Shown: positions 1-64,000 of the stretch, in pieces
Position numbering within the stretch: the first letter of the stretch is position 1
Layout of the letters: each line of letters starts with the position of its first letter
Assembly: GCA_963847705.1 (NCBI GenBank)
Contig: CAWKBC010000027.1
Location: 704,001-768,000 of the forward strand
DNA: 64,000 bases
Reading direction: 5' to 3'
Source: an uncultured Pseudomonadota bacterium
Lineage (GTDB): Bacteria > Myxococcota_A > Polyangia > Fen-1088
Program-made: the position numbers and the translations under genes
Notes under the pieces: model-generated
Told to the model about the DNA's origin: nothing
Seen by the model: only the letters and a program-made list of their open reading frames with translations
Databases searched by the model: none

Positions 1-585
1 GACCATCAGGATCTGGGCACCTCGTTGTCCGGGATCCCCTGCCTCGGCGTCCTCGAACACTTTCACCGGCTTCAGCCCGAGAGCGAGGAGGCGCGGCGCC
101 AGCCGGACGACGAGAACGCGCAGATCTCCTGGCCCAACTACCACTCCGGCTGGAATGGCGATCTTCAGTCCATCGTCGCCACCGACCCCCTCCACCCGCT
201 CCTGTTCCGCGACGGCCGCTCTTCCGAGGGGGGCGTCCTGGCCCGTTTCCCGGCGCACCCGCACGAGGGGGCGGTGGGACCGTTGCCGGACGATCCCAGC
301 GCTCGCGTGGTGGCGACGGGGCACAGCACGCGCACCGGCCGCGCCTTCAACCTGGTCGTCGCCGCCGAGCGGAAGCCCGGCGACGATGGCCGGCAGCACG
401 GCCGCCTGGTCGCTCACTCGAGCTTCCACCACCTCTGCGACTACAACTGGGATCTCACCCAAGGAGCGCCGTCGTTTGTCGACGATCCGCCGGGGTCGCA
501 GGTGGCGGCCGATCCCCACGCGCTCGACGACATCAAGGCGTACGTCCGGAACGCCGTGCGCTGGCTGGCGCCCGGCCCGGACTGA
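1..585 (+). CDS. Conserved hypothetical protein, 5'-partial (possibly class I glutamine amidotransferase-like fold)
   Basis: The frame is open from base 1 (DHQDLGTSL...) to TGA at 585, with GC3-rich codons and motifs NYHSGWNGD, PAHPHEG and SSFHHLCDYNWD. The fold assignment is a guess. Confidence 0.6.
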   Translation, partial: DHQDLGTSLSGIPCLGVLEHFHRLQPESEEARRQPDDENAQISWPNYHSGWNGDLQSIVATDPLHPLLFRDGRSSEGGVLARFPAHPHEGAVGPLPDDPSARVVATGHSTRTGRAFNLVVAAERKPGDDGRQHGRLVAHSSFHHLCDYNWDLTQGAPSFVDDPPGSQVAADPHALDDIKAYVRNAVRWLAPGPD

Positions 586-741
586 GGCGCCGGCGGATGC
601 AGGCGGCTTCTTTTTCGGGCGATCCCGGTCGCTGTCACCGGCCCGCGACTTGACCGTTGCGAACCCGTCGTCTGGCGGCTACGGAGTTTTCGCGCGCCGG
701 AAACGACGCGTTGACCAAATTTCTGTGATCCTGCCGACTGC

Positions 742-1692
742 GTGCAAGCACGAGGTCGAAACGAGGGGCGAGAGGGTGTTGGTGGTGCGGCCGTCGGTGG
801 CGCACCGGCCTCGCGGGGTTTCTCGGCGCAGCTGCGCGGCGCGAGCCTCTGGGATCTGATCCAGATGGAGTGTCTGGCGCGCTCGCACCGGGTGGTGCAG
901 GTGATCGGCGAAGGGGGCGTCGGATACCTCTACTTCGATCGCGGACAGGTGGTGCATGCGACCACGGCGCAACGGACAGGTGAGGCCGCGGCGCTGGAGA
1001 TCCTCGACTGGACCAACGGATCGTTCCAGAGCTGTGAGCGTGGCTGGCCGGCCCAAGCGACCATCCGCACCTCGCACGAGGGCCTGATTCTGCAGGCCGC
1101 CCAGCTGCGGGATGAACGCAGCGCCTCGAATCTGGTGGCCTTCCCGGCGCGCGGCGTGGCGGGCGACGACGTCGACCGCTACGAAGAGCTGGAGTTGAGC
1201 GAGCTCGAAGACGAGGACCACGACGAAGAGGAGACCGAGGCGTACGCGGAGGCAGCGCAAGAGGCGCAAAAGGCGCGAGAGGCGAGACAGGCGAGACAGG
1301 AAGGAGCAGCCGAGATGAGGAGCCCTGGGAGCGATGAAGCGGCGCTGACCCCCAAACCGGTGGCGAGCACCGCGAATGGTGCGGGGAGCGCGAACAGTGG
1401 TCGCTCCGAGCTGGGTCTGCTGGGCGACTTCTCGGTCATGATGCGGCTCGGGCCCAACGGCGCGGTGGTGAGCAACCGGGGCGGCAACGAAGAGCTGGCC
1501 GAGACGGTGGCCTACTCGCACCGCCTCTTGCAGTTGACCGGGGAGCTTCTGGGATTCGACAAGTTCTCGGCGGTCGAGTGCGGGTTCGTCGAAGGGCGCT
1601 GCATCGTCTTCTCCGACGGCGACGAGGTCGTGACGCTCCGGCCGCGCCCGGAGGTCAACCTGCAGACCCTGCGCGAGAGGCTGGGGTTGTGA
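742..1692 (+). CDS. DUF4388 (PATAN-like) domain protein with acidic linker and C-terminal Roadblock-like domain
   Basis: The N-terminal GFSAQLRGASLWDLIQMECL...GYLYFDRGQVVHA...EILDWTNGSF pattern is typical of DUF4388. A C-terminal ~95-aa alpha/beta module follows. The start codon is uncertain. Confidence 0.75.
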   Translation: MQARGRNEGREGVGGAAVGGAPASRGFSAQLRGASLWDLIQMECLARSHRVVQVIGEGGVGYLYFDRGQVVHATTAQRTGEAAALEILDWTNGSFQSCERGWPAQATIRTSHEGLILQAAQLRDERSASNLVAFPARGVAGDDVDRYEELELSELEDEDHDEEETEAYAEAAQEAQKAREARQARQEGAAEMRSPGSDEAALTPKPVASTANGAGSANSGRSELGLLGDFSVMMRLGPNGAVVSNRGGNEELAETVAYSHRLLQLTGELLGFDKFSAVECGFVEGRCIVFSDGDEVVTLRPRPEVNLQTLRERLGL

Positions 1693-2207
1693 CCGGGCAG
1701 GAGGCGGTGGCCCTCGGTGAGGGGGTTCGCACGAGCCTGGCCACGCTCAAGGACGTGGCCGGCATCGCCGGCAGCTTCGTCTGCACGACCAGCGGCCGCT
1801 TGATCGCCCGGGAGATCCCGGCGCTGTTCGAGGATGCCGTCCTGGCCGAGGCCGGAAGCCGCCTGCTGCGCATTGGTGAGACCTTCGCCGCCAGCGGCGA
1901 CACGCTGGAGTTCGCGGTGGTCCGCTATGGAGAGAACCGTCTCTACCTGAAGGCGGTCGCAGGCGGAATGCTCTGCATCGTGGTGGCCGGCGAGGTCAAC
2001 ATGCCGGCGCTCCGCATGGCGGCCAACCTGGTCGGGCGGCGGATCGCGCCCGCGGTGTCCCGGGCCGAGACGGAGCTGCCGCCGCCGGCCTTCGAGGCGC
2101 CGCCGCAACGTCCGACGCCGACGGCGCTGGCGGTGCCGACGAGCGTGCCGCCGCCGGCGTCGCCGGTCGTGCCGGGGCGCCGGTTTCGCGGACGGACAGT
2201 CGACTAG
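1689..2207 (+). CDS. Roadblock/LC7 (MglB-like) domain protein with Pro-rich tail
   Basis: The GTG start overlaps the upstream TGA (GTGA 1689-1692). LKDVAGIAGSFVCTTSGRLIA...VNMPALRMAA fits the Roadblock pattern. Confidence 0.75.
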   Translation: MTGQEAVALGEGVRTSLATLKDVAGIAGSFVCTTSGRLIAREIPALFEDAVLAEAGSRLLRIGETFAASGDTLEFAVVRYGENRLYLKAVAGGMLCIVVAGEVNMPALRMAANLVGRRIAPAVSRAETELPPPAFEAPPQRPTPTALAVPTSVPPPASPVVPGRRFRGRTVD

Positions 2208-2275
2208 GCAGCACGGCCGACGAGACAACCAGGACGGTGGCGCGCGAGCGCCCGCGACGAGGAGAAAGCGACGAC

Positions 2276-3796
2276 ATGGTGGCGAGGTTCAAGACGTTGT
2301 GGCGCAGCCCGGAATCGCGAAAGGTTCTCTACGCCATCCTGGGCGGCAAGGCGATCGGGCTGGGGATCATCCTGGCTGTTCTCTGGGGATTGCCGAGCTA
2401 CTTCGGGCACCCGGCCCAGGCGGCCGACGCCGCCGGCGCGCACTCCGAGTGTGTGAACCCGCTCAACACGGCCTGGACGCTGAGCGCCGCGTTCCTCGTC
2501 TTCTTCATGCAGGCGGGCTTTCTCTTCCTCGAGGCCGGCTTCGCGCGCACGCGCGAGACGGTCAACGTGCTCCTCGAGGGGATCGTCGACACCTGCCTGT
2601 GCGGCGCCCTCTTCTGGGCCTTCGGGTTCGCCTTCATGTTCGGCGCCGGCAACGGCTTCATCGGCCTGCAGTACTTCTTCCTGCACGGCGCGCCCGAGAC
2701 CTACGGCTCGACCGGCGTTCCCATCGAGGCCTTCTGGCTGTTCCAGTTCGCCTTCGCCGACACCTGCAGCACCATCACTTCGGGGGCGATGGTGGGGCGG
2801 ACGTCGTTCGCCGGGGATCTCTGGTACAGCATCGGCGTCAGCGGGTTCATCTATCCGATCTTCGGCCACTGGGCCTGGGGCCCGGACGGCTGGCTGAACA
2901 ACATCCACCCGGTGGCGTTCCACGACTTTGCCGGATCGACGGTGGTGCACACCATCGGCGGCTTCATCGCGCTGGCCGGGGCCATGGCGCTGGGACCGCG
3001 GCTGGGACGCAAGTTTGCGCGCGACGGCGGCGGCATCATGGCGGGGCACAACATGACCCTGGCTGCGGTCGGCGGCGTCATCCTCTGGTTCGGCTGGTAC
3101 GGCTTCAACCCCGGCAGCACGCTGTCGGCGATGGATCTGCGCGGCATCGGGCGCGTGGCCACCAACACGACGCTGGCCGCCTGCGCCGGCGGCCTGTCGG
3201 CCCTGGCGTTCATCTATGTGCGCGGCAAGTACTGGGACTGCGGCATCACGGTGAATGGCTTTCTCTCGGGGCTGGTCGCCATCACCTGCCCCTGCTACTG
3301 GGTCTCGCCGACCGGGGCGTTCATTCTGGGCGCCATCGCCGGCGTGGTCTGCTGCCTGTCGGTCGACCTCTTCGAGTACCTGCGGATCGACGATCCGGTG
3401 GGCGCCGTTTCGGTGCACGGGGTTTGTGGGATCTGGGGGACGCTGAGCCTGGGGCTGTTCGCCACCGGCCAGTACGGGGCGCCGGGCCAGTACGGCGCCG
3501 ACACGTCGACGACGGTGCGCGGGCTGTTTTACGGCGGCGGGACCAACCAGCTGGTCGCGCAGGTGACCGGGAGCTTCTGCATCTGCGGCGCGACCTTCGT
3601 CGCCTCGCTCATCATGATGTACGGCCTCAAGGCGCTGGGCGTGCTGCGGCTCTCGGCCGAGCGGGAGCTGGCAGGGATGGACATCACCGAGCACGGTGGG
3701 CCGGCCTACCCGGAGCTGGTCCCGATCGACGCCGCCGATCCCCGGCGCGACCTGCTGCGCGAGCCGTCGACCGCGCTTCTGCCCCTGCCGCGCTGA
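2276..3796 (+). CDS. amtB: Ammonium transporter (Amt family)
   Basis: Motifs FFMQAGF, FQFAFA, DFAGSTVVH, WFGWYGFN and DDPVGAVSVHG are present, including both twin His. A GGAGA RBS precedes ATG 2276. Confidence 0.95.
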   Translation: MVARFKTLWRSPESRKVLYAILGGKAIGLGIILAVLWGLPSYFGHPAQAADAAGAHSECVNPLNTAWTLSAAFLVFFMQAGFLFLEAGFARTRETVNVLLEGIVDTCLCGALFWAFGFAFMFGAGNGFIGLQYFFLHGAPETYGSTGVPIEAFWLFQFAFADTCSTITSGAMVGRTSFAGDLWYSIGVSGFIYPIFGHWAWGPDGWLNNIHPVAFHDFAGSTVVHTIGGFIALAGAMALGPRLGRKFARDGGGIMAGHNMTLAAVGGVILWFGWYGFNPGSTLSAMDLRGIGRVATNTTLAACAGGLSALAFIYVRGKYWDCGITVNGFLSGLVAITCPCYWVSPTGAFILGAIAGVVCCLSVDLFEYLRIDDPVGAVSVHGVCGIWGTLSLGLFATGQYGAPGQYGADTSTTVRGLFYGGGTNQLVAQVTGSFCICGATFVASLIMMYGLKALGVLRLSAERELAGMDITEHGGPAYPELVPIDAADPRRDLLREPSTALLPLPR

Positions 3797-3815
3797 GAGG
3801 GGGCGCGGCCCGCGG

Positions 3816-5192
3816 TTACTCGCCGGGCCCGTCTTTGACGATCGCCAGCGGGGCGCTGCTGTCGCGCGCCTGGCGCGGCTCGAGGGAGGCCGGACCCGAC
3901 TCGGCCAGCAGCCCGGCGGCGGGCATCAGATCGGCGATGGTCAGCCCGGCGATCCGGCGCTTGCGCTCCTCGTCGAGCTCGACCACCAGCTCTCGCAAGG
4001 CAGGCGAGGTCGCGCCGTGGGCGATCTCGACGTCGGTCGAGCGAAACGCCGCCAGCACCTCCTCGAGCCGGATCGCCGTCGCCGCCCGCCCCGGGACGTA
4101 GCCGTTGAGATCGCCGCGCACCTCGGCGATGAGGCCGCGCGCCTTCAGCCGGGCCACGACCCGTTCGATGTTGTGCGGGGTCAGGCCAAACTCGGTCACC
4201 AGGCGCTCCTTGGAGTGACCGGCGCCGCCCGCCTCGTGGGTCGCCGCCACGGCCGCCAGGATCTGGGCCGCCACCAGGCCATTGATCGGCTCGTCGTCGC
4301 GCTGCCGCCGGTCTTCCGCCTCGAGCAGCCGCAGGTTCTGCAGGGCGTGGGTGATCTCGGCGCCCAGCAGGATCAGCACCCAGGCGGCGTAGATCCAGAC
4401 CAGCACCAGCGGCACCAGGCCCAGCGGCCCGTACACGCTGTTGTAGCTCTTGAGCATGATCCGCTCGGCGAAATGCACGAAGAGGTACTTGGTCGCCTCC
4501 AGCAGCCAGGCCGTCGCCAGCGCCCCCGCGGCCGCTGCCGACCACTCCACGTTGGTGCGCGGCAGGAGCTTGTTCATGAGGACCAGGCCCAGAAGCTCGA
4601 TCATGAAGGGCGCGAAGAAGCGCGTCATGCCGTCCGCGGAGATGAGCCGCCCCGACCAGTAGAGCGAGAACCCCGCCAGCGTCGGCAGCAGCGTGACCAT
4701 CGCGTAGAAGGTGAGGAATTTTCCGATCAGCGTGCGCCGCTGGCCCACCCGCCAGATGTCGTTGAAGATCCGCTCGACGTAGCTGTAAAGCGAGTAGCAG
4801 GTGACGATGGTGAAGATGAGACCGCCGCCCCCGAGCGCGCCGATGCTGACCTTGCCGGCGAACGACTGGATCCGCTCGCTGACGTCGGACATCCGTGGGA
4901 AGACGTGCTCGGAGAAGAACTGCAGGAGCCGCGACTCGGCGTCGAGCGAGCCGACGCCCCGCAGGATCGAGAAGGCGATCGCCGTGACCGGCACCAGCGA
5001 GAGCGCCGTCTGGAACGCCAGCGCCGCCGCCTGCTGGGGGCACTTGTCGCGCGCCCACTGCGCCAGGATCCGGATCGACAGCCGGTAGACGAAGATGGCC
5101 GCCCGCGCCCGGCGCGACAGCCGCAGGGTCGCGCCGGCGGTGTAGGGGTTGGTCTCCAGGAAGACCCGGAACTGGTTGAACGTCCGCCGCAT
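3816..5192 (-). CDS. YihY/virulence factor BrkB family membrane protein with C-terminal winged-helix (Rrf2-like) domain
   Basis: Motifs AAALAFQTALSLVP, FNDIWRV and YNSVYGPLGLVPLVLVWIY...GAEI are present. The C-terminal LKARGLI...GYVPGR segment is wHTH-like. Confidence 0.85.
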   Translation of the reverse strand: MRRTFNQFRVFLETNPYTAGATLRLSRRARAAIFVYRLSIRILAQWARDKCPQQAAALAFQTALSLVPVTAIAFSILRGVGSLDAESRLLQFFSEHVFPRMSDVSERIQSFAGKVSIGALGGGGLIFTIVTCYSLYSYVERIFNDIWRVGQRRTLIGKFLTFYAMVTLLPTLAGFSLYWSGRLISADGMTRFFAPFMIELLGLVLMNKLLPRTNVEWSAAAAGALATAWLLEATKYLFVHFAERIMLKSYNSVYGPLGLVPLVLVWIYAAWVLILLGAEITHALQNLRLLEAEDRRQRDDEPINGLVAAQILAAVAATHEAGGAGHSKERLVTEFGLTPHNIERVVARLKARGLIAEVRGDLNGYVPGRAATAIRLEEVLAAFRSTDVEIAHGATSPALRELVVELDEERKRRIAGLTIADLMPAAGLLAESGPASLEPRQARDSSAPLAIVKDGPGE

Positions 5193-5267
5193 CCCTGGGA
5201 TCAGTAGAAACCCTGGCGGGGCATCCCGGCAAGAGAAGTCCGCGCGGGGAGCCACATTGGCGGTGCC

Positions 5268-6287
5268 TCAGCGCAGTGCGGCCAGAATCGCGGCGAAGGC
5301 GTGCGGTGTCCGGATCATGTCGCGGTGGCGGGTGACCGGAATCTTGACCACCTCGGGCTCGGCGCCCGCCCAGGCGTGCGCCGCCTCCACGGCGATGGTG
5401 CCGTCCCCGTCGGTCAGCGCGGCCTGGGACAACCCCGCCAGCCGCCCTTCGCCCGGGAGGCGGGCGCGCCCCTTCTCCACGACAATCCGAACCTGCGTCG
5501 GCAGTCCGGTGCCGCAGATGCAGATCAGCCGGCGCGGCGCCGCCGCCCCGTCGAGGACACGGTAGAGCTCCCGCACGCCGGCCAGCCGCTTGGCCACCGC
5601 CGCGATCCAGACGGGATCGTCCGGGTGGCGCCGGAACACCGACATGTGCAGCCGCCGCCAGGTCTCGACGTCGTAGAGGTCATGGCCGGCGTCGTCGGGC
5701 AGGAACTGCGCGCTGCCCGGTTCGGGGATCGAATCGAGCCCTCCCGGGCAGGACATGAACTCCTCGGGCGTCACCCGCCGACCGAGCGGCGCGAAGCGAA
5801 ACCCGGCGTCCAGACAGGCGACCGTCTCGACGGTGCCGGCGTGCGCTCCTCCCGAGGTGACCACCCGCTCGACCGGGAGCGTCCGGTCGGCCGCGTAGGC
5901 GGCGCGGACGATCGGACCGCCGTTCGAGAGCCCCAGGATATCGATCGCCTCCCCGGAGGTCGTGGCCAGGCGCCGCACCTCGGCCGCCAGGGTGACGCCG
6001 AGATCGACCACCGGTCGCCGCCAGTCGTAGGCGAAGTAGTGCAGGGTCTCGCCGCGTCGGTAACCCCCGTCGCAGAGCGCCTTTTCGAGCGCGCCGACCA
6101 GGTCGTACTTGAAGCCGAACAGCAGCGGGAGGCCGCGCAGGATCTCCTTGGGCCCGCCGCGCAGCCCGGCCAAGGTTCCGATCGGCGGCCCACCGTAGAG
6201 CTGCTTGAACTGCCCCCAGATGTAGCCGAGCTCAGCGTCGTAGATCTCGGTGCAGAAAAGCCCCGGGACCACCAGCAGCGGGCGCAA
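5268..6287 (-). CDS. Alpha/beta hydrolase, lipase/LCAT-like acyltransferase
   Basis: Motifs VVPGL, FAYDWRR, nucleophile elbow GLSNGG, DGDGTI and C-terminal His (RHRDMI). Confidence 0.8.
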   Translation of the reverse strand: MRPLLVVPGLFCTEIYDAELGYIWGQFKQLYGGPPIGTLAGLRGGPKEILRGLPLLFGFKYDLVGALEKALCDGGYRRGETLHYFAYDWRRPVVDLGVTLAAEVRRLATTSGEAIDILGLSNGGPIVRAAYAADRTLPVERVVTSGGAHAGTVETVACLDAGFRFAPLGRRVTPEEFMSCPGGLDSIPEPGSAQFLPDDAGHDLYDVETWRRLHMSVFRRHPDDPVWIAAVAKRLAGVRELYRVLDGAAAPRRLICICGTGLPTQVRIVVEKGRARLPGEGRLAGLSQAALTDGDGTIAVEAAHAWAGAEPEVVKIPVTRHRDMIRTPHAFAAILAALR

Positions 6288-6388
6288 GGTCGTGACACGG
6301 TAGCAGAGGCCGGCCTCAGGCTCGAATTCTTCGCTGCCGCCCGGAACGTTTTGAGGATTTGAGTGACTGTTGTATCCACAGAAGGCGG

Positions 6389-7717
6389 ATGCCCCCAGTC
6401 GACCAAACCAACACGGAGACCGAGGAGTCTCCGTCCGGCAACTCTCCGCAAAAGCACGCGGTTCTGCTGATCTCGGCGTTCGGCGCGCGACGCGAGATCC
6501 GCTTGCCGCTGGAGGGCGCGGTGACCATCGGCCGTGGGCCGGCGACCTCGGGTTCGGCGTCCTTCGAGGATCGGCTGCTGTCGCGTGAGCACCTGCGGAT
6601 CACCCGCAAGGCTCGCGGATACGAGATCGAAGACCTGGGGAGCCGGAACGGGACGTTCCTGGACGGCCCGAGGCTCGAGCGGCCGACCCGTCTGTCGGAT
6701 GGGGCCCTGGTCCTGTTCGGACATCATGTCGGCGTCTTCCGGTGGGCCTCCGATGCCGAGCTGGCGGCCCTGCAGCAGGACGCCGCCGCCCCGTTCGGAC
6801 CTCTGCCGACGTTCTCACCCGCGCTGGCGCTGACCTACGCGCGGCTTCGCAAGCTGGCCCGCACCGACGCGGAGCTCTTGCTGGTTGGCGAGACCGGCGT
6901 GGGCAAGAAGGTCTGCGCGCGCGCCCTTCACCGGGCCTCCGGACGCAAGGGGCGGTTCGTGGCCATCAACTGCGCTGCGTTGCCAGCCGCGCTGGTGGAG
7001 AGGGAGCTGTTCGGCGCCTCGGCGGGCGCCGAGGCGACAGCCAAGGGCGCCAGCGTCGGGCTCGTCGAGGCAGCGGAAGGGGGGACGCTGCTGCTGGACG
7101 AGATCGGCGAATTGGTGCCCGCGCTCCAGGCGAAGGTCTTCCGCTTCCTGCAGGATCGCACCTACAGCCCGCTCGGCTCGACCAGACGTCGCCGGGCCGA
7201 CGTCCGGGTGATCGCCTCGACCGCGCGCCAGGGGATCGGCCTGGGAGCCGGCGCGATGCACGGCGACCTGGTCGCGCGGCTGGGGGCCGATCCGATCGCC
7301 ATTTCACCGCTGCGGAAACGGGCGGAGGAGATCCTCTCCCTGGTGGCGCACTTCGGCGAGGGGACCCTTCGCGAGATCGAGCCTGCCGCGGTCCGGGCGT
7401 TGTGCCTCTACGGTTGGCCCCTCAACGTCCGGGAGCTGGAAAAGACCGTGGCCAACGCGCTCGCCCTGACCGTCGGCGTCCGCCTCCGCCTCGACCACCT
7501 GCCGGCCGTCATCCGGGGCGCCCTGCAGCGAGGCGCCCCCATCGAAGCCCACCGCCGCGACCCGCGCCCCGCTCCCAACAGCGCCGAGCTGGAGCAGCTC
7601 TTGAAGCAACATGACGGCAACGTCGCCAGCGTGGCGCGAGCACTCGACCGGAAATGGAACGTGGTCTGGCGGTGGGTCGTGAAGTACAAGCTGCGGCCGG
7701 AGACCTTCCGTGACTGA
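6389..7717 (+). CDS. FHA-domain sigma54-dependent enhancer-binding protein (degenerate GAFTGA loop)
   Basis: FHA motifs IGRG, SREH, GSRNGT; Walker A GETGVGK; AINCAAL; Walker B LLLDEIGE; WPLNVREL; C-terminal Fis-type HTH. The L1 loop reads GAEATA. Confidence 0.88.
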   Translation: MPPVDQTNTETEESPSGNSPQKHAVLLISAFGARREIRLPLEGAVTIGRGPATSGSASFEDRLLSREHLRITRKARGYEIEDLGSRNGTFLDGPRLERPTRLSDGALVLFGHHVGVFRWASDAELAALQQDAAAPFGPLPTFSPALALTYARLRKLARTDAELLLVGETGVGKKVCARALHRASGRKGRFVAINCAALPAALVERELFGASAGAEATAKGASVGLVEAAEGGTLLLDEIGELVPALQAKVFRFLQDRTYSPLGSTRRRRADVRVIASTARQGIGLGAGAMHGDLVARLGADPIAISPLRKRAEEILSLVAHFGEGTLREIEPAAVRALCLYGWPLNVRELEKTVANALALTVGVRLRLDHLPAVIRGALQRGAPIEAHRRDPRPAPNSAELEQLLKQHDGNVASVARALDRKWNVVWRWVVKYKLRPETFRD

Positions 7718-10217
7718 GGATGGGAACGATCCGAGGTCGCCTCTCAGTGGAACCGACCTCGAACGACCGTTGCCGACCCCGGGGTCGCCGGCCGTCCCGT
7801 TGCGATCGGGAACGGTCCTGGCTGGTCGATACGAGATCGGCAAGACGATCGGACAGGGAGGCATGGGGGTGGTGGTCCAGGCCTTCGACAGGACACTGGG
7901 CGTCGAGATCGCCATCAAGATCGTCCGCGCGCAGTACGCCGGCGAGCGAGAGTGGAGCGAAAGGCTGGCCCGCGAAGTGAAGCTGGCGCGGCAGATCCAG
8001 CACCCGAACGTCTGCCGCGTCTTCGATTACGCGCAGGCGGACGGCAGGGCCTTCTTGAGCATGGAGCTGGCCGTCGGCGGCACGCTTCGTGACGAGCTTC
8101 GAGCCGACACGACCGCGGCGCGGCCGCTGGCGGCGCGAATCGCCGACGCGCGCGCGCTCGCCGCCGGTCTCGAGGCCATTCATGCGGCCGGGATCGTTCA
8201 CCGCGACATCTCCCCGCAGAACGCGTTGCGGATGAGCGACGGGCGTCTGGTGCTGTCCGACTTCGGCCTGGCCACCGATTCATTCGACGGCACGACCAGC
8301 ATCCGCGGCGGCACCGTGGCGTACATGGCGCCCGAGGTGGCCCGCGGCGGTCGGGCCAGCTTCGCGGCGGATATCTGGGCGCTGGGGGCCGTCATCCACG
8401 AGGCGGTCTTCGGGCAGCGCCTGCAGTGGGATCCGGAGAGCGGAGAGCTGCGCAGCGCGGTCACCAGCCGGCGGTTGACCCGGACGGAGCGCAGCGTCCT
8501 CGAGATCTGCCGCGCCTGCCTGGCGCCGAATCCGGCCCGCCGGCCGCGCGGCGCGGGCGAGGTCGCGGCGCAGCTGACCGAGCAGGGGCTGGCGCGGTCA
8601 GCCGGCCGCTGGCGGCGCCGGCGGGCCGCAACGCTCGCGACCGCCGCGATGTTCGCGGCCGCTGTCATCGTCGCCGAACAGCGGCTCAAGAGCGCGCGTC
8701 AGAGCGCAGCCCAGGTGGTTTCGGCCTCGGTCGATCCGCTCATGATCGTCCCCACCGGCGAGCCGGACGACTGGACCGACGAGTCGAGGGTCCTGGCCGA
8801 GGTGTCCGATCGGATTCGCTGCCTGGTGCCGCTTCCCGACCACCACACCGTCCGGTTCGTGTGGGGCTACCCCGCGCGCGCCGAGGACGTCGATACCCGC
8901 ACGGGGAGAGGCACCCCCTCGCCGCTGGTCCCCAACGCCTACGCCGAGGGATGCCCCGATCTGTCCCCCGACGGCAAACGCCTGGTCTACGCAGGCCATA
9001 CCCCTGACGATCGGGCCTACGCCTTCGTCTCGACGCATGCTGACGGCCGCGACGCGGTCCCGGTGGTGCCGACGGCCGAACCGTCCATGAATTCAGATCC
9101 CGTCTGGCTGAGCAGCGTGGACAGCTTCGTGTACGACGCCGACGCCAACCACGTGGGCGTGTTTTCGCTGGATGCGAAACGGAGCATGGTTCTTCCGACG
9201 ACCAAAGAGCCGTTCTTCTCGGCCTTTCACGGGGTTGTTGGCGATACGATGCTCATCGGCTGGTTGTTGCAAACCGGAGCCGTGGACTTCGATGGGTTTT
9301 CGTATCCGCGATTGGATGAAACGCTCCACTTTCGTTTGCCGCAAATGGTCTTTGATTTGACCCCCGCCGAGGGATCGACCTACTACGGTGCGATCTCCGG
9401 CCAGAGCGGCTTCACGATCGTGCGGATCGAACCGCAGAAGCGTCAGGCGCGCCTCGTCGGGAAGGTCGACCGTCAAGGCGTTCGGTACCCGCTGCTCGTC
9501 GAGGGGGGATTGGTGTTCGTCAGCGTGAGCAGGACCGCGTCGATGGTCTTGCGCACGGGAGCTGGGACGAGGCGCCTTCCTCTGCCGGCCGACGTCCGGG
9601 CGCCGTCCCTTTGTGGAGATCGACTCGTCGCCAAGAGGGTCGTCAATCTCGCGGCAGGCATCGTCTGGCTGGATATGGAGGGCAAGGAGATCGGTCGCGT
9701 CGCGGGCGACGAGAGAACAATGAACCCCAAGTGTTCGGGTGATGGACGGTTGCTCTTCTATGCGGTGTTCGGAGAGGGGCTGAAGCGGTGCCGAGGAACC
9801 GATTGCGAAATGATATTCCGGGGCGATCTCAATGGGTTTGTCCTGTCGCCTGACGACAGCCGGATCGCCTTCGAGTCGTCTGACAGCGGAGGGCATGCTG
9901 TGCGTTGGATTTACGCCGACGGGCGCGCAGGGGTTCATGAGCTGATCGAAACCGACACGCAGTGTCCGCTCCACTGGTCAAATACGAAGGACGTCTGGGT
10001 CGCCTTGCGCAAAGGCCGGAGGGTGACCTGGACGGAGTTCGATACGAACACCAGCCGACCGACCGGCAGGACCTTCCCTGGTACGCGGGACTGTACGGAC
10101 GGGGAAGAAGATCCGGCGTCGCCGGTCAAGGAAGCCGTGGAAGAGCAAGACATCTACCGGGCCCAGCTCCGCTTCCTTCCCGAGAAACACCTACCGGGCC
10201 GAGAGCGATCCCGATAA
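7710..10217 (+). CDS. Membrane Hanks-type Ser/Thr protein kinase with extracytoplasmic TolB/PD40-like beta-propeller
   Basis: Kinase motifs IGQGGMG, IAIK, HRDISPQN, DFG and YMAPE. A hydrophobic segment (ATLATAAMFAAAVIVA) follows an Arg cluster. SPDG-type repeats are present (LSPDGKRL, CSGDGRL, LSPDDSRI). The start overlaps the upstream stop. Confidence 0.9.
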   Translation: MTEDGNDPRSPLSGTDLERPLPTPGSPAVPLRSGTVLAGRYEIGKTIGQGGMGVVVQAFDRTLGVEIAIKIVRAQYAGEREWSERLAREVKLARQIQHPNVCRVFDYAQADGRAFLSMELAVGGTLRDELRADTTAARPLAARIADARALAAGLEAIHAAGIVHRDISPQNALRMSDGRLVLSDFGLATDSFDGTTSIRGGTVAYMAPEVARGGRASFAADIWALGAVIHEAVFGQRLQWDPESGELRSAVTSRRLTRTERSVLEICRACLAPNPARRPRGAGEVAAQLTEQGLARSAGRWRRRRAATLATAAMFAAAVIVAEQRLKSARQSAAQVVSASVDPLMIVPTGEPDDWTDESRVLAEVSDRIRCLVPLPDHHTVRFVWGYPARAEDVDTRTGRGTPSPLVPNAYAEGCPDLSPDGKRLVYAGHTPDDRAYAFVSTHADGRDAVPVVPTAEPSMNSDPVWLSSVDSFVYDADANHVGVFSLDAKRSMVLPTTKEPFFSAFHGVVGDTMLIGWLLQTGAVDFDGFSYPRLDETLHFRLPQMVFDLTPAEGSTYYGAISGQSGFTIVRIEPQKRQARLVGKVDRQGVRYPLLVEGGLVFVSVSRTASMVLRTGAGTRRLPLPADVRAPSLCGDRLVAKRVVNLAAGIVWLDMEGKEIGRVAGDERTMNPKCSGDGRLLFYAVFGEGLKRCRGTDCEMIFRGDLNGFVLSPDDSRIAFESSDSGGHAVRWIYADGRAGVHELIETDTQCPLHWSNTKDVWVALRKGRRVTWTEFDTNTSRPTGRTFPGTRDCTDGEEDPASPVKEAVEEQDIYRAQLRFLPEKHLPGRERSR

Positions 10218-10233
10218 TCTATCGCGCGGCTTC

Positions 10234-12750
10234 ATGAGCGGCTCGGGGTCAGGCTCGAAGGACAGCATCACCGAGGTCGCCGAGGAGTCCTTCGTCCGAG
10301 AGCGGCCGCCCGACATCGAGCGGGGGACGGTGCTGGCGGGCCGATACCAGATCGAGGACATCATCGGGAAGGGGGGGAGCGGGATCGTCCTGCGCGTGTT
10401 CGATCGGACGGCGCAGAATGTCGTGGCGCTGAAGGTCCTCAAGACCGAGCTCGCGCGCGACGCCAAGTGGGAGAAGCGATTTTCGCGCGAGCTGCGGCTG
10501 GGCCGGCCGATCCAGCACCCGAATGTCTGTCGTATCTTCGACATCGGAGAGGCCGACGGCCACCGCTTCCTGACGATGGAGATCGCGCAGGGTGGCTCGC
10601 TCCGCGATGAGCTGAAGCGCGGCGGCGCGCCGGAGCGATCCCTGGAAGCAAAGATGGCCGACGCGAGGGGCGTGATCGCCGGCCTGGCCGCTCTGCACGC
10701 CGCGGGCATCGTTCACCGCGACTTCAAGCCCGACAACCTCCTCCGGATGGGAGACGGCCGCCTGGTGCTGTCCGACTTCGGTCTCGCGACCGATGCAGCG
10801 ACCGCGCCCGGCGCGACGGTGTTGATCGGAACTCCGCACTACATGGCTCCGGAGGTCCTCGCGGGCGAGCCCGCGACGAGCCGCTCGGACGTCTGGGCGC
10901 TCGCGGTGGTCCTTCACGAGATCTTCTTCGGCCAGCGACCCGAGCGCCGGTCCGTGAGCTTCGACGGCTCCTCGAGAGGGCCGATTCGACCCAACTCGTC
11001 GACGGAGCGCAGAGTGATGGCCCTGTGCGAACAATGCCTCACAGAGTCGCCTTTGAATCGGCCCGCTGATGCTCGAGAGGTGGCGCGCCTGTTCGATTCC
11101 GAGCGACGTTCGCCCCCCAAGGGTGGGACGGCGGGCAAAAGGGCGGTGCTGGCCGTCTCTGGTCTGGCGGCAGCGGCGGTGCTTTCGATCGCCGTCCGTG
11201 CCTGGAGACCTCATCGGCGAGAGGTGTCGGCCGCACCGACTTCGGCGACGGCCACCGCCCTGCCCACCTCGGCGATAAGATTGGAACCCGGAGGTGACCC
11301 GGTCGATTGGAGCCGGTCGACGCGCGTCATTGGTGAAATCCCGGGGCGGGTGCATTGCTTTTCCGTGATTGACGAGAAGACGGTCAGAATCGTCTGGGGT
11401 TCTCCTCGAAGAGCGGAGGACGTGGAGGTGGAGTCTGGCAGGCGCCGAGTTGCCCGGTTGGCGCCGGAGACCTTCCGTGTCGGCTGTCCCGAGCTGTCGC
11501 CAAATCGAAAGGCGCTGCTCTTTACCGCCCAGACACAGGCGGGCGCTTCGGAGATTCGTCTTTCGATGTCAGACGGGCGAGAGGCGACGTCGGTGACCTC
11601 GGGCGCGGATCCGCTGTGGCTCGGCGGGAACGATGAATTCCTCTACAGCGTCGACCCGGCTCACGCCGCCGTGTTCTCGCTGCCGACCATGAGCTTTGCC
11701 CTGCTCGCCGGGTCGAAGCTCGGGCAACGGCAGGTGATCCTGGACAAAGCGGTGAGCCAGACTGGGAAGGCAGTCGCGTTGTTGGTGATGGCCGACAACT
11801 CGGAGCTCGGGCTCGCCGTTTATGATCAGCCGCCGTTCGAGCAGGCAAAGGTCTTTTCGATTCCTGAGCAGTATCCGATTCAATTTGAACCGCGAAACGA
11901 AGCGATTGTCTTCGCTTACGGCGCCGGTCAATCGGGCTCTGCCTTGATGGAGCTCGATTGGCGTCACGAGACGCTGCGGAGCATCGCCAGGTATCCGGGC
12001 TTCGAGTTGACGCGCGCCGCGCTTTCGGTCGACCAGGCCGCGACCAAGCTTCTGGTGGCGCGCCATTCGTCGAGCGACGTGTGGCTCTACGACGGAACGA
12101 AGAGAAAGAGGCTCACCAATGACGGCGCGGACTATTCCGCGGACCTGTCGCCCTCCGGCGAGCTCCTGGTGAGCAGGCTGGGCTCCGAGGGGTCATTTTC
12201 CATCTGGCGAATAGACGCCGATGGAACCGAGACAAAGCTGACCTCCGGACCGCGCGACGTCGGGCCGGCGTTTTCCCCCGACGGACGGCTCTGGACCTAT
12301 TCCGACTACTCGACCAGGAGCGTCATGCTTTGTTCGAGGACCTCGGGAGAGTGCCACGTCTTGCACCAGGACGAGCTCCTTCCCATCTGGCCGCGGATCT
12401 CTCCTGATGGAACCCGCGTTGCGTACGTGAGTGGGATGGGCTCACCCAAGGTCACGATCATTTCTGCGGCAGACGGGCGGATGCGCAACGCCTGGGACGG
12501 CCAGTATCAATGCGCGCCAATCTGGTCGACAGCGACGACGATCTGGTTTCTCGAGGCCGGCGCCGGGCGTTACTACTGGTCGGAACGCAATGTCGTCTCG
12601 GGTGAGAAGACGGGAAAGCGGGTGGAGGTGTTGACGGAGAACATGGCCCTTGGCGAGATCCAGTGCGGTTCGACGTCGCCCGACTCTCCGGTCTTTCAGC
12701 CCGTGCGCATCGAGAAGGAAGAGATCTCGAAGCTCCTCGTGTCGAGGTAG
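10234..12750 (+). CDS. Second, paralogous membrane Ser/Thr protein kinase with TolB/PD40-like beta-propeller
   Basis: Kinase motifs IGKGGSG, VALK, HRDFKPDN, DFG and GTPHYMAPE. TM segment AVLAVSGLAAAAVLSIAV. Repeats LSPSGE, FSPDGR and ISPDGTRVAY. Confidence 0.92.
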   Translation: MSGSGSGSKDSITEVAEESFVRERPPDIERGTVLAGRYQIEDIIGKGGSGIVLRVFDRTAQNVVALKVLKTELARDAKWEKRFSRELRLGRPIQHPNVCRIFDIGEADGHRFLTMEIAQGGSLRDELKRGGAPERSLEAKMADARGVIAGLAALHAAGIVHRDFKPDNLLRMGDGRLVLSDFGLATDAATAPGATVLIGTPHYMAPEVLAGEPATSRSDVWALAVVLHEIFFGQRPERRSVSFDGSSRGPIRPNSSTERRVMALCEQCLTESPLNRPADAREVARLFDSERRSPPKGGTAGKRAVLAVSGLAAAAVLSIAVRAWRPHRREVSAAPTSATATALPTSAIRLEPGGDPVDWSRSTRVIGEIPGRVHCFSVIDEKTVRIVWGSPRRAEDVEVESGRRRVARLAPETFRVGCPELSPNRKALLFTAQTQAGASEIRLSMSDGREATSVTSGADPLWLGGNDEFLYSVDPAHAAVFSLPTMSFALLAGSKLGQRQVILDKAVSQTGKAVALLVMADNSELGLAVYDQPPFEQAKVFSIPEQYPIQFEPRNEAIVFAYGAGQSGSALMELDWRHETLRSIARYPGFELTRAALSVDQAATKLLVARHSSSDVWLYDGTKRKRLTNDGADYSADLSPSGELLVSRLGSEGSFSIWRIDADGTETKLTSGPRDVGPAFSPDGRLWTYSDYSTRSVMLCSRTSGECHVLHQDELLPIWPRISPDGTRVAYVSGMGSPKVTIISAADGRMRNAWDGQYQCAPIWSTATTIWFLEAGAGRYYWSERNVVSGEKTGKRVEVLTENMALGEIQCGSTSPDSPVFQPVRIEKEEISKLLVSR

Positions 12751-12754
12751 ATGC

Positions 12755-12779
12755 CCGCCCGACGCTTCAAGTCGGGCGG
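12755..12779. terminator. GC-rich hairpin between convergent kinase-2 and peptide genes (candidate bidirectional terminator)
   Basis: CCGCCCGAC-gcttcaa-GTCGGGCGG forms a perfect 9-bp stem. There is no long U tract. Confidence 0.55.
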
Positions 12780-12802
12780 ACATCGCGTCTGAGAGGCGCT
12801 GT

Positions 12803-12946
12803 TCAGCAGGGCAGTCCGGGACGGCAAAGCCCCTGCGGCGCCACCGGCAACGGCACCCTCCGGGTCGGGTGAGCCGACACCGTACCCGTGGCAGCAATGG
12901 TGGCGGACGCGGCGAATAACGCGACGAGCATGATCTTCTTCAGCAT
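12803..12946 (-). CDS. Small secreted peptide precursor, 47 aa (MLKKIMLVALFAASATIAATGTVSA|HPTRRVPLPVAPQGLCRPGLPC)
   Basis: SD AAGGAG lies 5 nt before ATG 12946. The Sec signal has a KK n-region, a hydrophobic h-region and a V-S-A cleavage site. A sigma54 promoter lies upstream and a hairpin downstream. Confidence 0.8.
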   Translation of the reverse strand: MLKKIMLVALFAASATIAATGTVSAHPTRRVPLPVAPQGLCRPGLPC

Positions 12947-13023
12947 GGCGTCTCCTTGTGGTCTGGTGCTTGCGGAGTCGGAAAACCGCGTCAGAGATCG
13001 ACGCGGCCTTTCGGACTTCCATG

Positions 13024-13040
13024 AGCAACCGACGGACCAA
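13024..13040 (-). promoter_or_regulatory. Sigma54 (-24/-12) promoter of the peptide gene
   Basis: The minus strand reads TTGGTCCGTCGGTTGCT, which is GG-N10-GC with TGG and TTGC matching the consensus TGGCAC-N5-TTGC. It lies ~80 nt upstream of the ATG. Confidence 0.7.
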
Positions 13041-13135
13041 TACGGAGAGCCCAAAACTCCGGGCTTTGCCGGGGAAAAACGGACGTTTTCGGGGCGCGGT
13101 TTTATATCCGTTTACGCAAGCGGAGTTACGTTTTA

Positions 13136-14536
13136 ATGTTCGGCGGATCTGCTGTGATCACGCCCAACGAAAGCACCACCTTCGTTCCGCGCCACGAGGC
13201 GTCAGACGACCCCGTGAAGGTTCCTCTGTTGTTGGTTGTGGGGGACAACCGAGGGAATGTTCCGCTGGGGGCTGACAGAGTTGTCACGTTCACCGGGTCA
13301 CTGGTCGTCGGCCGCCGCGAGCCAACGCAGGGGGAGCCGGGGCAGTCGTCCCTGGTCCTGCCGGACCGGATGATCTCGTCGCAGCACATGGCGATCACCC
13401 CTGCGCCGGACGACGGGGTCTACGAGCTCACCGACCTGTCGAGCACCAACGGCACGATCGTCGACGGAGAGCCGGTCGAGACGACCGTCCGCTTGCGGGA
13501 CGGCTCGGTCATCTTCGTGGGGAGCCACGTGCTCGTGTTTCGGGTCACGACGGTCGCTCAGCGGACGGCGATCGAAGCCGAGCTCGCGAATCCCCTGGGA
13601 CCCGTGGCCACGGCCAACCCGGCCTTTGCCATGGTCTGTCAGAAGCTGCGCAAGCTGGCGGCGGCGGGCGAGGAGCTGCTGCTGACAGGCGAGACCGGCG
13701 TCGGCAAGGAGGTCTATGCCGAGGCGGTCCACCGGGCCAGCGGTCGGACGGGACGGTTCGTGGCCATCAACTGCGCCGCCATCCCCCGCGAGCTGGTGGA
13801 GACCGAGCTCTTCGGTTACGCGCGGGGCGCGCACTCGCAGGCGGCGATGGCCAAGGGCGGGATCATCGAGGAGGCGGAGAACGGGACGCTGTTCCTCGAC
13901 GAGATCGGCGAGATGGCGCCCGAGCTTCAGACCAAGCTGCTTCGCTTCACCCAGGACCGAATGTTGTCGCCGGTCGGCGGGCTGCGCGCGCGGAGGATCG
14001 AGACGCGCATCGTCGCCGCCACCAGCCGCACCGCCGCGCCGTCACAGTCGGGAAGCCTGGGGCTGCGCGTCGATCTGGCGGCGCGGCTCGGCGCCGAGCC
14101 GATCCGGATCCCGCCGCTGCGCGAGCGGGTCGAGGATCTGGGCGCGCTGGCCAGCTATCTTCTGGGCGCGCGGAAGAAGCCGATCGAGCTGACCGCGTTC
14201 CAGGCGCTCTGTCTTTACTCCTGGCCGGGCAACGTCCGCGAGCTCGGCAAGGTCGTGACCTCGGCCGAGGCGCTGGCGCGCGACAGCGATCGGATCGCCA
14301 CCGAGCATCTGCCAGGGACGATCTCGGCGGCGCCGCGGCTGAAGGGCTCGGCGGGGGGGCGCCGAAAATCGCGTCCGCCCCCGGACGCAGCCGAGCTGGA
14401 GGCGTTGATCCGCCGATTTCAGGGCAACATGATGCGCGTCTCGCGCGAGCTCGACCGCAAGCCGGCGCTGGTCTACCGCTGGGCCAAGCGGTTCGGCCTG
14501 AAAGCGGACGACTTTCGCGCTAAAAAAGAGGCCTGA
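13136..14536 (+). CDS. Second FHA-domain sigma54-dependent enhancer-binding protein
   Basis: FHA motifs VGRR, SSQH, SSTNGT; GETGVGKE; AINCAAIP; ELFGYARGAHSQA; LFLDEIGEM; WPGNVREL; HTH. It is divergent from the peptide gene. Confidence 0.9.
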   Translation: MFGGSAVITPNESTTFVPRHEASDDPVKVPLLLVVGDNRGNVPLGADRVVTFTGSLVVGRREPTQGEPGQSSLVLPDRMISSQHMAITPAPDDGVYELTDLSSTNGTIVDGEPVETTVRLRDGSVIFVGSHVLVFRVTTVAQRTAIEAELANPLGPVATANPAFAMVCQKLRKLAAAGEELLLTGETGVGKEVYAEAVHRASGRTGRFVAINCAAIPRELVETELFGYARGAHSQAAMAKGGIIEEAENGTLFLDEIGEMAPELQTKLLRFTQDRMLSPVGGLRARRIETRIVAATSRTAAPSQSGSLGLRVDLAARLGAEPIRIPPLRERVEDLGALASYLLGARKKPIELTAFQALCLYSWPGNVRELGKVVTSAEALARDSDRIATEHLPGTISAAPRLKGSAGGRRKSRPPPDAAELEALIRRFQGNMMRVSRELDRKPALVYRWAKRFGLKADDFRAKKEA

Positions 14537-14606
14537 AGCGCGCGCCGGCAGTTTCGGTGGGCGGTCACGAAACCCGAACAGGTCTTGCGCGCCGTGCTGT
14601 AACCAA

Positions 14607-15713
14607 ATGGACGACCTCTCGCAATTTCTGCGTCCCGCCGGTGGCGGAATTCACACCGTGAGCACGGGCCGCGCCGCGCGCGAATCGTTGCAGAAGGCGC
14701 TCTATGACGCGCGCGACGACGTTGAGGTGCAGGCCAAGTGGCGCACTGCGCTGGCGTCCATCGGCATGGCGCGCGTGGCCATCCTGGGCATCCCCTCCGA
14801 CTGCGGCGCGGGGCTGACGCGCGGCGCTGCATTCGGACCCGAGGCCGTGCGGGCGGCGCTGCTCCGGCAGGTGCCGGACTTCCCCGCCCGTGCTGCCCGC
14901 GCGGGGATCGTCGACGTCGGCGATCTCTTCGTGGTGCCGCAGCTCCTGACCGACGACATGCTGAGCGAGGAGCAACGTCGCCGGACCCGCGCGGTGCTCT
15001 ACGGCCCGTCCGCCGCAAACGGCGATTGGCCCGTGGCGCCGCTGACCATTGCCGAACGGGTGGTCGATCAATTGCTGCGTGCGCGTCCCGGATTGCGAAT
15101 CTTCATGCTGGGGGGCGATCACTCGGTGGCCTGGCCCGTGGTGGCGGCGCTGGCCCGGCATCTCTCCGAGCCATGGGCGATCGTTCACGCTGACGCCCAC
15201 ACCGATCTCTTGCCCGAGCGTCTCGGCGTCCGGATCTGCTTCGCCACCTGGGCCTACCACGCCAACGAGCTCCTGGGCCGGGGCGGACGGCTGGTGCAGA
15301 TCGGCGTGCGGACGTCGTCGCGCACCAAGGAACATTGGGAGTCGACGCTGGGGGTCCGGCAGTTCTGGGCCGACGAGGTGGGCGCCCGCGGCGCCGCGGT
15401 GATCGACGAGGTGATCCGACATCTGCAAGCGATGGGCATCCGGCGCGTCTATCTGTCGAACGACATCGACGCCACCGACAGCGAGGCCGCTCCTTCCACC
15501 GGCGCGCCCGAGCCGAACGGCCTGACACCCGACTTCGTGCGGGCGTTGATCGCCCGGATCGGCGCGGCGTTCGCGCTCCTCGGCGCCGACGTGGTCGAAG
15601 TGGCCCCCTCGATCGGCAGCGCCGACGACGCGCGCCGGACCAGCGACGTCGCGGCCTCGTACATGCGCGCCTCGCTGGCGGTGCTGGCGGACGCGCCCGA
15701 GTTGATCCCGTAG
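14607..15713 (+). CDS. Ureohydrolase (agmatinase/arginase family)
   Basis: Mn-ligand motifs GGDHS, HADAHTD and SNDIDATD, plus GADVVEVAP. Confidence 0.9.
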   Translation: MDDLSQFLRPAGGGIHTVSTGRAARESLQKALYDARDDVEVQAKWRTALASIGMARVAILGIPSDCGAGLTRGAAFGPEAVRAALLRQVPDFPARAARAGIVDVGDLFVVPQLLTDDMLSEEQRRRTRAVLYGPSAANGDWPVAPLTIAERVVDQLLRARPGLRIFMLGGDHSVAWPVVAALARHLSEPWAIVHADAHTDLLPERLGVRICFATWAYHANELLGRGGRLVQIGVRTSSRTKEHWESTLGVRQFWADEVGARGAAVIDEVIRHLQAMGIRRVYLSNDIDATDSEAAPSTGAPEPNGLTPDFVRALIARIGAAFALLGADVVEVAPSIGSADDARRTSDVAASYMRASLAVLADAPELIP

Positions 15714-15722
15714 GATAGGGCC

Positions 15723-16781
15723 ATGGCGCGCGAACCGGACGACGATGGCGAAGGCGAGGGGGGCGATCCCCGGGTCGAAGCGGCCTGGCAGGCGCTCGAG
15801 AGCGGCGACGTCGCGGAGGCGCGGCGGCTGGCCGAGGCGCTCGACGCGAAGTCGCCGGAGACGTTGCTGTTGCTCGGCGCCTGCTGCCGCGAAGAGGAGG
15901 ACGACGCCCAGGCGATCGCGATCCTGAAACGGGCCGCCGCGGCCGATCCCGAGTGGGCGACGCCGGAGCTCTGGCTCGGTGAGATCCTGGCCGGCGATCC
16001 GGAGGCGACGGCGGAGGCGCTCCGGCATGCCACGCGCGCGCTCGATCTGACGGACGACGAGACGGAGTTCCTGTCGGCGGTCGCGCTCAAGGCCGGTCTC
16101 GAGACCGAGATGGGCGAGACCGAGGAGGCGAAGCGGACCCTGGCGGAGCTGCCGCCGCCCGAGGTCCGGCTGGAGGATCTGGACCTGGCGCTGGAGATCG
16201 CGGACCTGCAGCTGGCGCTGGGCGATCCCGAGGCGGCGCGCGAACGCCTGCTCCTTTTGTGCGAGGCGAGCCCGACGATGGCGGACGCCTGGTACGCGCT
16301 TGGCTGCGCGGCCGAGCAGCTGGAGGACGAGACCGAGATGCGGGCCGCCTGGAAGCGCACCTGGGCGCTCGATGCCGCGCCGACCGGTGGCGATGTCGCG
16401 GCGGGGGAGGCCGAGCGGCTGCCCGAGGCGGAGGTCGCGGCGGTCGCCGAATCGGCGCTGGAGGAGCTCCCCGAGCGGGCGCGCGCGCTTCTGCAGGGGA
16501 TCCCCATCGTCATCGCCGAGCTGCCGGCCGAGGCCGACGTGGCCACCGGGCTCGATCCGCGGGTGCTGGGTCTGTTCAGCGGGACGGCGCACGGCGATGG
16601 CGCCACCGGGCTGGGCGGTCAGCCCGGGCTCACTCAGATCGTGCTCTTCCGGCGGAACCTCGAGCGGGCGGCCCGCGACGAGGATGAGCTTCGCGAGGAG
16701 ATCCGGACCACCTTGCTGCACGAGACCGGACATTTTTTCGGTCTCGACGACGCGGCGCTGGAGGAGATCGGGCTCGGGTAA
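15723..16781 (+). CDS. TPR-repeat protein with C-terminal Zincin_1 metallopeptidase domain
   Basis: Ala/Leu-rich TPR-like helices, then LGLFSG...IVLFRRNL...LLHETGHFFGL (HExxH). Confidence 0.85.
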   Translation: MAREPDDDGEGEGGDPRVEAAWQALESGDVAEARRLAEALDAKSPETLLLLGACCREEEDDAQAIAILKRAAAADPEWATPELWLGEILAGDPEATAEALRHATRALDLTDDETEFLSAVALKAGLETEMGETEEAKRTLAELPPPEVRLEDLDLALEIADLQLALGDPEAARERLLLLCEASPTMADAWYALGCAAEQLEDETEMRAAWKRTWALDAAPTGGDVAAGEAERLPEAEVAAVAESALEELPERARALLQGIPIVIAELPAEADVATGLDPRVLGLFSGTAHGDGATGLGGQPGLTQIVLFRRNLERAARDEDELREEIRTTLLHETGHFFGLDDAALEEIGLG

Positions 16782-16794
16782 TCGGCCGCCAGCC

Positions 16795-16823
16795 TTGACA
16801 ATCCGCGGGGTGGTCAGCATGAT
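16795..16823 (+). promoter_or_regulatory. Putative sigma70-type promoter of rpsT
   Basis: TTGACA-N17-CATGAT. Confidence 0.55.
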
Positions 16824-16850
16824 GCGCGCCCAAACGAGCGAAGGAATAAC

Positions 16851-17132
16851 GTGGCGAACATCAAGTCATCAGAGAAGGCGAACCGCCAGCGGGTCACGCG
16901 AACGGCGCGCAACGTGGCGCAGACGACGGCGATGCGGACGGCGATCAAAAAGCTCCGCGCGGCGCTCGGCGCCCAGAGCAAGGGGGGGGCCAAGAACCTC
17001 GCCCCGCTGCTGAAGAGCGCGGTCCAGGCCATCGACAAGGCGGCCTCCAAAGGGGTCATCAAGAAGGGGACGGCCTCGCGGTCGGTCTCTCGCCTGACGG
17101 TCGCGGTCAGCGGCGCCAGCGCCGGCAAGTAG
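16851..17132 (+). CDS. rpsT: 30S ribosomal protein S20
   Basis: MANIKSSEK...IDKAASKGVIKKGTASRSVSRL; AAGGA RBS. Confidence 0.97.
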   Translation: MANIKSSEKANRQRVTRTARNVAQTTAMRTAIKKLRAALGAQSKGGAKNLAPLLKSAVQAIDKAASKGVIKKGTASRSVSRLTVAVSGASAGK

Positions 17133-17192
17133 CGCCGTCGCGCGCTCGAGTCGCGCGAGAGGCATCACCGCCAACGTTCTGGCTTCGTGGAC

Positions 17193-18218
17193 CTAGCTTC
17201 GTGGACGCTCGGCCGAGCTTTCGGCGAGCGTCTGGACCAGACGCGACAGGGCGATCTCCGGGTCGAGCTTGGAGCTCTTGAGCTCGACGTCGGCGGTGTA
17301 GAGGCGCTCGAAGGCGCGCTCCAGCGAGGCGCGTGACATGCGGCGCGCCGGGACGAGCACATCGTCCAGGAAGAAGGGGTTGATCCCCACGCCGGCGGCG
17401 ATGTCGTTCCGCCCGGCGCCCGAGGCGAAGAGCTCCTTGGCGCGCCAGACCTGCCGCAGGTGGCGGGCCAGCATGAACTGGATGCGCAGCGCCGGCTCCC
17501 GGTTGCGGAGCATGTTGGTGAGGAGCGCCAGCGCGCGCCCGACGTTGCCGGCGCCGATCGCCTTGGTCAGCTCGAAGATCCCGCGCTCCCGCGTCTCGGC
17601 GATCAGATCCTCGACGTCGTCGACGCCGATCCCCTTGTCCCCGGCGTAGAGCGCCAGCAGATCGAGCGCCTGCGACAGCCGCCCGAGATCGGGGCCGGCA
17701 GAGGTGGCCAGCGCCTCGGCGGCGTCCGGCGCCAGCGTCAGCTTGCGCGCGCGCGCCTCCGTCCGCAGCCAGCCCGCCAGCGCCTGCTCGCGCAGCGGAG
17801 CGAAGACGTGCAGGTAGCCGCGCTTCTTGAGCATCTGAAAGGCCTTGAAGCGGACGTCGACCTTGTCGGCGATGAGCAGGAGGCAGGTCGACGGGTTGGG
17901 ATCCTCGGCGTAGCCGGCGAGCGGCTCGAGCTCGGCTGCCTTGACCTCGTCGATCGCCTTGCCCACCACCAGCCGCCGCTCGGCCAGCATCGGCAGCGTG
18001 CGCGCCGTGGCCAGCGCCGCGCCGAGCCCCTTCTCCTTGAGGTCGAAGACGTCCTGGTTGAAGGCGGCCGCGGCGCCCTGCTCGGCCACGACCGCGGCGC
18101 GGATGGCGGCGGCGGTGGCGTCGACCAGGTAGCGCTCGCCCGACAGACAGTAGATCGGCTCGATCTCGCCGCGGGCCACGGCGGCGGCGATGTCGGGCGG
18201 CGGAGAGGGCGGGGCCAC
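17193..18218 (-). CDS. holA: DNA polymerase III subunit delta
   Basis: PIYCLSGERYL, ARTLPMLAERRLV, IFELTKAI and DVELKSS. It has the typical location convergent with rpsT. The start codon is uncertain. Confidence 0.9.
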   Translation of the reverse strand: MAPPSPPPDIAAAVARGEIEPIYCLSGERYLVDATAAAIRAAVVAEQGAAAAFNQDVFDLKEKGLGAALATARTLPMLAERRLVVGKAIDEVKAAELEPLAGYAEDPNPSTCLLLIADKVDVRFKAFQMLKKRGYLHVFAPLREQALAGWLRTEARARKLTLAPDAAEALATSAGPDLGRLSQALDLLALYAGDKGIGVDDVEDLIAETRERGIFELTKAIGAGNVGRALALLTNMLRNREPALRIQFMLARHLRQVWRAKELFASGAGRNDIAAGVGINPFFLDDVLVPARRMSRASLERAFERLYTADVELKSSKLDPEIALSRLVQTLAESSAERPRS

Positions 18219-18247
18219 GCCCCGTTGTACTACAATGCCGCCGGGCG

Positions 18248-19324
18248 ATGGCAATCGCGCGTGCGCTGCTCCGCTGGTACGACCGGACCAAACGCGATCT
18301 GCCGTGGCGTCGCGACCCGACGCCGTACAAGACGCTCGTCTCCGAGCTGATGCTGCAGCAGACCACCGTGGCGGCGGTCATCCCGTACTTCGAACGCTTC
18401 CTCGGCCGGTTCCCCACGCTGGCCTCGCTGGCGGCCGCCAGCGAGGACCAGGTGACGGCGCTCTGGTCGGGGCTCGGCTACTACGCGCGGGCCCGCAACC
18501 TGCGGCGCGCGGCGGTGGCCGCCGTCGAGCAGCATGGCGGTGCGCTTCCCTCCAGCGAGGCGGCGCTCGGCGAGCTGCCCGGCCTCGGGCCCTACACGGC
18601 GGCGGCGGTGGCGGCCATCGCCTTCGGCGCGCGGACGTTCGCGCTCGACGGCAACGGCGCGCGGGTGATGGCCCGGCTCGGCGGCGTCTCCGATTCGATC
18701 GACCTGCCTGCCACCCGCCTGCGCCTGCGGGCGGCCGGCGCGCGCGAGGTGCCGCGCGGGCGCCCCGGCGACTTCACCCAGGCCGTCATGGAGCTGGGCG
18801 CCACCGTCTGCACCCCGCGCAACCCCCGCTGCGCCGACTGCCCGGTGCGCGCCGCCTGCGCCGCGCGCGCGGCCGGAGCGGTCGACGAGATCCCGCGCCG
18901 CACGAAGCGGGTGGCCCGGCCGGTGGTGCGCGTCGCCTGCGCCTGCGTGACCGACGGCGCGCGCGTCCTGCTGGTCAGGCGGGGGCGGGGCCTCCTGGCC
19001 GGGACCTGGTCGTTGCCCGAGGCAGCCGTCCTGTCGGCCGTGGGGGCGGCCGCCGCGCGCGACGTGGCGCGCCGGGTGGCCGCCGAGGTCGGCGTCCGCG
19101 CCGCGACCCTGGCGCACCACGGCGCGGTCCGCCACGTCTTCACCCACCGCGACGTCACGGCGGAGGTGTTTCGCATCGAGGTGAGCAGCGCCGGTCGCTC
19201 GCGCGAGGATCGCCGCTGGGTGGCCCCGGCCGAGATGCGAGAGCTGGGCGTCTCCAGCTTCACGCGCAAGACCGTGGCGCTGGGGCTGGGAGCAAAACGC
19301 GACAACGTGGCGCGACGGTCGTAA
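18248..19324 (+). CDS. mutY: A/G-specific adenine glycosylase
   Basis: RDLPWR, SELMLQQT, WSGLGYYARARNL, LPGLGPYTA, 4Fe-4S motif CTPRNPRCADCP..C and HVFTH. Confidence 0.95.
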   Translation: MAIARALLRWYDRTKRDLPWRRDPTPYKTLVSELMLQQTTVAAVIPYFERFLGRFPTLASLAAASEDQVTALWSGLGYYARARNLRRAAVAAVEQHGGALPSSEAALGELPGLGPYTAAAVAAIAFGARTFALDGNGARVMARLGGVSDSIDLPATRLRLRAAGAREVPRGRPGDFTQAVMELGATVCTPRNPRCADCPVRAACAARAAGAVDEIPRRTKRVARPVVRVACACVTDGARVLLVRRGRGLLAGTWSLPEAAVLSAVGAAAARDVARRVAAEVGVRAATLAHHGAVRHVFTHRDVTAEVFRIEVSSAGRSREDRRWVAPAEMRELGVSSFTRKTVALGLGAKRDNVARRS

Positions 19325-19332
19325 AAGGAGAC

Positions 19333-21309
19333 GTGGTGCGGCTCGGGATCTACCTCGTTCTCTTGTTCGCCGCCTGTGCGGCCTCGGGGCAGGTCGCGCC
19401 CAGCCTGCCGGGGACGTTCGGCTCGGGCGAGCCGCTGCCGGCGCCGGTGGTGCCGGAGCCAGGGAAACCGTCGACGACAGCGCTCAACGGGGCGGAGCTG
19501 CCGGGTGGCCTCGGCAACGACCCCGGCGGCGACGCCGACTTCGCGGAGGCCAAGGCGCGCTTCGACGCCGGCGACGCGGTGGCCGCGCGGCCGCTCCTGG
19601 AGGCGTTCCACGAGCACCACGCGCAGCACCCGGCCCGGCCGGCAGCCGATCTCATGCTGGCGCGGCTGGCGCTCGCGCGCGGCGACGCCGAGACGGCGAA
19701 GGGGCTGCTCTCCCCGCTGACCTCGCCGCCGCCCGACGAGGGGACGGGGTCGAGCGCCCGCTATTACCTGGGCCTGGCGGAGACGCGGCTGGGGAATTTC
19801 GCGCGGGCGCGCGAGCTGCTGTTGCCCTTCCTGCCGCCCGCCGGTGCTGCCGGCCCGGGCGACGATTCCCTGGTCGAGCTGCGCGGCGCTCTGGCCGAGG
19901 CCACCGCCGGCGCCGGCGACGTCCCCGCGGCGATCGAGCTGTGGGACGCCTACGCGCGCGGCGGCCACGCGTCGGAGAAGGCTTATGCGCGCGAGCGGAT
20001 CACGGCGCTCGCGGGCCAGCTCGCTCCCGACGCGACCGTCCAGACCTACCGCGCGGCCCCCGAGAAGGGGCTGGCGCGCGCGCTGCTCGGCGACGCGGCG
20101 GCGTCGGCGTTGCGCAGCCGCGGCGACAGCGCGGGCGCGGCGGAGATCATGTCGGAGACAGCGTCGGCGCGCACGGCCGCCGGGTTCGACCCGCCGGGAG
20201 CGCGCTCCGCGTCCCCGGGCGATCCGGGCCGCCTCGGCCTCGAGCTGGCGCTGTCGGGCCGATTTCAACCCGTCGGTGAGGCGGCCCTGCGCGCGGCCAT
20301 GCTGGCCACGGGCGCTCCCGCCGCCGCGGGTCTGCAGCTCATCGTGCGCGACGCGGGCGGCAACCCCGAGCGCGCGGGCGACGGCGTGGAGGACCTGGCG
20401 CGGGGCGAGTCGGTGATCGGTGTCCTGGCCGCGCTCGATCCCAAGGCCCTGGCTTTCGAAGCGGATGGTTCGGCCGCGCCGGCAGGACGAAGCGGCTTGC
20501 CCCTCCTGGTGCTCGACAGCGGGCCGGGCAAATCGGCCGGCTCGACGGTCGGCTCGACGTTCTACCTGGTCCACAACGCCTCGGCGCGCGCGCGTGCGCT
20601 GGCCGAGACCGCCTTGCGGGTCGGGGCACGCGACTTCGCGCTCATCGGGCCCGACACGGCCGCCGGCAAGGCGTTGCGGAGCGCGTTCAGGGGCGATGTC
20701 GTGGGGGGAGGCGGCCGGGTGGTGGCGGACGTGAGCTATCCGCCGGGCGCCACCTCGTTCACGGCGGCGGTCGCCACCATCAAGAAGTCGTCACCGCAAG
20801 TGCTGTTCGTGGCGGACGGCGCGGACCGACTGGAGCTGATCGCGCCGGCGCTGGCGGCAGCGGATCTGTGGGGTGCGCCCTGGGGCGCGCCGCGGCCGTC
20901 GGGCGCGCCAGGCAAGCCGCGCCCGCGCAACATCTTGTTGCTCTCGACCGCCTCCGATCTGTCGCCGCGCCTCTTGCAGAGCGCGGGGCGCTACGTTCAG
21001 GGGACGCTGCTGGCGCCCGGGTTCTACGCGGGCGCGGCCGATCCCCAGGCGCGCGGTTTCGTCGATGCCTACCACGCTGCCTACGAGCAGGATCCGCACG
21101 CCACCGAGGCGTACGCCTACGATGGGGTCAACGCCATCCGGGCCGCGGTGGCGGCAGGGGCGCGGACCCGCGTCGAGCTGACGAATGCGCTTTCGACCGG
21201 CACGTTCGAGGGGCTGACGGGCGCGCTCCACTTCGGCGCCGATCACGGCCGGGTCGATTCGACGCGCCTCTACGTCGTCGACGGGGACGAGATCAAGACC
21301 TACCGCTGA
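19333..21309 (+). CDS. Lipoprotein, LppC/LpoA-like penicillin-binding protein activator (TPR plus periplasmic-binding-protein fold)
   Basis: An AAGGAG RBS precedes GTG 19333. It has lipobox LFAAC, TPR helices, LALSGRFQPVG, EAYAYDG and FEGLTGALHFG. Confidence 0.78.
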   Translation: MVRLGIYLVLLFAACAASGQVAPSLPGTFGSGEPLPAPVVPEPGKPSTTALNGAELPGGLGNDPGGDADFAEAKARFDAGDAVAARPLLEAFHEHHAQHPARPAADLMLARLALARGDAETAKGLLSPLTSPPPDEGTGSSARYYLGLAETRLGNFARARELLLPFLPPAGAAGPGDDSLVELRGALAEATAGAGDVPAAIELWDAYARGGHASEKAYARERITALAGQLAPDATVQTYRAAPEKGLARALLGDAAASALRSRGDSAGAAEIMSETASARTAAGFDPPGARSASPGDPGRLGLELALSGRFQPVGEAALRAAMLATGAPAAAGLQLIVRDAGGNPERAGDGVEDLARGESVIGVLAALDPKALAFEADGSAAPAGRSGLPLLVLDSGPGKSAGSTVGSTFYLVHNASARARALAETALRVGARDFALIGPDTAAGKALRSAFRGDVVGGGGRVVADVSYPPGATSFTAAVATIKKSSPQVLFVADGADRLELIAPALAAADLWGAPWGAPRPSGAPGKPRPRNILLLSTASDLSPRLLQSAGRYVQGTLLAPGFYAGAADPQARGFVDAYHAAYEQDPHATEAYAYDGVNAIRAAVAAGARTRVELTNALSTGTFEGLTGALHFGADHGRVDSTRLYVVDGDEIKTYR

Positions 21310-22609
21310 CCGTCTTGCGGGGGCGCGCCCTGGCCGGCGGTGCGGCGCAGGCGACGGAGAGCCAACCGGCGCGCGCGTCGTAGCCGGAATCGGCGGCGCG
21401 CGAGATCATTCCCGGGATGCCGAGCCGACAGGCCTCGCGGAAGAAGGCGGCGCCGTCGCCTTCTACCTGGTCGAGGTAACGCAGGCAGGTGCGCTCGGCG
21501 ACCTTGCGAATCAGGGCCTCGAGCAGCGCCTTCCGCCGGGCCAGCGGGACGGCCCGCAGATCGTGACCGTCGAGGTAGGGGAGATCGAAGAGGTAGTAGG
21601 TCAGGACGGCGGGCCCTTCGCCGGCCAGCGTGCGCGGCAGCGCCTTCGGATCGGTGTGGCCGTCGGGCGCGACCGCGGCCAGCACGCCGTCGACGAGCAG
21701 GCTCGCCGCCGGCAACAGGCGGACGGCGTCGGCGACCGCCTGGCGCTTGCGCGCGGCCGCCGGTGGCAGCGCGGCGCCGGTGGGACCGAAGAGCCGCACC
21801 TGGCCGCTCTCGGCACGGGCCAGCAGCCGCTCGCCCGGGATCGCCATCTCGTGCAGCCAGCCGTCGCCCGCCGGAGGCGCTCGCCTGGCTTTCGCCTGGG
21901 GCGGACGGAGCGGCGCGGGGAAGGGGGCCTGCTTGGCCCCCGCCAGACCGGTCAGATCGACCTGTCCGCGGTTCGAGTGCCAGACGTGCGCGCGATCGGC
22001 GGCGATCTCCTCCAGCGTCCGCTGCGTGGCCACGCTCTCGGGGTGCGCCTCGGTCACGATGCCGGCTGCCTCGGGGCGGGTCTCGGCGTCCTTCTCCTTG
22101 ATGAGCAGCCAGCTCCGCTCGTCGTCGGCGCCGCCACGCGGGCCGCGCGGCTTGATCCGAACCAGCGCGAATCCGCCGCGCAGCTTGGTCCCCTTCAACA
22201 AAAACTTCAAGTTCCCGGCGGCGAAGGCCTGGTGCGGATCGGCGTCCTGCGGCTCCCAGGTCCCGCGATCCCAGAGCAGCACCGTCCCGCCGCCATACTC
22301 TCCTTTTGGGATGATCCCTTCGAAGTCGGCGTAGGCCATCGGGTGGTCCTCCGTCCGCATGGCCAGCCGTTTGACCGTCGGGTCGAGGCTGGGCCCCTTG
22401 GGGACCGACCAGCTCTTGAGGACCCCCTCCAGCTCGAGGCGAAAATCGTAGTGCAGCCGGGTGGCGGCGTGCTTCTGGATCACGAACGCCCGGGCACCGC
22501 CGGCGCGCCTCTCGGCCGCGGACGCCTGGCCGACCCGGTCAACTTCGTCACCGGGCGGCTCGCGCGTGACCTTGAAGTTCCGCTTGCGGTTGTATTCGGC
22601 GAGGCCCAT
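21293..22609 (-). CDS. ligD: LigD 3'-phosphoesterase domain fused to a degenerate, truncated ATP-dependent ligase domain
   Basis: The PE motifs FVIQKHAATRLHYDFRLE, SWSVPKGPSLDP and EDHP are intact. Ligase motif I reads WLHEMAIPG instead of HEIKxDG, and the protein ends before the OB domain. Confidence 0.85.
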   Translation of the reverse strand: MGLAEYNRKRNFKVTREPPGDEVDRVGQASAAERRAGGARAFVIQKHAATRLHYDFRLELEGVLKSWSVPKGPSLDPTVKRLAMRTEDHPMAYADFEGIIPKGEYGGGTVLLWDRGTWEPQDADPHQAFAAGNLKFLLKGTKLRGGFALVRIKPRGPRGGADDERSWLLIKEKDAETRPEAAGIVTEAHPESVATQRTLEEIAADRAHVWHSNRGQVDLTGLAGAKQAPFPAPLRPPQAKARRAPPAGDGWLHEMAIPGERLLARAESGQVRLFGPTGAALPPAAARKRQAVADAVRLLPAASLLVDGVLAAVAPDGHTDPKALPRTLAGEGPAVLTYYLFDLPYLDGHDLRAVPLARRKALLEALIRKVAERTCLRYLDQVEGDGAAFFREACRLGIPGMISRAADSGYDARAGWLSVACAAPPARARPRKTVSGRS

Positions 22610-22645
22610 CTCGTCGCGCCCGTCCTATGTTAATAACGTCTCCCC

Positions 22646-24364
22646 ATGCGGATGTCCCAGACTCTCATTCCCACGCTCAAAGAGGCCCCCTCCGAAGCGG
22701 AGGTCCCCTCGCACATCTTGATGGTGCGCGGCGGCTACCTGCGCAAGGTGGCGGCGGGTATCTACTCGTTCCTGCCGCTCGGCTGGCGCGTCGTCAAGAA
22801 GGTCGAAAAGATCATCCGCGAGGAGCTGGACCGCGCCGGCTGCTCGGAGGTCTTCCTGCCGGCCGTCATCCCCGCGGAGCTCTGGCAGGAGTCCGGCCGC
22901 TGGGAGAAGTACGGCGCGCAGTTGCTGCGCTTCAAGGACCGCAAGGGCGGCGACTTCGTCATCGGGCCGACCCACGAAGAGGTGATCTGCGCGCTGGTGC
23001 GGGACGATGTCCGGAGCTGGCGCCAGCTGCCGCTCAACCTCTATCAGATCCAGACCAAGTTCCGCGACGAGCTGCGCCCCCGCGCCGGCCTCATGCGCGG
23101 GCGCGAGTTCATCATGAAGGACGGCTACTCGTTCCACGTCAACGGGACCGACGCCGACCGCGAGTACAAGAACATGTACGACACGTACACGCGCATCTTC
23201 ACCCGCTGCGGCCTGGCGTTCCGGGCAGTCGAAGCCGACACCGGCAACATCGGCGGCTCGTCGTCGCACGAGTTCCAGGTCCTGACCGAGACGGGTGAGG
23301 ACGCGCTGGTCGCCTGCGACACCTGCGACTACGCGGCCAACGTCGAGCAGGCGGTGGCGAAGCCGGTCGCCGGCACGCCGAATCCGACGCAGCCCGTGAA
23401 AAAGGTGGCCACCCCCGGCAAGCACACGATCGCCGAGGTCTCCGGCTTCTTCGGGGTTCCGCCCGAGAAGCTGGTCAAGACGCTCATCTACCTGGTGGAC
23501 GGGAAACCTGCCGCCGTGATGGTCCGTGGCGACCGCGAGGTGAACGAGATCAAGCTGGCCAAGGCGCTGGGCGCCGACACGCTGGCGCTGGCCGGCGAGG
23601 CGGCGGTCAAGGAGGTCACCGGCGCGGGCGTCGGTTTCGCTGGCCCCGTCGGTCTGAAGACGCCGGTGCCCGTCTACGTCGATCTCGAGGTCGCGGTGCT
23701 CTCGGACTTCATCGTCGGCGCCAACGAGGACGACGCGCATCTGACCGGGGTCAACCTCGAGCGCGACTTCAGGCCGGCCGCCGTCGCTGACTATCGGACC
23801 GCCGCGGCCGGCGACGCCTGCGCGCGCTGCGAGACGGGGCACCTCAAGGCCTACCGGGGGATCGAGGTCGGCCAGGTCTTCGCCCTCGGCACCAAGTATT
23901 CGAAGCCGATGGGGGTGACCTTCCTCGACGTCGACGGGCAGGAGAAGCCGGCGGTGATGGGGACCTATGGCATCGGCGTCACCCGCATCGTCGCCTCGGC
24001 CATCGAACAGAGCCACGACAAGGACGGCATCATCTGGCCGGTGCCGCTGGCGCCCTACGAGGTGACGGTCCTCGAGCTGCAGCAGGACGACGACAAGGTC
24101 CTCGCCACCGCCAAGAAGCTTTACGAAGACCTGACCGCGGCCGGCATCGACGTGCTCTTCGACGACCGCGACGAGCGGCCCGGGGTCAAGTTCAAGGACG
24201 CCGACCTGATCGGGATCCCGTTCCGGCTCGCCGTCGGCAAGAAGGGGGTCGCCGAGGGGATCGTCGAGCTCAAGCGCCGCAACGGCAGCGAGGTTCGGAA
24301 GCTGAAGATCGACGAGGCGGTCAAGCTCGTCGTGGCGGAAGTCCAGGCGGAGCGAAAGTCATGA
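22646..24364 (+). CDS. proS: Proline--tRNA ligase
   Basis: GPTHEE, KFRDELRPRAGLMRGREFIMKDGYSF, INS editing domain (GANEDDAH) and GIEVGQVF. Confidence 0.98.
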   Translation: MRMSQTLIPTLKEAPSEAEVPSHILMVRGGYLRKVAAGIYSFLPLGWRVVKKVEKIIREELDRAGCSEVFLPAVIPAELWQESGRWEKYGAQLLRFKDRKGGDFVIGPTHEEVICALVRDDVRSWRQLPLNLYQIQTKFRDELRPRAGLMRGREFIMKDGYSFHVNGTDADREYKNMYDTYTRIFTRCGLAFRAVEADTGNIGGSSSHEFQVLTETGEDALVACDTCDYAANVEQAVAKPVAGTPNPTQPVKKVATPGKHTIAEVSGFFGVPPEKLVKTLIYLVDGKPAAVMVRGDREVNEIKLAKALGADTLALAGEAAVKEVTGAGVGFAGPVGLKTPVPVYVDLEVAVLSDFIVGANEDDAHLTGVNLERDFRPAAVADYRTAAAGDACARCETGHLKAYRGIEVGQVFALGTKYSKPMGVTFLDVDGQEKPAVMGTYGIGVTRIVASAIEQSHDKDGIIWPVPLAPYEVTVLELQQDDDKVLATAKKLYEDLTAAGIDVLFDDRDERPGVKFKDADLIGIPFRLAVGKKGVAEGIVELKRRNGSEVRKLKIDEAVKLVVAEVQAERKS

Positions 24365-25092
24365 CCCCGACCAAGCCTCCCCTGCACATCCCCTCGCGCG
24401 AGCGGGTGATCGTCGCGCTCGACGTCCCCGATTGCACTGCGCTGACCACGCTCCTCGATCGCCTCGATGGGCGGCCGGTGTTCTACAAGGTCGGCCTCGA
24501 GCTGTTCGTCGCCGAGGGGGAGCGGGCGGTGGAGATGGTGCGGGCCCGCGGCGGGAAGGTGTTCCTCGACCTCAAGCTGCACGACATCCCGGAGACGGTG
24601 GCCCGCGCGGTCACCTCCGCGGCGCGGGTGCAGGCCGACCTGCTGACGCTGCACACCTCGGGCGGCTACGAGATGCTGGCGCGCGCGGCCGAGGCCGCGG
24701 CGGGGCGGGTCAAGCTGCTCGGCGTGACCGTGCTGACCAGCCTGGCCGAGGACGATCTGCGCGCCGAGGGGGTCGAGCAGACCATCCCGGAGATGGTGCG
24801 CGCCCGGGCCCGCATCGCGGCGCGCGCGGGGATCGCCGGCCTGGTCTGCTCGCCGCACGAGATCGAGGCGGCCCACGGCGCGGCCCCCGGGCTGCTCATC
24901 GTCGTCCCCGGAATCCGGCCGACGGCCGTGCCCGGCGCCGCAAAAAAGGACGATCAGAAGCGGGTCGCCACTGCGGGACAGGCGATCACCAACGGAGCGG
25001 ACTACCTGGTCGTCGGGCGGCCGGTGCGCGACGCGCCGGATCCGGCCGCGGCGTTCGAGGAGCTGGTCCGAGAAGTCGAAGCCGGCGTGTGA
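24361..25092 (+). CDS. pyrF: Orotidine-5'-phosphate decarboxylase
   Basis: IVALD, FLDLKLHDIPETV, VTVLTS, PGIR and VVGRP. Confidence 0.97.
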   Translation: MTPTKPPLHIPSRERVIVALDVPDCTALTTLLDRLDGRPVFYKVGLELFVAEGERAVEMVRARGGKVFLDLKLHDIPETVARAVTSAARVQADLLTLHTSGGYEMLARAAEAAAGRVKLLGVTVLTSLAEDDLRAEGVEQTIPEMVRARARIAARAGIAGLVCSPHEIEAAHGAAPGLLIVVPGIRPTAVPGAAKKDDQKRVATAGQAITNGADYLVVGRPVRDAPDPAAAFEELVREVEAGV

Positions 25093-25850
25093 GCGACGAG
25101 CCTGAGCCGTCCACCCGCATCGTCTTCGGCGTCCGCCCGGTCGACGAGCTGGTGCGGGCGCGCCCGCGCGAGGTGAGCGTCATCTACGTCGCCGAGGGGA
25201 CCCGCTCGCCCGAGGTCGAGCGGGTGGTCCAGGCCGCCAAGGAGCGCGGCGTCACCGTCGAGATCCGGGCCCGGCGCCTGGTGGCCGAGATGGCGGGCGA
25301 CGCCGTCCACCAGGGGCTGGTGGCGGTGACGGGGCGGTTTCGTTACGTCACCATCGACGACATCCTGGGCGCGGCGACCCAGGTGAACGAGCCGCCGCTG
25401 GTGGTGCTGCTCGATGGAATCACCGACCCGCACAACCTGGGGGCCATCATCCGCAGCGCCGAGGTGCTGGGCGCTCATGGCGTGGTGATTCCGGCCAAGG
25501 GCGCGGCGCCGGTGACGGCCGGCGCGGTCAAGGCCTCGGCCGGCGCCACCGAGCGGGTGCGCATCGCCGAGGTCAACAACCTGATGCGCATCATCGACTA
25601 CCTCCGCGAGCGCGGCCTCACCGTCCTCGCCGCCGGCGCGGGCGACGGCGAGCGTCTCGATCGCCTCGACCTGGCCGGTCCGGTTGGGCTGGTCGTCGGC
25701 TCCGAAGGGAAGGGGACCCGCGAGGCGGTGGCGCGCCGGTGCAACGGCCGCTTCCACATTCCGCAGCGCGGGACGGTCTCGTCGCTCAACGCCTCGGTCG
25801 CCGCCGCCATCGCTCTTTACGAAGTCGCGCGCCAGCGGCAGCGCGGCTAA
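25089..25850 (+). CDS. rlmB: 23S rRNA Gm2251 2'-O-methyltransferase (TrmH/SPOUT family)
   Basis: GTGA overlap with pyrF. Motifs HQGLVA, LDGITDPHNLGAIIRSA, GSEGKG and SLNASVA. Confidence 0.92.
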   Translation: MSDEPEPSTRIVFGVRPVDELVRARPREVSVIYVAEGTRSPEVERVVQAAKERGVTVEIRARRLVAEMAGDAVHQGLVAVTGRFRYVTIDDILGAATQVNEPPLVVLLDGITDPHNLGAIIRSAEVLGAHGVVIPAKGAAPVTAGAVKASAGATERVRIAEVNNLMRIIDYLRERGLTVLAAGAGDGERLDRLDLAGPVGLVVGSEGKGTREAVARRCNGRFHIPQRGTVSSLNASVAAAIALYEVARQRQRG

Positions 25851-25946
25851 CCGCGTCGAGAAAAGCTCGACCCTGGCGCACGCGAGCTCTGCGCCGAGGC
25901 CGCTCATCTGATAGTGTTCGCGCCCCGGAGGCTCAGAAAAAAGCAG

Positions 25947-27032
25947 ATGTCGTCACGTATCCCTGTTGCCGTGGTGGGTGCGACCGGTCTTGCCGGACAG
26001 CAGTTCCTGGCGTCCCTGGCTGGTCACCCGATGTTCGAGATTCGCAAGCTGGCGGCGTCGAGCCGCTCGGCCGGCAAGAAGTTCGCCGACGCCGTGAAGG
26101 ATGACAAGGGGGCCTCGAAGTGGTTCTGCTCGGAGCCGCTCTCGGCCGAGCACGCCGGGATCACCGTCGAGGACTCGGCCCACATGACCAACGACGGCAT
26201 CCGGCTGGTGTTCTCGGCCGTCGAGGCCGACGTGGCCAAGGTGATCGAGCCCAAGTGCGCGGCCGACATCCCGGTCATCTCGACCGCCAGCGCCTTCCGC
26301 TACGAGCCCGACGTGCCGGTGTTTCTCCCCGGCGTGAACTGGGACCACGCGGCGCTCATCGACATTCAGCGCAAGAAGCGCGGCTGGAAGGGGTTCGTCT
26401 CCCCCGGTCCGAACTGCACCACCGTCGGCCTGGCGATGACGCTCAAGCCGCTCGACGATCTGTTCGGCGTCTCGCGGGTGATCATGACGTCGATGCAGGC
26501 CCTCTCGGGCGCCGGCCGCTCGCCGGGGGTCTCGGCGATGGACATCCTCGACAACATCATCCCCTACATCCCCAAGGAAGAGGAGAAGGTCGAGACCGAG
26601 ACCCACAAGATCCTGGGCAAGCTGGTGGGCGGCGAGATTGTCCCGGCGCCGGTGACGGTGTCGTGCACCTGCACGCGCGTCAACGTCATGGAGGGGCACA
26701 CCGAGTCGGTGTTCGTCGAGCTCAAGAAGAAGGCGGGGCTCGACGAGGTCAAGGCGGCCTGGCGCGAGTTCGGCGCCGAGATGGCCGGCCTCAAGCTGCC
26801 GTCGGCGCCCAAGCACCTCATCTCGGTGAGCGACGATCCGTTTCGCCCGCAGGTCCGTCTCGATCGCGACGCCGAAGGCGGCATGTCGACCGTCGTCGGC
26901 CGCCTGCGCTCGGACCCGGTGCTGGCGAACGGCATCAAGTACCTGCTCGTCTCGCACAACACCCGCATGGGCGCGGCACGCGGCGCCATCCTGGTCGCCG
27001 AGTACCTGACGACCAAGGGCTACATCAAGTAG
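25947..27032 (+). CDS. asd: Aspartate-semialdehyde dehydrogenase (archaeal/fungal-like type)
   Basis: VVGATGLAGQ, PNCTT, QALSGAG, DNIIPYI, RPQVRLDR and SHNTRMGAA. Confidence 0.93.
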   Translation: MSSRIPVAVVGATGLAGQQFLASLAGHPMFEIRKLAASSRSAGKKFADAVKDDKGASKWFCSEPLSAEHAGITVEDSAHMTNDGIRLVFSAVEADVAKVIEPKCAADIPVISTASAFRYEPDVPVFLPGVNWDHAALIDIQRKKRGWKGFVSPGPNCTTVGLAMTLKPLDDLFGVSRVIMTSMQALSGAGRSPGVSAMDILDNIIPYIPKEEEKVETETHKILGKLVGGEIVPAPVTVSCTCTRVNVMEGHTESVFVELKKKAGLDEVKAAWREFGAEMAGLKLPSAPKHLISVSDDPFRPQVRLDRDAEGGMSTVVGRLRSDPVLANGIKYLLVSHNTRMGAARGAILVAEYLTTKGYIK

Positions 27033-27057
27033 GCGACCTCAGGCGGCGCGCCCCCGG

Positions 27058-29824
27058 TCAGGGCGCGTCGCCCTGCGCGGCCTGGCCGGCTTTCTCGCGG
27101 GCCAGGTCGCGTCGCTTGCGGGCCGAGGTGTCGGTGGGGTCGCGCGCCACGGCGGCGTTGTATTCGCGCAACGCCTCCCGGTAGCGCTCGAGGTAAAAGT
27201 AGACGTCGCCGACCAGCAGGCGGCCGTTGATCTCGGCGCCGGCGGCGATCGCCTGGCGCCCCTGGCGGATGGCCTCCTGGTAGTCGCCGCGATCGAACGC
27301 CGTCTGCCCCCGGGTCAGGATGGCCGTCGTGTCGCCCAGCGTCGCGCGCGGCAGCGGCGAGGTGGCTGGCGCGGTCTTGACGGCGCGCGCCTCGCCCGGG
27401 GGCTCGGGAGCCGAGGCCTCGGGGGCTGGCGAGGTCGGCTGGGCCGCGGGCGTCCGGCCGACCGATGCTGGCGAATCGGGCGTCACCAGATGGCGCCCGG
27501 ACGCGGCCACCACCTTGCGCGGCTCGATGTCCACCGGGGCGTGCGTCGGCGCGACGACGACGGCGGACGCCAGGGCCGGCGGCGTCGGGAGAGGCGGTGT
27601 CGCGGGCGGCGGTGTTGCCGGCTGGGCCGACGGCGCGGCGCGCGTCGCGGTGGTCTCGGCGGGGGCGCGGGGCGCCTCCTCCTCCCGCAAGAGGCGCAGC
27701 CCAACCAGCGCGAACGCCGCAAGCAACACCCCCGCCACCACGGCCGGGCCGCGCAGGCGGACGCGGCGACCGCCGATCGGAACGGAGGCCGACGGCGTGA
27801 TGACCGTGTCGGCGCTCCCCATCGGCATCCTCGGCGTCGCCAGCGAGCCACTCGGCATTCGAGCCGGCGAAGGCGCCCCCTCGGCGGTCATGAGGCAGGC
27901 CAGGACCTGTTCCTTGAGCGCGGCCATCGAGAATCTGACGATCGCTCGGCGTGCGGGCGAGCGCGCGCATGACCAGCTTCTGCACCCCGCGTGGCAGGTC
28001 GGGGCGGAGCTCGCCGATGGGCCGGGGATCCTCGCTCGCCTTCCGCTGCAGCACCTCGATCGCGTCGTCGCCCGTGCAGGGCTGGGTGGCGGTCAGCATC
28101 TCGTAGAGCAGCCCACCCACGGCGTAGACGTCGGTCAGGGCGTCCGCGGTCTTGCCGGCCGCCTGCTCGGGGGCCATGTAGGCGGGCGTGCCGATCGCGA
28201 TGTCGGGGCGGGTGAGGGCGGCGCCGACGGCCAGATCGAGATCCTTGGAGATCCCGAAGTCGAGGACCTTCACGAAGTCGGCCTCGTCGTTCCGGTTCAC
28301 CAGCATGACGTTGGCCGGCTTCAGATCGCGATGGATGACCTCGGCGGCGTGCGCGGCCTCGAGCGCGCGGGCGATCTGCGCGGTCACCAGCAGGGCCCGC
28401 TCGACCGGCAGCGGCCCGGTCCGCAGGATCAAATCCTCCAGGTTGACCCCGTCGAGGAACTCCATGACGAAGTAGAAGGCGCCGTCTGGCGTGGTCCCTG
28501 AATCGGTGACGTCGACGATGTTCGGGTGGCCGATCTTCGAGGCGGCGCGCGCCTCGCGCCTGAATCTCTCGACCAGATCGGCGCTGTGGTGAAAGCGGGC
28601 GTGCAGGACCTTGATGGCCACGCGCCGGCCGATGTCGATGTGCTGGGCCTCGTAGACCCGCCCCATGGCCCCTTCGCCGCAGAGGCGCCGGATGTGGTAG
28701 CGCCCGCCCAGGGTGGTCCCGATCCGGGGATCCAGGCCCTCCTGTCGCTGCGAGTCGCTGAGCGGCGACACCGGCGGGACGCCGTCTCCCGCCGAGGGGA
28801 CGCGGTGTCTTGCCGAAGGGATGCCGTGCCCCCCCGAGAGCATCGCCCGCGAGCCGGCAATCAACCGCTCGCGCTCCCGCTTCTCCTCGCGGGCGTCGTC
28901 GGCGAACAGCGGTCGCAGGAAGCCGGCCAGGCGATCGGCGTCGGTCTTGGGCGCCGTCTCGGCCAGGAACGCCGCCAGATCGGCGCGCAGGAGCTCGGCG
29001 CTCGGGTAGCGCGCCTCGCGCTCGACGGCCAGCGCCCGCATGACGATGCGGTCGAGCTCGGGCGGGACGCGGCCGCTGATCGTCGAGGGGGGGACCACCT
29101 CGGGGTTGCGGGCCCGGGCCATCGCGTCGGGGTTTGGCTGGTCGGCGGGGCTGGCGATCGGAAAGAGCTGGCGCCCGGTCAGGAGCTCCCAGAGCAGGAT
29201 CCCGGCCGCGTAGATGTCGACCCGGCCGTCGAGCGACTGCCGGCGCGCCTGCTCCGGCGACAGGTAGGAGAGCTTGCCGTAGACGATCCCCGGCGTGGTC
29301 CGCTCCATCTTGAGGATCGACATCGCCAGCCCGAAGTCGGTCAGCTTCACCTCGCCGCTGTAAGAGAGGAGAACGTTGGCCGGCGAGACGTCGCGGTGGA
29401 CCAGCTTGAGATCTTCGAAGGCGTGCGCGTAGACCAGCGCCCGCGTGACCTCCTTGACGATGTAGACCGAGATGTCGACGGGGAAGGGGACCCGCCTGTC
29501 GGCGCAGCGGTTCCAGGTCGCCAGCAGATCCTTGCCGTCGACGTACTCCATCGCCAGGAAGATCTGTCCCCCCTGCATGCCGGCGTCGAACACGCTGACC
29601 AGGTTCCCGTGCGCCAGGCGCATGGCGACCAGCGCCTCGTCGTGAAATCGTCGCGAGTTCTCCGAGGCGCCGAGGTCGGGAATCACCTGCTTGATCACGC
29701 AGAGCTTCTCGAGGCCCGGCGTCCCGGTCAGCGCGAGGTGAAGCTGCCCCATCCCCCCGCGGGCAAGCGGCTTCAGGAGCACGTAGTTGTCAAACCGTCG
29801 CGGAAACCCGCCCTGTCCCGTCAC
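27058..29824 (-). CDS. Ser/Thr protein kinase with two tandem kinase domains, TM segment, Pro-rich stalk and C-terminal TPR; frameshifted near 27930
   Basis: Two complete kinase motif sets (HRDVSPAN/DFG and HRDLKPAN/DFG). The typical ending ...PSDRQ-(S)MAALKEQ continues in another frame (ORF 27058-27927). Confidence 0.85.
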
Positions 29825-29879
29825 GGCCGGGATTTTACATTGCGCCGCGTGCGAATGAGACGTGACATATTCGAGGGGT

Positions 29880-31271
29880 ATGGACGATTTTCGGTCAACG
29901 GGTGTCGAGGCCCCGGCTTCGACGACGGCAGTGCCTGCCCCCACGCTTCCCTCGTCGTTGGCGGGCCGGCGCATCGTCCTCGGGATCAGCGGGGGGATCG
30001 CGGCCTACAAGGCGGCCGAGCTCTGCCGGCTGCTGGTCAAGGCCGGCGCGACCGTGCGGGTGGTGATGACCGACGCCGCGACCCAGTTCATCACCCCGTT
30101 GACCATGCAGACACTGTCGGGCGCCCCGGTGTCGCGTGAGCTGTTCGACCTCGGCAGCGAGGCCGAGATCGGGCACATCCAGCTGGCGGACGAGGCCGAT
30201 CTCTTGATCGTTGCCCCGGCGACGGCCGACGCCATCGCGCGCCTGGCGGCCGGGATGGCCAACGATCTGCTGACGGCGGTCGTGCTGGCCTCGAAGGCGC
30301 CGCTTCTGCTGGCGCCCGCGATGAACGTGAACATGTGGGAGAACCCGCTGACCCAGGCAAACCTCGGCCGGCTGCTGAGCCCCGCCGGCGGTGGCCGTGT
30401 CTCGACCGTCGGTCCCGACAGCGGGGAGCTGGCCTGTGGATGGATCGGTGCCGGCCGGCTGATCGAGCCGGCGGAGATCGTGGCTGCGGCGGCGCGCCTC
30501 CTGGCGCCGGCGGATCTGGCCGGCCGGCGCCTGGTCGTGACGGCCGGACCGACGCGCGAGCCGGTCGACGACGTCCGATTTCTCGGCAACCGGTCGTCGG
30601 GGAAGATGGGCGCCGCGCTGGCGGCTGCGGCGGCGGCGCGTGGCGCCGAGGTGACATTGCTGGCCGGGCCGGGGACCCCGCACGTCCAGGCCAGCGGCGG
30701 GGCCGGTGGCGGTGGTGGCGGTGGATCGATCGCCCGCATCGAGATCGAGACCGCCGCCGATCTGGAGCGCGCGCTGGCCTCGGTCACCCCGGACGCCGAC
30801 GCAGTCGTGATGGCCGCAGCGGTGGCCGACTTCCGTCCGCGCACGCGGGCAGCGGGCAAGCTCTCGCGGCGCGACGCCGGCGGCGACCTGACACTGGAGC
30901 TCACCGCCGTCCCCGATCTCCTGGCCGGGCTGGCCCAGGCCCGCAAAAACGGCCGTCCGTTCTTGATCGGGTTCGCAGCCGAGCTCGGGGGCGGCGGGGC
31001 GCTGGAGGCACGGGCCAGCGGTAAGCTGCGCGAAAAGGGGTGCGACGCGATCGTGGCCAACGACGTGAGCGCCCCCGGCATCGGCTTCGACGCCGACGAC
31101 AACGCGGTGACGGTGCTGTTCGCCGACGGCAGCCGCGTCGACATCCCACGCGCCTCGAAGCGGGCGGTGGCCGATCGGCTGTGGGGGCTGTTCGCCTCCC
31201 GGCTGCCGCCCAAGGGCGAGGGGAAGGGCAACGCCAAGGAGAAGGAGGCGCGCCAGAGCCCGCATGCCTGA
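29880..31271 (+). CDS. coaBC: Bifunctional phosphopantothenoylcysteine decarboxylase/synthetase
   Basis: GGIAAYKA, APATAD, APAMNVNM, TAGPTRE..DDVRFLGNRSSGKMG, AAVADF and IVANDV. Confidence 0.96.
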   Translation: MDDFRSTGVEAPASTTAVPAPTLPSSLAGRRIVLGISGGIAAYKAAELCRLLVKAGATVRVVMTDAATQFITPLTMQTLSGAPVSRELFDLGSEAEIGHIQLADEADLLIVAPATADAIARLAAGMANDLLTAVVLASKAPLLLAPAMNVNMWENPLTQANLGRLLSPAGGGRVSTVGPDSGELACGWIGAGRLIEPAEIVAAAARLLAPADLAGRRLVVTAGPTREPVDDVRFLGNRSSGKMGAALAAAAAARGAEVTLLAGPGTPHVQASGGAGGGGGGGSIARIEIETAADLERALASVTPDADAVVMAAAVADFRPRTRAAGKLSRRDAGGDLTLELTAVPDLLAGLAQARKNGRPFLIGFAAELGGGGALEARASGKLREKGCDAIVANDVSAPGIGFDADDNAVTVLFADGSRVDIPRASKRAVADRLWGLFASRLPPKGEGKGNAKEKEARQSPHA

Positions 31272-32283
31272 CCCGCGCCTCAAGAGCTACGCGCCGCAAG
31301 CGGTGCGCCACCTGGCGGCAGCAGGCAGCGTGATGGTCGCGCGCCAGGCGACCGCCGGCAGATACCAGGGCCACGTCCCGCCCTGGCCCGGGGCGCCCGA
31401 TCCCGACTTTCACGCCACCTTGGCGGCGGTCTGGATCTGGGCGCGCCACCAGCGCCTCTCGGGGGTCGAGAAGTTCACCGTCGCCCGGACCGCCGCCTGG
31501 GGTTTTCTCCATGGGGCGGCGCCGCGCTTCGTCCCGGACGCCATCGACAGCGCCACCGATGACGAGGCGGCCTTCGACTGCGCCATGGTGCTCTGGGCCG
31601 TGGCCGCGGAGCAGGCGCTCGGGCGAATCGATGCGCGCCGGCAGGCGATCGCCGATCGCGCCGCCCGCGTGCTGTCGACGCACCTGGGGGTGCTCCACGA
31701 TCTCTCGGGGCGCGAGTTCCGGGATCCCGGGTTCCTCGCGCTGGCGCTGCTCGAGTACGCGCGGGCGTTCGATGATCGCGGGCTCCTGGCCAGCGGGCGA
31801 AGGTTCGTGGAGCGGGCGTTCGGGATGAAGGCGCCGGCGCCCTTCGCGGCCGAGCCGGCGCCGCTCGGCGGCCTCTTCGACTTCTCCTCCACCACCGCCA
31901 CCCGGATGCTGGCCGTGATCGCCGCCGAGGGGAACACGCCGTTCGTCGGGGCCTGGCTGCGCGAACGGATCGCCTCCGGCACTCCGCGGGCCTTCACCCC
32001 CCGCAGGCTCGACGAGAACAGCTGGAACGCCTGCGTCGCCTGGGCCCTGGGCCGTGCCTACGCCATCGCCACCGATCCGGTGTTTCTGGAGGGCTACACC
32101 ACGATCCTCGACGAGATCGAACGCCGCGATCGCGACCACGACGGGGCGCTCGGCCGGGACGCGACGGTGCGCGTCGCCGAGGTGATGCCGACCTTCTATT
32201 ACGCGCTGGCCGTCGACGCCCTGGTGACGCCCGAGAACGCGAGCCTCGGACGCGCCGAGGCGGGGGGCGGGCGTGGCCGCTGA
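31264..32283 (+). CDS. Hypothetical all-helical protein (possible alpha/alpha-toroid)
   Basis: It overlaps both neighbours, has good codon bias and shows repeated helices with aromatic/acidic motifs. I recognise no family. Confidence 0.65.
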   Translation: MPDPRLKSYAPQAVRHLAAAGSVMVARQATAGRYQGHVPPWPGAPDPDFHATLAAVWIWARHQRLSGVEKFTVARTAAWGFLHGAAPRFVPDAIDSATDDEAAFDCAMVLWAVAAEQALGRIDARRQAIADRAARVLSTHLGVLHDLSGREFRDPGFLALALLEYARAFDDRGLLASGRRFVERAFGMKAPAPFAAEPAPLGGLFDFSSTTATRMLAVIAAEGNTPFVGAWLRERIASGTPRAFTPRRLDENSWNACVAWALGRAYAIATDPVFLEGYTTILDEIERRDRDHDGALGRDATVRVAEVMPTFYYALAVDALVTPENASLGRAEAGGGRGR

Positions 32284-33196
32284 CGGCGAACAGAAGGGGG
32301 AGGGGGCGACTGGCGAGCGCGAGGAGCTGCGCACGCTGGTGGCACAGCTCCGGACCAACATCGCCGCGCGCGGGCGCTCGGGCCTCCTCGGCGTGGCGAT
32401 GACGGTGGGCGCGCCGAAGAAGGCGGCCGCCCCCGCCACGGTGTCACCGCCGCCGCTCTCGCCCCCGCCACCGCAAGCCGTGACCATGAAACCATCCCAA
32501 TCCGCAAAATCCCAAGACCATCAAGCCCCTCGAGACCCCCAAGATGGCCAAGATGGTCAAGATGGCCAAGATCCCCGACGAGACGAAGAGCGAGATCCCA
32601 GCGCCCCGCGCGGCGCGGCTGGCCTCGGGCTGGTGCGAGAGGAGCTCGGCGACTGCAGGCGCTGCAAGCTCTGCAACACCCGGACGAACATCGTGTTCGG
32701 CGTCGGCAACCCCGACTCCCACCTGGTGTTCGTGGGCGAGGCGCCCGGCGCCGACGAAGACGCGCAGGGGGAGCCGTTCGTCGGCAAGGCGGGGCAGCTC
32801 TTGACGAAGATGATCGAGGCGATGGGCTACGCGCGGGGCGACGTCTACATCTGCAACGTCCTCAAGTGCCGCCCGCCCGGCAACCGCAACCCCGAGCCCG
32901 ACGAGGTGGCGAGCTGTGAGCCATTCTTGAAGAAGCAGCTCGGCGCCATCCGGCCGCGGATGATCGTGGCGCTGGGGAAGTTCGCGGTGCAGTGCCTGCT
33001 GCGCGACGATTCGCCGATCAGCCGGCTGCGCGGCAACCTGCGCACCTACGAGGGGATCCCGCTCATGCCCACCTTCCACCCGGCGTACCTCCTGCGCGAT
33101 CCCAGCAAGAAGAAGCTGGCCTGGGATGACCTCAAGGCGGTGAACGCGGCGCTGGCCAAGGTGGGGATCGCGCCGCCGCGGCCCCCCGCCGCCTGA
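32273..33196 (+). CDS. Uracil-DNA glycosylase family 4 (Fe-S)
   Basis: [34 protein letters not shown] and [10 protein letters not shown]. Confidence 0.93.
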
Positions 33197-33298
33197 CGCC
33201 GTCACCGCCGACGATTGGACGATTGATCGCGTGGGCGGAGGCGAGCTTGGCTCGCCGGAGCCCGTCGCGGGAGGGAGCGGGAGCCAAGACAGAGGGAG

Positions 33299-33321
33299 CG
33301 GGAACCCTCCCAGGGTTCCCG
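33299..33321. repeat. REP-like palindrome
   Basis: CGGGAACCCT-ccc-AGGGTTCCCG forms a perfect 10-bp stem in an intergenic region. Confidence 0.6.
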
Positions 33322-33334
33322 AACTTGCTGTAGC

Positions 33335-34090
33335 ATGGTGCCCGCCGTGTCCCCCGCCATGGTTCGTGGAGTCTTGTTTGTGTCCCCCCTCGCGACGTTG
33401 CTGGCCCTCGGCTGCGGCGGCTCACCCGAGGAGCTCTACAACCGAGGTCAGGCTTCGTTCAAACAGGACAAGCTCGAACCGGCGATCTCCAACCTGGAGT
33501 CTTTCGTCGGTAAGAGCTGCGGCCCGACCGGCGTTCACGCGCACTGCCGGCAGGCCTACCTCACGCTCGGCCACGCGTATGAAAAGCGCGAGGCGCCGGG
33601 CAAGGCCTGGGCGGCGTACGATTCGGCGCTGACGTTCGGCCCCCACGCCGCGGACGAGGCGATTCAGAGCGACCGCGATCGGATGCACGATCTCCTCGCC
33701 GCGCGGCAAGAGAAGGAGACCGGGCGCGCCCCCGTCATCATTCGCTACCGCGACGAGGTGACCGAGGAGTACACGCCGCGCTCGGTGATCATCTCGCTCG
33801 ACTTCCAGCCGGTCGTCACCCGCGACAAGGACGTCGCCGAGCTGCACAGCCCGGACTTCCGGCGGCTCTACAGCGCGTCGGTCCCGGCCGGCGAGCACGT
33901 CCTGGTGGTCGAGATGGCGCACGACTGCGCCCCCAGCGGCGGACCGCATTGCGCGCGCTCGCGGGTTCACAAGGCCTGGCCCTTCAGCGCCGCCGCCCAC
34001 ACCCCGTCGACGATCGAGATTCGTGCCTACGCCCAGAGCGGCGAGGGGGACAACCCTTCGCGACCCGCGCTGGAAGTCGGTAGTCGATAG
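33335..34090 (+). CDS. Hypothetical lipoprotein with N-terminal TPR-like region
   Basis: Lipobox LALGC, then EELYNRG...AYLTLGHAYE helices and a beta-rich C-terminal half with Cys pairs. Confidence 0.75.
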   Translation: MVPAVSPAMVRGVLFVSPLATLLALGCGGSPEELYNRGQASFKQDKLEPAISNLESFVGKSCGPTGVHAHCRQAYLTLGHAYEKREAPGKAWAAYDSALTFGPHAADEAIQSDRDRMHDLLAARQEKETGRAPVIIRYRDEVTEEYTPRSVIISLDFQPVVTRDKDVAELHSPDFRRLYSASVPAGEHVLVVEMAHDCAPSGGPHCARSRVHKAWPFSAAAHTPSTIEIRAYAQSGEGDNPSRPALEVGSR

Positions 34091-34092
34091 AC

Positions 34093-34117
34093 TGTGGGAC
34101 CCTCAAAGGGTCCCACA
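34093..34117. terminator. Palindrome between convergent genes (REP-like or bidirectional terminator)
   Basis: TGTGGGACCCT-caa-AGGGTCCCACA forms a perfect 11-bp stem. Confidence 0.6.
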
Positions 34118-34191
34118 CCCCCCGCGATGAGCTCCCACCGGCGGAGCCCGTCCTCGCTCGACGCGATCTACTGCGGGATCTCTCTCCGGGG

Positions 34192-35397
34192 TCAGCGGCC
34201 GGGTGGGGCGGCGGGTGGCTTCGTCTCGACGACCTGGACGGGGCTGCCGTCCTGGACGGAGCTTCCGAGGTCGAGGGCGACCCGGGTGCTCGGCTCGACG
34301 CCGCTGACCAGGCGGACGACCTGCCCGTCGTCGCTGGCGACCACCACGGGCTTGTAGTGAACGTGCCCGCTGCCGTCGATGATGGCAACCGTCGGCTTGT
34401 CACCGCGCGTGACCAGCGCTTCGGCCGGCATCTCCAGCAGCGGGGGGATGCGCACGTCCAGGGTCACCTGGACGTAGCTGCCGGGGACGATCAGGTGGTC
34501 GTCGTTGCTGATGTCGACCTCGGTCAGCATGGTGCGCGTTCGCGGCGACAGCTGGCCGCTGGTGCGCGCGATCTTGGCCTGGCGCGACCAGCCGGGTCGC
34601 TCGGGGACGGTGACGACGGCGGTGTCGCCGGCGTGGACGAACGGAGCGCTCGACTGGTCGACGTAGACATAGACGCGCAGCTGGTCCCCCGTGGAGACCG
34701 AAACGATGGGGACGGCGCCGCTCTGGGCGTTGGCGGCGCTCTGGATCAGCGTGCCGGGATCGGCGAAGCGCGCGCTGATGACGCCGTCGAACGGCGCCCG
34801 GATCACCCGGTAGCCGCGCTGGGTGGCGATCGCCGACTGGGTCGCGTCGGCCACGTCGGCCGTGGCCTGTCCCAGCTCCAGCTCCTGCGCCGATACCACG
34901 CCCGCCGGCGCCAGCGCGGTGAGACGCTTGGCGTTCACCCGCTTGTTGCGCGCGTCGGCGACGGCGGCGTTGTATTGGGCGTCCAGCTCGGGGGCGGTGA
35001 CCACCGCGATGAGCTGGTTCTTCTTCACCCGATCGCCCTTGTCGACCTTGAGATCGGAGAGGAAGCCGGCCACCTTGGCGTAGAGCGTGACCTCGAAGAA
35101 GGGTCGCGCTTCTCCTTGCAGCGACAGGTGGCGGATGCCGGGGGCCTGCTTGACGGTCGCCACCCGGACGCGCGGGCCCAGCTTCACGTCGGCCTCGCGC
35201 GACTGGGCGTCGTCGCGTGCCTCGTGGTTGCGGTGCCGGCCGATCCCCACCACGCCGATCACCACCGCCGCAAAGATGAGGATCCCGACGGTGTAGAACA
35301 GCCCCGAGCGCCGGGGCTCCGGCGGGCGGGGGTCGCTGGGATCGCCTGCGGGCGGCAGCTCGTCCTCCAGCTGTTCGACCGGGCGGGGGGACGACAT
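34192..35397 (-). CDS. RND efflux periplasmic adaptor (membrane fusion protein)
   Basis: N-terminal TM, YAKVAGFL...VDKGDRVKK, IRAPFDGVI and PGSYVQV. Confidence 0.93.
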   Translation of the reverse strand: MSSPRPVEQLEDELPPAGDPSDPRPPEPRRSGLFYTVGILIFAAVVIGVVGIGRHRNHEARDDAQSREADVKLGPRVRVATVKQAPGIRHLSLQGEARPFFEVTLYAKVAGFLSDLKVDKGDRVKKNQLIAVVTAPELDAQYNAAVADARNKRVNAKRLTALAPAGVVSAQELELGQATADVADATQSAIATQRGYRVIRAPFDGVISARFADPGTLIQSAANAQSGAVPIVSVSTGDQLRVYVYVDQSSAPFVHAGDTAVVTVPERPGWSRQAKIARTSGQLSPRTRTMLTEVDISNDDHLIVPGSYVQVTLDVRIPPLLEMPAEALVTRGDKPTVAIIDGSGHVHYKPVVVASDDGQVVRLVSGVEPSTRVALDLGSSVQDGSPVQVVETKPPAAPPGR

Positions 35398-38300
35398 CAG
35401 GCGTGGCTCCCGGAGTGCGCTGGCGCCTCGAGACCTTCTCGTTCCTCGCTCAAGAACTTCTGCTCCATCACGTGCTTGCTCGGCAGCTTGACCCGCAGGG
35501 TCGCATATACCACGGGGACCACGAACAGCGTGGCGACGGTGGCCATGCCGAGGCCGCCGATGACGGCGCGGCCGAGGGGCGCGTTCTGCTCGCCCGCCTC
35601 GCCCAGGCCGAGCGCCATCGGGATCATGCCGATGATCATCGCCAGCGCGGTCATGATGACCGGCCGCAGCCGGGTCCGCCCCGCCTCGAGCGCGGCCTCG
35701 AGCGGCGTGACGCCCTCCTTCTCCACGCGCATGTCGTTGGCGAAGTTGACGAGGAGGATGGAGTTCGAGACCGCGATGCCGACCGCCATGATGGCGCCCA
35801 TCAGCGACTCGACGTTGATGGTGGTGTGGGTCAGCACCAGCATCCAGAGGATGCCGACCAGCGCGCCCGGCACCGCCACCATGATGATGAATGGGTCGAG
35901 CCAGGACTGAAACAGGATGACCATCAGGCAGTAGACGAGCAGCGCGGCCAGGATGAGGCCGAGGCCCAGCATCCGGAAGGACTGGTTCATCACCTGGTTC
36001 TGCCCGCGCAGGGTGACCTTCACGCCGGGGGGGAGCTTGCCGAGGGCGTCGATCTTCTTCTGGATGTCCGCGGCGACGTTGCCGAGGTCGCGCCCCTCGA
36101 CGTTGGCGCCGACGTCGATCACCCGCTGGACGGTGTAGTGGTTGATCTGCTCGGGGCTGCCGCCGGGTGAGACCGAGGCGATGCCGCTCAGCATCTGGGT
36201 CGGCGCCTCGGGGACCGCCGCGGGCCCGGGGCCGGCGGAGTTGCTGTCGATCGGCACGCCGGTGGTGAGCGGCGTGGCCATCACCTGGTCGACCGAGGCC
36301 AGCTGCGGCAGCGGCGTCTTGACGACCACCGTGTAGTTCACGTTGTTGTGCGGGTTCAGGAAGTAGGACGGCGCGACCAGGCCGCTCGACGACAGGGAGA
36401 CCAGCAGGTTGTTGGCCACGTCGCGCTGGGCGATTCCGGCCTGCGCCGCCCGCAGCCGATCGACGTTGACCGTCAACGCCGGGTAGTCGATCACCTGCAC
36501 GATGTGCGCATCGCTGGTGCCGGCGACCTCGGCGACGCCGTCACGCAGCCGGCGGGCGATGTCGTAGCCCTTCTGGAGGTCCGCCGCCTCGACCTGCAGA
36601 TCGATGGGCGACGACAGCCCGAAGTTGAGCACCTGGCTGACGATGTCGGCCGGCTGGAAGTAGGCGCTGGCGCCAGGGAAGTCGTGGGTCAGCATGGCCC
36701 GGATCCGGCGCATGTACCCGGCGGTGGGAGCATGCTCGGGCTTGAGCGCGATCAGGATCTCCGCGTCCATCGCGCTGACGTTGTCCGTCTGCACGAAGGC
36801 CAGGTTGTAGGAGATCGGGATGCCGATCATCGCGTTGATGGTCTCGATCTCCTGCTTCGGAACGATGGCGCGGATGCCGTTCTCCACCTGGGTCACCAGC
36901 TCTTCGGTCCGCTCGATGCGTGAGCCGACCGGGGCCCGGAAGTGCAGCTTCATGAGCCCGGCGTCGACCGACGGGAAAAAGTCGGTGCCGACCACGAACA
37001 CCAGGCCCAGGCTGGCGAGGGCGATGGCGGCGGCGGCGGCGATGGTGAAGCGCCGGTGGTGCAGGGCAGCCTCGAGGACGGCGGCGTAGCGGTCCTGAAA
37101 ACGCTCGAACTTCGCGTCGCGCCAGCGGTTGAACCGGACGGCGATCCGCTTCCATCCGCCGGCGGGCAGCGCGGCGCCAGGCTCGTCGTGGTGCTCGCTG
37201 TGCATGAGCATGCGCGCCAGGGCCGGGACCAGCGTCCGCGACAGGAGGTAGGAGGCCAGCATGGCCAGCACCACCGAGATGGCGAGCGGGGTGAACAGGA
37301 AGCGGGCCGGCCCGACCAGCAGCACGACCGGGAAGAACACGATGCAGATCGACAGGGTCGCCACGATGGCCGGCACCGCGATCTGCGAGGCGCCATCGAG
37401 GATGGCGCGGGTGAGGGGCTTGCCCATGGTGCGGTTGCGGTGGATGTTCTCCACCTCGACGGTGGCGTCGTCGACGAGCATCCCGATGGCCAGCGCCAGG
37501 CCTCCCAGCGTCATGATGTTGATGGTGTGGCCGTAGAGGTTCAGCCCCACGATCGCCGAGAAGATGGCCAGCGGGATGGAGGTGCAGACGATCACCATGC
37601 TGCGCCAGCTGCCCAGGAAAAGGCCGACCATCAGCGAGACCAGCAGCGAGGAGATGATCGCTTCGCGCACGACGCCGCCGATGGCGCCCCGCACGAACAC
37701 CGACTGGTCGAAGTCGATCTTCAGCTCGAGGCCGTTGGGCGCCGCCGCCTTGATCTGGGGCAGGACGTCGCGCACGGCGTCCACCACCGCCAGGGTCGAG
37801 GCGTCGGAGTGCTTGAGAATGGCCAGGTAGGTGGCGCGGCGCCCGTTGACGCGCACGATGTTGGTCTGGTCGGCGAAGGCGTCCGAGACGCGGGCCACGT
37901 CGCCCAGCAGCACCGGCGCGCCCTCGACGATCTTCACCGGGATGTTGGCGAACTCGGCCACCTCGTTGGGGCTCGAGTTCATGAGGATGTTGTACTCGCG
38001 GCCGCCGATGCGGGCGGTCCCGGCCGGCAGGATGACGTTCTCGCTGTTGAGCGCGTTGACCACGTCGTAGGGGGACAGACCCTTGGCGGAGAGCTGGCGC
38101 GGGTCGATGTCGACGTTGATCTGCCGCTGCTTGCCGCCGAAGGGCGCCGGCGTCGAGAGGCCGGGGATGGTGAAGAGCTTCACCCGGATGAAGTTGAGCC
38201 CGTAGTCGAAGATCTGCTGCTCGGGAAGCGTCTCGCTGGAGATGGTGAGCTGAGAGACCGGCACGTTGGAGGCGTTGAACTGGATGACCGTGGGCGGTGT

Positions 38301-38672
38301 CATTCCCGGCGGAGCGATGCGCAGGATCGTACTGGAGACGGATGAGATTTGAGCAATGGCTGCACCTATTTCGGTGCCAGGCTGAAAGTAAATCCTCAGG
38401 ATTCCGATGCCCGGGATCGACTGCGATTCGATCCGCTCGATGCCGTTCACCGTCGTCGAGAAGGCACGCTCGCTGATGAGGACGACCCGGCGCTCCATGT
38501 CCTGGGCGGAGAGGCCCGGGTAGTTCCAGACCACCGCCACGACCGGGATGTCGATGGCCGGGAAGATATCGACCACCATGCGGGTGAGCGAGAGGATCCC
38601 CATCACGAGGATCAGGCCGCACATCACGGCGACGGTGTACGGGCGCCGCAGCGCCAGTCGAACTATCCACAT
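35397..38672 (-). CDS. RND efflux transporter permease (AcrB/AcrD/AcrF family)
   Basis: MWIVRLALRRP, GMLVDDATVEVENI, RLRPVIMT and LGRAVIGGL; 1091 aa. Confidence 0.96.
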   Translation of the reverse strand: MWIVRLALRRPYTVAVMCGLILVMGILSLTRMVVDIFPAIDIPVVAVVWNYPGLSAQDMERRVVLISERAFSTTVNGIERIESQSIPGIGILRIYFQPGTEIGAAIAQISSVSSTILRIAPPGMTPPTVIQFNASNVPVSQLTISSETLPEQQIFDYGLNFIRVKLFTIPGLSTPAPFGGKQRQINVDIDPRQLSAKGLSPYDVVNALNSENVILPAGTARIGGREYNILMNSSPNEVAEFANIPVKIVEGAPVLLGDVARVSDAFADQTNIVRVNGRRATYLAILKHSDASTLAVVDAVRDVLPQIKAAAPNGLELKIDFDQSVFVRGAIGGVVREAIISSLLVSLMVGLFLGSWRSMVIVCTSIPLAIFSAIVGLNLYGHTINIMTLGGLALAIGMLVDDATVEVENIHRNRTMGKPLTRAILDGASQIAVPAIVATLSICIVFFPVVLLVGPARFLFTPLAISVVLAMLASYLLSRTLVPALARMLMHSEHHDEPGAALPAGGWKRIAVRFNRWRDAKFERFQDRYAAVLEAALHHRRFTIAAAAAIALASLGLVFVVGTDFFPSVDAGLMKLHFRAPVGSRIERTEELVTQVENGIRAIVPKQEIETINAMIGIPISYNLAFVQTDNVSAMDAEILIALKPEHAPTAGYMRRIRAMLTHDFPGASAYFQPADIVSQVLNFGLSSPIDLQVEAADLQKGYDIARRLRDGVAEVAGTSDAHIVQVIDYPALTVNVDRLRAAQAGIAQRDVANNLLVSLSSSGLVAPSYFLNPHNNVNYTVVVKTPLPQLASVDQVMATPLTTGVPIDSNSAGPGPAAVPEAPTQMLSGIASVSPGGSPEQINHYTVQRVIDVGANVEGRDLGNVAADIQKKIDALGKLPPGVKVTLRGQNQVMNQSFRMLGLGLILAALLVYCLMVILFQSWLDPFIIMVAVPGALVGILWMLVLTHTTINVESLMGAIMAVGIAVSNSILLVNFANDMRVEKEGVTPLEAALEAGRTRLRPVIMTALAMIIGMIPMALGLGEAGEQNAPLGRAVIGGLGMATVATLFVVPVVYATLRVKLPSKHVMEQKFLSEEREGLEAPAHSGSHA

Positions 38673-38693
38673 CGAACGTACAAGCTCGCCCGG

Positions 38694-38721
38694 AATCTAT
38701 TCGACGAACCAGGATCGTCAA
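38694..38721 (-). promoter_or_regulatory. Putative sigma70-type promoter of the RND operon
   Basis: The minus strand reads TTGACG-N16-TAGATT. Confidence 0.4.
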
Positions 38722-38751
38722 GCAAGAACCCGCGAGGGTTCCGCGGGCCGG

Positions 38752-39402
38752 CTATCGCCCCGAGGTGGCGGTGGTGAAGAGGACGGGGGCGCCGGTGGCG
38801 GCCAGGATCTGCTCGCGGACCACCCCCTCGGCGCGGGCCACGCAGACGAAGCAGTCGCCGCCGACGTCGAAGATCCCGAGGTCGGTGATCACCCGGCTCA
38901 CGCAGCCGAGGGCCGTCGCGGGGAGCGTCAGCCGGTTGACCAGCTTGCTGGCGCCGTCCTTCGAGGCATGGTTCTGGAGCACCACCAGCCGACGGGCGCC
39001 GGCGGCCAGATCCATCGCGCCGCCCATCCCGGTGATGAGGCGTCCGGGAACGGTCCAGTTGGCCAGATCGCCGTTGCAGGCGACCTCCAACCCTCCCAGG
39101 ATGGCCAGGTCGACGTGGCCACCTCGAATCATCCCGAACGACAGCGCCGAGTCGAACATGCTCGCGCCGGGGAGCGCGGTCACCGTCTCCTTGCCGGCGT
39201 TGATGAGGCGCGCGTCGACCTCGTCCTCGTGGGGGTAGGGTCCCATGCCGAGGAGGCCGTTCTCCGACTGCAGCGTCACGTTGGCCGCCGGGTCGATGTG
39301 GTTGGCCACCTCGGTCGGCATCCCGATCCCCAGGTTGACGATCTGCCCGGGCGCGACCTCGGCGGCGGCGCGCCGGACCATCTGCTCGCGCGTCCAGCTC
39401 AC
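38752..39402 (-). CDS. 3-oxoacid CoA-transferase subunit B
   Basis: VNLGIGMPT, catalytic LQSENG, MIRGGHVD and GMGGAMDL. Confidence 0.95.
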   Translation of the reverse strand: MSWTREQMVRRAAAEVAPGQIVNLGIGMPTEVANHIDPAANVTLQSENGLLGMGPYPHEDEVDARLINAGKETVTALPGASMFDSALSFGMIRGGHVDLAILGGLEVACNGDLANWTVPGRLITGMGGAMDLAAGARRLVVLQNHASKDGASKLVNRLTLPATALGCVSRVITDLGIFDVGGDCFVCVARAEGVVREQILAATGAPVLFTTATSGR

Positions 39403-39570
39403 GCGCGTGCCTCCGTTGTCTCGGCCGCGCTCACGCGCGTGCCTCCGTTGTCTCGGCCGCGCTCACGCGCGTGCCTCCGTTGCTCTCGGCCGCGCTCACG
39501 CGCGTGCCTCCGTCGTCTCGGCCGCGCTCACGCGCGTGCCTCTGTTGCTTTCGGCCGCGCTCACGCGCGT
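39397..39570 (-). repeat. Tandem repeat of five 32/33-bp units, each containing an RBS-like motif and GTGA, encoding three coupled mini-ORFs
   Basis: The minus-strand unit is GCGGCCGAGACAACGGAGGCACGCGCGTGAGC. On the plus strand TCAC recurs at 39399, 39431, 39463, 39496, 39528 and 39561. Confidence 0.9.
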
Positions 39571-40331
39571 CCTTTGCGCGTGCGGGTCGCCTCGGTGAGG
39601 CGCTGGCCCGAGCCGCGCGCGCGGGTGGTCCGGTGCTCGATGACGTCGCGGTGCTCGGGGACCTCGACGATCCGCTTCACGTAGAGGCCCGGCAGGTGCA
39701 CGTCGTCGGGATCGATGACGCCGGTGGGGACCACCCGATCCGCCTCGACGACGGTCACCTTGGCCGCGGTGGCCATCAGCGGGTTGAAGTTGCGGGCCGT
39801 CCGGTAGAAGCGCAGGTTGCCGAAACGATCGGAGACGGCCGCCCGGACGATGGCCAGATCGGCCCGCAGCGGCCGCTCGAACAGGTATTTGCGCCCGTCG
39901 ATCTCGCGCACCTCTTTCCCCTCGGCGACCACGGTCCCCACGCCGGTCGGGGTGTAGAACCCGGCGATGCCGGCGCCGCCGGCGCGGATCCGCTCGGCGA
40001 ACGTTCCTTGCGGCACCAGCTCGACCTTCACCTTGCCCGAGAGATACTGCTCGGCGAGATCGGGGTTTCCGCCCACGAAGCTGCAGATGACCCGGGTGAC
40101 CTGGCGGTTCTGCAAGAGCACCGCCAGCCCTTGCCCCTGATTGCCGCAGTTGTTGCTGACGATGGTGAGGTTCCGGACACCGCTGCCGGCGATGGCCTCG
40201 ATGCAGGCCTCGGCGTTGCCGCACAGCCCGAAGCCGCCCGACATGATCGTCATCCCGTCGTGCAGGAGTCCGGTCAGGGCTTCGCTGACGCTGGCGTAGA
40301 GCTTGTCGCCGGGCACCCTCGAATCGCTCAC
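39561..40331 (-). CDS. 3-oxoacid CoA-transferase subunit A
   Basis: GGFGLCG, SNNCG, PQGTFAERIRAGGAGI and TARNFNP. Confidence 0.95.
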   Translation of the reverse strand: MSDSRVPGDKLYASVSEALTGLLHDGMTIMSGGFGLCGNAEACIEAIAGSGVRNLTIVSNNCGNQGQGLAVLLQNRQVTRVICSFVGGNPDLAEQYLSGKVKVELVPQGTFAERIRAGGAGIAGFYTPTGVGTVVAEGKEVREIDGRKYLFERPLRADLAIVRAAVSDRFGNLRFYRTARNFNPLMATAAKVTVVEADRVVPTGVIDPDDVHLPGLYVKRIVEVPEHRDVIEHRTTRARGSGQRLTEATRTRKGRA

Positions 40332-41629
40332 GCCAGCGCCTCGTCGAGGGCGCGCCCGAGATCGCCCAGGGCGGCGTCGAGCTCCGCTTCGCTCACCACC
40401 AGGGGCGGGGCCAGGTAGAGCAGGTTCTCGCGCTTGTGCATGTGCAGGCGGTGTTTGCGCAAGGAGGCGCTCAGCTTTGCCATGACAGAGGCCGGCAGCG
40501 GGATCTTCGTGCGCGCCTCCCCTGGACCCGGGGCGCAGAGCTCGAACGCCCAGAGCAGGCCGAGTCCGCGCGTCTCGGCGACGTAGGGGCGGTCCCGCGC
40601 GAAGTCGGCCAGGCGGCCGGCCAGGAACGTCCCCAGCGCCGCCGCCCGCTCGACCAGCTTTTCGTCCCGCAGGGTCTCGATGGCGGCCACGATCGCCTCG
40701 CAGACCAGCGGATGGGCGTAGCCGGTGAGCCCGCAGACCAGCACGTGGTCGTCGAAGTGGCGCGCGATCCGGTCGGTGACGATGACCGCGCCGCCTGGGG
40801 CGTAGCCGCCGGTGAGCCCTTTGGCCATGGTGAGGAGATCGGGCGTGACGCCGTCGTGGTCGACGGCGAACCAGCGGCCGGTGCGACCGAATCCGGAGAG
40901 CACTTCATCGGCGATGAGCAGGATGCCGTACCGGTCACAGATCGCGCGAATTTTTTTCCAGTAGCCTGCCGGCGGTACGAAGACGCCGTTGGCCCCCACG
41001 ATCCCCTCGAGGATCACCGCGGCGACGGTGTCGGGACCTTCGCGCAGGAGCGCCGTCTCCAGATCCTGGGCGCACTCGTGCGCGCAGGACGACGGCTCTT
41101 TGCCGAACGGACAGCGGAAGCAGTAAGGGTCGCCCATGCGGACCACGCCGGGAAGGCCGGGCTCGAACGGCTCGCGGCGCGGATCGCCCGAGAGCGAGAG
41201 CATTGCAAGAGTCGCCCCGTGATAGCTGCGGGTGCGGGCGACGATCTTGTTCCGGCCGGTGAAGAGCCGAGCCATCTTGACGGCGTTCTCGTTGGCCTCG
41301 GCGCCCGAAAGACAGAAGAAGGTCTTCTCGAGTCCCTGGGGCGTCACCTCCGCCAGCAGCTCGCCCGCGCGTGCCTTGGCCGGGAAGACCGCCGTCGGAT
41401 AGACAAGGAGGCCCCGCCCGGCCGCCTCGGCGAGCGCCTTCTTCATCCGGGGGTGGCCATGCCCGAGGGGGGCATTCCAGGTCATGCTGCCGAGGTCCCA
41501 CCACACGCCGCCGTCGGCGGTGGTGAAGCGCGCGCCCTGGCCGCCCACGATCTCCAGCGGGACGGCGCTCGCCTGGGCGGTCCAGGTGTAAAAAACGCGC
41601 GCGGCTTGCTCGTCGCTGAGTGCGCTCAT
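40328..41629 (-). CDS. Class III PLP-dependent aminotransferase (omega-amino acid type)
   Basis: The true start is MSALSDEQ (ATGA overlap). Motifs SGAEANENA, SYHG, DEVLSGFGRTG and AKGLTGGY. Confidence 0.9.
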   Translation of the reverse strand: MSALSDEQAARVFYTWTAQASAVPLEIVGGQGARFTTADGGVWWDLGSMTWNAPLGHGHPRMKKALAEAAGRGLLVYPTAVFPAKARAGELLAEVTPQGLEKTFFCLSGAEANENAVKMARLFTGRNKIVARTRSYHGATLAMLSLSGDPRREPFEPGLPGVVRMGDPYCFRCPFGKEPSSCAHECAQDLETALLREGPDTVAAVILEGIVGANGVFVPPAGYWKKIRAICDRYGILLIADEVLSGFGRTGRWFAVDHDGVTPDLLTMAKGLTGGYAPGGAVIVTDRIARHFDDHVLVCGLTGYAHPLVCEAIVAAIETLRDEKLVERAAALGTFLAGRLADFARDRPYVAETRGLGLLWAFELCAPGPGEARTKIPLPASVMAKLSASLRKHRLHMHKRENLLYLAPPLVVSEAELDAALGDLGRALDEALA

Positions 41630-42942
41630 GCCCCTCGGCTGGTCTGCGCGTCGGCGACCGCCTTGGCGAACAGCTGGGCGGTGACTGCGGCCTGCGCCTC
41701 GGTCAGGATCAGCGGCGGCGAGATCCGGATCGCCTTCTTGCCGCACTCGAGGACGATGAGGCCGCGCCGGAAGCAGAGCTGGGCGACCGCCTCGCTGAGC
41801 TCGTGCGACCCGAGCTCGATGCCGATCATGAGGCCGACCCCGCGCACCTCGGTGACACCGGGGACGCCAGCGAGGGCGTCGATCAGCAGCTGCTTGAGGC
41901 GCGCGCCGACCCGCGCCGAGTTCGCCACCAGGCTCCCCTCGAGCAGGTGGATGGTGGCCAGGCCCGCCGCGATCGCCACCGGGTTGCCGGCGATGGTCGA
42001 GCCATGACTGCCGGGCGGCCAGGTCATGATCTCGCGCGGCGCCATCATCGCCCCGAGCGGCATCCCCGAGGCGATCCCCTTGGCCACCAGCAGGATGTCG
42101 GGGACGACGCCGGTGTGCTCGGCGGCGAACATCTTGCCGGTGCGTCCCATGCCGCTTTGCACCTCGTCGAACACCAGCAAGATGCCGTGCAGATCGCAGA
42201 GCGCCCGCAGCCCCGCCAAAAACCCTTCCGGGGGGACGATGTAGCCCCCTTCGCCCAGCACCGGCTCCACGACGATGGCCGCGATGTCCTCGGCGGGGGC
42301 CACCGTGGCGAACAGCTCGACGACGCTCTCGAGATCGCCGTAGGCGGCGTGAAAGACGTTGGGCAGGAGCGGGCCGAAGCCGCGCCGGTACTTCGACTTG
42401 CTGGCGGTGAGCGACAGCGAGCCGAGCGTCCGGCCGTGAAAGCCGCCGCGAAAGGCGACGATCCCGGGCCGTTGCGTGTGGTGCCGGGCCAGCTTGAGCG
42501 CCGCCTCCACCGCCTCGGTCCCGGAGTTGGTGAGGAAGGTCTGCCAGTGGTGGGCGTTGGGGCCGATCCGCTGCGCCAGCGCCCCCAGCTTCTCGCAGAT
42601 CTCGCCGTACCCCGGATAATGAAAGTCGGTGCCGCAGATGTGGATCAGCACCTCGGCCTGCGCGGCCATGGCCGCCGCCACCGCCGGGTGGCAGTGTCCG
42701 GTCGAGGCCGTCGCCACGCCGGCCTCGACGTCGAGGAAGACGTTGCCGTCGACGTCCTCGACCATGCAGCCCGACGCGCGCCGCACCATCAGCGGGTAGC
42801 AGTGGATGAGAGACGGCGAGAGATGGGGGAGGGCGCGCGCGATCATCTCCGTGGCGCGCGGGCCGGGCGGCTCGGTGACGATGGTGATCGGCTGCGCCGC
42901 CAGCGCGTCGAGCGCCGCCCGCGCGGCGGCATGGGCATTCAC
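41626..42942 (-). CDS. Class III aminotransferase (4-aminobutyrate/ornithine aminotransferase-like)
   Basis: The GTG start overlaps the ALDH stop. Motifs NSGTEAVEAA, FHGRT, EPVLGEGG, DEVQSGMGRTG and AKGIASG. Confidence 0.92.
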   Translation of the reverse strand: MNAHAAARAALDALAAQPITIVTEPPGPRATEMIARALPHLSPSLIHCYPLMVRRASGCMVEDVDGNVFLDVEAGVATASTGHCHPAVAAAMAAQAEVLIHICGTDFHYPGYGEICEKLGALAQRIGPNAHHWQTFLTNSGTEAVEAALKLARHHTQRPGIVAFRGGFHGRTLGSLSLTASKSKYRRGFGPLLPNVFHAAYGDLESVVELFATVAPAEDIAAIVVEPVLGEGGYIVPPEGFLAGLRALCDLHGILLVFDEVQSGMGRTGKMFAAEHTGVVPDILLVAKGIASGMPLGAMMAPREIMTWPPGSHGSTIAGNPVAIAAGLATIHLLEGSLVANSARVGARLKQLLIDALAGVPGVTEVRGVGLMIGIELGSHELSEAVAQLCFRRGLIVLECGKKAIRISPPLILTEAQAAVTAQLFAKAVADAQTSRGA

Positions 42943-44513
42943 TGGCACACCGTCCGGCTCTGCTCGCGCATGTAGCAGGGGACTGTGTAGAGGCCGCCGA
43001 TGTTCTTGCCGGTCGAGCCGCTCCCCTTCCAGCCACCGAACGGCTGGACGCCCGGCCAGGCCCCGGTGGTGGCGCCCGCCGCGCGGTTCACGTAGGTGAC
43101 GCCCGCCTCGATGCGGTCGAAGAAGGTGTCGATCTCCTTCTGCTCGCGCGAGAAGAGCCCGGCGGTGAGGCCGAACTTGGTGTCGTTGGCCCGCGCCAGC
43201 GCTTCGTCGAGGCTGTCGACGGTCTCGACCGCGACGATCGGGACGAACAGCTCCTCGCGCAACAGTTGATGGTCGCGCGGCAGCCCGGCCAGCACGGTCG
43301 GCCGGACGAAGTAGCCGTGCGCCCGTGCGCCGTCGGTCAGCACCGCGCCGCCGGCGCGGACCACGTCGCCCGCCTGGCGCGCGATCGCCACGTACCGCTG
43401 GTAGTCCTGGTAGGACTGCTTCGTCGCCACCGGCCCGACGAACACGCCCTTGTCGAGCGGATTGGCCGGGACGACGGCGTCGGCGGCGCGGGCCAGGCCG
43501 GCCAGGAGCTCGCCGGCGACGGCCCGGTGGACGTAGACCCGCGAGCAGGCGGAGCACTTGTGGCCGTTCATCCCAAAGGCGGATCGAGAGATCCCCTGCA
43601 CGGCTTGAGCGACATCCGCGCTGGCCATGACCAGGGCGGGGTTCTTCCCCCCCATCTCGACGATGGCCGGCTTGGGGAACTCCTGGGCGAAGCGCTGGTA
43701 AAGGCGCTTGAAACCGACATCGTACGACCCGGTGAAGGTCACCCCGGCGACGTCGGGATGCTCGACCAGGCCGTCGCCGACGACGCGGCCGCTGCCGGGG
43801 AGGCAGGTCAGCGCCTCGGGCGGCACGCCCGCCGCGTGGAAGATCTCGGCCAGCTTCACCCCGGACAGCGGCGTCTCCGACGACGGCTTGCAGACGACGG
43901 TGTTGCCCGCCAGCAGCGCGGCCGCCACCGGCGCGCCCAGCAGCGCGTAGGGGAAGTTCCAGGGGGCGATCACCGCCCAGACCCCGTACGGCCGCAGCAC
44001 GCTGACGTTGCGGTCGGTCGGCGCCAGGCGATCCATCTCGCGGACGTACCCGTCGTTGGCGCGCATCTGGCCGGCGTAGTAGGCGAGCAGATCGGCGGTC
44101 TCCTCGATCTCGCCCAGGGCCTCCACGCGGTTCTTCCCCATCTCGAGGATCATCCAGACGCTGAGCTCGAACTTCCGCGCGCGCACGATCTCGGCGGCGC
44201 GCTCGATGATGGTGACCCGCTCTTGCCACGGGCGCCCGCTCCAGGCCGGGAAGGCCGCGCGCGCTGCCGCGATCGCGTCGCGAAGATCGCCCTCGCCGGC
44301 GGCCGCCACCCGCGCCACCACCACGCGCGCGTCGGCCGGGTTGCGGCTCTCGATCGCGCCTCCCTCGACTCCGGCGCGCGTCGCGCCCGCCACCCGCAGC
44401 GGCGCGAGGGCTCCCTCTGCCGCACGCGCGTCGGCGATCGCCGCGCTGAACCCGGCGTCGATGGCGGGATCGTCGGCCGAGAGGCTGACGTAGGTGACCT
44501 TGTTGGCGCTCAT
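42939..44513 (-). CDS. Aldehyde dehydrogenase (delta-1-pyrroline-5-carboxylate dehydrogenase-like)
   Basis: PWNFP, FTGS, EMGGKN, GHKCSACSR, EELFVP and VQPFGGWKGSG. Confidence 0.9.
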   Translation of the reverse strand: MSANKVTYVSLSADDPAIDAGFSAAIADARAAEGALAPLRVAGATRAGVEGGAIESRNPADARVVVARVAAAGEGDLRDAIAAARAAFPAWSGRPWQERVTIIERAAEIVRARKFELSVWMILEMGKNRVEALGEIEETADLLAYYAGQMRANDGYVREMDRLAPTDRNVSVLRPYGVWAVIAPWNFPYALLGAPVAAALLAGNTVVCKPSSETPLSGVKLAEIFHAAGVPPEALTCLPGSGRVVGDGLVEHPDVAGVTFTGSYDVGFKRLYQRFAQEFPKPAIVEMGGKNPALVMASADVAQAVQGISRSAFGMNGHKCSACSRVYVHRAVAGELLAGLARAADAVVPANPLDKGVFVGPVATKQSYQDYQRYVAIARQAGDVVRAGGAVLTDGARAHGYFVRPTVLAGLPRDHQLLREELFVPIVAVETVDSLDEALARANDTKFGLTAGLFSREQKEIDTFFDRIEAGVTYVNRAAGATTGAWPGVQPFGGWKGSGSTGKNIGGLYTVPCYMREQSRTVCQ

Positions 44514-44646
44514 GACTCGGTCCTCTGGGTTCGTTTCGGGACCGTCAAGGTCCCGCGCGCCGCGGCGAGGTTGGGTCGAGTCGCGCTCGACCTCTCGCAC
44601 GCGAACTACTTCATTAAGATAAACCAAGAACTGCCCCGCGACCGCG

Positions 44647-44675
44647 TTGACACCTCCAATTCGAATCCGTAGTCT
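44647..44675 (+). promoter_or_regulatory. Putative sigma70-type promoter of the HU gene
   Basis: TTGACA-N17-TAGTCT. Confidence 0.6.
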
Positions 44676-44711
44676 GGCCGCCCCCGTCAGCACGGGTTCT
44701 GGGAGAGACGA

Positions 44712-45149
44712 ATGACGAAGGCGGAGCTCATCGAGCGTGTGTATGCGGGCAAGCACCTGCCGCGCGAATTGACCAAGAAGACCGTCGCGCAGATCGTCGA
44801 CGCCGTCTTCGTGGAGATGGGCGACTACTTCATCCGCACCCGCGTCAGCCGCACCCAGGGCCCCCGCCTGACCTATCCTGGATTCGGGACCTTCTCCAAG
44901 CGCCGCCGTCCGCCGCGGATGGTGAAGAACCCCAAGACCGGCGTGCCGATCACCATTCCCCAGCAGGAGACCATCACCTTTTCTCCCGGCCAGGAGCTGC
45001 GCTCGCTGCTCAACCGAAACGGCAAATCGGACGGCAAGTCCGAGTCGAAGTCCGAGTCGAAGTTCGTGGGCAAGTTCGTGGGAAAGTCCGACGGTAAGTC
45101 CGGGGGCGCCGGGCCGGCGGCCGCCAAGAGCGCTTCAGCTAGCCGTTAG
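44712..45149 (+). CDS. HU/IHF family DNA-binding protein with repetitive Lys/Ser C-terminal tail
   Basis: MTKAELI, GFGTF, KNPKTG and FSPGQEL; tail KSDGKSESKSESKFVGKFVGKSDGKS. Confidence 0.9.
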   Translation: MTKAELIERVYAGKHLPRELTKKTVAQIVDAVFVEMGDYFIRTRVSRTQGPRLTYPGFGTFSKRRRPPRMVKNPKTGVPITIPQQETITFSPGQELRSLLNRNGKSDGKSESKSESKFVGKFVGKSDGKSGGAGPAAAKSASASR

Positions 45150-45180
45150 CCGAGCGATCGCGAATACTGGTAACGGATAG

Positions 45181-46179
45181 ATGCTCGACCCCAGCCTCGA
45201 GCTCTGCGATCTGCACATTCACGTCGGTGGCGCGGTCGCGCCGCACATCCTCTGGTCGATCGCGCACGAGCAGGGCTTCAAGCTCCCGGTCTCCACCTAC
45301 TGGGAGTTCCGCGATCTGGTGACCGCCAAGCCGGACACCGTCTCGTCGCTGGACGAGTACCTGGCGATCCTGCACCACTGGACCGAGAAGATTCAGTCGT
45401 CGCCGGCGGCGATCGAGCGCTCGGTCTACGAGATCATCGGCAAGGAGTTTCGCTCGAGCGGCGTGTCGCTCATCGAGCTGCGCTTCAACCCGATGAAGCG
45501 CAACCTCGAGGGCGAGCGCGATCTCGACCACATCATCCACGCGGCGCTGCGGGGGATGGACCGGGCTTGCCTGGAGTACGGCGTGCGGGCCGGCCTCATC
45601 TTCTGCCTGGCCCGCGAGTTCTCGCTGGAGCTGAACGAGATCCTGGTGAAGAAGGCGGTCAAGTACAAGTCGCGCGGCGTGGTGGGGATCGATCTCGCCG
45701 GCCCCGAGGCGCACACGCTGGAGCTGGGCGCCGAGGTCTCCGGCTATCGCGATCTGTTCGCGCGGGCGCGCGCGGCGGCGCTGGGAACGACGGTGCACAC
45801 CGGCGAGACCGCCTACACCGCCGTGCCCGGCGTGCTGGCCGTCCTCAAGGAGCTGGCCCCCGCGCGCATCGGCCACGGCATCGCCGCCGCCGCCAGCGAG
45901 GAGGCGACCCGCAAGCTGGTCGAGACCGGGACCGTGCTGGAGATCTGCCCCAGCTCGAACCTGCGCACGCGCGCCGTCGCCAACCTCGACGAGCTGGCGG
46001 TGGTGCTGCGGAAGTTCGAGGACGCCGGGGTTCGCTACACGATCAACACCGACGGCCCGTACCTGCTGAACACGCACCTGCGGCTGGAGTACGAGATGCT
46101 GCTCGACAACAAGATCCTCTCCGAGGCCGAGGTCGAGCGGAGCGTGGCCGTCTCCCGCGCCGCGAGCTTCGTGCGATAG
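45181..46179 (+). CDS. add: Adenosine/adenine deaminase family protein
   Basis: DLHIH, GIDLAGPE, HTGE, RIGHG, EICPSSN and INTDG. Confidence 0.88.
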   Translation: MLDPSLELCDLHIHVGGAVAPHILWSIAHEQGFKLPVSTYWEFRDLVTAKPDTVSSLDEYLAILHHWTEKIQSSPAAIERSVYEIIGKEFRSSGVSLIELRFNPMKRNLEGERDLDHIIHAALRGMDRACLEYGVRAGLIFCLAREFSLELNEILVKKAVKYKSRGVVGIDLAGPEAHTLELGAEVSGYRDLFARARAAALGTTVHTGETAYTAVPGVLAVLKELAPARIGHGIAAAASEEATRKLVETGTVLEICPSSNLRTRAVANLDELAVVLRKFEDAGVRYTINTDGPYLLNTHLRLEYEMLLDNKILSEAEVERSVAVSRAASFVR

Positions 46180-46209
46180 CCCCCAAGCTTCGTGTAGCTT
46201 AGGGTCGGC

Positions 46210-48417
46210 GTGAAGACCGAGGCTCTGCGCGGCGTGGCCGCGAGCGCGGCTTTGGCCGTGAACTTGACCGTGACTCTGGCCGTGGTCAGCCCGGCGCGCG
46301 CAGCCGACGCCGCCTTCGCCTGGGCGCCGCCGCACGCGCCGGCCGTGGTGGTCGGTCGGCAGAGCGGGGCGCGCTTCGGCCTGGTCGGCCTCACCGAGAT
46401 CGAGGTCGAGGTCGACGATCTGTACGACGCCGCGAACCGGCAGGCGCTGGGGCTGGCCGAACGGAAGCTGGCGGCGGTCCCCGGCGTGCGTGCCGTCTTC
46501 GGGCCTGCCGGGCTGCTCGACGTGACCGTCGACGCCAGCGGGAAACCGAGCGCGCGGCCCGTCCTGGCGCGCGGACAGAGTGAAAGCGAGGGGGAGGCCG
46601 CCCGGCAGCGGATCGTGCGGCGCGCCGACGCGCTCGGTTGGTTCCTCACCGAGAACGGCCGGCGCGTGCGCTTTCTCGTCGACGCCCCCGACTTCGAACG
46701 CCTGGAGCCGGCGCTGGCCAGGGCGCTCACGGAATCGGGTCTCGGCGTCTTGCCGTCTCCCGGAGGCCTGGAGACGCGGCCGCTCTGGCCCGATCCGCGG
46801 CAACATCGTGCGCGGTTCCTGCCGCTCGGCTTCGCGGCCATCTGGGCCTTCTTCGTGATGGTGGCGGCAGGGCGGGCGCACTTTCCGCTCGGCCGTCGAC
46901 GGATCTCGCGCGCGCTGGCGGCGGCGGCCGGCGCGGCGGCGCCGTTCGTGCTGGTGCCGGTCTCCGGCGTCCAGCTGGCCGGCATCCTGGCCGCGCTCGG
47001 CGCGGCGGCCATCGCGCTCGCCGGCGCGCGCGCGCCCGACGCGTCAGCCAGCGCGCGACCTCGGTTCCTGCGGCCGGTGCTCTGGATCTCGGCGGCCCTC
47101 GCGCTGGAGGTGGCCGTGCTCTCCCCGCGCTTGCGGGTCGGGACCCGGCAGTGGAGCGCGGCGCCGATGTTCTTCATCAGCCTCCACGGCGATCTCGACG
47201 AGCCGGTCGTGCTGCGCGAGGTGCGGCGCTTCGCCGACGAGCTGCGCGGACAGCCGGGGGTCGCCAACGCCTGGTCGATCGCCGATCTCTTCTTGGGGGT
47301 CACCTTCGAGGGGCAGGAGGCCAACGGCATCCCGGACGATCCGGAGGAGCTGCGCCGCATCCTGGTCCAGGCGCGGACCGATCCGGCCGTGCGGCTCGAG
47401 CTGTCGGCCGATCGGCGCGAGGCCCTGATCGGCGTCCGCTTCGAGGACGATCCGACCGTCGATCGCCTGGCGATCGTGGCCCACGCCGAGCGCTACATCC
47501 AGCGCGAGCTGCGGCATTCCCAGGCGCGCATCGATCTGTCGGCGCCGTCGACGTCGCCGGTGGCGCGGCTGGTCGGCGCCGGGATACTGGCCGACGACGC
47601 CCGCGATCGGGTGTTGAAGATCTGCGCACGCTCCGGCCGGACGCTGAACCGGGCCGAGGCGCTCTCCGTCGAGCGGGTGGCGCGGGCAGCGGCCCTCATC
47701 CCAGCGGCCGATCCGCCCCGCCTCGAGGCCGAGGTGGCGGACGCCGTCCGAAACTTCGCCGCCCACCACCCCTGGCCGCTGACGGGCCCCGAGGTCGAGC
47801 GCTTGATCCTCGGCGCCAACGCGCTGGCCGTCGACGCCACGCCCGACGATGTGCGGGCGGTGGTGACGGCCGTCTACGGCGCCCGCCTCCCGGCCCCGAT
47901 GTTGGACGCCACCGCCGGCGCGCTCGGTCGCCTGATCGCCACCGTGCAGAGGCGGCACACCGCGCGACTCGATTTCAAGGAGATGCTGTACGGCGCCGAT
48001 CTGCCCACCGAAGGGGTGCTGGCCGACGAGGTCCGCAGCGCGACGCTCGAGGCGGCAGGGCCCGTGGTCGGAATCCCCGTGGCCCTCGAGGTCGCCGAGG
48101 CTTTCAAGCTCGACGCCCAGCCGATCGGCGGCGCGCCCAATGATCTGGCGCTGTCCGAGCTCTGGAACCGGGCCTTGCGGGCGGGGCTGATCTCGGCGGC
48201 GGCGCTGCTCGCCATTCTGCTGGTGCTGGTGGGGGGGACGCGGGCGCTGGCGTCGTTGCCGCTGGCGTTCGCGCCGCTGGCGGCCGCCCTGGCTCCCTCG
48301 GCGATCTTGCGCGAGCCGATCGGGCTGCCCACGCTCTCTTTCTTCGCCGGGACCCTGGTGGGTGGCGCGATGCTGGCGCTCCTCGTCACCCCGTCGCGGC
48401 GGGAGCGGGTGCGGTGA
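46210..48417 (+). CDS. Membrane protein with degenerate MMPL/RND-like segments
   Basis: It has a signal-like N-terminus, several TM stretches and an MMPL-like loop (VLREVRRFADEL..PGVANAWSIADLF...LSADRREALI). Confidence 0.55.
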   Translation: MKTEALRGVAASAALAVNLTVTLAVVSPARAADAAFAWAPPHAPAVVVGRQSGARFGLVGLTEIEVEVDDLYDAANRQALGLAERKLAAVPGVRAVFGPAGLLDVTVDASGKPSARPVLARGQSESEGEAARQRIVRRADALGWFLTENGRRVRFLVDAPDFERLEPALARALTESGLGVLPSPGGLETRPLWPDPRQHRARFLPLGFAAIWAFFVMVAAGRAHFPLGRRRISRALAAAAGAAAPFVLVPVSGVQLAGILAALGAAAIALAGARAPDASASARPRFLRPVLWISAALALEVAVLSPRLRVGTRQWSAAPMFFISLHGDLDEPVVLREVRRFADELRGQPGVANAWSIADLFLGVTFEGQEANGIPDDPEELRRILVQARTDPAVRLELSADRREALIGVRFEDDPTVDRLAIVAHAERYIQRELRHSQARIDLSAPSTSPVARLVGAGILADDARDRVLKICARSGRTLNRAEALSVERVARAAALIPAADPPRLEAEVADAVRNFAAHHPWPLTGPEVERLILGANALAVDATPDDVRAVVTAVYGARLPAPMLDATAGALGRLIATVQRRHTARLDFKEMLYGADLPTEGVLADEVRSATLEAAGPVVGIPVALEVAEAFKLDAQPIGGAPNDLALSELWNRALRAGLISAAALLAILLVLVGGTRALASLPLAFAPLAAALAPSAILREPIGLPTLSFFAGTLVGGAMLALLVTPSRRERVR

Positions 48418-49577
48418 CGGTGAACGTGACCTTGCGGGCGGCGCTCGCCGTCGGGGCCTGCGCCGTGGCCGCCGGGTGCAGCGCGCCGCCCTGGCAGATC
48501 GGCAGGCCGCTCGACGGCCGCGCGTCGATCCCCCCGACAGAAGCTCGGCCGACGCCGACCGAGGCGCGGCAGACCGCGGCGCGCGCCCGGGCCGCCGGGG
48601 AGCCGGTGATCGAGCTCGAGGCGCTGGCGGCGCTGGAGCGGTCCTGGCGCCTCGACGCCGTGCTGCGCGCCCAGCCGACCGTCGCCGAGCAGGCGCGGCT
48701 GGCCGAGCTGCTCTGGCGGCGGGCGAGGATGTTTCACGTCCTCGCTCGACCGATCCCGGAGAGCCGCGATCTGGAGGCGGCGGCGCGCCTCGATCCGGCG
48801 CGCGGCGCCATGTTCATCCGCGAGCGAGCTGCGGCCGCAGCCGCCGCTGGCCTCTGCTGGAAACGGATCGACGCTCCGGCCGACGCGCGCCAGGCGTTCA
48901 CGCTGGCCGCGCACCTCGGCGGCGTTGCCCCGGATGCGCCACCGCCCACACCGGCGCCGCTGGTTCCGACCGGCCTGCCGCCCGACCTCGAGCGCTGGGT
49001 GCTCGGCGGCCCGACGCTTTCGGGCCGCCTTCTGCCGCTGGCCGCGGCGGTCCCCGCGATCTTGAACGACCTCCCGCGCGCGCTCCGCTGGGCCGACCTC
49101 CTGCTCGAAGAAGATCCGACCTCGCCCGAGGTGCTGGAGCTGGTGGCGCTGATCTTCGGCCGCGCGGGGCGTTTCGGGGGAACGGACCGCATGTTGGCGG
49201 AGCTGACGTTTCACACCCCCGATCGCGCCGCGGGCCTGGCGCGCGGCGCGGGCGTCTGGGAGCAGCTCGGGCGCCCGCGCGAGGCCTGCGCGCAGTGGAT
49301 CCGCGCCGCCCGCTGGCGCGACGAGCCGACCGATCCGGTTTGGTTGAAGGCGATCTCCTGCGCTCGGCGGGACCCCGGCGCCGGGAGCGCGCCGGAGATC
49401 CGCGCCTACGTCCTGGCCCGCGCCCGCCCGGACCAGCGTGAGGCCCTGGCGGCCGCGCTCGACGGGACGCCGCTGCCTGGGGCCGTCGATGCCGGCCCTG
49501 ATGGCCGATCTTCGATCGGGGCCGACGCCGGTCGGGACAGCGAGCGTGGAGCGGCGCCGTTGGATCAGCGGCCGTGA
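48414..49577 (+). CDS. Hypothetical TPR-like lipoprotein
   Basis: GTGA overlap with the upstream gene, lipobox AAGC and Ala/Arg-rich helical repeats. Confidence 0.65.
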   Translation: MTVNVTLRAALAVGACAVAAGCSAPPWQIGRPLDGRASIPPTEARPTPTEARQTAARARAAGEPVIELEALAALERSWRLDAVLRAQPTVAEQARLAELLWRRARMFHVLARPIPESRDLEAAARLDPARGAMFIRERAAAAAAAGLCWKRIDAPADARQAFTLAAHLGGVAPDAPPPTPAPLVPTGLPPDLERWVLGGPTLSGRLLPLAAAVPAILNDLPRALRWADLLLEEDPTSPEVLELVALIFGRAGRFGGTDRMLAELTFHTPDRAAGLARGAGVWEQLGRPREACAQWIRAARWRDEPTDPVWLKAISCARRDPGAGSAPEIRAYVLARARPDQREALAAALDGTPLPGAVDAGPDGRSSIGADAGRDSERGAAPLDQRP

Positions 49578-49587
49578 TCCTCGAACA

Positions 49588-50481
49588 CTATTTCGGTGCC
49601 GAGGCGCCGGTGAAAAAGTCGATCATGCTGTGCGGAGCGGCGTCGCCGAAGCAGAGCCGGAGCAAGCTGGCGGCGTCGGCGGCTTCCTTCGCGCTCCGGG
49701 CGAACATCGGCTCCTCGTACTCGGCGCGCAGCGCGGGCTCGAGGTCGTCGCGGTGCGCGGCAATGACCTTGCCGAGCTCGGCGCCGTCGTACATCGCCAG
49801 GTTGGCGCCTTCACCGGACGGCGGCATCAGATGCGCGGCGTCTCCCAGAAGCGTCACCCCGGGCACCCGCTCCCACCGATGTGCGGCCGGGAGCGCATGG
49901 ATCGTTCGGGGGACGAGCTCTGATTCGCCGTCGGTGATGAGCGCGGTGAGCTCCGGCGCCCACCCCTCGAACTCCGCCGCGACGCGAGCTCTCGCCGCCT
50001 GCGGGTCGGCGAAGTCGATGCCCGCCATCCAGGCCAGCGGTCTGGTGAGCGCGACGTAGGTGTGCAGGGTCCCCTTGGTCTCCCGGTGGGCCTGGATGCC
50101 CTTGCCGGGCGCCAGGGCCAACATGGCCCCACGGCCGACGGCCCTGGCGCTGGCCGGGTGGCACGCGTCGGCGTTGTAAAGATATGTCTCGATGAACGAG
50201 AGGCCGACGTAGGCGGGCTTCGCGGCGGACAGCAGGGGCCGGATCCTCGACCAGGCGCCGTCCGCCCCCACCAGGAGGTTGGTGGCGACGGTCGAGCCGT
50301 CCGTGAACGTCAGCTCATGGCGCCCCTCACCCAGCGGGTGGACGCCGCTGACCTTGCGTCCCCACTGGACGGTCCCCTCGGGCAACGCGTCCAGCAGGAG
50401 GCGCCGCAGGTCGCCGCGATGCACCTCCGGGCGATGGCCGCCGCCGTCGTCCGGCTCGTCGAGAAGGACCCTGCCGTGCCG
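49588..50481 (-). pseudogene. 5'-truncated TetX-like FAD-dependent monooxygenase
   Basis: The in-frame sequence HGRVLLDEPDDGGGHRPEVHRGDLRRLL, VGADGAWS and LLGDAAHLMPPSGEGANLAMYDG is present. The N-terminal GxGxxG region is absent, and the similarity stops 14 bp from the sulfatase stop. Confidence 0.75.
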
Positions 50482-50494
50482 TGCGGCGCCGCCG

Positions 50495-52705
50495 CTAGCG
50501 CGGGCGCTCTTCGAAGGCGACCAGCTTCCCCCGCAGCTCCTCGAACAGCTTGGCGTCGGCGGGGTTGGCGGCCAGGTTGTCCTTCTCCCCCGGATCGCGT
50601 TTGAGGTCGTAGAGCTCCCAGCGCCGATCGCTGATGCGGTGAATGAGCTTGTGGTCGCCGTCCACCATCATCGCGGCCTGGTGCGGCCAGGCGGTGGCCG
50701 GCATCTGCTCGGCGAAGATGGGAACCGCCGGCAGCGGTTTCCCCTCGATGAGGGGCATGAGGCTCCGCCCGCGCATCGCCGCCGGGATCGGGGCACCCAC
50801 CAGATCGAGCAGCGTCGGCGCCACGTCGACCAGCTCGACCTCGTCGTTGATCACCCGCGGGGTCTGCCCGGGGATGGCGATGATGAGCGGGACCCGGGTC
50901 TGCTCGTCGAAGAGGTCGGTGCCGTGGAAGTACTGCTTGTGCTCGCCCCAGGCCTCCCCGTGGTCGGCGCACATGATGATGGCCGTGTTCTTGTCGAGCC
51001 CCAGCGCCTTGACCTCGTCGAACAGCTTCTTCACCCAGAGATCGGTGAAGGCGATCTCGTAGTCGTACTTCTCCATCAGACCCGGGACGCCCGACAGCGA
51101 GGTGGGGAACTCCTTGTGCGTCATGTACGACGAGTGCGGCTCGAACAGGTGGGTCCAGAGCACGAAACGTTCGTGCTTGGCGGCCGCCGTCTTGAGCCGC
51201 TCGATCACCCGCGGCACGATCCGCGGCGAGGCGCTGTCCTTGTTCGACTCGGCGATGGTGCCGGCGCCGTCGTCGGACCACTCGGCGAACCCCCGGCTGA
51301 TCCCGCGATCGGCCGTGAAATAGAAGTGCGAGAAGATCCCGATCGGTTTGAGGCCGGTGGCCGCCAGCACCTGGAAGACCGTCTGGTTCGCGGGCAGGAG
51401 GTTGGGGTAGTTCACGGTCGGCTTGTCGAAGGCGATGTCGGTCGGATAGCGGCCGGTGATGATCGACGGGAACGAGCGCGGCGTGTTCGGCGCTTGCGAC
51501 CAGACGCGCCGGAAGTAGGCCCCGCGGTCGGCCAGTGCGTCGAGCGTCGGCGTCAACGAATGTCCAGGCGGGCGGCTGTACCCCGCGACCCCCAGCCGAT
51601 CGCCGCGAAAGGCGTCGATGGTGACGATGAGGATGTTCCCCTTCCAACCATCGTCGCGCGGCTTGATCGGCGCCAGCGGCGCGCCATCCGGCGGGGCGCT
51701 GCCTGCGCCGGCCGGCTTCGACAGCGCGGCCACCGGCTGGGCGTCTCCCCCTTCGCAATCTTGATCGATGCCGTCGCCGGGGATGTCCTCGGCGCCCGGG
51801 TAGACATCGGCGCGCGTGTCGTCGCAGTCTCCGCCGCCGAACCGGGCGGAGAAACCGTCGCCGTCGCGATCGGTCAGATGGCGCCCCGTCGCCAGCAGAG
51901 CGCGCAGCCCCCAGGCGTGGTCAGCGACCGCTTCGAACGCGGGCGAGCCTTCGGGCAGTCCGGCGCCCGCCGCCAGGCCGACGGCCGCGGCGACGGCCAG
52001 CCCGAGCGGCAGCCCCAGGCCGAGCGCCGCGGGAAGGCGCGCGCGCAGCGCCCGGCCCGGCCGCGATCCGTACCAGAAGAGGCCATGCGCGAGGCCGAGC
52101 GCGGTGGCCGCGGCAATCGCATAGAGCGGCCCGAGGTCGAGCACCCGCCAGTCGGCGCGGGACAGCGCGAACACGAAGGCCAGCACCGCCGCCGCGGCCA
52201 GCGCCGACAGCAGGAGACCGGTCGCGCCGAGCGCACGCGGGCGGGGGAGGGCGTGGGCCAGCCGGCGCAAGAGGGGGAGCGCCGCGATCGCCACCGCGGC
52301 CCCGGGCAGCGCGCCGATGGCCACCAACCCCGCCGCGGCGATGGTCGCCAGCTTCTGGCTGGCCATCTTTCCGACCAGCATCTTCTGGCCGAGCGCCGCC
52401 ACGAGAGCGATGACCACCACCGCCGCCAGCGCCGCCAGGACACCCGCCGCCACGGCGCGGTCCCGCTGGGGCTCGTCGCGCAGGGGACCCCATCCGGCAG
52501 GACGAGCGCCGGCGATGGCCCCCACGACCAGCTCGGCGGCCAGGCCGCAGAGAATCGCCGCCGTGCCGTAAAACCCGAGCGTCAGGGCCAGGACGCCGGT
52601 CGCGCCGCCGTGACCCGCCGTCAACAGAAGGTCGACCAGGCCGGCGCCGCAGATCCCGGCCAGGACCGAAGCTCCGACAGGGCGCCGCAGACTGGGGATT
52701 TTCAT
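50495..52705 (-). CDS. Membrane-anchored sulfatase-fold protein (LTA synthase-like) with MopE-type metal-binding repeat
   Basis: It has ~7 TM helices and the motifs DCDDTRADVYPGAEDIPGDGIDQDC, NILIVTIDAFRGD, PNTPRSFPS (Thr nucleophile position), ADHGE and ELYDLKRDPGE. Confidence 0.88.
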   Translation of the reverse strand: MKIPSLRRPVGASVLAGICGAGLVDLLLTAGHGGATGVLALTLGFYGTAAILCGLAAELVVGAIAGARPAGWGPLRDEPQRDRAVAAGVLAALAAVVVIALVAALGQKMLVGKMASQKLATIAAAGLVAIGALPGAAVAIAALPLLRRLAHALPRPRALGATGLLLSALAAAAVLAFVFALSRADWRVLDLGPLYAIAAATALGLAHGLFWYGSRPGRALRARLPAALGLGLPLGLAVAAAVGLAAGAGLPEGSPAFEAVADHAWGLRALLATGRHLTDRDGDGFSARFGGGDCDDTRADVYPGAEDIPGDGIDQDCEGGDAQPVAALSKPAGAGSAPPDGAPLAPIKPRDDGWKGNILIVTIDAFRGDRLGVAGYSRPPGHSLTPTLDALADRGAYFRRVWSQAPNTPRSFPSIITGRYPTDIAFDKPTVNYPNLLPANQTVFQVLAATGLKPIGIFSHFYFTADRGISRGFAEWSDDGAGTIAESNKDSASPRIVPRVIERLKTAAAKHERFVLWTHLFEPHSSYMTHKEFPTSLSGVPGLMEKYDYEIAFTDLWVKKLFDEVKALGLDKNTAIIMCADHGEAWGEHKQYFHGTDLFDEQTRVPLIIAIPGQTPRVINDEVELVDVAPTLLDLVGAPIPAAMRGRSLMPLIEGKPLPAVPIFAEQMPATAWPHQAAMMVDGDHKLIHRISDRRWELYDLKRDPGEKDNLAANPADAKLFEELRGKLVAFEERPR

Positions 52706-52818
52706 CCGGATCTTAGCCAGCTAGCACGCGGCGGGACGGCATACAACTTAACCGCAGTTTCGCTCCGCCGCGCGAAGCCTCCTTGACGGCCATGCGCGAA
52801 TCGGGATACTGCCACCGC

Positions 52819-52977
52819 ATGGGACGACGGGACAATCGGAAGTCGATGAAAATGCGCCGCCGCACACGGCAGAAGAAGCTGAAGGCGCGCATCGCCAAGA
52901 AGAAGACGGTCGGCAAGGAGAAGGCCGCCGCCACCGCGAAGCCGGCCAAGAAGAAGGCCGCCGCGCCGAAGAAATAG
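52819..52977 (+). CDS. Small highly basic protein (52 aa)
   Basis: MGRRDNRKSMKMRRRTRQKKLKARIAKKK...KKAAAPKK, with strong AAG/GCC codon bias and an upstream TTGACG-N16-GATACT. Confidence 0.7.
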   Translation: MGRRDNRKSMKMRRRTRQKKLKARIAKKKTVGKEKAAATAKPAKKKAAAPKK

Positions 52978-53018
52978 TCCAAGGACTACGATAGGGGGCG
53001 GGTCGGACCCGCACACTC

Positions 53019-55709
53019 TTGCAAGCCGCCGCGCCCACCGCGCTGATGCGCCAGTACCTCGACGTGAAGTCGCGGTATCCGGACGCCATCGTGCTGTTCA
53101 GGTTGGGCGACTTCTACGAGATGTTCTATGACGACGCCGTCTACGCGGCGCGCGTCCTCGATCTGACCCTCACCACGCGCGACAAGGGGAAGGAGGATCC
53201 GGTCCCCATGTGCGGGGTCCCGCACCACGCGGTCCGGAGCTACCTCGGCAAGCTGACCGACCTCGGCCATCGGGTCGCGCTCTGCGAGCAGCTCGAGGAC
53301 CCGAAGGTGGCGCGCGGGATCGTCAAGCGCGACGTCGTCCGGGTCATCACGCCGGGCGTGGTGCTGGACGAGGAGTCGCTCGATCCGCGCGCGCCCAGCT
53401 ACGTGGCGGCCGCGGTGGGCGAAGCGCGCGGCGGCTACGGGTTCGCCTTCCTCGACGTCACCACGGGCGAGTTTCGGGCCACCGAGGCGCCCAGCGCCGA
53501 CGTGCTTCTGGAGGAGATCGGCCGCGTCGCGCCGCGCGAGCTGGTGCTCGGGCGCAGCGAAGCCGATCGCGCGCTCGGCGAGGCGCTCCGCCCTGGTTTT
53601 CCGCGGCTGCCGCGCGCGGCCGTCGACGACGGCGATCCGGCGGTCGAGCTGCCGCGCGCCTTGGGCGCGGCGTTCGACGCCACGCTCCTCCCGCGCCTGC
53701 CCCGGGCGGCGGCGGCCGCGGCGGCGGTGCTGCGCTACGCCCGCGCCACCCAGCCGGGCGCCGAGCTGCCGCTCTGCGGCCTGCAGATCTACACGCGCAC
53801 CGACTCGCTCATCATCGACGAGCAGGCGCGCGCGCACCTCGAGCTGGTGGAGTCGCTGCAGGATCGCCGGCGCGCCGGGTCGCTCATCGATCTGCTCGAC
53901 GAGACGCGCACCGCGATGGGGGGCCGGCTGCTTCGACGCTGGCTGCTCTTTCCCTCGGTCGAGCTGGCCACGATCCGCCGCCGCCACGACGCGGTCGAGC
54001 GGCTGGTCGGCGCGCACGCGGCCCGCGATCGGGCCCGCAAGCAGCTCGACGGGATCGCCGACATCGAGCGGCTGGTGGGCCGCGCGCGGCTCGGCGTGGC
54101 GACGCCCGCGCGATCTGGCGGTGCTGGGACGCTCGCTGGCGGCGCTGCCGGCGCTCGCCGAGGCGCTCGCCGAGGCGCACGCCGGCGAGATCAGCGGCTC
54201 GGTGGCCGGCGAGACCGATCTGCTGCGCCTCGGCGGCGACGACGGCGACGACGAGCTGCGGCCGGCGCGCTGGCGGCCGAGCTGGTGCGGGTCCTCCGCC
54301 CGGACGCGCCGGCGCTCACCAAGGACGGCGGCTACGTCAACCCGGGCGTCTCGGCCGAGCTCGACGAGCTGGTCGACATCGCCTCCGGCGGGCGCAGCCG
54401 CATCGCCGCCATCGAGGCGCGCGAGCGCGAGCGAACCGGCATCCCGTCGCTGAAGATCAAGTTCAACAACGTCTTCGGCTACTACATCGAGATCACGCGC
54501 TCGCACCTCGCCGCCGTCCCCGCCGACTACCGCCGCAAGCAGACCGTCGCCAACGCCGAGCGCTTCGTCACCACCGAGCTGGCCGAATTCGAGGCGACCG
54601 TGCTCTCGGCCGACGAGCGACGGATCGCCATGGAGCTGGCGCTGTTCACCGAGCTGCGCGCGCGGGTCGCCGGCCAGGCGGAGCGCCTGCTGGCGCTGGG
54701 CGCGCGCGTCGCCGCCGCCGACACGCTGGCGGCGCTGGCCGAGGTGGCGCACCGCAACGGCTACTGCCGGCCGCTGGTCGACGACGGCGGCGTGATCGAC
54801 CTGGCGGACGCCCGCCACCCGGTGGTCGAGCGGCTGGCGGCGGCGGGCAGCTTCGTCCCCAACGACGTTCGCCTCGATCCGGCGGCCGAGCAGATCCTGA
54901 TCGTCAGCGGCCCCAACATGGCCGGCAAGTCGACGCTGATGCGGCAGGTGGCGCTGGCGGTGATCCAGGCGCAGATGGGCGGCTTCGTGGCGGCGCGCGC
55001 CGCGCGCATCGGCCTCTGCGATCGGATCTTCACCCGCGTCGGCGCCGGCGACAACCTGGCCCGCGGCGAGTCGACCTTCATGGTCGAGATGCGCGAGACC
55101 GCGCAGATCCTCCGCCACGCCACTGCGCGCAGCCTGATCGTTCTCGACGAGATCGGGCGCGGCACGTCGACCTACGACGGCGTCTCGATCGCCTGGGCGG
55201 TGGCCGAGCACATCCATGACCAGATCGGCGCCAAGACGCTGTTCGCCACCCACTACCACGAGCTGGCGGCGCTGGCGGCCCAGCACCCGCGGGTCCGCAA
55301 CGTCAGCGTCGCCGCGCGCGAGTGGAAGGGGGAGGTGGTCTTCCTGCGCAAGCTGCAAGCGGGGGGGACCAGCCGCTCGTTCGGGGTCGAGGTGGCCAAG
55401 CTGGCCGGGCTGCCGCCCAACGTGGTGGCGCGCGCCCGGGCCATTCTTCGGACGCTGGAGGCGCCGGGGGCCGGGGGCGCCACGGCCGATCTGCCGCGCC
55501 CCGTGGTTCCCGGCGCCGCCGAGGCCGGCGTGAGCCAGCTCGGCCTCTTCACGCCCGCCCCGGTGCCGGCGCTGGCCCGGGCGCCCGAGGACGCGGCGCT
55601 GCAGGAGCTCCTCGACCGCTTGCGCGCCCTCGATCCGGACGAGCTGTCGCCCCGGGCCGCCCACGACCTCCTGTCCGAGCTGGTGAGAAAGTTGACGGCA
55701 CAGCCTTAG
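53019..55709 (+). CDS. mutS: DNA mismatch repair protein MutS (with an internal compensated frameshift segment ~54106-54260)
   Basis: FRLGDFYEMF, GPNMAGKST, STFMVEM, DEIGRGTST and FATHYHEL. Confidence 0.97.
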   Translation: MQAAAPTALMRQYLDVKSRYPDAIVLFRLGDFYEMFYDDAVYAARVLDLTLTTRDKGKEDPVPMCGVPHHAVRSYLGKLTDLGHRVALCEQLEDPKVARGIVKRDVVRVITPGVVLDEESLDPRAPSYVAAAVGEARGGYGFAFLDVTTGEFRATEAPSADVLLEEIGRVAPRELVLGRSEADRALGEALRPGFPRLPRAAVDDGDPAVELPRALGAAFDATLLPRLPRAAAAAAAVLRYARATQPGAELPLCGLQIYTRTDSLIIDEQARAHLELVESLQDRRRAGSLIDLLDETRTAMGGRLLRRWLLFPSVELATIRRRHDAVERLVGAHAARDRARKQLDGIADIERLVGRARLGVATPARSGGAGTLAGGAAGARRGARRGARRRDQRLGGRRDRSAAPRRRRRRRRAAAGALAAELVRVLRPDAPALTKDGGYVNPGVSAELDELVDIASGGRSRIAAIEARERERTGIPSLKIKFNNVFGYYIEITRSHLAAVPADYRRKQTVANAERFVTTELAEFEATVLSADERRIAMELALFTELRARVAGQAERLLALGARVAAADTLAALAEVAHRNGYCRPLVDDGGVIDLADARHPVVERLAAAGSFVPNDVRLDPAAEQILIVSGPNMAGKSTLMRQVALAVIQAQMGGFVAARAARIGLCDRIFTRVGAGDNLARGESTFMVEMRETAQILRHATARSLIVLDEIGRGTSTYDGVSIAWAVAEHIHDQIGAKTLFATHYHELAALAAQHPRVRNVSVAAREWKGEVVFLRKLQAGGTSRSFGVEVAKLAGLPPNVVARARAILRTLEAPGAGGATADLPRPVVPGAAEAGVSQLGLFTPAPVPALARAPEDAALQELLDRLRALDPDELSPRAAHDLLSELVRKLTAQP

Positions 55710-55776
55710 CGCCGTTTTGATGATTTTGATGGCCGCGTCGCTCATGCTGAAGAGGGCCCTGGCCGCCCGACGCACG

Positions 55777-56607
55777 ATGTTGAAGCCCCTTCGCTCCACG
55801 GCCCTCGCGCTCCTCTCGACCTTCGCGCTGCTGGCGCTCGGTCCGACGCGCGCCCAGGCCGCCACCACCAAGCCGCCGTCGGCCCTCCGCGGGACCAGTC
55901 TGGCGACCAGGCCCGCGAGCAAATCTGCGTCGAGGCCAGGCAAGAAGAACGCCAAGAAGGTCCCCAAGAACGCGCCGGTGGTCCTCTATCAAATCAATCG
56001 GCGGGAGACGATGGCGCTGCGGCTGCGCGACGGCAAAGGGCGTCCGGTGAAGGGGATGCAGCGCCGCTTCGATCACTTCCTGCGCTGCCACTACACCAAC
56101 GTCGAGCACAAGATGGATCCGCGCCTGATGAAGCTGCTCTTCCAGACGGGGCACCACTGGCCCGGGCGGCGGCTGGAGGTGGTCTCCGGCTACCGGCACC
56201 CCGACGTGGCGAAGAACCCCCACAGCCCACACATGAAGGGGCTGGCCTGCGACTTTCGGGTGGAGGGGGTGAAGACGGCCGAGCTGCGCGACTACCTGCG
56301 GCACACGTTCGACAAGGTGGGCGTGGGCTACTACCCGAACTCCAGCTTCGTTCACCTCGACGTGCGCAAGGATCGGTCGGCGTTCTGGATCGACTACTCC
56401 GGTCCGGGCGAGCGGGCCGTCTATTCGGCGACGCCCGATCAGGATCTCAAGAACGGGCGCGCCGACAGCTATCACCCGACCAAGATCGACGACGCCTGGG
56501 TCCAAGACCCGGGGCCAAATTCGGCGGACGCTCCGGCGGAAGGTCCGGCCATGGACGGACGAGCTGCGCCTTCCCCCGACTCCGAGAAAGAGCAAGAAAC
56601 CCCGTGA
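55777..56607 (+). CDS. DUF882/YcbK family peptidase M15 (murein endopeptidase-like), secreted
   Basis: Signal peptide, then VVSGYRHP, SPHMKGLACD and GVGYYPNSSFVHLDVR. Confidence 0.88.
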   Translation: MLKPLRSTALALLSTFALLALGPTRAQAATTKPPSALRGTSLATRPASKSASRPGKKNAKKVPKNAPVVLYQINRRETMALRLRDGKGRPVKGMQRRFDHFLRCHYTNVEHKMDPRLMKLLFQTGHHWPGRRLEVVSGYRHPDVAKNPHSPHMKGLACDFRVEGVKTAELRDYLRHTFDKVGVGYYPNSSFVHLDVRKDRSAFWIDYSGPGERAVYSATPDQDLKNGRADSYHPTKIDDAWVQDPGPNSADAPAEGPAMDGRAAPSPDSEKEQETP

Positions 56608-56683
56608 TTGAGGCCGGAATTTCTGTGATAACTTCCGGATTCCTCCGGCGGGCGCCGCCGGTACGGTCACGAGGAGGCCCCCG

Positions 56684-57742
56684 ATGAGAATCACTGGTGC
56701 TTTTGTGCTGGCTCTATCGCTCGGCGTTGCCGCGGTGGGCGCGGGCACGCCGAGTCATGCCGCCAAGGCCAAAGGCAAGAAGAAGGGTGGAGAGGGGAGC
56801 GCGCCCACGGCCAGCGCAAAGGAGGTCGACAAGCTGAAGGCGGTGCGTCTCGGCGATCCCGATGCCGGGACCTTCAAGTGGGGGATGAAGCCCGAAGAGG
56901 TGGTGGCCGCGGTGCGCATCTCCGTCGAGGGGAAGTACAAGAAGCGGATCGAAGAGGCGTCGCAGGATCCCGGCAAGCAGCAGCGGGTCCGTGACGAGAT
57001 GACCCGCGAGATCAACACCGTCAAGAAGAGCTACACCAAGTTCGAGGGGCAGAAGAGCGGCTGGGACGTCTCCATCGTCGGTCCCGAGTTCGAGCAGGGG
57101 ACCTCGGAGGCGGTGCTGGTGACCAAGGAAGACGCCTGGACCCGCTACTTCTTCTTCTTCGAGGACGGCCTCTACAAGATGTACCTGGCGTTCAACAAGG
57201 ACGCCCTGCAGGGGAAGTCGTTCACGGACTTCGGAAAGAGCATGGAGGCTCGCTACGGCAACGCCAAGGCGGTCTACCGTGACGACAAGACCAAGGGTGG
57301 CATCAACCACGTGCTCGATCACTTCGCCTGGAACGCCGGTCCCGACCGCCTGAAGCTGGTCGACCGGTCCGAGTTCTATGGTGTCTACTGCCTGGTGCTC
57401 TACGATCAGGCGACGCACGAGCGCGTCGTCGACAAGCGCAAGATCGTCAACCCCGGCACCGTCGAGAGGGACGAGCTGGTCGAGTCGATCGCCAACAACC
57501 GCGGCAAGGAAAGCAACGACGAGAACGACGACATCATCGATCGCGTCGTCGGCCACGAGACCAAGAAGCCGGGGACCGAAGAGCACGCCGACATCGTCGT
57601 GCCGTCCACCTCGGGCAAGGCGGTCAGCCCCGCGGAGGTGAATTCCAAGGGCTCGTCGAGCGGGAGCTCCTCCTCCTCGGAGAGCAGCAAGAAGAAGGCG
57701 TCCAAGAAGTCGAACGATCCGATGGACGGGCTCGAGCTCTAG
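56684..57742 (+). CDS. Hypothetical secreted protein
   Basis: GAGGAGG RBS, signal peptide ending SHA and strong codon bias. I recognise no family. Confidence 0.8.
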   Translation: MRITGAFVLALSLGVAAVGAGTPSHAAKAKGKKKGGEGSAPTASAKEVDKLKAVRLGDPDAGTFKWGMKPEEVVAAVRISVEGKYKKRIEEASQDPGKQQRVRDEMTREINTVKKSYTKFEGQKSGWDVSIVGPEFEQGTSEAVLVTKEDAWTRYFFFFEDGLYKMYLAFNKDALQGKSFTDFGKSMEARYGNAKAVYRDDKTKGGINHVLDHFAWNAGPDRLKLVDRSEFYGVYCLVLYDQATHERVVDKRKIVNPGTVERDELVESIANNRGKESNDENDDIIDRVVGHETKKPGTEEHADIVVPSTSGKAVSPAEVNSKGSSSGSSSSSESSKKKASKKSNDPMDGLEL

Positions 57743-57746
57743 TGAT

Positions 57747-59441
57747 GTGACGCGCGCGGCGGTTGCGATTGCGAGCCTCTCTCTCCTCGGCGCCCTGCCC
57801 GCGTCCGCCGCGGACGGGGCCCCTTGCACCGTCCTCAACTACACGTTCCAGCCTGACTGCTTTCGCGCGGCGGGTGACGCCACCTGCGTCTTCGATCCGA
57901 GCCACCCGGACTTCGGGCCGCAAATCGCGGTGTGGCTCGAGAGCGCCGACGGGACGCAGTTCGTCGACACGCTGATGGTCACGAACGCGGTGGCGTTCCA
58001 CGGCATCGGCAACCGCCCCGGGACCTGGAACATGCTCTCCGGGCCGCGTTTTCCCTACGGCCGGCGGCCGATGGCGCTGCCGATCTGGGCTCACGCGCGG
58101 GGCCACCTCTACCCGTTCGTGGCGATGAACGACGGGATGGAGGATGAGCTCGCGAACCACGAAGACACCTCGTCCCCCGAGCCCTACTTCTGCCGGCCCA
58201 TGGCGCTCGGGGAGATCGTCGACGCGGTGACCTGTCCGAGCGGCCAGTTCCGGAGCGCCAAGGGGCTGCTCGACGCCACCCAGCCGCAGTCCTACTACCC
58301 GCCGCGCGCCGACCTCTTCAACTTCGGGGGCGCGCCCTGCATCGCGCGGATCGGCGACCCCACCTCCTGCGATCCGGGCGACTCTGCTCAGTACTTCGCG
58401 CTCGACGACGTCGACGTGGTGGCGGCGGCGACGCCCCCCTACGGCGCGCCGTACACCGGGAGCTGGATCGTCCCTGCCGATCTTCCCGCCGGCGACTACG
58501 CGCTCGCCGTCGAGGTGAGCAAGGAGTTCGACACCAACGCCGCCAACAGCTACCCCAACGAGGTGACGGCAACGGACATGGAGTTCTACAGCGCCGACGG
58601 ACAGCACGGGAACGTGGGCCAGCCGTCGGTTCTGTTTCGGCTCCCGTTCACCCTGGGAAGCGCTGCCGGTGGTGCCTCCGCCAGCGACATCGTGGGCTAT
58701 GGAGACTGGAGCGGGGTGACCGGCGACGTCACGCCGCCCGACGACACGATCAGCAGCGACCCCGGCAGCGGGGTGGGGCGCCTCTTGCTCCTCGACAGCG
58801 GCGCCAACGGCCCAGCGCGCGTGTCGCTCACCCTCGGTGCCTGTTCGTCCGTCGACTGCTCGGCCACGCCCACGCCGGTTCCACGGCCCGTCTCGTTCAC
58901 GGCCGCCGCGACCTCGAACGGGACCGGCGCCACGCTTCAGGTCTTGCAGTCGAGCGAACTGGGTGGCCAGCCGGTCGTCGGCTATGACGTGCGCTACGCC
59001 ATCCTTCCGGCGAGCGCGGCGATCGACGCGTCGGCGTTCTCGGCCTGGACCCCGGCGGCGGGGCTGACGACCGCCGCACCGGGGACCTCGAGCTCCGTCG
59101 AGCTCAAGGGGTTGACCCCCCAGTCCATTTACGGCGTGGGGGTGAGCGCGATCGGCGTTTGTGGCAGCTCGCCGCCAACCTTCCAGACCTTCAGCACGCC
59201 CGCGCTCCCGTTTACCAAGCTCTCCGGTTGCTTCATCGCGACGGCGGCCTTTGGTTCCGACCTCGCACCGGAGGTGGCCACCCTGCGCGCGCTGCGCGAC
59301 GCCGCCACGTCCCGGAGCGCGCTGGCTGCGGCGGCCGTCGACCTCTATTACCGGTCGTCGCCGCCGCTGGCCCGGTCCCTGGCGCGCTCGGGGGTCAGCC
59401 GCGCGCTGGTCCGGGCGGCGCTCCGCTCAATGACCCGCTAG
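57747..59441 (+). CDS. Secreted protein with fibronectin type III-like domain and CFI-box-CTERM motif
   Basis: Signal peptide, PQIAVWLE, FN3-like LKGLTPQSIYGVGVSA and C-terminal GCFIATAAFGS...LRALRD...YYRSSPPLA. Confidence 0.82.
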   Translation: MTRAAVAIASLSLLGALPASAADGAPCTVLNYTFQPDCFRAAGDATCVFDPSHPDFGPQIAVWLESADGTQFVDTLMVTNAVAFHGIGNRPGTWNMLSGPRFPYGRRPMALPIWAHARGHLYPFVAMNDGMEDELANHEDTSSPEPYFCRPMALGEIVDAVTCPSGQFRSAKGLLDATQPQSYYPPRADLFNFGGAPCIARIGDPTSCDPGDSAQYFALDDVDVVAAATPPYGAPYTGSWIVPADLPAGDYALAVEVSKEFDTNAANSYPNEVTATDMEFYSADGQHGNVGQPSVLFRLPFTLGSAAGGASASDIVGYGDWSGVTGDVTPPDDTISSDPGSGVGRLLLLDSGANGPARVSLTLGACSSVDCSATPTPVPRPVSFTAAATSNGTGATLQVLQSSELGGQPVVGYDVRYAILPASAAIDASAFSAWTPAAGLTTAAPGTSSSVELKGLTPQSIYGVGVSAIGVCGSSPPTFQTFSTPALPFTKLSGCFIATAAFGSDLAPEVATLRALRDAATSRSALAAAAVDLYYRSSPPLARSLARSGVSRALVRAALRSMTR

Positions 59442-59450
59442 CCTGCGTTG

Positions 59451-60650
59451 TTAGAACACAGTGAAGATGTCGGGGCGGGAGGCGTCCTTGCTGACGCCGT
59501 CGAGGAGCTCTTTTTGCGTGACGGTGAGCTGGGTGAGGAGCGTGCGGATGTTGGCGACCCGCTGCTTGTAGCTCTCCTGGCGGACCTGATCCGGCGAGCC
59601 GGTCATCACGGCGTCCATGAAGGGGGTCGGCTTCATCGGGACGAGGTTTCCGAGGTCGAGCTTGTCGCCCGTCTTGCGGTCGACCCAGGGAGCGCCCGAG
59701 CCGGAGCGGATCTTGAAGCCGACCAGATCGGCCGCTCCGCAGTCCTTGCCCCCGTTCTTGCAAACCTGATCACCGACCTCGACGAGGTTGCCGACGATGA
59801 TCTTCCCCGCGTTGTCGAACACCAGGCCGTAGTTCTTGTTGGCGGTGGCGGCCGTCTTGTCGGCGTAGGCCTTGAGCGCCTCGGCGTCGTTCTCGGTCCG
59901 GCGGATGTGGCGCTCGATCTCGTTATAGAGCGCGATGGTGTCGTAGTAGTAGTTGAACAGCTTGTCGACGTCCGCGTCGGGGAGACGGAAGAAGTCGACG
60001 CGGAAGATCGTCGCCGTGTTGGGGCGGGGATCCAGCTTGATCGCCTTGAGGTCGGCGACGAACTGCGGATCGTAGGAGAGGGTGTCCTTCTTGGCGGCGG
60101 CCAGTCGTTGCTGGCTGCGCGCGACCGCCAGGCCGATATCGCCCAGCTTCTTCTGCATGTTGTCGAGCTCGCCCTTCACGGCCTTGGCGGCGTGATTGGC
60201 GGTGTTCATGTTGGCGCGGCCGACGCTGGCGATGCCGAGACCGCCGCCCAGCGCGAACGCCGCGGCGCCGACGATGACCGAGGCGATGAGGACGGTCTTG
60301 CTCTTGCTCGAGCCGACGTTCTGCACCGGCGCGCCGTCGTCGATCGAGCGGAGATCGAATCCCCCCTGCGGGGCGCGCATGTTCGCGTACGGGTTCATCC
60401 CCGCGGGCTGGGGAGCTGCCGGCGCCGCCGCGCGTGGTGCCGGGGCGGCGGGAGCGGGAGCCGGAACCCCGGGGCCGCGCCCTGGTTGCGGGAAAGGTTG
60501 TCCCGGAGCGGGGCGCGCACCTGCCTGGGGCATTCCGCCGGGGGCGGGGGCTCCGGCAGGGCTGCCGTCGGGTCGTTTCAGACCGAGACGGGCCTTGAGG
60601 TCACTGATGTCCTTGGTCGGCGGGACGCCTGGCTTCCTATTCTGATCCAC
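59451..60650 (-). CDS. Hypothetical bitopic membrane protein with Pro-rich N-terminus
   Basis: GGAG RBS, KDISDLKARLGLK, Pro/Ala/Gly linker, one TM and coiled-coil segments. Confidence 0.78.
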   Translation of the reverse strand: MDQNRKPGVPPTKDISDLKARLGLKRPDGSPAGAPAPGGMPQAGARPAPGQPFPQPGRGPGVPAPAPAAPAPRAAAPAAPQPAGMNPYANMRAPQGGFDLRSIDDGAPVQNVGSSKSKTVLIASVIVGAAAFALGGGLGIASVGRANMNTANHAAKAVKGELDNMQKKLGDIGLAVARSQQRLAAAKKDTLSYDPQFVADLKAIKLDPRPNTATIFRVDFFRLPDADVDKLFNYYYDTIALYNEIERHIRRTENDAEALKAYADKTAATANKNYGLVFDNAGKIIVGNLVEVGDQVCKNGGKDCGAADLVGFKIRSGSGAPWVDRKTGDKLDLGNLVPMKPTPFMDAVMTGSPDQVRQESYKQRVANIRTLLTQLTVTQKELLDGVSKDASRPDIFTVF

Positions 60651-60744
60651 TGAGCTCCTCCGGTGGCGCGGTAAACATCACGCGCCGCTGCGTCTGATCG
60701 GCAAAAAGCGGACAAAGCGAGCACAGAAACAACAGCGAGAGCGG

Positions 60745-60773
60745 ACCATACTGACGGCCTCCGCACCTGTCAA
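60745..60773 (-). promoter_or_regulatory. Putative sigma70-type promoter of the 60650 gene
   Basis: The minus strand reads TTGACA-N17-TATGGT. Confidence 0.6.
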
Positions 60774-60882
60774 GCGAACCGAGCGGAAACAAAGCAACGC
60801 CCTCGCGGAACAGCTCAAGAATCTCCCGCGGGAGCGTCGTCTGGTTGTTCGTGAGTGGTTGCGCGGCTCTACCGCGCCTGCC

Positions 60883-61254
60883 CTAGGCGAAGCTCAGGTA
60901 CGACTCGATGGCCCAGATGGCGTCCGGCGGAAGGTTGGTGAAGCGCACCCCCACCGTTCGTCCCTCCTTGGTCACGGTCTCGCCCGAGGCCGTCAGGATC
61001 TCGTTGCTGTCAGGAAGCTGGAACTGCAGGCCCATATAGTGAGGCGCCCGGCTCTGATCCGGCTCGATCATTGGAACGAGGCGCGCGCCCGTACGGCTCA
61101 AATCAACCATCCGACAGAGATAGGGCTGACCATCGAGGAAACGATTCATGTAAAGGTCGACGCTGACCCGCCGATTGGTCCGTCGGTCTGGTCCGTGTGC
61201 CCGCCGCGTTCCGCGCCGATCCAAAATGCGATCCGAAGTCTTCTTCTTGAGCAT
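60883..61254 (-). CDS. Stand-alone PilZ domain protein
   Basis: RRTNRR (RxxxR) and DLSRTG (D/NxSxxG); AAGGAG RBS. Confidence 0.88.
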   Translation of the reverse strand: MLKKKTSDRILDRRGTRRAHGPDRRTNRRVSVDLYMNRFLDGQPYLCRMVDLSRTGARLVPMIEPDQSRAPHYMGLQFQLPDSNEILTASGETVTKEGRTVGVRFTNLPPDAIWAIESYLSFA

Positions 61255-61343
61255 GAGGCCCTCCTTGGGAGTTGTCCTACATGTAGGCTCAAGTGAGCGA
61301 TCGGTCAAATTTTTGGCCATCTTTTCGAGTTTCTTCGCAGAGT

Positions 61344-61372
61344 TTGACTCGCGGCGCCGCGGTACCGATAAT
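61344..61372 (+). promoter_or_regulatory. Putative sigma70-type promoter
   Basis: TTGACT-N17-GATAAT. Confidence 0.5.
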
Positions 61373-61479
61373 CCGGGCCGCTCAATACCGTTGGGCGCCG
61401 CTCTTTCGTTGCCGAGCGCGCCAATCCGTTTCGTCTCTCACCCCGTCCCATTCCCCAAAGCCGAGCACAGGAGCCAGGC

Positions 61480-62952
61480 ATGCACCGCATGAAGATCGGG
61501 CTTGTCGCCGCCATCGTTTTACTCGCGCTCACCGGCGGCATTTATTCCGTCGTGACCCGCGAGCTCAAAGAGTCGACCGTCCGCTCCGTGGAGGCGGACG
61601 TGTCGCGTGCACAGCGCATGCATGGCGACATCGCGCGTCTCGAAGCGCTCGAATTCGCCAACCTGGTGGCCGGCCTCGCCCGCCGTCCGGCGGTGGTCGA
61701 CGTCTTCTCCAAAGCGGACATCACGGGACGCCGTCAGGCCGCTTTCGAGCAGGCCGAGCAGCTCAATGGTTTCTTGCAGACCGGGGGCGCACGCAAGGCC
61801 GACATCGTCGCGATCATCGACGCGGAAGGGAAAGTCCTGGCGCGTGACCTCAACGTCAACGCGATGTTCGGGGAAGACCTCCGCTCCAAGTACCCGGCCG
61901 TGGCCAGCGCGTTGCGGGGCGAGGCGACCAAGGACATCTGGACCCTGTCCGGGAGCATGACCCGCGTGGCGGTCGCGCCGGTGATTCAGCCCGACGGCAC
62001 GATCCGCGGCGCGTTGCTCGTCGGCTACGCCGTCACGGCGCGCGACGCCCAGGCCAAGCGCGACCTGCTCGGGACCGAGGTCGCCTACTTCCAGAACGGC
62101 AAGGTCCACACCTCCAGCTTCGTTTCGGAGGGCACCGGGGAGAGCGCGAAGGAGGACGGGAACAAGACCCAGGCGCTGAACCAGATCCTGTTCCAGTCGC
62201 CCGAGGCGTGGGGACAGCAGGCCCTCGCCAAGGGGGCCCCTTCGGAGGTCTTCACCCTGACGCTCGACGGACGCGAGTACGCGGCGGTCGCGGCACCGCT
62301 TCACGGCAACGCCTTCGACAAGACCAGCGGCGTGGTGACGCTGGAGTCGATCTCCGACGCGATGGAGTCCGTGTCGTCGATCGGAATGAAGATCATCTTC
62401 TTCGGGATCTTGTCGATCCTGGTGATGCTGGCGGCGGTGATGCTGACCGCGCAGCGGTTCATCCGGCCGCTCGACAAGATCGAGCTTGGCGTCGCCGAGA
62501 TCATCAACGGCAACATCGACTACCAGTTCAAGCCGGTGGGCCCCGATTTCGAGGGGCTGTCGAACGGCCTCAACGTGATGCTGGCGCGGCTGCTCGGCCG
62601 CGAGGAGCCGAACGAGGACGAGCCGGAAGAGGAGCAGGATGAGACCTCGCGCTGGCGCTCCGACCAGATGCTGGTCGAAGAGGGTTCCGGCCCCACGGCC
62701 TCCTCGTCGCCCGAGGCGGCCGCGCTCGCGCAGGAAGGCGAGCCCGTCTACTACACGCGCATCTTCAACGAGTACGTCGCTGCGCTGAAGAGCCAGGGAA
62801 AGCCGACCAAGGGGATCACGGTCCAGGCGTTCACCGCCAAGCTACGCCTCATCGAGGGTGGGCTGAAGCAGAAGTGGAAGTGCCGCATGGTCCGCTTCAA
62901 GGTCAACACCCAGGGCGAGCAGGCGACGTTGAAGCCCATCCCGATCAACTAG
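61480..62952 (+). CDS. Cache/HAMP membrane protein with MXAN_5187-like C-terminal domain
   Basis: Two TMs flank a Cache-like region, followed by a HAMP domain (RPLDKI...LSNGLNVM). The C-terminus reads IFNEYVAA...FTAKL...CRMVRFKV...ATLKPIP. Confidence 0.8.
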   Translation: MHRMKIGLVAAIVLLALTGGIYSVVTRELKESTVRSVEADVSRAQRMHGDIARLEALEFANLVAGLARRPAVVDVFSKADITGRRQAAFEQAEQLNGFLQTGGARKADIVAIIDAEGKVLARDLNVNAMFGEDLRSKYPAVASALRGEATKDIWTLSGSMTRVAVAPVIQPDGTIRGALLVGYAVTARDAQAKRDLLGTEVAYFQNGKVHTSSFVSEGTGESAKEDGNKTQALNQILFQSPEAWGQQALAKGAPSEVFTLTLDGREYAAVAAPLHGNAFDKTSGVVTLESISDAMESVSSIGMKIIFFGILSILVMLAAVMLTAQRFIRPLDKIELGVAEIINGNIDYQFKPVGPDFEGLSNGLNVMLARLLGREEPNEDEPEEEQDETSRWRSDQMLVEEGSGPTASSSPEAAALAQEGEPVYYTRIFNEYVAALKSQGKPTKGITVQAFTAKLRLIEGGLKQKWKCRMVRFKVNTQGEQATLKPIPIN

Positions 62953-62965
62953 CGCCGTCGCTCGC

Positions 62966-63206
62966 GCCCATCGGCCCTCAGGCCCCGTTGCTCGGGCCCT
63001 ACGGGCCCATCGGCCCATCGGCCGCGTTGCTCGGGCCCTTACGGGCCCATCGGCCCATCGGCCGCGTTGCTCGGGCCCTTACGGGCCCATCGGCCCATCG
63101 GCCGCGTTGCTCGGGCCCTACGGGCCCATCGGCCCTCGGCCCCGTTGCTCGGGCCACGGGCCCATCGGCCCATCGGCCGCGTTGCTCGGGCCCTTACGGG
63201 CCCATC
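62966..63206. repeat. Tandem array of ~6 units of ~40 bp
   Basis: ACGGGCCCATCGGCCCATCGGCCGCGTTGCTCGGGCCCTT occurs exactly at 63001 and 63041, with near copies at 63081, 63120 and 63156. Confidence 0.92.
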
Positions 63207-63306
63207 GCTCGGGGCCTCGGGTCCTTCGGGACCCAACCCCCGAACGACTCTTTCTGACCGTTACGGGCGCGCGTGGTCACCGACCGCGCGCGCTTCGTGC
63301 GTCGCC

Positions 63307-63428
63307 CGCTCGCTCCCACTCCGCTCCGCGCGCGAACTTTTTCCGGCGCGTGGGCTGCCATTTCAAAATGTGAGCGCAGCCCACGCGCCGGAAAAAGTCC
63401 CGTGCGGACCGGAGCGGGAGCTCGAGCG
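63307..63428. repeat. Long inverted repeat (MITE/REP-like hairpin)
   Basis: Perfect 23-bp arms at 63336-63358 and 63376-63398, with imperfect outer arms. Confidence 0.85.
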
Positions 63429-63485
63429 GCGGACCTCGATTCCGCACGGCCTGCGGGTCGCGGCGTTTGGTGGGCGGATCAGAGC

Positions 63486-63621
63486 GGTCGAGGTGTTGGG
63501 GCGATCCGGGGTGTTGGAGTGGGTCGAGGTGTTGGAGTGGGGTGGTCGAGGTGTTCGAGCGGGGCGAGGTGTTGGTGGCATTGGGGTGGTCGAGGTGTTC
63601 GAGTGGGTCGAGGTGTTGGGG
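63486..63621. repeat. G-rich degenerate direct repeat (G[A/G]GGTGTT x7)
   Basis: Cores lie at 63490, 63508, 63526, 63548, 63566, 63592 and 63610. Confidence 0.8.
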
Positions 63622-63679
63622 CATTGGCCGATGGGCCACGAAAGTGGGGTGCCTGCAGCGCGTGGTGTAAGGTCATTTG

Positions 63680-64000
63680 GTGACCGTAGAGAGCGGCCTC
63701 GATGTTCTTTGCAAAGACCGTCTGAGCCTTCTGCGAGGAAGGCGCGTCGGGGTTCTCTGCCACCCGGCCAGCGTCGCGTCCGATCTCACGCACGTGGTCG
63801 ACAGGCTGATCGAGGTGGGCGTCCGGCCCAGCCGGCTTTACGGCCCGGAGCACGGCGTGCGCGGCGAGGCGCAGGACATGATCGGCGTCGACGACGATCG
63901 CGATCGCCGCACCGGGATCCCGGTGGTCAGCCTCTACGGCGAGACGTTCGAGTCACTGGCGCCCTCCGCGGCCGATCTGGCCGGGATCGACGTGCTGGTG
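63680..64000 (+). CDS. DUF1343 / exo-beta-N-acetylmuramidase NamZ family protein, 3'-partial
   Basis: Own translation (absent from the ORF track): VTVESGLDVL...GRRVGVLCHPASV...LYGPEHGVRGEAQD...TGIPVVSLYG. Confidence 0.88.
   Translation, partial: MTVESGLDVLCKDRLSLLRGRRVGVLCHPASVASDLTHVVDRLIEVGVRPSRLYGPEHGVRGEAQDMIGVDDDRDRRTGIPVVSLYGETFESLAPSAADLAGIDVLV

Follow-up and report, generated by a model that had tools for sequence, protein, structure and literature searches.

Organization of the locus

The window, the whole 64,000-nucleotide stretch of DNA that was analysed, contains a five-gene cassette at nucleotides 6389–14536, all five ORFs of which were verified. They specify an accessory FHA-AAA+-HTH activator (EBP1; 6389..7717, plus strand), an accessory one-pass Hanks kinase (K1; 7710..10217, plus), a core one-pass Hanks kinase which is the candidate receptor (K2; 10234..12750, plus), a 47 amino acid precursor of the candidate ligand (12803..12946, minus) and a core FHA-AAA+-HTH activator (EBP2; 13154..14536, plus). 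The longest ORF for EBP2 begins at 13136; its start is probably the GTG at 13154 since 13 of the 15 cluster members among the matches listed have 460 residues. The EBP1 and K1 ORFs overlap by 8 nt, K1 and K2 are 16 nt apart, and the peptide ORF lies 52 nt from the K2 stop codon. Pfam revealed FHA, Sigma54_activat and AAA lid domains in EBP1 and EBP2, and Pkinase and PD40 domains in K1 and K2; the 47-residue peptide had no Pfam match. This is the layout given in the original prediction, made from the sequence of the window.

The host belongs to an uncultured myxobacterial family which keeps a kinase, a two-cysteine peptide and a sigma-54 switch together. The conserved core comprises three genes, those for K2, the peptide and EBP2, with K1 and EBP1 accessory to the cassette; a need for both kinases and both activators was not borne out. 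The flanks of related kinases were scanned, as had been proposed, for small ORFs with a signal peptide and a C-terminal cysteine pair, and such an ORF (39–63 residues) lies tail-to-tail with K2 and head-to-head with EBP2 at all 30 of the 30 best genome loci, own genome included. The same order was found in 26/26 metagenome loci, counting K2 loci with enough flanking DNA for a peptide gene, and the tail-to-tail arrangement is preserved at every locus with room. That scan placed a peptide gene beside none of 34 unrelated-kinase loci. In a search from the activator side, the peptide, promoter and upstream motif described below accompany all four further EBP2 orthologues with upstream DNA, and none of the 11 GAHS(T/Q)A paralogues that are more remote. 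No peptide lies beside a few remote kinases of the family whose lysine loop is intact (L084, L089). Homologous cassettes thus carry a conserved peptide gene tied to kinase and activator, and the concern that they would usually lack one has fallen away. That the ORF arose by chance was rejected on this conservation beside K2 and on the 149 clusters of its profile.

The locus keeps one chromosomal place, next to arginase, rpsT and holA, and 32 of 37 loci are flanked by arginase or its neighbour. A TPR/HExxH protein and a lipase-like product are also encoded in the flanks. A mobile island was rejected, the chromosomal neighbours being the same across genera.

The kinases

The Pkinase domains of the two kinases were matched with E-values of 2e-47 and 6e-43, and the Gly loop, VAIK lysine, HRD and DFG motifs of the Hanks class are present, the motifs having also been read in relatives. 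K2 possesses a canonical catalytic loop, HRDFKPDN, the lysine of which (HRDxK) occurs in 30/30 K2 sequences read, and an N-terminal S-x-T motif is found in 57 of 61. Both kinases are predicted to cross the membrane once and to carry a folded ectodomain. The sole hydrophobic segment of each lies between kinase domain and ectodomain; that of K2, a helix predicted from hydropathy (about 11143–11196, plus; residues 304–321), has a best 19-residue Kyte-Doolittle mean of 2.04. Means of at least 1.6 were obtained for 51/69 K2 and 35/39 K1 sequences, duplicates included. The K2 ectodomain (about 11270–12750, plus) is a predicted periplasmic tandem beta-propeller with conserved cysteine. AlphaFold2 models of the K2 and K1 ectodomains are all-beta (pLDDT 91.7 and 91.2), the top Foldseek matches are tandem beta-propeller proteins, at a low TM-score of about 0.3, and a profile comparison matched the C-terminal half to TolB (E-value 5e-14); blade counts were taken from secondary structure alone. 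Hydropathy and models agree with the single transmembrane helix and propeller ectodomain originally proposed for both kinases.

The K1 catalytic loop, HRDISPQN, has no lysine, a feature absent from the original prediction; in all nine K1 sequences read this position is Ser, Thr or Ala. Myxobacterial kinases without the catalytic-loop lysine can be active. Genomes carry from none to two or more K1 copies, and duplicated copies are 98% identical in their kinase domains versus 53% in their ectodomains. No K1 turned up in the 13 genomes from four genera, although K2 is present in 12 of these genomes, and in another genus K1 is located elsewhere in the genome; no peptide genes were found adjoining such stand-alone K1 kinases. 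The K1 ectodomain forms its own clade, so that an origin as copies of K2 alleles was rejected, and it is as variable as that of K2 with no peptide gene of its own. Ectodomain distances of K1 and K2 correlate overall (rho 0.84, 14 loci), and their nearest neighbours differ at 9/14 loci. Since the K1 ectodomain does not follow the peptide, an allele-matched form of the suggested co-receptor role is unlikely, and it was rejected as a general rule on these neighbours and on the genera where K1 was not found. K1 copies are likely to be accessory receptors for the peptides of other strains or for other cues.

The peptide and its promoter

The precursor consists of a Sec-type signal peptide with a predicted cut after residue 25, a Pro-rich linker, a P-Q-G motif and a C-terminal Cys-X5-Cys loop. 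Sec export alone would carry the peptide no further than the periplasm, the host being a bacterium with an outer membrane. At least two cysteines occur in 147 of the 149 clusters (50% identity) of the peptide profile, and 10 of the 149, counted by eye, contain two tandem cores. The mature cores are very short and rich in Pro and Gly, the C-termini of 61 peptides include 59 distinct sequences, and 58/61 are net positively charged past residue 24. None of the 61 shows a lipobox cysteine after the signal or a double-glycine leader pattern. Among 38 members no Pfam bacteriocin family was matched, and one gave a weak match to PhrC_PhrF (E-value 0.015); an atlas look-up returned only unnamed clusters at 0.80–0.81, which are leads at best. 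The cassette contains no modifying enzyme, immunity gene or exporter (AgrB and C39 ABC transporters included), and neither an outer-membrane exporter nor a dedicated protease was found at the locus.

The peptide gene is preceded by the ribosome-binding site AAGGAG (12952..12957, minus) and by a predicted stem-loop in its 5' untranslated region (12979..13014, minus; z -2.4). In relatives the stem-loop has z below -2 in 20/58 cases (mean -1.3). As read from the sequence, a linked sigma-54-type -24/-12 promoter with an upstream candidate EBP2 binding site is present. The promoter, TGG-N8-TTGC (13025..13039, minus), is weak as a pattern, which occurs 11 times in the window versus 4.7 expected. Relatives retain it in 39 of the 40 peptide promoters compared, as against a mean of 1.8 and a maximum of 6 in shuffles and 0 on the opposite strand. 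The near-palindromic motif G(T/A)T(T/A)(T/C)RNAAC (13097..13108, minus) lies 70 nt upstream of the GG and recurs at a fixed 70–71 nt in 45/59 promoters (score 14.4 vs about 7.0 in shuffles). A model combining both elements, trained on a set containing this very promoter, ranked it best in its own genome at 41.0, the next of 594 scoring 25.4. The sigma-54 promoter originally assigned to the peptide gene is conserved and the only strong match to the combined model in this genome. No second strong target promoter was detected with the combined model in the genome, which is 85% complete, and a wider regulon was rejected on that basis. A second sigma-54-like match (12959–12973, plus) is, by eye, not kept in relatives and is taken as chance.

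The activators

EBP2 has intact Walker A and B motifs and an HTH taken from sequence reading rather than from a Pfam match. Its L1 loop reads GAHSQA instead of GAFTGA; among 37 EBP2 proteins GAHSQA occurs in 33, GAHSEA in two and GSHSQA in one, one is unread, and GAFTGA occurs in none. An N-terminal S-x-T tail is present in 60/60 EBP2 sequences. EBP1, frequently split or absent in relatives, has GAEATA in the window (GAHSTA in most relatives) and a Walker A motif ending in GKK. The original prediction had passed over the lack of GAFTGA in both activators; the phosphothreonine wiring which it envisaged is compatible with the FHA pockets and the N-terminal Thr motifs. The genome encodes RpoN and many GAFTGA activators.

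Variation of the ectodomain-peptide block

A new observation is a single hypervariable block made up of the mature peptide and the tandem-propeller ectodomain of K2. It covers the K2 membrane region, the ectodomain and the mature-peptide codons (11100..12870, ends approximate), and since the two genes converge it is uninterrupted. In comparisons with the two closest relatives, DNA identity is 87–93% for flanking genes, 82–87% for kinase domains and 90–91% for EBP2, versus 62–71% for the ectodomains, the unrelated baseline being about 60%. The block differs sharply between otherwise near-identical strains. Loci L113 and L116 share 93–100% identity in the kinase and 90–99% in the signal peptide, promoter and EBP2, versus 41–62% between these flanks; a sharp edge lies within the peptide gene, so that the block takes in the mature peptide and leaves the signal peptide out. 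The synonymous difference is 0.10–0.11 outside the block and 0.64 inside, and this drop in identity, synonymous sites included, points to allele exchange as in agr. We infer that the block is swapped by recombination and may set specificity groups. It varies as an identity locus would. Classical positive selection was not seen, the ectodomain dN/dS being below 1 throughout (0.09–0.39).

Tests of co-variation of kinase and peptide, proposed earlier as a check, gave mixed results. In a set of 23 nearest pairs with no locus in common, the extent of change in the ring goes with that in the ectodomain (rho 0.65; partial 0.67, permutation p 0.00015) and not with that in the intracellular parts (rho 0.20). 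An all-pairs partial Mantel test was significant with p-distances (r 0.26, p 0.002, 33 loci) and not significant with tree distances (r 0.07, p 0.19, 46 loci). The former left out five loci lacking a complete kinase or AAA domain; the tree-based and pair tests, which used a FastTree kinase tree for tree distances, left out two incomplete and two duplicate loci, six without EBP2 and three metagenome entries identical to genome ones. The signal peptide, intended as control, co-varies with the ectodomain nearly as well as the ring does (0.59 in the pair test, 0.19–0.24 in the Mantel tests), so that physical linkage alone could yield the pattern. When nearest neighbours conflict, only 9 of 14 rings go with the ectodomain. 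L096 is 81% identical to the window in the K1 ectodomain and 96% in EBP2 as against 48% in the K2 ectodomain, and the ring is not shared; with L037 it has K2 ectodomain (67%) and ring in common. L033 and L035 have near-identical rings, yet their ectodomains are only 51% identical. Clades with stable rings show short ectodomain branches.

Proposed mechanism and alternatives

The reading that we put forward, at about even odds of being right, is that the locus is a strain-specific autoinducing identity loop acting between cells through peptide, Hanks kinase, FHA domain and sigma-54. The peptide would be exported via Sec, oxidised to a disulfide loop and trimmed close to the P-[QHK]-G motif; in two-core precursors it is exactly this unit which is repeated. 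The loop would bind its cognate K2 ectodomain and bring about dimerisation and autophosphorylation, including that of the N-terminal S-x-T threonine, on which the EBP2 FHA domain may dock. The S-x-T tail of EBP2 itself would then be phosphorylated, as in GarA, OdhI and DgcB, and EBP2 would switch on the peptide's own promoter by way of its non-canonical GAHSQA loop. Output past the peptide would most likely run through other FHA proteins phosphorylated by K2. With confidence a little short of even, the locus may be a bacterial counterpart of the plant S-locus: an exchangeable lock-and-key of disulfide-loop peptide and eukaryote-like receptor kinase by which a Gram-negative family tells self from non-self, wired through phosphothreonine, FHA, GAHSQA and sigma-54, with duplicated K1 kinases detecting the peptides of other strains and with natural specificity types numbering well above a hundred.

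The Sec signal with no exporter nearby would place peptide and K2 ectodomain in the same compartment. The peptide may accordingly be a K2 ligand within the producer's own periplasm, an inhibitor or tether of the type for which CpxP and ZraP are precedents; if it were lost, reduced or cleaved, this would signal a breach of the outer membrane, a redox defect or the protease of an attacker, and the loop would bring its level back. The peptide promoter as sole strong target and the fixed place beside arginase, rpsT and holA (32/37 loci) suit such a sensor. We nevertheless think it unlikely, for near-unique rings per strain and exchange of old alleles have no clear reason in a housekeeping envelope sensor, which also leaves the duplicated K1, with its divergent ectodomains, unexplained. 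Hypervariable rings, the positive charge in 58/61 peptides and the peptide as only strong output would also fit a weapon, a small cationic disulfide peptide directed at competitors or prey. Nisin and plantaricin A are antimicrobial peptides which double as their own inducers; here K2 would sense the producer's own version and K1 copies those of rivals. The cassette, however, has no immunity gene, exporter or modifying enzyme, the mature cores are very short, with much Pro and Gly, and the 38 members searched match no Pfam bacteriocin family, all of which makes this use distinctly unlikely.

Should K2 instead sense a fast-changing outside cue, such as a phage, predator or prey surface, the peptide would be output only and its tail would hitch-hike on the recombined neighbouring ectodomain. 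The co-varying signal peptide, the non-significant tree-distance test, K1 ectodomains that vary equally and lack any peptide gene of their own, and the peptide-less L084 and L089 are what this would predict. Against it, the L113/L116 swap ends inside the peptide gene, taking the mature part and not the signal, ectodomain branches are short in stable-ring clades, and the tail-to-tail order is constant at all loci with room; we hold it to be very unlikely. Finally, EBP2, in whose L1 loop GAFTGA never occurs, may not remodel sigma-54 and may repress the promoter or work with sigma-70, one of the genome's many canonical GAFTGA activators firing the sigma-54 promoter. This is hardly to be expected, given that the family has retained GAHSQA, Walker A/B, the promoter and the upstream motif as a set and that RpoN is present.

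Comparison with known systems

A full-text literature search, in which subscription papers were scarcely covered, gave no account of such wiring in bacteria, in line with the original statement that no described bacterial system was known to have this layout. The FHA sigma-54 enhancer-binding proteins of Myxococcus xanthus, for which Jelsbak, Givskov and Kaiser reportedly proposed in 2005 an input from Ser/Thr kinases often encoded nearby, likewise are said to combine FHA, AAA+ and HTH with no receiver domain. Their description is not known to include a peptide gene or polymorphic receptor, whereas the locus here has a GAHSQA L1 loop and a small peptide gene as target.

In agr of Staphylococcus and ComC/ComD/ComE of Streptococcus a peptide gene is linked to a membrane sensor, with positive feedback on the peptide promoter. 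The present locus shares the linkage, its feedback being proposed, and also their hypervariable block across sensor domain and peptide between conserved flanks. It differs in that a Hanks Ser/Thr kinase bearing a propeller, rather than a His kinase, is the candidate sensor, the output is FHA plus sigma-54 (Pfam Pkinase and FHA-AAA only) rather than a response regulator, the peptide has a Sec signal and a predicted disulfide loop with no AgrB, C39 exporter or double-glycine leader, and the host has an outer membrane. AgrC/AgrA senses an octapeptide, according to passages of PMC6213207. Unlike RRNPP systems (Rap/Phr, PlcR/PapR), the locus has no adjoining cytoplasmic TPR receptor, its neighbours being a membrane kinase and an FHA activator, and unlike RiPP and bacteriocin clusters it has no modifying enzyme, exporter or immunity gene by the precursor.

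Very few Hanks kinases of bacteria have a known ligand, and the literature searched gave no example of one that is a gene-encoded peptide. Passages of PMC6213207 describe Mycobacterium PknD as a one-pass Hanks kinase with a single six-bladed extracytoplasmic beta-propeller, an architecture like that predicted here except for the tandem propeller. The same passages give ligand-driven dimerisation as established for PASTA kinases and name peptidoglycan fragments as ligands of bacterial receptor Hanks kinases; they mention no gene-encoded peptide. In GarA, OdhI and Bdellovibrio DgcB, according to the part of PMC6733907 seen, phosphorylation of a Thr in the N-terminal tail before the FHA domain switches the protein. 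The conserved tail Thr of EBP2 is similarly placed just ahead of the FHA domain and may be similarly phosphorylated; here the tail is on a sigma-54 activator, and a matching S-x-T is also found at the kinases' N-termini.

The locus offers dozens of matched candidate receptor-ligand pairs, near-isogenic natural swaps (L113/L116) included, so that a heterologous host would allow direct tests of ligand sensing by bacterial receptor kinases, FHA-to-sigma-54 signalling and GAFTGA-less activation. Should the locus act between cells, a Gram-negative soil lineage would have an identity or quorum system based on a peptide and built of parts unrelated to agr or Com. In Brassica, the one-pass Ser/Thr receptor kinase SRK and SCR/SP11, a small Cys peptide that is secreted, are closely linked and of high polymorphism. 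As in this and other plant receptor kinase-peptide pairs, the kinase here is linked to a small Cys peptide, predicted to be secreted, and both are polymorphic; there is no homology beyond the kinase fold, one half of the tandem propeller resembles TolB, and a bacterial sigma-54 activator serves as output. Action between cells would thus amount to convergence on the logic of the plant pairs, and would provide a source of orthogonal signalling channels.

Gene organization

Re-reading of the sequence confirmed the five ORFs, spacing and domains of the original prediction: EBP1, an FHA-AAA activator (6389–7717, plus strand); the one-pass Hanks Ser/Thr kinases K1 (7710–10217, plus strand) and K2 (10234–12750, plus strand); a 47-aa peptide (12803–12946, minus strand) lying tail to tail with K2; and a second FHA-AAA activator, EBP2 (probable start 13154), head to head with the peptide ORF. 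K1 and K2 are paralogues (33% identity across 820 residues). The locus is fixed in position beside arginase, rpsT and holA, and the host genome encodes RpoN together with 44 members of the sigma-54 activator family, the majority with GAFTGA. The adjacent arginase has a cluster mate at 90% identity that bears the label Polyangia bacterium, which makes a myxobacterium of this class the probable host. Two genes away from EBP2, most relatives also keep a TPR-like protein with HExxH in its C-terminal part (15723–16781 in the window); by eye no signal peptide is seen in it, and it is a doubtful candidate for peptide processing.

AlphaFold2 models of the kinase ectodomains were confident and all-beta, with approximately 40 strands. 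Foldseek ranked tandem-propeller proteins highest (TM about 0.3), and in a profile search TolB, whose propeller binds short peptides, matched the C-terminal half.

The peptide gene family

Immediately after K2 and in the opposite orientation, an ORF with a signal peptide and a C-terminal Cys pair is present at 30/30 of the genome loci that match the K2 ectodomain best, the host genome among them. In wider stretches (60 loci) further K2 cassettes with room also have the peptide; it is divergent in three distant genomes (L064, L072, L078), broken in two frameshift-rich assemblies, and absent beside a few weak, distant family kinases (L082, L084, L085, L086, L089). When metagenomes were scanned with the K2 kinase domain, 76 loci came up, a few of them duplicate genome rows. 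Here the peptide occurs in 26/26 K2 loci with room, six more being truncated by contig ends; 10 loci were of the K1 type, and 34 unrelated kinases had neither ectodomain nor peptide. Beyond the K2-derived set, EBP2 orthologues have the peptide in 4/4 cases with upstream DNA, five stop where the contig does, and it is missing beside 11 paralogues of greater distance. The small Cys-pair ORFs expected beside relatives' kinases were thus found at the K2 loci with room, and the contrary outcome, cassettes usually devoid of a peptide, was not observed.

A peptide-profile search yielded 149 clusters at 50% identity, 147 of them with at least two Cys; no Pfam family matches. The peptide genes thus form a genuine family. 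Counted by eye, the unit P-x-G...C...C occurs twice in ten precursors (P0174, P0182, P0208, P0215, P0240, P0278, P0288, P0301, P0304 and P0307; cores identical or different), which suggests that the functional product is this short unit; two peptides may come from one such gene. The most distant cassettes (L064, L072, L078) have acidic or multi-Cys peptides without P-x-G, and their K2 differs at the start of the activation segment. Within the host family, 49 of 89 genomes have the ectodomain family; a sample of 328 genomes from elsewhere in the class gave one match, weak and partial.

Promoter and signalling motifs

The predicted sigma-54 promoter of the peptide gene was borne out. GG-N8-TTGC lies at most 165 nt from the peptide start in 39/40 loci (shuffle mean 1.8) and on the opposite strand in none, and the looser GG-N8-(T/A)TGC is found in 59/59, these loci being kin and the counts not independent events. 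The eight spacer positions are largely free; invariant bases beside a varying spacer are the pattern expected of a sigma-54 promoter under selection. Another motif, G(T/A)T(T/A)(T/C)RNAAC, lies 70–71 nt upstream in 45/59 loci (score 14.4 versus about 7 in shuffles) and is a candidate EBP2 site. With both models the peptide promoter, itself in the training data, scored 41.0, against 25.4 for the runner-up among 594 sites, which makes the peptide the only clear target in its own, 85% complete genome. At the runner-up (contig C32, minus strand, near 78599) the sigma-54 site is strong and the upstream motif weak; a lipoprotein-like ORF follows, a possible second target.

The phosphothreonine-binding residues of FHA domains (G-R, S-x-x-H, N-G-T) are kept in both activators. 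An S-x-T tail occurs at the EBP2 N-terminus in 60/60 rows, and a similar motif precedes the kinase domain in K2 (57/61) and K1 (25/36); these resemble the GarA, OdhI and DgcB tails described as self-binding in passages of PMC6733907. The catalytic loop is canonical in K2 (30/30 rows read), and the loop lysine is absent in K1 (9/9). EBP2 has intact Walker A and B motifs; GAHSQA replaces GAFTGA in 33/37, GAFTGA itself occurring in 0/37, and the joint conservation of loop, promoter and motif argues that GAHSQA is probably a working variant. FHA activators whose loop reads GAHSTA or GAHSQA are widespread in the family, including genera without the peptide cassette (e.g. G000:C30:34434–35825, L191–L201).

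A paralogous pair lies on contig C14 of the host genome (149515–153582). Its kinase is closest to K1/K2 in the catalytic domain (45–47%) and has a different, helical-looking C-terminal part; it is transcribed divergently from an FHA activator that is apparently frameshifted. Neither a small peptide nor an ORF-linked sigma-54 site turned up at this place.

Variation of ectodomain and peptide

Because the K2 and peptide genes converge, ectodomain and mature peptide are contiguous. Compared with the two closest relatives, DNA identity is 87–93% in flanking genes, 82–87% in kinase domains and 90–91% in EBP2 versus 62–71% in the ectodomain, near the baseline of about 60. Loci L113 and L116 are 93–100% identical in the kinase and 90–99% from the signal-peptide codons through EBP2; between these the identity is 41–62%, and the rings (predicted disulfide loops of the peptide) are unrelated. 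L094/L095 show a profile of the same shape. Synonymous difference between L113 and L116 is 0.64 within the block versus 0.10–0.11 outside, and dN/dS is below 1 in 12/12 pairs. Such values point to recombinational exchange of old alleles and not to rapid point change, a pattern like that of agr and the plant S-locus. Contigs of several genomes (L182–L189) stop within about 1 kb of the EBP2 start, at or near the block, and may reflect mixed alleles in the sample.

The proposed test of kinase-peptide co-variation gave evidence on both sides. Across 23 disjoint nearest pairs, differences between rings correlate with the distance between ectodomains (rho 0.65, partial 0.67, p 0.00015) and not with that between the intracellular parts, ectodomain branches are short in clades with stable rings, and a partial Mantel test on 33 loci agreed (r 0.26, p 0.002); on tree distances over 46 loci it did not (r 0.07, p 0.19). 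In all three tests the co-variation of the signal peptide is almost as good, the ring goes with the ectodomain in only 9/14 discordant cases, and one pair retains the same ring at 51% ectodomain identity. These mixed results establish co-inheritance of ectodomain and ring and leave peptide-ectodomain binding putative.

K1-type ectodomains occur in the host genus and one other, where most sit away from the cassette; none was found in the 13 genomes that represent four other genera, K2 being present in 12 of these genomes. Tandem K1 copies in some genomes are 70–98% identical in kinase domains and 35–53% in ectodomains. At L115 (10692–12752) and L118 (11208–12773), K1-type kinases lie downstream of EBP2, not upstream of K2. 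The window and L096 have K1 in common (81%) and share neither K2 ectodomain nor ring, both of which L096 shares with L037; this leaves K2 as the candidate cognate receptor, and K1 fits the role of an additional receptor better than that of a matched co-receptor. At several loci EBP1 is split or absent, and its loop is degenerate in the window. The five-gene circuit reduces to a core of K2, peptide and EBP2 with K1 and EBP1 accessory.

Proposed function and relation to known systems

That the peptide is the ligand of K2, whatever the compartment, is quite probable when the readings are summed. An autoinducing, strain-specific loop acting between cells is the favoured reading, put at about an even chance. 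Its weak point concerns location: by Sec export the peptide gets as far as the periplasm, next to the receptor of the same cell, and the locus encodes no route out; self-monitoring in the producer's periplasm, though unlikely, accordingly keeps some weight. We consider it improbable that the peptide is a weapon as well as an inducer, and marginally more so that it is an output only, its variation due to hitch-hiking. That EBP2 is not the activator of the peptide promoter seems very improbable.

Returning to the loop between cells, membership in agr/Com, RRNPP, RiPP and lipoprotein groups was considered and rejected. FHA activators of Myxococcus are reportedly a known part, and peptide pheromone loci are a known type of locus. 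Propeller and PASTA receptor kinases are known in bacteria, according to passages of PMC6213207. As originally supposed, no account of this arrangement was found in the full-text literature searched, whose coverage excludes most subscription papers. Should the proposed function hold, the system would be categorically new, built from parts that are known.

Follow-up and report, generated by a model that had tools for sequence, protein, structure and literature searches.

A hypervariable, predicted secreted cysteine peptide and its neighboring receptor kinase in uncultured myxobacteria: likely parts of a hormone-like self-recognition system

Gene Content of the Locus

The window analyzed here is a 64,000-nt stretch of DNA from the genome of an uncultured myxobacterium (G000). 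Within it, a short minus-strand gene for a peptide precursor is flanked upstream by a divergent gene for an activator-like protein (EBP2) and downstream by a convergent gene for a membrane kinase (kin2), with a second, paralogous activator and kinase (EBP1 and kin1) ahead of it. In window coordinates, the features are:

6359–7717, plus strand: EBP1, a second FHA-AAA+ protein with a degenerate loop 1, GAEATA (Pfam; loop alignment)
7710–10217, plus strand: kin1, an orphan paralogous receptor kinase without an adjacent peptide, its ectodomain varying independently of that of kin2
10234–12750, plus strand: kin2, a membrane Ser/Thr kinase (Pkinase domain, residues 38–278; TM segment, about 305–323; ectodomain, about 346–838; Pfam Pkinase and PD40)
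11050–12870, no strand: approximate exchanged cassette of peptide spacer, Cys loop, kinase TM region and ectodomain (DNA identity profile)
11269–12747, plus strand: kin2 ectodomain, hypervariable, a predicted tandem beta-propeller with conserved Cys (AlphaFold)
12750–12784, no strand: 14-bp GC-rich hairpin between the convergent stops (z −5; not conserved)
12803–12946, minus strand: peptide precursor gene, 47 aa
12806–12838, minus strand: conserved core, P-x-G-hydrophobic plus Cys41-x5-Cys47, its loop hypervariable in relatives (alignments, motif counts)
12872–12946, minus strand: predicted Sec/SPI signal peptide, residues 1–25, ending V-S-A
12952–12957, minus strand: Shine-Dalgarno sequence AAGGAG
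12986–13006, minus strand: core of a 5′ UTR hairpin that extends to about 12975–13020 (z −2.2 here; structure conserved, sequence variable)
13024–13040, minus strand: sigma-54-type −24/−12 element, GG-N10-GC (predicted transcription start, about 13013)
13098–13139, no strand: conserved upstream block, candidate enhancer and/or activator-gene promoter (genus consensus of 38 loci)
13154–14536, plus strand: EBP2, an FHA plus AAA+ protein resembling sigma-54 activators (Pfam FHA and Sigma54_activat; conserved start GTG at 13154)

The Peptide Gene

The initial annotation had picked out a 47-aa ORF nested within an 83-aa TTG ORF, and it is indeed present at 12803–12946 on the minus strand. On comparative evidence we regard it as a genuine gene. 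Profile searches combined with inspection of DNA from family genomes gave orthologues in 47 of the 89 genomes of its own family (class Polyangia), spanning nine of 19 genera; a single-sequence search matched 13/25 same-genus genomes at E<1e-3, and HMMER against 1.84 billion representatives returned 105 matches, 104 of which (clusters at 50% identity) were family members. Pooled over 34 same-genus sequences, pN/pS was 0.53 and, by part of the gene, 0.28 in PQGLC and 0.75 in the loop. The reading frame closes with TGA in 38 loci, TAG in 17 and TAA in six, with one cut off by a contig end. Half of the loci (31 of 62) have an in-frame stop fewer than 36 codons upstream and cannot encode the 83-aa form, which is thus no conserved feature; the protein collection contains the exact 47-aa protein and not the longer one. 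The expectation that gene callers would probably miss the gene was therefore mistaken: the protein had already been called, as had 97 of the 104 database representatives from their MLKK start, and an identical relative is annotated as “hypothetical protein, Polyangia bacterium.”

The peptide matches no family in Pfam or NCBIfam; searching NCBIfam with 38 members gave nothing beyond three unrelated single matches at E>0.01, and the ESM Atlas returned only unnamed matches at about 0.8 and no family. No paralogues were found by tblastn of its own genome, and among 44 candidates from a scan of that genome for small secreted Cys-containing ORFs, the sole convincing one with a sigma-54 motif was the 47-aa gene itself. 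The peptide profile matched none of 329 class genomes outside the family. Left out of our counts were a false match (L082), three non-syntenic sequences (L015, L016, L018), one unrelated sequence (P0095), the duplicates L203, L214, L217, L209 and L210, the truncated L222 and the frameshifted genes of genomes G001 and G019. These frameshifted genes (L060 and L080, respectively) come from few-contig assemblies in which kinases and neighbors are frameshifted too, and they are probably sequencing errors. A second, orphan peptide gene (L239:4407–4571, G080:C4) lies on a 7.5-kb contig without a kinase or activator match, and its core very nearly matches the one in G062, which belongs to a different genus.

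The Predicted Secreted Peptide and Its Core

The 25-aa Sec signal proposed in the initial annotation agrees with sequence rules in all 62 locus peptides: each carries one or two K/R among its first six residues and an [AVSTG]-x-A site, D/E are absent from residues 1–22, and none has a lipobox Cys. Here the N-terminus is basic, the h-region hydrophobic (maximum 12-residue Kyte-Doolittle value, 2.23) and the V-S-A/H junction falls at residues 23–26; by such simple rules the n-, h- and c-regions and A-x-A site of a Sec/SPI signal are in place, with neither lipobox nor twin Arg. AlphaFold predicts a helix at residues 2–24, followed by coil (pLDDT 66).

Across the family, the signal peptide, the P-x-G-hydrophobic motif and two Cys are kept, while the RR, the five-residue loop and the 3′ hairpin vary. 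The proposed C-terminal C-x5-C loop therefore stands as to its Cys pair, which is conserved in syntenic loci (its loss there had been named as grounds for rejection), and falls as to its spacing: the loop is two to eight residues long in relatives, with 149 distinct loop sequences. In this peptide the C-x5-C runs to the stop codon, and the last Cys is the terminal residue in 54 of 62 loci. Trimming after the RR, also suggested earlier, finds no backing in the relatives, as the RR is private to this allele among the 62 locus peptides and occurs in two of the 104 database representatives.

Eight of the 104 precursors carry two tandem cores, the repeat consisting of spacer, P-x-G-hydrophobic and Cys loop, which suggests that a small repeated unit is released. 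The residue after Gly is hydrophobic both in G-x-C cores (126/128) and in G-x-x-C cores (16/16), so that its position is set by the Gly rather than by the Cys; Pro stands two residues before Gly in 131 of 152 cores, and Gly is absent from 14 of 166. Proteases of the matrix-metalloprotease type cleave after P-x-x and before a hydrophobic residue, a pattern that P-x-G-hydrophobic appears to match; a cut at that point would leave a ring peptide of eight residues, with a mass of 855 Da in this allele. It is just as conceivable that the motif serves as an invariant anchor for the receptor. The gene neighborhood showed no gene for an exporter, an importer or a secreted protease. A protein with TPR and Zincin_1 domains (15723–16781) lies between the arginase-family gene and rpsT and is syntenic in most genera; since no signal peptide is visible in it, it is unlikely to be the processing protease. 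At the same position in genera g10 and g40 lie peptides with an MLKK signal, two, four or six Cys and no P-x-G motif (L087:3467–3646, L089:4908–5027, L090:7619–7801), which may be unlike knots for the same receptor family.

Expression Signals

The Shine-Dalgarno sequence AAGGAG reported earlier was confirmed at 12957–12952, 5 nt ahead of the ATG, and orthologues likewise have a purine-rich one. The initial annotation had joined promoter, ribosome-binding site and a 9-bp downstream hairpin into a complete transcription unit. Of these the ribosome-binding site holds; the promoter is sigma-54-like, a promoter scan at the locus having found no sigma-70 promoter; and the hairpin has to be given up as a conserved terminator, since it is in fact 14 bp long and without a U-tract, and z values below −2 were reached in 15 of the 57 3′ flanks. 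A terminator scan did not list it (12784–12750). In nine of 39 loci (L045, L049, L058, L061–L063 and others), the stop codon of the peptide gene overlaps that of the kinase gene, and there is no space for a terminator; transcripts there would run antisense into each other.

Of 64 loci, 61 have a TGG-N9-TGC motif in the 170 nt before the gene, vs. 5.5% of random windows; in the remaining three, GG-N10-GC was seen by eye, and rpoN is present in the genome. The 5′ UTR hairpin has a median z of −2.2 over 55 loci and falls below −2 in 32 of them. A DNA pattern of the upstream block, blind to peptide and receptor, recovered 23 metagenome loci, 21 with a peptide start and two unrelated. Matrices of this block yielded no convincing second target in G000; the one notable second site overlaps the stop codon of a leuA-like gene, has no sigma-54 motif and was rejected.

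The Kinases and Activators

kin2 has the features of a Hanks-type receptor kinase (VAIK Lys, HRDxKxxN, DFG, single TM segment, ectodomain), and its catalytic K, HRD, K, N and DFG are invariant in 34/34 full-length orthologues. A TM scan gives one TM segment, weak in a few orthologues. The 493-residue ectodomain was modeled as almost all-beta, with a pLDDT of 91. About 240 of its residues, or roughly half of the model, can be superposed on single propellers (best Z 18.0, rmsd 3.2, 9% identity); a Foldseek search with the whole model returned tandem-propeller proteins at TM≤0.34 and generic propellers only. We read the model as a double beta-propeller without a close solved relative, a fold that by itself shows no function.

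The orphan kin1 ectodomains are 39–81% identical to that of G000 and vary as fast as those of kin2, with no adjacent peptide; hypervariability therefore needs no linked ligand. Such kin1-type receptors are often in tandem, with no peptide of this family adjoining them in the stretches examined (7710–10217 in the window; L054, L064 and L225–L238). A reading of kin1 as a pseudokinase (HRDxSP) was dropped because S or T occupies that position in 24 of 66 G000 kinases.

EBP2 scores 158 bits against PF00158, and its Walker A and B motifs, Arg fingers and sensor II are invariant or nearly so (47–51 sequences). In place of the canonical GAFTGA, loop 1 reads GAHSQA in 49, GAHSEA in two and GSHSQA in one of 52 sequences, while GAFTGA itself occupies 21 of the 34 activator loops identified in G000. 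GAFTGA mutants are mostly unable to activate transcription (PMC7175178). The near-invariance of GAHSQA suggests a function; activation of the peptide promoter by EBP2 is the weakest link of the model set out below. His also occurs in loop 1 of a paralogue whose other AAA+ motifs are intact (G000:C30:34434–35825, GAHSTA).

Conservation of the Module and Exchange of a Cassette

The peptide lies upstream of EBP2 in 46/46 assessable genomes out of 49 with an EBP2 orthologue (threshold E≤1e-145; the other three stop at a contig edge). Of the 47 peptide loci, 45 have kin2 on the downstream side, and two run into a contig edge. Two genera, g7 (0/13) and g39 (0/11), have neither peptide, EBP2 orthologue nor ectodomain, save for one weak activator paralogue match in g39. 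The ectodomain profile matched none of 400 phylum genomes at E≤1e-15, in a sample that listed no other family member; an EBP2 query of genome contigs was swamped by generic AAA+ matches and uninformative. In most genera the chromosomal position is fixed beside the arginase-family and rpsT genes, and the tail-to-tail position of peptide and kinase is kept even in g10 and g40. As far as gene order and sequence reveal, peptide, EBP2 and kin2 make up a single conserved module of three genes, in which a sigma-54-like element precedes the peptide.

Within this module, part of the DNA changes as a unit. Against L210, L202 and G021, identity is 83–92% over activator and promoter, drops to about 40–68% over most of the cassette and returns to 76–90% in most kinase-domain bins; against L204 and L206, the cassette itself is mostly 71–90% identical. 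The boundaries fall right after the signal peptide and right after the kinase domain. Within the genus (12 genomes), EBP2 averages 80% identity, the kinase domain 75% and the ectodomain 41%; for G000 vs. G021 the figures are 94%, 87% and 50%, while five secreted-looking window proteins stand at 75–84% (ORFs picked automatically, some of them on the wrong strand). Among the 46 pairs with EBP identity of at least 92%, ectodomain identity is bimodal: 35–54% in 31 pairs, 30 of which differ in the length from Cys to the end, and 71–96% in 15, all of equal length, although these pairs are related by kinship and thus not independent.

Among 27 same-genus loci, variation in the loop follows the ectodomain (partial rho 0.49, 0/2000 permutations) rather than EBP (−0.17), and that in the signal peptide follows EBP (partial rho 0.55), so that the two halves of the peptide gene would appear to have different histories, the signal peptide with EBP2 and the loop with the ectodomain. 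Across genera the partial correlation of loop and ectodomain is 0.11 and not significant (131/2000 permutations). The ectodomain tree shares 13 of 31 splits with the EBP tree and the kinase-domain tree 22 of 31; the EBP tree does not fit the kinase-domain data either (p-AU 1e-5), though the delta logL is 51 vs. 387 for the ectodomain. G021, L212 and L220 group beside G000 by EBP2 and not by ectodomain, and G075, which has a 3-residue loop, groups by ectodomain with G069 and G070, which have 3-residue loops and belong to another genus. There are counter-examples: L219 and G017 have the identical loop CWPSGMPC in different ectodomain clades, and G016 and L219 are in one ectodomain clade with different loops. 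Further, peptide and ectodomain are adjacent, and linkage alone would therefore yield co-inheritance, whether or not they bind. By these comparisons, loop and ectodomain change as one DNA block among close relatives, giving many types. The candidate secreted two-Cys signaling peptide of the initial annotation is supported by its conservation, by its invariant kinase and activator context and by its co-variation with the kinase ectodomain; the surrounding system of sigma-54-like promoter, FHA activator, receptor-like kinase and swapped cassette was no part of that annotation.

Discussion

The peptide is swapped together with the outer sensor of its kinase among close relatives and is therefore likely to be the signal of a hormone-like self-recognition system, undescribed to date, in these uncultured myxobacteria. 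We consider that it probably acts as a strain-typed ligand of kin2, feeding the FHA activator and its own promoter in a quorum- or kin-sensing circuit. The precursor is predicted to be exported by Sec and its signal cleaved between A25 and H26; the two Cys would form a disulfide ring in the periplasm, and a protease would cut at or near the bond between the Gly and the hydrophobic residue of P-x-G-hydrophobic, releasing a cyclic peptide of 8–11 residues (855–1138 Da here). Judging from the co-variation, the ring would bind the double propeller of a kin2 of the same type and cause Thr autophosphorylation; by domain logic, the FHA domain of EBP2 would read the phosphothreonine and EBP2 would regulate the peptide promoter, most likely in positive feedback. 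Speculatively, orphan kin1-type receptors may listen for foreign types. Counted against this ligand circuit are the GAHSQA in place of GAFTGA, the orphan kinases that diversify without a peptide, the linkage, the counter-examples, the weak cross-genus correlation, the rejection of the EBP tree by the kinase domain too and the lack of a convincing second target of the upstream block in G000, as well as the diderm host, in which both peptide and ectodomain would be periplasmic, and the missing exporter, importer and secreted protease genes at the locus.

In a different reading, the peptide stays in the cell that makes it as a periplasmic modulator of its own kinase, either a feedback repressor or a probe of envelope or redox state. 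It would account for synteny and co-variation equally well; the Cys pair would suit a redox probe, the locus holds no transporter, and the uncut 22-mer (2.36 kDa) exceeds the usual porin limit, which lies below that mass. There is also a precedent in zraP, where a small exported periplasmic product is driven by a sigma-54 promoter divergent from the activator (PMC4987338). Yet ZraP is a folded, zinc-binding chaperone and repressor that works with a histidine kinase, and it offers no Cys-loop peptide, allele swapping or homology; the folded chaperone domain and histidine kinase partner of the ZraP/CpxP/Spy type are not found here, the 22-aa mature region being predicted as coil and matching no family. 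Nor does such a modulator predict the 149 loop variants, the bimodal swap among 93–95%-identical relatives, the two-core precursors, the orphan receptors or the orphan peptide copy in G080. We therefore hold it to be unlikely, though worth keeping in mind.

Diversification might instead reflect an arms race, with the product a small antimicrobial or competitor-jamming peptide and the kinase a sensor or immunity-like partner. In 58 of 62 loci the peptide carries a positive net charge (+1 to +4); it is hypervariable and presumably closed by a disulfide, and a single locus is swapped as a block; but the core has just 8–11 residues, rich in Pro and Gly, and among the identified neighbors we found none of the marks of RiPPs, microcins or bacteriocins (modifying enzyme, dedicated exporter, immunity gene, double-Gly leader), nor did the peptide match a bacteriocin or RiPP family. 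With the chromosomal position fixed in most genera and a catalytically intact kinase beside an FHA activator fitting signaling better, we regard this as very improbable. It is also quite improbable, in our view, that the peptide is simply an output of the activator whose loop is carried along in the recombined block while the ectodomain diversifies for some other ligand (prey, phage or cell surface). The adjacency of peptide and ectodomain, the near-neutral pN/pS of the loop, the diversification of orphan ectodomains and the pairs L219/G017 and G016/L219 all speak for such hitch-hiking, whereas ring size shifts in step with ectodomain type around an unchanging Cys pair and P-x-G-hydrophobic motif, and the tail-to-tail position is retained in g10 and g40 despite two to six Cys and the absent motif.

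Among known systems, agr (AgrD/AIP, AgrC, AgrA) resembles the proposed ligand circuit in its small cyclic peptide of similar size, in its autoinduction logic and in having a variable peptide and sensor block unlinked from the conserved regulator. The variable region of agrBDC shows linkage within itself but none with agrA (PMC8768832). Here the block is tail-to-tail with conserved flanks, and peptide and sensor region co-vary apart from the regulator, with the caveat of linkage and the counter-examples. The parts are not shared: agr uses AgrB and a thiolactone, a histidine kinase, a LytTR regulator and four groups, whereas here we find a predicted Sec signal and a putative disulfide ring, a Hanks kinase with a double propeller (Pkinase/PD40), an FHA-AAA+ protein (FHA/Sigma54_activat) with a sigma-54-like promoter, about 150 loop variants and a diderm host. 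An AgrB gene and an acidic-tailed thiolactone precursor are absent from the locus, where the neighbors are the kinase and the activator, and the peptide has no AgrD-type match in Pfam or NCBIfam.

In Myxococcus xanthus, FHA-type activators are coupled to Ser/Thr kinases, and Jelsbak et al. reportedly described FHA-domain sigma-54 enhancer-binding proteins there in 2005. These share the FHA plus AAA+ architecture, but we found no peptide ligand or typed cassette for them in the literature searched, and the GAHSQA loop belongs to the proteins studied here. On the receptor side, PknD and the PASTA kinases PrkC and PknB are likewise kinase-TM-ectodomain receptors, PknD with a propeller sensor. The ligand of PASTA kinases is peptidoglycan or muropeptide, and the six-bladed propeller of PknD is described without a ligand, in the portion of the review available (PMC6213207). 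Here, kin2 has two propellers in the model and a gene-encoded candidate ligand, no PASTA match and scores far below the NCBIfam cut-offs. In the fold comparison, NHL domains score within 2 Z of WD40 domains.

In plants, SCR-SRK self-incompatibility likewise pairs a Cys peptide that is secreted with a receptor kinase of the Ser/Thr type, the two being passed on together as a single polymorphic locus; this is analogy only, as ectodomain and output differ and no sequence relation is expected. Within the phylum, density sensing and polymorphic self-recognition also bring to mind the A-signal and TraA, but the former is a mixture of amino acids and peptides and the latter a homophilic surface receptor (PMC12288465), and neither is a dedicated peptide-kinase pair. 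No description of a system of peptide, kin2 and EBP2 was found in the literature searched (at abstract level, with few subscription papers).

The full pathway, as we picture it, would be one of peptide hormone and receptor Ser/Thr kinase: a released ring peptide, a matched double-propeller Hanks kinase, phosphothreonine, FHA and a GAHSQA activator, with more than 100 types swapped as tail-to-tail cassettes and orphan kinases eavesdropping. We see the evidence for and against this whole as evenly balanced. To our knowledge, bacterial peptide signaling relies either on histidine kinases or on RRNPP receptors in the cytoplasm, and is found mostly in Gram-positives; if true, the pathway would stand beside these as a third class, organized in the manner of plant peptide-receptor-kinase self-recognition. 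The architecture is new in kind on condition that the ligand-receptor relationship holds; if the peptide is an in-cell modulator, it is a variation on a known theme. Peptidoglycan is the only receptor ligand named in the available part of a review of Hanks kinases (PMC6213207). The locus offers a concrete, synthesizable candidate ligand of 8–22 residues with a defined receptor, together with a natural panel of matched and mismatched pairs that makes it testable without culturing the host. Confirmation would establish eukaryote-like signaling logic in bacteria and a new myxobacterial kin or density code, supply a large set of orthogonal peptide-receptor pairs and either prove a GAHSQA activator workable or reveal another mode of regulation.

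Additional Observations

Three further loci were noted in passing. An 85-aa secreted-looking ORF with an MLKR start and C-x6-C (L231:2633–2890, G061:C613), for which Pfam gave no match, lies about 1.3 kb from an orphan propeller kinase. In G000, a divergent kinase and FHA-activator pair (C14:149515–153582) has a kinase domain 47% identical to that of kin2 and an activator seemingly split over two frames. The same genome encodes a 297-aa secreted-looking protein (C27:203156–204049) with about twelve tandem NGLSA pentapeptide repeats.
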